From Guillardia theta CCMP2712 (lineage: Eukaryota > Protista > Cryptophyta): a DNA stretch of 37,780 nucleotides. Numbering within the stretch: the stretch's first letter is position 1; the number at the start of each line of letters is the position of its first letter. A program made the position numbers and the translations under genes. Under the pieces are notes generated by a model that was not told where the DNA came from, did no database searches, and saw nothing but the letters and a program-made list of their open reading frames with translations. Below are positions 1-37,780 of this stretch, piece after piece. The stretch is from the NCBI RefSeq assembly GCF_000315625.1, contig NW_005434501.1:64313-102092 (forward strand), written 5' to 3'.

Positions 1-160
1 TCCATCAGCACCTCCCCTCCTCCACCTCTCCCTTCAGCACACTCGTCAGCTTTGTCCTCCTCTACTTCCACGTTCAACACCATGACAACGAGGCAGAGCA
101 AGGGAGGAGGAGGAGGAGGAGGGAAGGGAGGAGCTGGGGGGCGGGGGGGGGAGGTCACAC

Positions 161-744
161 CGTGCAGCTAGCAGGTAGCTGACCCCTTGCTCAGCCGCCA
201 GCGGAGTGAGCAGGGTGAAGAGCGACCAGCTGGCAACGCCGGAGGCGAGGAGGAGGCGAGGCGAGGAGAGCTGCTGAGCGAGGCCGAGGGGAGGGAGGGC
301 AAGGGTGTACCCCAAGGAAAAGATAGAACTGATGGAGCCCTTGACTGTCTCTGTGTACCCGAAGTCGCCGCTCATCGGTACAATGGCGATGCTCATGGCC
401 TGGCGATCGAGGGAGGAGACGGCTCCCACGAGACAGCAGAGGAAGACTATCCTCCTTCCCTCGTCGACAATCGTCGATCCCCGCTCCTCCTTCCCCTCCT
501 CCTTCGCTCTCAGTCGTTTCATGTTGGAAGCCCTGTCAATGAGCACGCGCTCTCTCTCTGCCTGCGCCTTCTGGCAAGACACACGAGGCAGCGAATGTCT
601 GCCTGCCATGCTCCTCCTCCCGTACATGAGCTGGCGCTGGCGAGGAGCTGGGAAGTAGTTGCATGGATGGAGGAACGCGTTGGTGAAGGTGGGGAGAGAG
701 AGGGAGCTGAGGGAGAGCACGAGGAGGGAGCGTATTGCTCTCAT
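161..744 (-). CDS. First exon of an MFS anion/phosphate transporter (SLC17/PHT4-like), probably plastid-targeted; gene continues beyond window start
   Basis: ATG at 744 gives MRAIRSLLVLSLSSLSLPTFTNA|FLHP (signal peptide then Phe) and an Arg-rich transit-like stretch. MFS TM1-4 motifs follow: SSLDRQAMSIAIVPM, KGSISSIFSLGY, WSLFTLLTPLAA, YLLAAR. Probable GT donor at 160, followed by a low-complexity intron. Confidence 0.8.
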
Positions 745-879
745 CCTCGAAGAGATGGAGATGTTCACGAGGACGCGTAGGATGCTGAGATAGCAGAAGC
801 AGGGAGGAGAGCAAGTTGAAGTGTAGAGGAAGGATGGAGACTGAGAGGTTCAGGTGAGGGGATGCGGACGAGGGGATCA

Positions 880-907
880 GAAGCAGGGAGCAGGGAGCAG
901 GGCGCAG

Positions 908-942
<35 letters not shown>

Positions 943-966
943 AGCAGGAGGAGCAGGAGGAGCAGG

Positions 967-1005
<39 letters not shown>

Positions 1006-1018
1006 GAGCAGGTGTAGA

Positions 1019-1070
<52 letters not shown>
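880..1070. repeat. (GGAGCA)n-type hexanucleotide microsatellite
   Basis: Tandem GGAGCA/GGAGGAGCA units upstream of the MFS start; source of the poly-L/PA/EQ spurious ORFs. Confidence 0.95.
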
Positions 1071-1460
1071 GGCTAGTTCATGGGATGTAGTTGAGGGGAG
1101 CAATCAGGTTCTCTTTTTTAAGGGCACTGCGGCAGTCCAAGGAGGTAACCGCGTATGTTGGTTGACCTGCTTGGCCCGGCGGCGGGCCGGGCCGAACCTG
1201 GGGCCCCCGATCAGGCATGATGGCTGGGACTCGGCCGCGGCAGCCGGGGCGCACTGCCCGGTAGTAGTATTATTTGTTTTTTTATTGTTTTTTTTTGTTT
1301 TGTGGTATGTAGACTCGAAAGCAAAGATCCATACCGTACTATATTCCTGAGTTCAAATTGAAGCTCAATTTCTACCATTGGGAGGGCCCGGTTGAGAGGG
1401 GCCCGGGGTCTCACCGTGCTGAGTCAAAGCTGGGAAATTTCGCCGCAAAGTCCGAGTCTT

Positions 1461-2567
1461 TCAGAAAATCTTGTTCACGCTTGTGGGATTGGAGCGACAA
1501 AGTGGACATGGCCTGTCAGTCGCTCCATCCTTGCACTGTTCACAGAGACACAGGTGTCCGCAGGGTATCAGCGCCCAGTCAGCTTTCCGCTCCATGCAGA
1601 GGACGCAGACGCACTGCTGGTTATCTCCTGCCACTCCCCGAACTCTCGCTCTTGCCTTGGCTTCATATTCTTTCTGGAGCCTTTTACATAAATCGCCGAA
1701 ACTTGGCCGTTGAAATGATTTTTCCCTCCAGCATTCCTGCATGATGCCGTACACTGTTGCCGGGCATGACGGGGGCCTCGGGAGTCGGTCCCCATCAAGT
1801 ACCTTGGATCCCACCAGCCCATCATCTTCAATGGTGCAGAAGGGTACTTCCGCGTACGTCCAGACCTCCCACATGGTCACCCCGAACGCCCACACGTCGC
1901 TCTTCTCCGAGAACCGCCTTCTCCTGATGCTCTCCGGCGCCATCCACCGCATCGGCCGAGCCGTCAACCCTGCCGTGCTCACGCTTACAGCTCGACCCTC
2001 CCCATACGCGCGGTTAGCCATGATCGAAAGCCCATAGTCAGCAATCTTGACACTTACATCCATGTGATTCTGCGCATCTAGACGGAACACAAGCACGTTC
2101 CTCGCCGCCAGGTCTCCATGCACGACCTTACGCAGCGACAGCCGTAACATCCCTTCACAGATCTGCCTGGCCACCTGCAGCTGCGCCAGCAGGTCAATTG
2201 TCTCCCCGTCCTCAGCAAGGTTCGCCAAGATGACATCCAAGGACCCCAAGGGCGCAAACTCTGTCACCATGCAGTAGTCACCAGACATTGGCTCTATGCT
2301 GATAGCAAGATAGCGGACAAGATTCGGGTGTTCGCCCAGCTGCTTGAACCCTTTCACCTCCTTCGCCAACTCCTCCCTCCTCCCAGTTTCCCCGCTGCCT
2401 CGGATGCGCTGGATGGCGACTGGAGTGCTCAGCCATCGAGCCTTGTAGACGAGCTTGAAGGGGCCGGAGCCGATCTGTTGCGTGTCGGTGATCAACGCAA
2501 AGTGCACCCATGGAATGTCTTGCGCTCGGACTCCTCGTCCCCGCCCTAGAGGCCTCCTTGTACCCAG
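1461..2567 (-). CDS. Terminal exon: tyrosine-kinase-type catalytic domain plus RING-HC finger
   Basis: IGSGPFKLVY, HPNLVRY, HGDLAARNVL, KIADYGLS, RPMRWMAPES, SDVWAFGVTMWE, CW...RPSF; then CVLC..PCGHLCLC..C..CPLCR...KIF* at the extreme C-terminus. Confidence 0.93.
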   Translation of the reverse strand: MGTRRPLGRGRGVRAQDIPWVHFALITDTQQIGSGPFKLVYKARWLSTPVAIQRIRGSGETGRREELAKEVKGFKQLGEHPNLVRYLAISIEPMSGDYCMVTEFAPLGSLDVILANLAEDGETIDLLAQLQVARQICEGMLRLSLRKVVHGDLAARNVLVFRLDAQNHMDVSVKIADYGLSIMANRAYGEGRAVSVSTAGLTARPMRWMAPESIRRRRFSEKSDVWAFGVTMWEVWTYAEVPFCTIEDDGLVGSKVLDGDRLPRPPSCPATVYGIMQECWREKSFQRPSFGDLCKRLQKEYEAKARARVRGVAGDNQQCVCVLCMERKADWALIPCGHLCLCEQCKDGATDRPCPLCRSNPTSVNKIF

Positions 2568-5500
2568 CTGAGGGCAGAGTACGTCAAAAAACAAACTTGT
2601 ACATGACGTCAACAACCTGCGAAGCAAACTCACGCTGCTCCGACCGGCCTCGGCCGCAAGAAATAAATCTTTGCCTCCGCTCCGTCCCGCCTGTCTGCTT
2701 CTTCTTCTTCTCCTGACCTGCAGCGCTCAGGAACAAGAAAGTCGAAGCCGGAGTTGCTGCGGACCCTTGAAACGAAAGATTGCTTCCAAAGGAGAAGGCT
2801 GACGAGCTTGGATGTGCAGCAGCAGCAGCACCGAACACAAAGGCAGGTGGAGGCTGCGGCTCTAAAGAGTTGGAAGAGGATGGAGCAGCGGTTGAAGCAG
2901 TGGAAGAAAATGGAGCAGCGGTTGAAGCAGTGGAAGAGGACGGAGCAGCGGTTGCAGTCGAGCATTCGAAAGCCCACGTACTGCTAGAGCCTGCTTCAGA
3001 CTTGCGTGTTTCTAAGCTCGCTGCGTTGGGCGGTGTAAAGGAAAACACGCCGTCACTATTTGTTGAAACATTGGGTTTAGCTGCTATGTGGTCTGAAAGA
3101 GATTGTTGTCACATTCAGGAAGAAATTTGAAAAATCGACCTACTTGCAGTTTCGTTGCAAGATGATTTTGCACCACTGGTCGCAGCAACGGCATCAAGAT
3201 GGGAAAGAGTTGATGAATACGTTGGTTGGGATTCCGAGTGATTGTCTTCATCATTCTCTCTATCATCTTCAACCCGTCCACCTTACTCAACTTAGTTGCA
3301 CAGCAGCTTGCTCAGGTAGAAACTGCATACCTTTCAAAAGGTCCACGTTTGAATTTGAAATCTTGTCAAGAATTACACTCGCTGTCTGAAATGAAATTCT
3401 CCAACTTTCTCCATCCTTCAAGTCTGATTCCGATACAGTATGACCAATCAGCAACGGCTTTCCCATATGTTTCCCTACACAGTGTAGACCATGCTTCTGC
3501 ATCTCACGAAAAGCAGAAATGCTTTCAGTATTATCTGTTGTTTCCAAGAGTTTGACTTTCTCAATAACATCTGAAGCGTTGCCTGAGGTAACGATGGTGA
3601 ACTCCCTTTCGGCATGCTTGTTCAAACAAGCAATAATTTTGAAATCCTTAGTCTGATTGAGCTCTGCAGCTTTGGAATCGTTTGCGCCTGAGGCCTGTTG
3701 ATTACCAGTTGGTCCAAAGATCTTGATGAGATTGCATGTTTTTAACATGACGGTTTGTCCTTCGAGAAGTTTCACTTTGAACATCTCCTCGTGCACATTC
3801 CATAACAGCACAATCCCAATGCTATTGCACATGTCAAGAGCTGATATGACAATGGTATAGCAAAACCACCTTGAGTTGTAGTCTGTACTGTTCCTCAACG
3901 AATGCAGCATGACCCAGTCTCCAGCACGAATTGGCGCATCAGAAGTTGGCGGTTTCCCATCATCCGCTTCTGCCTGTGTTTGAGATGGATCTGGGAAGAT
4001 TTTCAGTCACTCCATTCACAGGCAGAATCGCGTACCATTTGAAGTCGAAGCGGCCGCAGAGAGCTCAGATTCAACAACTGTTTCCTTCACAGCAAAGATT
4101 TCATCTAGGGATTTGTTGGGTTGCGTGTTACACTGGTCTGCCTTCGCTAATTTTCTAGAGTTGTTCAATGAAAGAAAATCCAGATGAGCAGGCAATTTCT
4201 GCAACAACTCATCCAGACGGCTTTCCCAAGCCTCTTTATATTGAAGTATGATATCTTGGATTTCCTCGACTCGTTTTTCGTTGACACCGAGACATTGCAC
4301 AAAAGTTCTCCAGAACTTGCTCCCTTCGCCATCTGCCTTCACGTCTCGCAAGCTAGCACCAAGAAAGATCTTCTTAATCCCTTTCAAAGTCATCAGATAA
4401 AGGATAGGCTCAAACCTTATGGTACCTGGAAACACGTTCTCTCGAACAGGAAAAAGCTCCTTGGCAAGAGCATTAAACTGTTCAATCTTCAGACCATGAA
4501 TCGGATGAGCGCAACTAGGAAAAACTGTCTGAAAAACGTGGAACAGGGTAAATTCTCCTTCTTCAACCTGTTTCAAGTCATCCATGAAGAGCCAGACCAC
4601 TACAGTTTACCTCTGCTGGCAGAAAGGTTCTCCAGGTGAGATCTTCATCTACTGCAGCCTCAAGAAATGCCCTAGCAGTGTCTTCCATCTTTTCAAGTGC
4701 TTCCTTATCTCCACAAGGCGATGCATTCGCAAACCCAATATCTGGCTTCCCCTTCAACCTACGATTTTGAAATTCTTGTGCATCGGCTTGAGAGCATGTT
4801 TCTTCATGTTCAGTCATTTCTGCCAGCGACTGAAAACACGATGCGTTGCAGAATTCACATCTCCACCAACCCGAGAAGAAGTGCTTTCAAAAGCACAAAT
4901 CAAAGCAGAATCAATGAAAAGTGAAGCACTTACATGCATTCTGTCACGGGCAAACTTGAGGTCAGCTTGAATCAATTTCCTTTCGCTCTCGCCCAACGAT
5001 TGGATGGCCACCATGTTGAGTGATTCTAAGTAATTCTCTCTCTGCAAGTTCAAACTCTGAAATTCCTTCATGTCAGACAGATGAAGTCGATTCAGAAACA
5101 CTCACCGAGTAAGTCTGGTTGTCAGCATCAGCTAGATAGAAATCCATGTTTCCAGCTTTGAACGCTTCTTTGGTGGTAGTTAACCACGCGAGCCATCCCT
5201 CCACAGACTTCGGACAAACTAAATACCTGAACAGGTGAGTGCATAGTGAGTGACTCATTACATATGCATGCAACAATCACCTAGCAGTTGTTGATACTGG
5301 AAGATCTACTATGATATTCTTCTTGAGAAAAGAGTCCACGAAGCATCTTGTCTGTAATATATTCAGTCGATGACCGTCATGTGATTAGGCAATGCCTCAG
5401 TTGTTCTGTAGAATTCTTCCTTTTTTTGCTGCATCGAAGATAGCAGGTGCATTGGGTTCACATTGAATCGAGCCTTGGGATAACAAAAGTGAGACACACA

Positions 5501-6127
5501 GCACTTTATATTTGCACTTACAGCAAGTGTCAAGACTGTTTCATCATCCACGTCGATCAGGTGCCTTTGGTGTTGCATTTGCCTATCTGTTTGTTAACTC
5601 TGGAGCGAGAAAATGCAAAGATGTTGACTTTGCCGTATCATTCTTTGCTTCAAACTGAATCGTTTTCGTCGAATACTATCACAAGTAAAGATGTTCAGAT
5701 GAACGTTCTAGTCATAGAGCAAGGATGATGATGTCAACAGTCTGGGTAGCAAATTCTTTGGATGGATACGAGAGAAATTCAAGCAAGAAAAATAAATCGA
5801 CTCCTGATGCAGGTACCTCTCCCCCGCGGTTCAATTCCACTGCACCATTTGCTGATTCTTGTTCCTCATCTTGACGACTCTTCGACTGTATTTTTAACGT
5901 TATTGCTAGTATTGTAGTCCAAGTTTGTACATCGTTGATGGTAGCTGTGGAATTCGACTCACTGGCTTCGAATTTGACAGTGTAATCTGGAACCAAGAAA
6001 TATCATGCCGGTCATTTTGTTCCTCAACCTTCATACCTTGTTCTTCGACGCTACACTGTTCCTGCAACGATGAAGCTTGCACATTTTCTCCATGTTTTGG
6101 TGAAAGTTCTTCCTCATAATCTGCCAT
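1461..6127 (-). CDS. Large multi-exon protein: uncharacterised N-terminal region, SH3-like module, FG/Ser-Ala linker, tyrosine-kinase-type domain, C-terminal C3HC4 RING
   Basis: ATG at 6127 (MADYEEELSP). A chain of minus-strand ORFs is joinable by ~48-nt introns; e.g. intron 2568-2616 joins REFASQ to LGTRRP in phase. The last exon carries the kinase and RING. Linkage of the whole N-terminal part to the kinase exon is inferred. Confidence 0.55.
2870..2957. repeat. 30-nt coding tandem repeat (~3 copies), encoding STASTAAP(S/F)S on the minus strand
   Basis: GGAAGA(G/A)(G/A)A(T/C)GGAGCAGCGGTTGAAGCAGT recurring with period 30. Confidence 0.85.
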
Positions 6128-6791
6128 GGTTTTATCCTCGTACACTATGCTCAGTTTTCTCTCAGTTTCAGATCAGCGTTCTGCCAGAATTTGTTTCAAA
6201 ATATGGAACGAAAAAATTCCGAACAATCAGGACAAAAAAATTGAAAGTGCAAAGATTTGGATCTGCGTTTCCATCACATTAACCCCCGCTGTAAATTATT
6301 TTGCAACAAGTCACCAACAGCAGAAAACAAAGCAGCTCATTTACAGCTATCACCAACATAACATCAAGCAAACGCTTCGCTCTTCAACCCATTCAAACTC
6401 ACAACTCTGTAGTGAGCACGGCCCCCGACGCCATTTCTTGGCGTGAGGTTCCCAGCTACCAGGCTGGCTACCAGGACCCTTTTAGTTCTCAGGTAAGTAG
6501 AGGGGGTAGGGTACCCTACCTGTACCCGTGTGCCATCCCGAGTGTCGCCGGGCCGGGGCAGGTACCGGGTCCGACCAGTACCGGCCAGGCCGGGGAGCCA
6601 CGGATCCGTTGTACATCCGCCTTTACTCAAAGTTAAGTCATAGTATAGTATCACACTCAAAGTGCCCAGCCTGTGACTCATCAGCCTCCAGGCTAGTCGG
6701 GCATAAAACAAGCGAGAGCAGCCCCTTGCTACGGATCAGGCAGTGCGGTAGGGCTGTGATGGGGCCCGGACCAATTCCGACGGATTCATTA

Positions 6792-7836
6792 TCATTCAAG
6801 CGACTCATCAGATCTTACCGGCCAGCTTGAGAGAGGGCAGAAGGGGATGTGACACATGGCAGTGTTGCTGTAAATCTTCTCGTCCAGGGTGTCGACGCAA
6901 GTGCTCAGGTTCATCTTGCGAGGAGCCCACTCCTCCATAGGGGTATCATACGGGTCTGTCTCAGGGAGGGGGCGGTTGGTGAGCTCGAACACGGCGTCCA
7001 TCCCTCCGAACACCAGGCTGCAGAGCTTGTTACATCCCTGCCAACAGGGGGGAGGACATCATACTCTTGAACGGTAGGATCGATGCCGGCTATGGACTCC
7101 TCCATCACGAAGCGGTGGTTGGTAAGGGCGTGCTGCGCATAGCCATCAACAGGACTGGTCTGCTTCTCCTTGAGGAACTGACCTGATCCCATTGGACACG
7201 CCCTCCCAGCAGCTCCTCACAGATGAACTGGTTGCAGGTGCACCAGGAGTAGCTGCTCGGGTGGGAGGCGGCCCGGATCATGTCTTCCAGCTTCACGAAC
7301 GCTGCGTCTTTGATGGGCTCGGCATGGAGGGTGGCAGGAAGTTGTATGCTAACGCAGCAGACGTGGTGGCTCGAGCCATCCGGAGGGAAGCAATGCTGCG
7401 TGTAGGGGCCTGCACCTCAGACATCAGCCACAGCTCAAACCACGGGAGAGCAACTTCAGCGCATACTCGAGAGGTTCAAGGTGCCGCAAGGTGTCGGGGT
7501 CCACCACTGCGGCATGGCGGATCGCGGCACTGGCTCCATGTTCATGATGTCTGGATCTTCGGGAGGGTCATGATCCAGATCCATCGCCTCCTCCCAGCAG
7601 CCTTCGTACTTGCTCTCGTTGTACCACAGGAAGTGCCATCGGGGGGTTTCGAGGTCCCACGCCCAGACCTTCTTCCCGGTCCTACGACTCTCCTCCTCCT
7701 TCATCATGTTCCACCATTCAGTAGATCCTTCCACAGGTTGTGGCCTTGCCGTCTGGTTGTTGTCATTTGCCACAGCACACGATGCTAAGGTGCTCAGAAG
7801 CACCAGAGCTACTGTGAAGCTCCTGTTCGCCAGCAT
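6792..7836 (-). CDS. Secreted Cys/His/Trp-rich protein of unknown function (multi-exon)
   Basis: ATG at 7836 gives the signal peptide MLANRSFTVALVLLSTLASCAVA. Splicing of ~50-nt introns gives PCGTLNLSSPYTQHCFPPDGSSHHVCC...HPSSYSWCTCNQFICEELLGG. 3' end uncertain. Confidence 0.65.
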
Positions 7837-8239
7837 CTGACGGACTCCTCGACAACGATCTTCTCCTTGGCGATGCTCCAACCCACTCAGCTACGACCGA
7901 TACTCTCTTAATCCTGATGCTGCGGATCGTCACATGCTTGACAGGCTAGCTGGTGTTCCGGTAGAGCAACTGGTCACGATGCGACTCGCCCGTAGAGTTT
8001 CGGAGTACAGGCACACGAGTCCCTTGGGGCTCCTTCTCGGTCGCGAGTTGACCTCTCCCTCGTCTTCTTCCTCTCCCTGGGCTCTTCATCATCTTCTCTC
8101 CTCCCCACCCTTCCTCCATCTCTTCCTCCCCTCTCCCCTCTCCTCTTATTCCCTGCCCCTCTCCTCCTCCTCGTTCCTGTCTCGACTACAATGCTTCAAT
8201 GCGTCCTGCCCAAAAGTTATGTCCAGACGGGGGTGGCAA

Positions 8240-8495
8240 CGAGGTGGGTAGGGTACTAAATGCAAAGGTAGGGTACTTTCAAATTTACAGTACCCTACCG
8301 TCATAAATGAAGTTCCTACCCCAAAAGCATGTGGACCTACCGGTATTTACTCCCAAGGGAGACACATAAAAGTACCCCTTCGAATCATGAACACCCCTTA
8401 ATCGTAGCACCCCTCAAACTTCTACCCCTCTTTTCCAGCCATACTCCTGGGGGGTTGTAAATTGAGTACTACCCCACTGGTGTATACCCCTGTTT
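8240..8495. promoter_or_regulatory. GGTAGGGTAC/TACCCC motif cluster in the divergent spacer between the secreted-protein and USP genes
   Basis: GGTAGGGTAC at 8247 and 8267, inverted copy at 8290, and many TACCC(C) 5-6-mers. Function is inferred from position only. Confidence 0.4.
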
Positions 8496-8936
8496 CTGTC
8501 TCTCCTTCACCCACCCCACGTTCTGATGGCCCTCGGCCTTCCCCTCCCTCTGCACAGCATGGCCGAATAGTCCGGCAGCGCGTTCCCGTTCCTCCCTCCT
8601 CACATGCTTGTTTTCGCGCCATCGTTCCATGGGCTGACCCTTCTAGATGTCTGACTGACTCTCCTCTCTTCGTTTCTGCTCTTGAACTCTACCACCTCTT
8701 TGTTGCCCAGCTCATAACTTCGTTTGCCCCCCCTTCAAGTGCCGTCCTTTTACGCGCTCATTGAGCCATACGCGTTTTGGCAGGCTCAGCGAATGCACCT
8801 CGAGGGGATCTGCTGACGCTCCAGACCACCGCGAAGAAGCATGCACGAAGTAGTGGACGTCTAAGTCGCAGACCCGGGGAGCTGCGTGAAGCACAAGTGC
8901 AGTCATCACACCTCTATCAAGCAGCCTAGAGCCGAC

Positions 8937-11900
8937 ATGCGCAACTCACAGAAGCAGGAGATCGAGAATGGTGTCTCGCAGCTGCAGGAAATGGGGTTCG
9001 ACGGCGCCTTGTAACATCCTCCTACGTGTCACGCTATGGTTGATGTGGTGCCCCAGGGCAAGAAGGGCGTTGGAAGCCTGTAACGGAGACTTGGAGAATG
9101 CTCTGTATCGGTAGAGCAAGACGAGCTTGTCGTACAGCTGAATTTCATGCTGCAGCCTGACGGAGAGCGACAACAGCTCGTTGAACGTCCTGGCGGACAC
9201 GGCGACATCAGACCGCGGCAGTTACCTAAGGTCATATCTTGGTCTTTGCCATGTTTGTTCCTCATGATGTCTGTAGGGCAACTTCTTCAATTCAGACAGA
9301 GACAGTTGGAAGTCCAAGTGCACCGTCGATGAGGTGAAGACAGCTTGCTTCGTTCCCTTCCTTGTCCCATGCATGTATCCGATGCTTTCCTATGTCCGAG
9401 CTCTTCACCCATTTCTCTCCTCTAATCCACATCCTCCACGCCTAGATATGCCCATGTCCCTTCCCAAGGTTGAAGTCTATCTCTATATGTGCTTCCAAAT
9501 TCAAACCTTTCTATGAGTCTCTGCTGAATTTCCTCACGTTTCCCTTTTCGATTCCACATGTCATAAACTCCTTCGAGTGTTTGGTGCTAAAATTTTTTCT
9601 GCAGTGCGATTCCTTCCAATACTGGTTACACGGCTTATTCAAATCCGATTCTCTCCAATCCAAGCTACTCTAATGAGCCTTCATACTACGGTATTGCTGA
9701 GTTGAAAGGGATGCACATTCTGCTTCTGGGGTTTGAATGGGGAATGTGTTGATTGGATCATAGTGACAATGACTTGACGATGGTAGAAAAGATGACAAAG
9801 ATGATATTGATGATGTTGATGATCACCAGGATGATGATGATGGAGACGATGATGGGGATGAGCAATGACGATCATGATGACCACGACGAAACGATGATGA
9901 CTATGTCTGGCAGAGCCGACCAGAGAAAATCCTGCACAACCCATTTATGCTTCAGAATATGGAATCAAATCGCCTGGCAAGGTCTGTTGAGACTGGTGTT
10001 GAAGTGTCGCAGTCTGAAACATTGAATGAAAGGCAAACAAGGACTCTGATGTTCCCATGGCGACAGTTGTACCTGAGTCAAACTACACGCAATCGAACAC
10101 TGATATTGAAGCTCAACAACTTCGTCAGGTTTCCCTTCGTCTCACTGCTGTTCAGCTTTTGCCTTTTATTTACCATCGTAATTCTCTCTTCTCCCCCAGG
10201 CTCTTGCTCTTTCCCTTCAAGATCAACCCAAGCCAACGGCTCGCTCCTCGAACACGGACATCGGTGAGTTTAGCTTTGAAGTCATGATGACGTGGCAACT
10301 GACGATAGTCTCTGTCAGGATTGAGCACGGAGGAAGAGGAGGTGCGTTCTGATCTACTTGCTCGCAATACCTTGTTCCTGCTTTGATTGCGTTATGGTGA
10401 AGATGGCGCGAGCGATCGAGCAGTCACTGTGCTCAAGCGACCCATCGGCCTACAAGGAGCCAGAGAATCCGCACATGTGAGTTTTGAGGGAGAGTGACCA
10501 GAGATGAAAGGATGGATGAGAGGTAGAGAGAACTAGAAATTAGCCATGAAGGCGCATGAGAAGGAGTGCGGTTGATTTATGTCAAGCCAAGGTCGGGAGA
10601 ACATAGGGTTTAGTAGTGCAGGTATCGAAACTTACTGACTTGACTCATGATAGGCTTTTGAGGAAGGACAACATGGCGGTGGGATTGAAGAATATCGGGA
10701 ACACTTGTTACTTCAACTCCCTGTTACAGGTCTCTCAACCCCTTGTCTCTTGTATGTCCCCAGAATCACTTCTTTTCTGCTATACACACCCCTTTGATTA
10801 TGGCAGGATTTCTTCCCGACTCTGACTTGCTTCTCGTCAGACATACCGCGCTATTCCAGCTTTCCGCCACGCGATTCTTCAGTGTCCTCTCCCTCCTGGG
10901 GAAAAGCGCCCTCCGTCCTCCGTCCCTGTCGCTCTGCCTGCTGATCAGAACCAGCTGGCTGCTGCTAACCCTGTGGCCGCTCAGCCACTTGCCAAAGGGT
11001 CGATTGATGAGAACGACGTGAAGAGAACGGTCGGTGGAGGAAGAAAAGGAGGGAGGGAGCGAAGATGGGGACCGGGAATGGGAACAGCAGACGACTGATG
11101 GCTTGTGTTCTCTCAGACCGTCGAGCTCGTTCGTCAGCTTCAGCGTCTGTTCGCTCAGATGGTGCGAGCTGAAGCTGCTGCTGCTTCCTCTCTGAGCCTG
11201 CCCTGCAGGAGATCAGCGACAGAAGGTTCGTCGACCCCTCCCTTGTCATGCAGAACCTGCTGGACTCGTCAGGAGATCCCGTCCAAGTAAGAATGCATCG
11301 AATCTAGAGAGAGACGAGGAGGGGGAAAGGGAGGGAGGCGATGAGGGCGGTGAAGGCAATACAAGGAGGGAGAAGAGCTGCTCCTGACGATGAGCAACTC
11401 AGGTTGGAAACCAGCAAGATGTCAGCGAGTTCAACCATATCTTCCTGCAGAGGGTCGAAGAAGGTTTGCAATGGCGTCAAAGGTGACGTGTTGGTTGAAT
11501 TTTGACTTCAGGTCTCAACTTCGCTTCCAATGGACAAGCAACTGAGACCAACACTATCATCAAGGTTGCAGTTGGTATGACAAGCGGGAGAACTTAAGCT
11601 TGTAAACCAAGGGGATCTTCGAAGGAAAGATGCTTCAAGAAGTGCTCACAAAGGACGAGAAGACAAGTGACTCGAATGAAACTGTGAGCTTGATTCTTTG
11701 CCATGTTTACTGGGATTCTCGCAATGTTTTCTTGACTTGTGTCAATCCGGGATGAATGATCTCGGAGGGATGTTGTCACTTGATTGGGGAGTTAGGCAGA
11801 GACTCGATGTTTCTTCAGGATTGTATACTTGTTCGAATCCGAACCTGCTGTCAACATTTTCTACGATTGATTGATGTCTTTGTATCCCCGCAGGTCATCT

Positions 11901-14900
11901 CGTCCTCGTCCTGTGAGTTCCACGAGCTAATTCTGGTCAGCCAGCTCCTTGCTTGCAAACGTGCTGACGTCATGATCGCAAGGACATCTCACGTGGGGAC
12001 CTTCATGGAGCTCTAGAAGATTATGTGGAGGCGCAAGTGAGACAGTTGGGCATGTGGCGGATGCGGAGAATCTGACGAGATGGCAAGGTCGATGATTATC
12101 ACGGAGAATGCTCGCAAGGGAATCAGGTAAAGTGCCGAGTGGGGCAGAAGAACAGAGAGTTTTGACTTAGCGACTGAAGAAAATCGTCAAGAATGTCTGG
12201 ATCGAGAAGTTCCCCCCCGTCCTGACATTTCAGTTACAAGTTGGAACATCCTCTCATCTCATCTTTGACTCGTTGACGCACGTGATCTCAGAGAGTCTCG
12301 TATGACAAAGATATTCAAGCTCCAGTGAAGGTGAAACCCTTGGGGTGTTGCTGCTTGTGATGTTGTTGCAGGTGAACGATCGTTTTACCTTCCCCAACGA
12401 GCTCTTTATGGATCGCTACCTTCTCGCGCACAAGTGAGCCCCGTTAGACTCTCTGGAACGCTGCTGACGACCTGACGAAGAACGAAATTGATGCCCCGAA
12501 GAATTAAGAGAAACGGTGAGATGATGGAGGAAGAGCAGGGGCAGGGGCAGGGGCAGGAGGAGGTAATGCAGGTGGTGGTATCGAAGGAGCAGAAGGAGGG
12601 AAGGAGGCAGCCGTTAGCAGATCAAAGATAGAGACGGGAAGCTGAGGGCGAGAGGAAGAAAACTGGAGAAAGCAGGGGCTGGAACGACAGATGACTGAAA
12701 TCCCAGAACTTCGACACAAGTTCGACCATCTCAATCAGAAGCTGCAGCACCTCCTGGTACTCCCCCTCCCTCCTCTCACATCCTCTGACTTGCCATCGTT
12801 AGCATTTCTCTTCCACGGGACTTGAGCGGACGGACGTGGCAGCGGACGAGTATCTCAGAGGCGCCATGGCGTTTTTGAAGGAGCGGAGCGAAGGAGGGGG
12901 CCTCGAGAAAGTCGATCACGTGCTTGAAATGCTTAGCTCTCTGACCTCTCAGGTTCCAACTGCATGTCTCGTACTCCTCGTGCTCTTGACTTGTACTCCT
13001 CGTGCTCTTGACTTGTACTCCTCGTGCTCTTGACTTGTACACGTCGACGAGTGTCGAACTTGTCCTTCCTTGCTCCTCCTTTCATTCTGCTTGAACCCTC
13101 CTTCCCCTCTCTCCCTTCTCTCTTCCCGCCCCTTCCTCTGGCTCCTCTTCCCGCCTTCTCTCTTCCCGCCCCTTCCTCTGGCTCCTCTTCCCGCATTCTC
13201 TCTTTCCGTTCCTTTCTCCGGCTCCTCTCTCCATTCTCTGTTCCCTTCTCGCCTTCTGCTCTTCCTCCTCTCTTCGCTTTCTCCGTCACCCCCTTTTGCC
13301 GATTGTTGTCAAGCAATGACATTTTCGGAAAGGTCAAAGGCGAGACACAAATTTTGCAGACGCAGCTGCAGGACATTCAAAAGCAGATTGATCTTCTTTT
13401 CGCTGAGTTTAACTCAGATCGGTTGTTGCTATGATGTCTACTAAGGAAAAGAAGTGATCTCCTTTCAGATATTCTTTATTTGCTGTTCTTGTACATGATG
13501 GGCTGGCGGGAAGTGGGTGAGATGAGATGCAGTGTTTTCTGGTTGCTTGTTGCTGAAAGGATTTCTAGACATTATTGGGTTTATATCAAGAGACAAGACG
13601 GATGGCTGAAGTACAGGTGACCATGATGTCGCAAATGTGATTTAGTAGAGATGATGTCTGAGCTGTTGGAGATGATTCCGTCTCTAGTTTTTGGAGATCA
13701 TCTCCATTCGTTTCTGTCTCCTGCCTGCAGTCAACATGTTACAAGTTGATTCTGATGTTGTTGCAGCGACGCGGAGGTCGCGTCAGTGGAAGAGAAGGAA
13801 GTCTGGGAGATGAGGTGCGCAGCCCCTCGTTGTTCTCGTGCATGACCAGCAGCGAGCAGTGAGGGGGGCAAGAAGAATGCGTCAGCATACTGCTTGATGT
13901 ACAGGAGGGACAAGGAAGATGTGAGTGCTGGTACAGCCGCGGCGGCGATCGACTGTGACAGTGCGATCGACAGGGGAAGTTCTCGATTCATCTCCCCGAC
14001 CTACTGCGGTCAGAGGTGGAAGACGACAACAGAAGGCTGAAGGAGGAGGTGAAGGCAGGAGGAGGCTGCCCTGTCGAACTTGACGGCCTGAGAAGATGCG
14101 GAACTGGGATCGGAGAACGTCGCTCATGAGATTCGAAGCCGCTCTGAATGAGAAGATGCAGGAGGTGAACGTGGAGGACTGTGAGGCAAGGCACGAGTGG
14201 CTGATTCTTGGAACAGATTAAGGTCATCAACAGAGATGTTGTGAAGGACAAGGAGGGGATGAATTGGTACTCGTTCGAAGCTTTCCTTGACAGGCTCCAG
14301 GTTCTGAAAGTTACAAAAATCCTTTCACATTCACGTCTTGATCCTTGCCTGCTTGCTGTTTCTTTGCATGCCGTCCACTCCCTGCTTCCTCTCACGGACT
14401 TTCGAGTCCTGAACCTGGTGACGTTAGAAGCCGGATCTCTGCAAGTATCTGATTGCCACGGGTACCATCCCACAAGTCTTTGCATCGAAAGAGTTGGACG
14501 ACAACGAGACGAGGGTAAGGGGGAGGTAGCCGTGGGCCAGCCTCAGACTAGACGCAGACCATGTTTGAATCGAAGTTCCATGACACCCTTGTCATAAATC
14601 CGACAGATCAGGCTTTTCTGGGTAATACTCCAAATTCCCACTCTTCTCGTCATTACCCCTTATCTTGGATTTGTTCTCTTTTCTCTTGATATATTATACC
14701 CGTTTCCTCTCCCTCTCCCTCTCCCTCTCCTCTCCCCGCCTTCTTCTCTTCACGTCTCGCCCCTCCTCTTTTGTATCCAACTTCTTCTCCTTCGCAACTC
14801 GCCTGAATCACACTGATGTCGTGTTATCTATCTCTAGATAAAGCCAGGGAAGTATACTGTGAGTTCTTGTCGATATCGAGGTCAGAATATTTGCTCCTCC

Positions 14901-16483
14901 TCCCTCCCTCCTTCTTTCTCTCCCTCCTTCTCCCTTGCTTCCTCTCCCCTGATCTTCATGTTCACCATCTCCTCCCTCCTGCTCCCCATCTTTCAATACC
15001 ACAGCATTGCTCAACAAGTTTCAGAGCGATCTCGGCGGCAGACAAGTGTATCAGCAGTCAGGACATGGAGCAATGCGTTCTGCTGCTATGTGGGGCTTAC
15101 GAGCTGCAGGTAAAATGATGATTTTGACATCCTTTCTTGGGATTATCATCATCATCATTATCATCATCATCATCATCATCATCGTCGTCGTCGTTGTCGT
15201 CGTCGTCGTCATCATTACCAACCATGATGTCGTTTTGACTTTCGAATCATGATAATCTGATGTGCATCAAGACATACTCCACCACAGGCATGTCATCACC
15301 ACCAGACGCACCGTCAAAGTCATCAATATCACGCAGCTTCTGACCTGCTCTCAACCATCTCTGCAGAAAAGCCTTGAGGGGGATCTTGAACGTGCCGCGA
15401 GTTTCGATGCCGAGGTGCTTGACAGGCTGACAGCGGTGCGTCTACTCCCTCTTCACCCTCTCTTCTCGTCCTCTTCGTCCCTATCTCTGAGTTCGTGAAC
15501 CTTCTCACCTTGAACCCCCGGTCTCCTTCCCCACCTTCCCTCCTTTGGTCGTTTCCTCCTCGTACCCAATTGTCACTTTGACTTACATCTCTCATTCTCG
15601 TGCTTGCTCGGCCCTCTTATTGTGCCTTGTGTCGCGCAGGTTCAAAACCTCTTCCTGGAGATGTTGGAGGTTGGACTTGCGGATCAATCGCAGACGGTCT
15701 CTCCTTTCTCCTTTTCTGTCGCTCTTATCGCTTGCTCACGCCCTCCAGCAGCTCAACGTCAGTCTCCTCCTCGCCCTCACCTTCAAGATACTTCAGCACA
15801 ACACGCCGGTACTGCTTGGCGGGCGATCGCTAGGTGTGACAGTGAGCAGCAGCGAGTCAGTCACGATGTTGTGACTAACTCGTTCTCACGATGGAAGCGT
15901 TGCGTGAGCAAGAAGCAGGTGCGGAAGACCCCGTTCATCCACCCCGCAAAGTTGTAGCAGTCCAGTCCTGACTTCCCTCGTACTTGTCAGGATGCGTCGA
16001 GTGCGACGGGCGTCGAGGAGCTGCTGATGGTGCAGCGTTGACACCATTGCCCTCTCGATCACTCAAGTGCACGGGCAGGGAGCGGCCGACTGTTGGAAAG
16101 ATGTGACGTTTCCAAACTACAGGCTGAACCCGGTGAGGGAGGTTTGAGGAGGGAGACCGGGCAGGAGACGGAGGAAGGAGACAGCGGGAGAATGATGACT
16201 CCTGTCAGGTGTTGTGGGACGAGGCAGCTGGTGTGATGCAGAGTATCGTGGGGACCCGTCGGTCGCTCTGCCAGCAATCCAATGATAGGTGGAGGACGAA
16301 CAACACTTGCTCTTCCTGATTGACCGCTCCCAAGGTTCGAGTACCCTCCAGTCTCCGTCCTCTACCGCTCGCCCAGCAGCAGCAGGTACTGCGTGCCTCA
16401 TGTCATGCGCCTTCTTGACGGGAGTTTGTGCCTGCAGGCTGCTGGAGGGCGACCTGATGGAGGTCGAGCCGAGCTCAGCATGA
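8937..16483 (+). CDS. Ubiquitin-specific protease (peptidase C19) with N-terminal UBA and UIM, USP25/USP28-like; many exons
   Basis: ATG 8937: spliced UBA (LQEMGFDGALARRALEACNGDLENAL); UIM (EEE|MARAIEQSL, ~10330-10430); Cys box VGLKNIGNTCYFNSLLQ (~10678-10729); GNQQDVSEF (~11405); PPVLTFQLQ|RV; His box YSLFAVLVHDGLAGSG|HYWVYIK (~13470-13590); SAYCLMY (~13880). Putative last exon ends ...MEVEPSSA* at 16483; C-terminal exon structure less certain. Confidence 0.88.
12971..13040. repeat. Intronic 22-nt tandem repeat x3
   Basis: GTACTCCTCGTGCTCTTGACTT three times plus a partial copy. Confidence 0.9.
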
Positions 16484-16859
16484 TATGAAGATGTAGTCTA
16501 CGTAGACCGAACCAGGCTCCCTTCCTGCTCCTTCAGCCCCCGGCAACGTCTCCCCCTCCCCCTCCTCCTCTCCTGCCTTTGTCCCCGTTCGGTTCGCTCC
16601 CCAGCATGGCGACCCCAGCGGTTGCCTCAGCAGTGGCATCCCGGGCCGGGCCGGGCGGAGGCGAGTAGCCGTTTAAGTCACCAAATTACTTAATCAGATT
16701 TCAAAATTTCACCGAACTTTCAATGTCAAGTTCTGAAATTTGACCCAAACTGCGCTTTCGCAGGAGTACACTCAGTCATTAGTTCGAAATTTCATGGATA
16801 AATTTCAAATATCTGATGAGTAATTCAGAATTGAATTGACCGTTATGCTTCACCAAGCA

Positions 16860-17325
16860 GTGATCCCTGAAAAAGGGGTAGGGTTCTTTCAGTGACTACC
16901 CCACCAATAAAATGACCTGGATAAGTACTAAAAGGAAGGGGTGTTTTGAATAGAGTGCCTAAAAGTGAACAACTGAGTAGGGTAGGGTACTACATTGATT
17001 TATTGACAAGCATGGGTGGATGTGTCCCTCAAAAGTGTAACAGTCAGGAGCTTGGTGAGGGGTAGTGGCCAGTCAATTGAGGGGTGGTAGGGGTCGTCAA
17101 ACTGGGCTATGGGATCCGGTCATTATGCACTGACGGAAGGTGTTGGCGGGAAGTGTTCGAAGGGAAGGATGGGTAGGTCGTAGGGTCATGTAGATTAGGG
17201 GGTAGGGGTGATGTCTCGGACCCAAACTTTCCCCTGAAAACCAACGAGAAGGGGGGTGCTCTCGCCCTCTGGTCTGATGTAGGGGTAGATGATGCAATTG
17301 GAATTAGAGGGTAGGGGTGGAGGTC
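16860..17325. promoter_or_regulatory. GGGGTA/GGGTAG-rich intergenic block upstream of the NHL gene
   Basis: Dense GGGTAG(GG) motifs, including GGTAGGGTAC at 16981; no credible ORF. Confidence 0.4.
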
Positions 17326-17798
17326 ACTTGGTCCGCATGGCAGTCCACCCCGTCGCATGAGGACGATAGTGCAACAGGAGCAGGAGGAGCAGGAAGAGCT
17401 CAAACAGGAGGAAGCTCAAAAAAACAGGGAGAGATAGTTGTAGGATGAGGAGGATCATTCAGTGATCAAGCATAGATAATCGAGGCTTCAAGGAGATATA
17501 GAATTCGCGCCGTCTTTCCACCAGGAGACTGTTGATGACTGTGTGCTGATTGCCTGCCATGGCTCCCAGTATCGAAACTTTCATCATTAGACTACAAGGA
17601 GGTCACAAACAAGAGACACAGGACAAGACTCTACTAAAGCAGCCAGATAAGACATGTTCAAGTCGTTTTCGCAGAAGTTTTGTGGCCAGGATGTTGCTTG
17701 AACATGATCGACAGTGATTAGATTTCGTCTGGAGTGAAGCATTTTGTCTAGTCTCAGCTCATTCTGCACTTTTGGTCCTTCGTAACTCTCAAGAGCAG

Positions 17799-25352
<7,554 letters not shown>

Positions 25353-26257
25353 TGGATGAAGCTGAACGAATGAAGCAGAGGAGGAGGAGGAGGAGGAGGC
25401 AAGAAGGAAGCTGACGAAAGAAATGAGGATGGATCGGAAGGGAGGAGGAAGGGATTCCCTGGGAACAGTGAAAGGATGGAATTGCGAATGTGTTTGTGTT
25501 TGTATTTGTGTTGTTGGAATAATAAGTACTCCCAGGCTCCTTGCTAATTTGAGTTCAAAGGACCTTTGAAGGTCTGAATCCAACGTACAGGTGGTTGGGG
25601 GATGGAACCTTGAGACCAGCCCTCGCGTTCCCTTCCTCCCTGCCATTCGCTCCTGTCACGCTACTGCCTGCCTATCCTCTTGCTTCTCCATGTTGCTCTC
25701 CTGTGCGGGGGCGGTACGAGAACAGCCACTGAACTCCTTGCTCACCCTCCTGCTCCGTCGTTGTCGAGTCTACTGCATATAGTTCTTTGATTCATATCAA
25801 ATACAAACACTTCTTCATAAATGATGCCCAGCAACGAAATGACTGACACGATCACTACTGAAGTTGGATGTGAGTCAAGGTGAAGAACTAATCGACTCAA
25901 TGTGACTTCAGATTCAATGAAGCCTTTTGTCTTCAGATGGTGATATTTGGTTTTGCTGTATCATCATCTTCTTTTCAGACGGTGTAATAGTTTCACTCAT
26001 GTTCTGCCAGATTCAGCTGGCTCGCGCTCCCGTGCCTCGGCAGCAGGCCCTCGACACAGACGATGGTGTCCGTCAGTGAGCTGCGGATCATGCCGAGGCT
26101 GGTCTTGGACGTTCCCACGGGACATAGGAGAAAGAGGTGAAGTGTGCTGGGAATGTTGTAACTTGTGGCTGGTGAGAATGACCAGATTGTTCAAGACAGT
26201 GATTCAGGTTTTGTAATGAACAAAGAACGAAATGAGCCAATACATTGCAGCCAACCT

Positions 26258-26378
26258 CCTCGCTCCCTCCCTCGCTCCCTCGCTCCCTCCCTCGCTCCCT
26301 CGCTCCCTCGCTCCCTCGCTCCCTCCCTCGCTCCCTCCCTCGCTCCCGGGAGGGCCTCCCTCGCTCCCTCGCTCCCTC
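26258..26378. repeat. (CTCGCTCC/CTCC)n microsatellite abutting the assembly gap
   Basis: Direct inspection. Confidence 0.9.
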
Positions 26379-26478
26379 NNNNNNNNNNNNNNNNNNNNNN
26401 NNNNNNNNNNNNNNNNNNNNNNNNNNNNNNNNNNNNNNNNNNNNNNNNNNNNNNNNNNNNNNNNNNNNNNNNNNNNNN
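26379..26478. other. Assembly gap (100 N)
   Basis: Run of n. Confidence 0.99.
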
Positions 26479-26577
26479 AGAGGAGGAGGAGGAGGAGGAG
26501 GACAATGACGATGACGAAGAGGAAAGAGGAAGCATGAATTTATCGGTCTGTCTCACAGAGTTGTGTCAGAAACTCGT

Positions 26578-27899
26578 ATGGAGGAAGAGGCGGATCAATC
26601 GTCGATAGCTCTGCTGAGGCAGCAGGTGAAGGTGGCAGATCTCGAGAGGAGGCAAGAAGAGCTAGAAGTCATCAGGGTCGTGAAAGAGATCGAGTCGCTA
26701 CACGAGGTCATGAGGCAGCGACTGGAGCAACACTTGCGCTACAAGGAGAAGTATGAGGAGGACAAAAGAAGGCAAGAACAACCATTGAACCTCCTCATCT
26801 CTCTTCTCTCTTCTCTCTTCTCTCTTCTTCATGTCCTGTCCTGTCCTGTCCTGTCCAACTCTCTCCTCTCCTCCTCTCCTTCTCCTCTCTTCCTCCTTTC
26901 CTCTCCTCTCATCCTTCTCGTGCTGTCGCAGATACCTTGACCTCGTTCATTCATGTGAGCAAGAAGCAGCGAAGCAGCCAAGACTCAAGGCATCTCGTTC
27001 AACTCCTTCCTCTCGCTCAACGTCTGGGCCCGTTCACACGAGGATGGTTGGCCAGGAGGAGGAGGAGGGAGGAGGAGGAGGAGGAGGTCGACGCGCTCGG
27101 ACACCTCTGACAGGATCGCGCCATGACGAGGAGGACGAGCATGTTGCCATGCACGTATCGACCATGACGATGGAGGAGGGACGTCGGCGAGAGGAGGTTG
27201 GGAAGGGACTAGGTTTGCGAGCCTTGGCCCTGATTGTTCCATGGCAGTTGACCGAGGAGACTGCTGAATGGTTTCAGCCTTGTTCCTCTGAGCTTCTTAC
27301 CCTCCTCCTTCTTCCCTGCCTCCTCCTCTCCTTCCTCTCCTCCCTTCAGCCTCCCCGCCTGTCTCTCTTGAACCCTCTCCCCCTTCCCTCAGATCTGCTG
27401 ACGTCCCCGTCCTCTTCAGCTTGCCCGACGACGTGATGCTGTACATGCTCACCTTCCTGCATGACGCCGGGCTGCGAGGAGAAGGTGCTTGTGCTTACCT
27501 GCAGCCATGGGAGGAGCTGACCGGTCATGGCAGACTTAATCGAGCAATCCATCAGGGTAGGAGCGACGACATCTCCGTCCTCGATCTCTCTCTGTCTCTC
27601 TTCCCTCCCTCCCTCCCTCCCTCCCGCCCTCCCTTTGCCTCTCTCCCTCTCTCCTCTCCTCCTTGCTGACGTGGTTGACAACAGCAACTTCCCATTCCTC
27701 CGGAGTCAGAGCATCTCGTGAGGAGGAGAATGGCGCAGCTGATTATGAGGCTGTAAAGGAGACGAGGGAGCAAGGATCAACCATTACCTTCACCCATCCA
27801 CGTTGCATTTTTAGGAAGCATCAAACACAGATGTCTGAACTGAGAAGAATCATGATGAAAATCAACTATTACCTTCACCCATCCACGTTGCATTTTTAG
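26578..27899 (+). CDS. Coiled-coil protein with a C-terminal F-box-like motif (multi-exon; both ends uncertain)
   Basis: MEEEADQSSIALLRQQVKVADLERRQEELEVIRVVKEIESLHEVMRQRLEQHL coiled coil; spliced ETAE|CLPDDVMLYMLTFL resembles the F-box LPxExxxxIxxFL pattern. Stop at 27721 or 27899 depending on the last splice. Confidence 0.5.
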
Positions 27900-27945
27900 G
27901 AAGCATCAAACACAGATGTCTGAACTGAGAAGAATCATGATGAAA
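27783..27945. repeat. Perfect direct duplication of ~78 nt (period 85)
   Basis: ATTACCTTCACCCATCCACG...GAATCATGATGAAA at 27783-27860 and 27868-27945. Confidence 0.93.
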
Positions 27946-28052
27946 CAATCCCATTCTCAAAAATTTTCAACTCTGTCAATTTCAATTCTGTCAAGGAAAA
28001 TGTCTATTCTGACAATAAAGAACTTTAATCTGATAAGAAAGAAGAAATCCCC

Positions 28053-29728
28053 CTATGTTACAATCTGCTCGTTCCCTTTGAGCTGAACAGGAGAGCCACG
28101 GCCGTTCTCCTGCCCCCTCTGGCTCGGATTGCTGTTGTCGTTGTACATCGCCGTCGGAGCCGCGCTCGAGCTCATCCCGTTGCCGTGCATGGCCGACGAT
28201 CCGGACGGGAGCATGGAGAAGAAGATTTGGTTCATCAGGTGCGAGTCCTCGCGTTCGAACGACATGTCGTCATTCCCCTGGTTCATACCCCACAGCGAAG
28301 GATAGCTGTAGCTCGGACCCGTCAGGTTGCTCGCGCTCAACGACGCGCCGATGCGGGCAGGAGCCGGCTCGCCTTGACCGCCAGGGGGGGGAGCGTTGTC
28401 TGGCGCCTGCTGATGGGGGAAGGTACCGAAGAAGCTCGCGAGTCCGATGGAGTTCTCCCTCGAGAGCGACTCACCGTTGCCCAGCATGTTCCCTGCGCTC
28501 TCACCAGGCAAGAACGAGGTCATGGGCTTGTTGGCTGCCTCCTGCTCCGTCCCACCACTCGCCGAGTTCTTCGTCAGGATGGCTGCGATCCCTGCCAGCG
28601 ACTCCACGAAGTTTGCCTGCGGCTGACCTCCCTCCTTTGACCCGCTGCCGTTGGGCTGCGAGCCAGGTAGCATAGCAGGCCGGCCGCTCTGGTTGTCAGG
28701 GGGCTGAGACGACAAGTCAGGCATCTGATGCAAGAAGTTGCCTCCCGTGCTGCCCATGAAGCCAGAGCTGACGGAAATGGAGTTCTCGCGCGAGATGGGC
28801 AGCGACTGCAGGTAAGTTGAGGTGAGCCCGATCGAGTTTTCTCGGGACATGCAGTTGTACTGCTGCGGAGGCAGGAGCGGTTGCTGGCTCACCCCCGGTG
28901 GCTTCTGCTGCCCCTGCGCCAGCTGACTGCCTTGTGGGCCGCGCAAGGACTTGAGCAGCACGTGCATGTGCTGCAGCTGCCCTTGACCTCCACCCTGCTC
29001 CACCTCGTCGTCCTTTGGGTTGGCGACCTCGGACAGCGCTACCGCAGGAGGCACGAAGTCTTTCCCTACCGCCTTCATCTGCTTCGCAGCCTGGTCGTCC
29101 ACGTACCCTTCAGCCTTGCGCTTGAGGCTGCCGCTGGGCTGAGAGCTTGGAACCATGGCGGGCTGAGAGTCACGATAGCGCGCAAGCTCTTCCTCCAGAG
29201 CCTTGATCTTCTGCATCATGACAGCTGAATCTTTGGCAGGTTCGACGGCAGGGACCGGACGCTCCGCAGGTAACCTCGGGGCTTCCTCGTGGGGCTTCTC
29301 CGCATTTCTCTCCACAGGCGTCTTCCTATCATCTTCCTCCTCCTCCAACTTCAAGCCATCCTGTTGCCACGAGTCATTCCACTTAGTCTCTAGCATGCGC
29401 TGGGCGTGGACAAACAAAGTGAAGTCACAAATTCATGAAGCCTCACCTTGGCGAACCTTGCATACTCGGAGTTGTCGTACACATGGAGCGGCATGTGGGT
29501 CAAGCATTCTCGGAGCATGGACTCTAGGTCTTTGCTACAGTACGCCATTAATCTCCCCTCCTTGCAGTGGATCGTTGGGCAGCTCTTGAGGATGACCGCA
29601 CAGTCACAGTCGCACAAGACGCTGAGTTCGATTGCTTTCTTCACCAGCCCCATCTTGCGCTTATGAAACGTGTTCTGCCGCATGCGATCTCCCTTGATGC
29701 GCTCGATCTTCACCTTTGCAGGAGGCAT
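28053..29728 (-). CDS. MADS-box transcription factor (type II/MEF2-like), 2 exons (29728-29447, 29399-28053)
   Basis: MPPAKVKIERIKGDRMRQNTFHKRKMGLVKKAIELSVLCDCDCAVIL...GRLMAYCSKDLESML. A 47-nt GT-AG intron at 29400-29446 is in phase with the long Q/P/S/G-rich exon, which contains a short coiled coil and a KRK NLS-like motif. Confidence 0.92.
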
Positions 29729-29959
29729 TTTCCTGCACCCTTTGACTGAAGTAAGCAAGCCCTAGTCGAGGGTATCAGGAGTGAGGGAACGACTGAAGGA
29801 AGGGAGGATGAGGGAGTCCAAACGGAAGCGAAGGAAGCTGCGGGAGGGAGGGAGGAGGAGAGGGATGAGCGGGAGGAGGAGGAAGCAGGAGAGGGAGGGG
29901 CGAAGGCAACGGGGGGAGCAATGGGGATGCAACACGACGTAAAGGTGTGTATAAACCCA

Positions 29960-30225
29960 GGGTGGGGTGGTTCAATTTGGGGGGGTAGGGGTAATAAAAT
30001 GGTCAGAAGGGGTGGGTAATATTTCCAACAAAATTGAGCTTGGTGGGGAGGCCTTTTCCATGGGGGTAGTAGCTGAAAGGGGGGTAGGGATATCCTCTGC
30101 ATGAGGGGGACACTCTACCCCCCTTCGAGCCTCTTCTAAACGATATGACAGGAGGGGTACTCATTGCAATGGCCTTAAAAGCGGACTGGCACTGATTTTT
30201 TTTGGAGGGGTGGGGTACTGCTGGC
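29960..30225. promoter_or_regulatory. GGGGTA-rich block upstream of the MADS gene
   Basis: Many GGGGTA/GGGGTG motifs in a non-coding context. Confidence 0.4.
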
Positions 30226-30738
30226 ACTCAATTTAGAAGCAATGCATCCATTTATAGTATCAAGTATCCGTGAATATCCGCGAGTATCCGGTGAGCCTGA
30301 GTACCATACCGGCCGGGCGTCACCGTCTCGAGTCCGGTGCCCGGCCCGCCAGTGGCACTGGCGCTAGTGCACAGAGAGATCCGATCGCCGGACCGTCGGG
30401 GGTGCCACTGGTGACCGACCTCGGCCCGGACTCGCGCCCGAGTCGCCGGCTCGGACTCCGGGCCCGGGGGGGGGCCGGGCCTCAGCCCGCCGCCGGTGAT
30501 TTAAGCCGCAGCCTGTGCGGGAACCGTGTGTGGCTTCGAGAAACATTTACAAAGAATAGACTCGGAAAGACTTGAAGACCATTGAAGTGCATTGCGGCCG
30601 CAGTGGCGGCCGCGGCCGGAACTCGGAGAGGAAGCTCGGGGCCCTGCGGCCGACGCCGGTCACGGCTCCGGGTGCGGCAAGGCTGACTGCTGCCGGGTTG
30701 CACCGTGACTGCACGGTCCGTCCCGCTCGCCTATCCGA

Positions 30739-32514
30739 TCACTTCGCGTGCAAAGAAGCGCCGAACTGAACAGAATGACTGAATGAGTCGTGAAGAGGAG
30801 GAGAAGAAGAGAGGAGGAGCGGCACAACAGAAAGAGCACATGGCGAGCGAGCATGTCAAGCTGAGTACCTGGACGGGAATCCAATGGTTGACTGCAAGGT
30901 ATACAATGACGGCAGCGACAATCAAACTCAACATGAGGATAACGTTGCCCATGCTAGCTGTTTCAACAAAGTCACTTCTCCCCTCTCAAGGCCCCCCTTT
31001 AGACTTCCTCCTCCTATATACCCCTCTGCTGCTCTCCACGTCGTTCCTCTCCTTCCTGCCCTACTGCTCTCCACGTCGTTCCTCTCCTTCCTGCGCTACT
31101 GCTTCCCTCGTACTGTTCTCCTCCTCTGGAACTTGTGTTCTTCTCTCCCAATCTTGCAATCCGATGATCGTCGGTGTCAACTCACAGGGACTCATGTTCT
31201 TCGTCCTCGCGCCGACAGGCAAAGGGAGAGCATCTGCCCCTCCCCTTCCTGCTCCATCAGTCACTCAACCGGACGAGCCCGGGAGCTCTCAACACTCACC
31301 AAAGTAAATCGAGAAGGAACTCCAGATGTCTCCTCCCCTTGTTCTGCTAACAGCATCAGCCACCTCCTCCTCAGCACCGCCTTAGCCGTCTTCACCTCGC
31401 GGAATACTTGTCGTTGTCGTAGAGCCCTTCTCGTCCGCTTGCACGAATCACCTTGTGCATGTCAGGCTGCACTCCACCACATCTCGTTCAGCCCTCCCAC
31501 AGTCCACCAAGGAAGCAACAGCCATCTCGCGTTCCCTCCCTCCCTCCCTCCCTCCCTCTCCCCCCACTTCACCTTTCGTCCACTTCCTGCTTGTTTCAGT
31601 CCGTTGGAGTTCTGAAGGGAAAGGAGACCCCAAATCAGTTCAGGTTTGCATTAAGGTGCGGCCGAGGGAAGAAAAGGACGAGGACAGTCTCACCGGAGAT
31701 TCTTTGGGCTGCAACCAAACAGTGTGGTTCACTTCAGAGTTCGCTACACAACTTCATCAGTATTTCATCATTAGAAAACTCGCGAGGAACCAGAGATCTC
31801 TCTTTCTGCCTTGGCCGCAAGATCAAGAGCTATCTCAGCTGTTGACATCTGCAACATCAACATCAGGAGGTCTAGTCCCTATCACCATCCACCACCCGAC
31901 AGCTATCCAGCCACTCCCTGTGTCGTACCTGATGCTGCGATTCGATGGCCGACAGGCTCTCTTTCAAACCTTCTCGGTGTGATTCAATCGCACTTGCCTC
32001 CCCCTGAGCTGCAGGCGTCAAGAGGCAACAATCACACTCAAGTTTCACCGTCCGCTTGGTGAGAGAGCGGTTGAGCAAAGCTTCAACCTCCGCCATCTCC
32101 TCTAATCCACAAACATCATTTCATTCTCGCCCATTCTCCCCCTGCTTCTTTCATCCCCCGCACCTGCTCCCCTCCCTCCCCCCCCCCTCCCCTCCCCTGG
32201 TCGGAGCTTCACCTGTGAGCGCGGCGATCTTCTTATCGAGTGACCTCTGCTGGGCAGCCGCCGCTCGTCTTTCTATTCTCCTCATCCTCTCCGTCGCATC
32301 CTCCCTCACCGGTTCTGCTAGGCCTCCACAAGTCAGCCGAGTCCCCTGCCCTCGATCTCCCTGCCTCACCTCCAATTGTTCGTCGTGACACGACAGAGTT
32401 TACACCACTTGCTTCTTTCGCCACCAGGACAGCTGCTTCCTCCAAGCCTTCTCCCGGCTTGCCTGGTTTCGCTTGCGAGTTGGACGAGGAGGAGAGTCCG
32501 AGCGACGCCCACAT
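30739..32514 (-). CDS. Hypothetical coiled-coil protein with C-terminal transmembrane segment (tail-anchored-like), multi-exon
   Basis: Spliceable exons: MWASLGLSSSS..., LAEPVREDATERMRRIERRAAAAQQRSLDKKIAALT, EMAEVEALLNRSL, GLKESLSAIESQHQ; ends VILMLSLIVAAVIVYLAVNHWIPVQ|FGASLHAK*. Start uncertain. Confidence 0.5.
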
Positions 32515-32764
32515 CCTGATCAACGTGTTATTCCCTGCCCGATAAAACTCGCAGCTAGCAAGCCGCCGATTGTTTGATTTGGTGACCAAAAGCAAACAGG
32601 AAAATCTGCCTGTCCTTGATTTGCCTCAACAAATGTAAGCTAATGCACTCTAGCCCATTCAAACATTTGCTTGCAGCAGCTCTCAATACACAGATTCTTG
32701 TGCTATGCACAGAAATGATATCAAGTTCACCTCTCTTTCATCCACTAACCTGAATTTTAGTGTA

Positions 32765-32855
32765 CTACTGCTCCTATCGCTACTCCTGTCGCACCTACTG
32801 CTCCTACCGCTGCTCCTGCCGCACCTACTGCTCCTACCGCTGCTCCTACTGCTCC
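32765..32855. repeat. Degenerate 9/36-nt minisatellite (CCTACTGCT-like)
   Basis: Recurring cctactgctcctaccgctgctcct units. Confidence 0.75.
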
Positions 32856-33213
32856 CGGGCTGTTCTAGCTTCGCGCTCTGATCAATTTTGCTGTGCCTGC
32901 GTGGACCTGACCGTTGTTTATGACCGTTACAAATGACCGTTATGACGAAGATGACGCCGGTTGGACAGCCGCGGCAAACGTTGAACGGCGGTCACGGTGA
33001 TCGGACAGTGACTGGCACCCGCCGGGTGACCGTCCCAGCGGCCGGGGCCGGGCCGCGGCGGCGCCCGGCCGGGCGGTGCCAGGAAGCGGCTCGGAACCGG
33101 CCCGGCCCCGGCCCACTATCATTGGGCGGCCGGCTGAACCGGATCAGACACAACTAGCGTCGGATCATCGGATGGAAACGGTGACGGTGAACACGTTTAG
33201 TACAGTCAAGTCA

Positions 33214-34506
33214 TTAGATATCCTCAGCGGACTTCAGAACTGTGCCAGATTGTTGAGAGTTCAATTCGACACTCTGCATGAATGTCACCAACCAAGATAT
33301 GGAAAGGAGAGGCGATTCCGACCGGGAATTTGTATCTCATGCAGCAAACTGAACTTCCCGTTGTCAATCTAGCAAGAACAGACCCTGCTGTTGCCTCCAT
33401 CTACCAACAAACATGAATTTGAGACGATATTCGACATATCTTTCGTTATCTACCTGCATCTGAACTGGAGCCATACTTAGAGGCATCTCTTGAAATCCGA
33501 GCCTGCTGTAAAACTGTGGAGTTGGGTCAACTCAAGCACACAAGACAAGAACACATTAGCGAGGACCTTGGTGGTAGATTGCAGAGTTAGCAATAGAATA
33601 TCAGGGGGTCTCTTTTCCGCATTGTCGCCCTCGTGCTTCTTCTTGTGCCGCTGAACAGTGTCAAGAGTCACGAGTTGGCGCAATTGACAAGTGGGTGGTA
33701 AGGCAAGTATGGATCAATGTCAGACTCACAGCCAACAATTCTTCAACAAGAGCCGTGCCGATTCCCTAAATCTAGTTCAGTGCGAACACAACTGAGGCGT
33801 CTCAGGCTGGAAACACCTGTCCTCGCATGTCTTCACGGACAACCAGGGATGCTAGTTCAAAGCTCTTTCCGAGACTACGAATCTGCCCAATCCCAACGAT
33901 CTCATCATCCTGGAAATGGAGTCAGCGACTACCCTGCAGGACCGAGCCAGTGTCAAATCGCTTACTGCTTCAGCGATGAGAAAGTCAGCAGGATTCAAAA
34001 ATAGGAAATTCATGTTCTCCTTGGTGACCATCTGCAGACAAAACGTGAATCGCATTGTGAACGAAGGCAAAAATCTTTAGAAAATGAATTCAACTGAAGG
34101 TTCTGCATGTCAAGGAAGAGGACCGGCCATTACCTCTCTGATCGTGTCAAGATCCTTGTCCGTTGCTGCCCTGATACCCTCCTCTGCTCTAGTTTGTAGA
34201 GCACCATTCGACAACCTGGCTCTTGTGCAACGAGGGACTTGAAGAAGAAGTTTATGGGCTTGGTACTTATTCACATGGTGGAAGCATTGGCTACTTGAGA
34301 ATCTGTTCCACGAGGGTCCCAGTGAGGTAGCGTACAAGAACGACAAGTGGGGTAGAGAAACAATACAGGAATCAAAGGTTTAAGTTCCTTTACCTTGACA
34401 ACGTTGGAGCGAAGGCAGCAACATTGGAAGACAGAAGTGCGAAGAAGAATAGGATGTAGATGCAAGGGAGTGTGCCACTGCAAATAGGACGGGGGAATGC
34501 TGCCAT
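33214..34506 (-). CDS. GNAT-family N-acetyltransferase with bipartite plastid-targeting presequence (about 10 short exons)
   Basis: MAAFPRPICSGTLPCIYILFFFALLSSNVAA|FAPTLSR; IRAATDKDLDTIRE|MVTKENMNFLFLNPADFLIAEA|DDEIVGIGQIRSLGKSFELASLVVREDMRGQ|GIGTALVEELLA (acetyl-CoA motif A); ILLLTL...|FYSRLGF (motif B); ends KSAEDI* at 33214. Confidence 0.88.
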
Positions 34507-34559
34507 GCCGACTACAATCTACTGCACTGGCATGGACCTGCTCTGGGCGGCGGTATTCG

Positions 34560-35710
34560 ACAAGGGGGTGGTTTGTGACTAAGGTAGGTAGTGTTGACCT
34601 GAGATAGGCTTATAGGGGGTAGCCATGACCATAACCCCATTTTTATTTGTTGAAATAAGGGGTGTTTTCTCTTGAAAATACCAAAACTACGTTTCTGCAA
34701 GGGTTGTCAGTACCTTGGGTGGGTACTTGTCTCTAAGATGAAAATATGGGTGGGTAGACTTTGGGGAGATAGTACGATGGTTGGTTCTTCTGTCTTAAGA
34801 TGAGACATAGGGAATGTGAGGTCCTTAGGGGCTTGTCTTGCCTGCGCTTTTGCGACGTTGGGGTGGTCGAGAAGTGACTCATTTGTCCTAACGAGGGTGG
34901 GTGGAAGGAGTACCCTGTAAATTTCCCAATTATTTCTGTTGTAATAGGGGGTACATCTCCAACCTTGTGAGCTAGTTAGGGGTCCCATATACGGTGAGGT
35001 AGTATACAAATACCGTAGTAGCGCGGCGCCGGCTGCCGGCCCGGCCCGCTGCCGCACAGGCGAACTTCGGAGTTTCGGCCCCCAACCGGCGCGGCGGCGC
35101 GGCGTGGCGGTGGCACCGTCACTGTCCGATGCCATACGGTCAGTTCAACCGACTCGGTGACTCCGAGTCCGGGAGACTGCCGCAACTTGCGGCTGACTCC
35201 CGCAGCACACGTCCGGCAGAGTCAAGTCACTGAGTGCCGCGTGTGCGGCCGGGCGAGACTCGAGTCCCGGTACGGTCACCGTCGCTGCGTTGCCCGCGAC
35301 CGTGCCGCGATGCCATGATCATTACCACTGAGTACCGGACCGTACGGTACGGCACGCCGCCCTCGGATCGCGCCGCCGCCGCGCCGCCCGCGACCGCGAT
35401 CATTACTGTCGTGCCACCGTGCATGTCGGCGGCGCACCCGAACTTCCGACTCTTTCCGGCGTACTCGGAGGAACTTGCGGCCGCGGCTCCGACTCACTGG
35501 GCCGGGGCCGGGCTTCACGGGTTCTGAGGCGACGGTGCCCTGCCCGGGAGCTGCGACCTCAGCCTCAGTCGGACCTGACCCGGGCCCGGGCCCAGCCGCT
35601 GAGCCTCGCCCGGCCGATCGGACCCGGCGGCGGCGTCCGGGGGGGGCCGCAGCCGGGCGGCCGGGCGGCCGGGCGGCCGCAGTCCGATCACTGGCCCGGA
35701 CGGTTGAACT
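34560..35710. promoter_or_regulatory. Divergent intergenic spacer: GGGGT/GGGTA-rich block (34560-35010) plus very GC-rich CCGG/GGCC block (35020-35710)
   Basis: Composition and motif pattern repeat those of other spacers in the window. Confidence 0.35.
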
Positions 35711-35748
35711 GAGACTAGCGTACTTGGAACTTGGAGTAAGAGCGTACG

Positions 35749-37780
35749 ATGGATGGTGCGAAGGAAGGATGGGACGATCTCAAGGCGACATGGCAGGAGG
35801 CGAGGAGGTGCCGACAGGTAGCGACGAGCATGCTAGGGGATAGCGAAGCCCTCGCTCGAGTAGACCGACGAGTTGTGCAGGACACCGTCCGAATCGCCTC
35901 CTTGAACGCGGAAGAGATGCGGCATGGGGGGGCAGCGGGGTCAGTGGCTGACTCGTCGGACCTGAGCGACTGGTACCCGACGATGGCCATGGCAACGAGG
36001 AAGCTTGTCGTTGGCTTTGACCATGATGTTTCCAGGGTGCTGATGGATTCTAGCGAGTTGGTTGGAGAGTCTGATGTGGAGAACTGGCCTGTGTGGCGGT
36101 GCAAGGTTCAGAAACCAGGTTTGTTCATGAAGTAGGGGACCAGGGGAGTAACAGGGCCAAACAGGAGCTCTAGAAATCAAGAGAAATCAGGCCAAAGTTG
36201 TTCTGCTGATCTGTGAGAGTTGATTGACCCGATGAACTGCAAGATCTTTGCTGGACCGGACAGAATCTTGATCAAGTACACTACCAACATCCTGAAGAAT
36301 CAACTGAGCCTGGTTGGTCTGCATGGATCTCTTCGACCTTTGTCACGTTCGGCATGACGATTCTTGCTCACCGTCCTCAGGTTCTTCATCCGCACGAGAT
36401 CCTTGGGGCCGAGCTGATTGAGGTACAACACAAGAGACAGTCTAGCGACGCTGGAAGGGATAGAGGCAAGAACGATCTGAGGAGCAACTGGGAGAGCCTC
36501 TTCTCGAAGCCCAACAAGAAGTTTGTAGTCGTCATGCACGTGCTGACCGTGCCGAGCGTCATGGACCCAGAAGCAGGTGTCAGCTCGTACCAGGAGTTCG
36601 AGATCTCCTCTTTCCGTGACGCCAACGGCACCATCCTCCCTGACAAGCAGCACCTGGAGCAAGCTTGCAAGTGTGTGCTCCTTTGCTCCTGCCCCCCCTC
36701 CCTGTCCTCATTGTCCTCCTTCCTTGTCGTCCTTCTTCTCCTTCCCTCTCCTTACCCTCCTGCTCCCTCCCTCTTGTCCTCTCCCTCTCCTCACCCTTCT
36801 GCCCTCTAGGTTGCGTGACGCCATCAAGTTGGTTGCCAGCGAAAGAGCTCCGTTGCTCCAGTACGCTCGTCCGCTTCGCGTCATCGTCAACCCGATCTCA
36901 GGTCATCGCAAGGGGCGGGAGCTGTTTGGCAGGGTGGAGCACCTGTTCAAGAAGGCGGATGTGCCGATGGAAACAACCTTCACCTCCTACGCGGGGCATG
37001 CGAGGATGATCATACTAGGAGGCGAGCACGAGGGAAAGAGGGTTCCCCCGCTCAGTCCTCGCAGCTACTGCGGCGTGCTGGTGATAGGAGGGGACGGGAC
37101 GGTGTGCGAGGTCGTGAATGCGATGCTGGAGAGGGAGGACTGGGAGGAGTTGGTCGAGAGTCTCCCGGTGGGAACTATCCCCGCGGGCTCCGAGTGCGCC
37201 TTCGCCAAGATGATCAGCTTCGTGGACCCGCTGGGCGCTGCCTGGGTCCTGCTCAAGGGCCACCGGGTGGGTCCAGTGGACATGCTGAGGGTGACGCAGG
37301 GGTCTCGCATCCTCTACTGCCTCTGCGGGATAGGATGGGGTATACCGGGGAAGCTAGCGGAAGAGTCGGAAGCGCTGCGGGAGGTTTACGGACCAGCCCG
37401 GTACCTGGTGAGCGGGTTGAGAAGCTTCCTGGAGCTACGAGGATGCGAGGGGAGGCTGGAGATCCTGACGCCGAAAGAGGAGGAGGAGGAGGAGTTCTCC
37501 GAGACCTGTAGATTCGCAGGGGTGTGTAAGGCGTGTGAAGCGTCCAAGTGGAGGGACGAGGGGGGAGGGGAGGGAGGGGGGCGGGGAGGGTGGTGGGGAG
37601 GGAGGAGTCGGCGGGGCCGTTCGTGCTAGTTGGGATCTTGAAGTCCTCCAAGGTGAGCCCCTTCTGTCGAGGTTGCTCGGAACTGAGACGGGAGAGCGCA
37701 GAAGATCGCTCCTCTGGTGCACGTGGCAGACGGATTGATCGACGTGGTGGCTGTGCAGGTGAGGGGAGGGAGGGAGGGGA
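35749..37780 (+). CDS. DAGK-catalytic-domain lipid kinase (ceramide/sphingosine kinase-like); continues past window end
   Basis: LRVIVNPISGHRKG, TSYAGHA, VIGGDGTVCEVVNAM, GTIPAGSECAFA, VDML, SEALR..GPARY, and Cys cluster CRFAGVCKAC; N-terminal exons from ATG 35749. Confidence 0.88.

What the first reader, a model, noticed from the sequence alone, without database searches (positions are those of the whole stretch)
1461..2567. Tyrosine-kinase-type domain with a WNK-style relocated catalytic lysine, fused to a RING E3 finger
Seen: the beta3 VAIK lysine is Gln (TPVAIQ, CAG at 2409-2411). The third Gly of the glycine loop is Lys (IGSGPFKLVYK, AAG at 2454-2456). The alphaC Glu (EELAKEV), catalytic Asp/Asn and DYG are retained. 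Established: WNK kinases use exactly GxGxFKxVY to replace the missing beta3 Lys, but they are Ser/Thr kinases with HRDLKxxN. Here the catalytic loop (HGDLAARN) and P+1 loop (PMRWMAPE) are tyrosine-kinase signatures. Inference: an independently evolved 'with-no-lysine' active site on a Tyr-kinase scaffold in an alga, probably active although a motif scan would call it a pseudokinase. It is coupled in one polypeptide to a C-terminal RING-HC ubiquitin ligase.
Basis: partly seen in the sequence, partly recalled or inferred. Interest (0 to 1): 0.85.

Follow-up and report, generated by a model that had tools for sequence, protein, structure and literature searches.

The report
Algal tyrosine-type kinase–RING with moved lysine
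A cryptophyte-alga gene joins a tyrosine-kinase-like domain, whose ATP-anchoring lysine sits in the glycine loop as in WNK kinases, to an IAP-type RING ubiquitin ligase; the same arrangement marks a large protist family that I could not find described.

Summary
On the minus strand, one open frame (1461-2633) encodes a kinase domain plus a C-terminal RING. Aligned to EGFR, the third glycine of the glycine loop is Lys (AAG 2454-2456) and the beta3 lysine is Gln (CAG 2409-2411). The alphaC Glu, catalytic Asp and Asn, and the DYG Asp are all kept.

The domain is tyrosine-kinase-like by Pfam score, by PDB sequence hits and by AlphaFold/Foldseek matches. No WNK appears among the best hits, even with the N-lobe alone.

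The swap is not private to this gene. Among 419 related kinase domains, 107 have the loop Lys without the beta3 Lys, 191 have the beta3 Lys without the loop Lys (146 with loop Gly), and only 2 have both. Trees and an AU test favour one old origin, followed by long retention in cryptophytes, a haptophyte, an alveolate and many environmental sequences. Catalytic residues are conserved, and most members carry a RING, a U-box or ubiquitin.

The best reading is an active, WNK-style but independently evolved kinase fused to a dimeric IAP-type E3. Activity is inferred, not shown. The 5' end of the gene is unresolved. The scan flagged two paralogues in this genome in the same way. I found no published description of the family.

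The parts
1461..2633 (-). Open reading frame holding the kinase domain, a linker helix, the RING and the stop codon (1461-1463). The frame stays open up to 2726 and has no in-frame ATG before the kinase.
2568..2633 (-). Intron-like stretch (GTGAGT...CAG) just upstream of the exon start at 2567. It is out of phase with the upstream Ser/Ala/FG-rich ORF, so the 5' gene model is unresolved.
   Evidence: the same cag|CTG acceptor-like context occurs in relative L001
1677..2483 (-). Protein kinase domain, tyrosine-kinase-like (Pfam PK_Tyr_Ser-Thr, ORF residues 51-319).
   Evidence: E 1e-61, 209 bits; (pLDDT 90.8; best folds are all tyrosine kinases)
2442..2474 (-). Glycine loop IGSGPFKLVYK. The Lys codon AAG at 2454-2456 replaces the third glycine (P0001 K18, first residue of strand beta2 in the model).
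   Evidence: Lys at this column in 103 of 103 loop-Lys-class domains and in 100 of 106 alignable domains of the FastTree clade
2409..2420 (-). Beta3 strand VAIQ. The Gln codon CAG at 2409-2411 stands where the VAIK lysine should be (P0001 Q33).
   Evidence: in the clade this position is Leu 74, Gln 8, Met 8
2358..2360 (-). AlphaC glutamate (P0001 E50), retained.
   Evidence: Glu in 106 of 120 clade domains
2097..2120 (-). Catalytic loop HGDLAARN of tyrosine-kinase type. Asp132 and Asn137 are kept; the HRD Arg is Gly.
2031..2039 (-). DYG, a variant of DFG, with the Mg-binding Asp157 kept.
   Evidence: DYG in 68 and DFG in 38 of 120 clade domains
1932..1955 (-). P+1 loop and APE motif PMRWMAPE (tyrosine-kinase signature).
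1464..1616 (-). C-terminal RING-HC (C3HC4_3, eight zinc ligands) with an 11-residue tail ending in KIF.
   Evidence: best solved relatives are XIAP and cIAP1/2, and the tail KIF aligns with XIAP's KIF; a tail of 11-13 residues ending in R/K-I-F/Y is conserved

Best explanation
This is one member of a multi-copy family of cryptophyte nuclear genes encoding a tyrosine-kinase-like kinase joined to an IAP-type RING E3 ligase.

The kinase most likely still works. The lysine that holds the ATP phosphates and pairs with the alphaC glutamate is supplied from the start of strand beta2, at the third position of GxGxFG, which here reads GxGxFK. It does not come from beta3, which here carries Gln and in most relatives Leu. 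This is the WNK solution, reached independently on a different kinase scaffold.

The RING, by its sequence and its conserved aromatic C-terminal tail, probably acts as a dimer that activates an E2~ubiquitin, as XIAP and cIAP do. One polypeptide could therefore phosphorylate a partner, or itself across the dimer, and ubiquitinate it.

Shown here: the sequence features, the fold class, family-wide conservation and the domain fusion. Inferred: ATP binding through the loop Lys, catalytic activity, Tyr or dual specificity, RING dimerisation, and any functional coupling of the two activities.
For: The positions are exact. The alignment to EGFR puts K18 opposite the third loop glycine and Q33 opposite the VAIK lysine. 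In the AF2 model, K18 opens strand beta2 and Q33 lies in beta3 (pLDDT 90.8, pTM 0.86).

The two positions are coupled across 419 related domains: 107 have loop-K without beta3-K, 146 have loop-G with beta3-K, 45 have another loop residue with beta3-K, 2 have both, and 25 have neither. Most of those 25 are degenerate domains of multi-kinase proteins.

In the loop-Lys clade (120 domains from 50%-identity clusters) the rest of the catalytic machinery is kept. AlphaC Glu is present in 106 of 120. The HxD...N catalytic loop is kept nearly throughout, with HRDLAARN itself in 60. DYG or DFG is present in 106 of 120. The loop Lys is present in 100 of 106 alignable domains. Decaying pseudokinases would not be expected to show this pattern.

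Other ATP-site positions changed with the swap and then stayed fixed. The hinge Met became Ala85 (100 of 103). The spine Met after the alphaC Glu became Phe or Leu at position 54. Phe141 is present in 96 of 103.

A single origin is the best tree found (constrained tree 33.7 log-likelihood units better, p-AU 0.94; canonical domains form one side of a branch with SH-aLRT 89). A nested pair, P0253 and P0257, has flipped both sites back together.

The E3 link is persistent. Of 49 clade representatives, 23 carry a RING, 12 a U-box and 5 ubiquitin.

The RING is closest to XIAP and cIAP, with its tail KIF aligned to XIAP's KIF. The tail length and the aromatic residue are conserved.

The exact DNA is present in contigs of three separate studies.
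Against: There is no biochemical evidence for any member of the family.

The coupling rests on about one gain and one reversal. The independent-pairs test therefore has no power.

This gene has HGD instead of HRD and Gln rather than the family's usual Leu at beta3.

Conservation of catalytic residues also occurs in some nucleotide-binding pseudokinases.

Expression is only suggested. The runs that hold the exon are guessed, not recorded, to be RNA. The start codon and 5' exons are unknown.
Confidence: 0.65

Rival explanations
1. The domain is a true pseudokinase. It no longer transfers phosphate and serves the RING as a substrate-binding or regulatory module, perhaps still binding nucleotide. 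On this view the loop Lys has another role.
For: The beta3 Lys is missing, which is the usual definition of a pseudokinase. This gene also has HGD rather than HRD. A sub-clade (P0057, P0090, P0258) has lost the loop Lys as well. No activity data exist. Reviews stress that many pseudokinases keep some motifs (PMC13519141).
Against: The loop Lys, alphaC Glu, catalytic Asp and Asn and the DFG Asp are kept together across a clade diverged to about 30-40% identity. The loop-Lys and beta3-Lys states are almost mutually exclusive. WNK shows that this exact arrangement is catalytic (PMC13686953).
Confidence: 0.2
2. The kinase is active, but the loop Lys is not the functional stand-in for the beta3 Lys. 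On this view it serves another purpose, such as substrate or anion binding, and ATP is positioned by other residues.
For: The geometry was not measured. POMK shows that a beta2 Lys can pair with partners other than the alphaC Glu (PMC13519141).
Against: The Lys sits at the same loop position as in WNK. The alphaC Glu, its expected partner, is retained in 106 of 120 domains. No other conserved basic residue specific to the clade turned up near the ATP site in the contrast analysis.
Confidence: 0.08
3. The feature is an artefact: a sequencing or assembly error at the beta3 codon, or a decaying pseudogene copy.
For: No start codon was found in frame.
Against: The frame is intact for 390 codons and aligns end to end with relatives at 61-69% identity. 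All sampled words of 2380-2560 occur in contigs of three studies. The nearest relatives also have Gln at this codon.
Confidence: 0.02
4. It is a divergent member of the WNK family itself.
For: The GxGxFKxVY loop and the missing beta3 Lys match the WNK hallmark (established knowledge; PMC13686953).
Against: The catalytic loop is HxDLAARN, not HRDLKxxN (my own knowledge of the WNK consensus). The P+1 loop is PxRWMAPE. The motif after beta8 is DYG, where WNK has DLG (my own knowledge). The best 60 sequence hits and the best 50 fold hits in PDB are tyrosine kinases, with no WNK, even for the N-lobe alone. No WNK accessory domain was found.
Confidence: 0.01

Closest known systems
WNK (with-no-lysine) kinases
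   Same: The ATP-anchoring Lys sits at the third position of the glycine loop, at the start of beta2 (GxGxFKxVY). The beta3 position holds a non-basic residue. The alphaC Glu and the catalytic Asp and Asn are kept.
   Different: WNKs are Ser/Thr kinases on their own kinome branch. From my own knowledge they have an HRDLKxxN catalytic loop, a DLG motif, Cys at beta3, chloride regulation and CCT-like or autoinhibitory domains. Here the scaffold is tyrosine-kinase-like (HxDLAARN, PxRWMAPE, DYG), beta3 is Gln or Leu, and the partner domain is a RING or U-box. No sequence or fold affinity to WNK was seen.
POMK (protein O-mannose kinase)
   Same: It is another case where the VAIK Lys is lost and an ATP-positioning Lys has moved to beta2 (PMC13519141).
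   Different: POMK is a secretory-pathway sugar kinase with strongly divergent motifs. Its Lys pairs with an Asp of a DLD motif, not with the alphaC Glu. The family here keeps an otherwise canonical protein-kinase active site.
Holozoan tyrosine kinases (EGFR, FAK, Abl, Eph, Tec family)
   Same: They are the best sequence matches (E 1e-42 to 1e-35, about 30-34% identity) and the best fold matches (TM by target 0.75-0.90). They share the catalytic-loop and P+1-loop signatures.
   Different: They use the canonical GxGxFG with VAIK. They have no C-terminal RING or U-box. The hinge Met and spine Met are replaced here by Ala85 and Phe54. Tyrosine specificity of the algal family is untested.
IAP-type C-terminal RINGs (XIAP, cIAP1/2, ML-IAP, MUL1, MYLIP)
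   Same: The subtype is C3HC4_3, placed at the extreme C terminus, with a short tail ending in an aromatic residue. The tail KIF aligns with XIAP's KIF.
   Different: The RING is attached to a kinase domain instead of BIR, CARD, transmembrane or FERM modules. Dimerisation and E2 choice are not tested.
Plant kinase-E3 fusions (KEG, and U-box PUB proteins with a kinase domain). This comparison rests on my own knowledge and was not tested here.
   Same: One polypeptide holds both a protein kinase domain and a RING or U-box.
   Different: The plant proteins have canonical beta3 Lys kinases of other lineages and a different domain order or other extra domains. They are not evidently related to this clade.

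Membership tests
WNK kinases | Catalytic Lys in the glycine loop/beta2 and no Lys in beta3 | tested here: met
   K18 stands opposite the third loop Gly and Q33 opposite the VAIK Lys in the EGFR alignment.
WNK kinases | Sequence and fold affinity to the WNK/NRBP branch | tested here: not met
   No WNK appears among the best 60 PDB sequence hits for the whole domain or the N-lobe, nor among the best 50 Foldseek hits. A curated reference phylogeny was not run.
WNK kinases | Ser/Thr-type catalytic loop (HRDLKxxN) and a DLG motif (consensus recalled from my own knowledge) | tested here: not met
   The gene has HGDLAARN and DYG. The clade has HRDLAARN, or variants keeping the AxRN ending, and DYG or DFG.
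WNK kinases | Chloride or osmotic regulation through the pocket freed by the moved Lys | not testable with these tools
   This needs biochemistry or a structure.
Tyrosine kinase group (TK-like) | Catalytic loop HRDLAARN/HRDLRAAN and P+1 loop PxxWxAPE | tested here: met
   The gene has HGDLAARN and PMRWMAPE.
Tyrosine kinase group (TK-like) | Best profile, sequence and fold similarity to tyrosine kinases | tested here: met
   PK_Tyr_Ser-Thr scores 209 bits against 103 for Pkinase. The PDB sequence and Foldseek hits are all tyrosine kinases.
Tyrosine kinase group (TK-like) | Phosphorylates tyrosine; monophyly with holozoan tyrosine kinases | not tested
   There is no assay. No TKL or other outgroup set was available for a group-level tree.
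Pseudokinase (motif definition) | Lacks at least one of the beta3 Lys, the HRD Asp or the DFG Asp | tested here: met
   The beta3 Lys is absent. However, a compensating Lys is present and conserved, so the motif definition is probably misleading here.
RING-HC, C3HC4_3 (IAP-type) | Eight zinc ligands in C3HC4 order and a Pfam score above the cut-off | tested here: met
   The score is 44.5 bits against a cut-off of 27. The ligand pattern is listed.
RING-HC, C3HC4_3 (IAP-type) | Short C-terminal tail with a conserved aromatic residue, used in dimeric E2~Ub activation | tested here: inconclusive
   The tail is present, is conserved (R/K-I-F/Y) and aligns with XIAP's KIF. Its function and dimerisation were not tested.

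The most novel reading that the evidence does not exclude
Moving the lysine may have done for this family what it does for WNKs. It may have freed the beta3/DFG region to hold a small regulatory ligand such as an anion or water network. If so, these kinase-E3 proteins would be ion or osmotic sensors in cryptophytes and haptophytes that turn ionic state directly into (tyrosine) phosphorylation and ubiquitination. That would be a convergent WNK-like sensing system on a tyrosine-kinase scaffold.
Probability: 0.1. Interest if true: 0.85.

Novelty: new variant of a known kind. Interest (0 to 1): 0.62.

Why it matters
Recent reviews still present the lysine placement of WNKs as unique, with POMK as the only other noted case of a Lys moved to beta2 (PMC13686953, PMC13519141).

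A large, old and well-conserved protist clade has reached the same arrangement on a tyrosine-kinase-like scaffold. That would show the solution is accessible more than once. It would warn that motif scans miscount these proteins as dead kinases in algal kinomes. It would also provide a natural comparison set for asking what the relocation buys.

The near-constant fusion to a RING, a U-box or ubiquitin also points to an unstudied one-protein link between phosphorylation and ubiquitination in ecologically important algae. It bears, too, on the debated presence of tyrosine-kinase-type enzymes outside Holozoa.

Tried and rejected
WNK membership was rejected.

Assembly error or pseudogene was rejected as unlikely.

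The top PDB hits for the N-lobe fragment were designer PPR proteins. These are repeat-driven chance matches with no single stretch passing on its own, and I ignored them.

The independent-pairs test for co-evolution of the two sites was uninformative, because the trait changes too few times on the tree. I therefore argue from retention and mutual exclusivity, not from repeated co-variation.

Laying RNA and DNA reads failed. Later look-ups used other parts of the window, other proteins or a stored model. I do not take the contig for human.

Enumerating GT-AG joins to find an upstream exon with an ATG gave many weak candidates and no convincing model. One candidate is a 43-nt intron from an ATG at 2604.

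Nine literature searches and several papers were read for any description of this family or of a loop-Lys tyrosine-type kinase, and none was found. The Kwon et al. pseudokinase survey was not held.

Full report
**What is in the sequence**

On the minus strand an open frame runs from 2633 to the stop at 1461-1463. It encodes, without interruption, a protein kinase domain, a long linker helix and a C-terminal RING.

Pfam gives PK_Tyr_Ser-Thr at 209 bits, Pkinase at 103 bits and zf-C3HC4_3 at 44.5 bits.

- the glycine loop IGSGPFKLVYK, with AAG at 2454-2456
- VAIQ, with CAG at 2409-2411
- the alphaC Glu at 2358-2360
- HGDLAARN at 2097-2120
- DYG at 2031-2039
- PMRWMAPE at 1932-1955

The HMMER alignment to EGFR sets the loop Lys opposite the third glycine of GSGAFG. 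It sets the Gln opposite the Lys of VAIK, and the Glu opposite the alphaC Glu. The reading of the motifs is therefore backed by an alignment and does not rest on inspection alone.

**What kind of kinase**

The best 60 solved-structure sequences are all tyrosine kinases: EGFR, a reconstructed Src-Abl ancestor, JAK/TYK2, EphA2, Abl and FAK, with E-values of 1e-42 to 1e-35.

An AlphaFold2 model built on 120 homologues is confident (mean pLDDT 90.8, pTM 0.86). Only the activation loop is poorly predicted. K18 (numbering of P0001, the window's own protein) is the first residue of strand beta2, and Q33 lies in beta3.

Foldseek against the PDB returns only tyrosine kinases in the best 50. The N-lobe alone finds B-Raf, ITK, TAO2 and Nek7 as its first real kinase hits, and no WNK.

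The domain is therefore tyrosine-kinase-like and not a WNK. I could not run a tree with curated TK, TKL and WNK references, because no tool supplied those sequences. Group-level placement rests on these similarity rankings.

**The organism and the family**

The nearest named relatives are hypothetical proteins of the cryptophytes Guillardia theta (at least eleven paralogues) and Hanusia phi, at 61-64% identity. A 66-69% identical protein comes from an environmental contig.

The runs that hold the DNA include cultures of two coded organisms and freshwater or lake samples. The window is thus from a cryptophyte other than those two genera.

Further relatives come from the haptophyte Chrysochromulina, the alveolate Alphamonas edax and many metagenome or metatranscriptome contigs. 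Atlas clusters with the same architectures are labelled mostly Haptophyta and, for a U-box form, Rotifera (a lead only).

The scan's own notes list two more genes in this genome flagged in the same way.

**Coupling of the two substitutions**

In the first 120 homologues, every protein with FK in the loop lacks the beta3 Lys, and every protein with FG has it.

I then cut out all kinase domains from 259 proteins (the and one search hits) with an HMM and aligned them. That gave 419 domains:

| Loop position | Beta3 position | Domains |
|---|---|---|
| Lys | not Lys | 107 |
| Gly | Lys | 146 |
| other | Lys | 45 |
| Lys | Lys | 2 |
| not Lys | not Lys | 25 |
| either column gapped | | 94 |

Most of the 25 'neither' domains are visibly degenerate domains of multi-kinase proteins.

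On a FastTree of 349 domains, built without the trait columns, the loop state changes only 7 times. One bipartition of 120 domains holds 100 of the loop-Lys domains.

A more careful IQ-TREE run on 90 thinned domains puts the canonical domains on one side of a branch (SH-aLRT 89) and all loop-Lys domains on the other. When all loop-Lys rows and their nested derivatives are forced into one clade, the tree is 33.7 log-likelihood units better than the free search (p-AU 0.94).

The best reading is one ancient change followed by retention. There was one nested loss of the loop Lys (P0057, P0090, P0258). There was also one nested pair that has both sites back in the canonical state (P0253, P0257).

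Because the events are so few, the independent-pairs test has no power. The argument for function is therefore mutual exclusivity and long retention, not repeated co-variation.

**Why I think it is active**

Within the loop-Lys clade, whose members are down to about 30-40% identical, the residues that matter only for catalysis are kept:
- alphaC Glu in 106 of 120
- the HxD...N catalytic loop kept nearly throughout, with HRDLAARN itself in 60
- DYG or DFG in 106 of 120
- the loop Lys in 100 of 106 domains where both columns can be read

The beta3 position is filled by Leu (74), Gln (8, this gene's subgroup) or Met (8).

A contrast of the 103 loop-Lys domains with the 180 canonical domains finds other ATP-site positions that changed and then froze. 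The hinge Met became Ala85 (100 of 103). The spine Met four residues after the alphaC Glu became Phe or Leu at position 54. Phe141 follows the catalytic loop in 96 of 103.

This looks like a remodelled but constrained active site. WNK kinases show that a Lys at exactly this loop position supports catalysis (PMC13686953, PMC13519141).

None of this is an assay. I put the active, loop-Lys-dependent reading at about 0.65 and a true pseudokinase at about 0.2.

**The E3 part**

The RING has all eight ligands. Its closest solved relatives are XIAP, cIAP1/2, CGRRF1, MEX3C, ML-IAP, MUL1 and MYLIP. The last three residues, KIF, align with XIAP's KIF.

Across the family the RING is followed by a tail of 11-13 residues ending in R/K-I-F/Y, with at most one or two further residues.

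From my own knowledge of IAP and MDM2-type RINGs, such a tail aromatic residue of one protomer contacts the ubiquitin on the other protomer's E2. I therefore infer a dimeric ligase.

Of 49 clade representatives scanned, 23 carry this RING, 12 a U-box and 5 a ubiquitin domain. The link between this kinase type and the ubiquitin system is thus a property of the clade.

**What remains open**

- The gene's 5' end is unresolved. The kinase frame has no ATG and is open up to 2726. The same cag|CTG context precedes the homologous codons in the environmental relative L001, where the called ATG may lie inside the intron end. The donor at 2634 is out of phase with the upstream Ser/Ala/FG-rich ORF, and no convincing first exon was found.
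- Expression is not shown. The exon's words are complete in two runs that are only guessed to be RNA, and partial in one lake RNA-Seq library.

**Comparison and novelty**

The active-site arrangement works like WNK, but the gene fails the WNK membership tests for lineage, catalytic loop and accessory domains. It is closest in scaffold to holozoan tyrosine kinases and in its ligase to IAP-type RINGs.

In nine full-text searches and the reviews read, I found no description of this family or of a tyrosine-kinase-type domain with a glycine-loop lysine. Reviews from 2026 still call the WNK placement unique.

I class it as a new variant of a known kind. It is of real interest to kinase specialists but rests on sequence evidence alone.

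Noticed in passing
window 874-1070: A hexanucleotide microsatellite (GGAGCA, about 32 copies, 88% matches) lies between the kinase-RING gene and the next gene. It reads as long poly-Leu or Gly/Ala runs in the mechanical ORFs.
   Followed up: partly
window 46-768 (-): This ORF has a Major Facilitator Superfamily match (MFS_1, E 1.3e-09). It is probably an exon of a transporter gene downstream of the kinase-RING gene on the same strand.
   Followed up: partly
window 2584-3048 (-), repeat at 2871-2954: A Ser/Ala-rich ORF with FG-like motifs and a 30-nt tandem repeat (2.8 copies) lies directly upstream of the kinase exon. It has no Pfam match. Whether it belongs to the same gene is unknown.
   Followed up: partly
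window about 3100-5100: This stretch has lower G+C (about 43% against 50-59% around it). It holds two minus-strand ORFs of 207 and 194 aa that have no Pfam match.
   Followed up: partly
P0121 (2911 aa) and other hits: Some proteins carry up to ten tyrosine-kinase-like domains in a row, several of them with degenerate catalytic motifs (tandem kinase/pseudokinase arrays). Their source organisms are unknown.
   Followed up: no
L001 500-600: Upstream of the related environmental gene, GTGAG donor-like sites recur every 15-25 bases (for example cag|gtgagatgcaaa repeated). This recalls the scan note on micro-exon arrays feeding a kinase-RING gene in this genome (s1-431588).
   Followed up: no
P0253, P0257: Two proteins nested in the U-box part of the loop-Lys clade have FG in the loop and VAxK in beta3. 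This is an apparent concerted reversal of both sites.
   Followed up: partly
(Atlas clusters): Kinase plus U-box and kinase plus ZZ clusters are labelled mostly Rotifera, and a bare kinase cluster is labelled Nucleocytoviricota. These are possible transfers or contaminants that merit a closer look.
   Followed up: no
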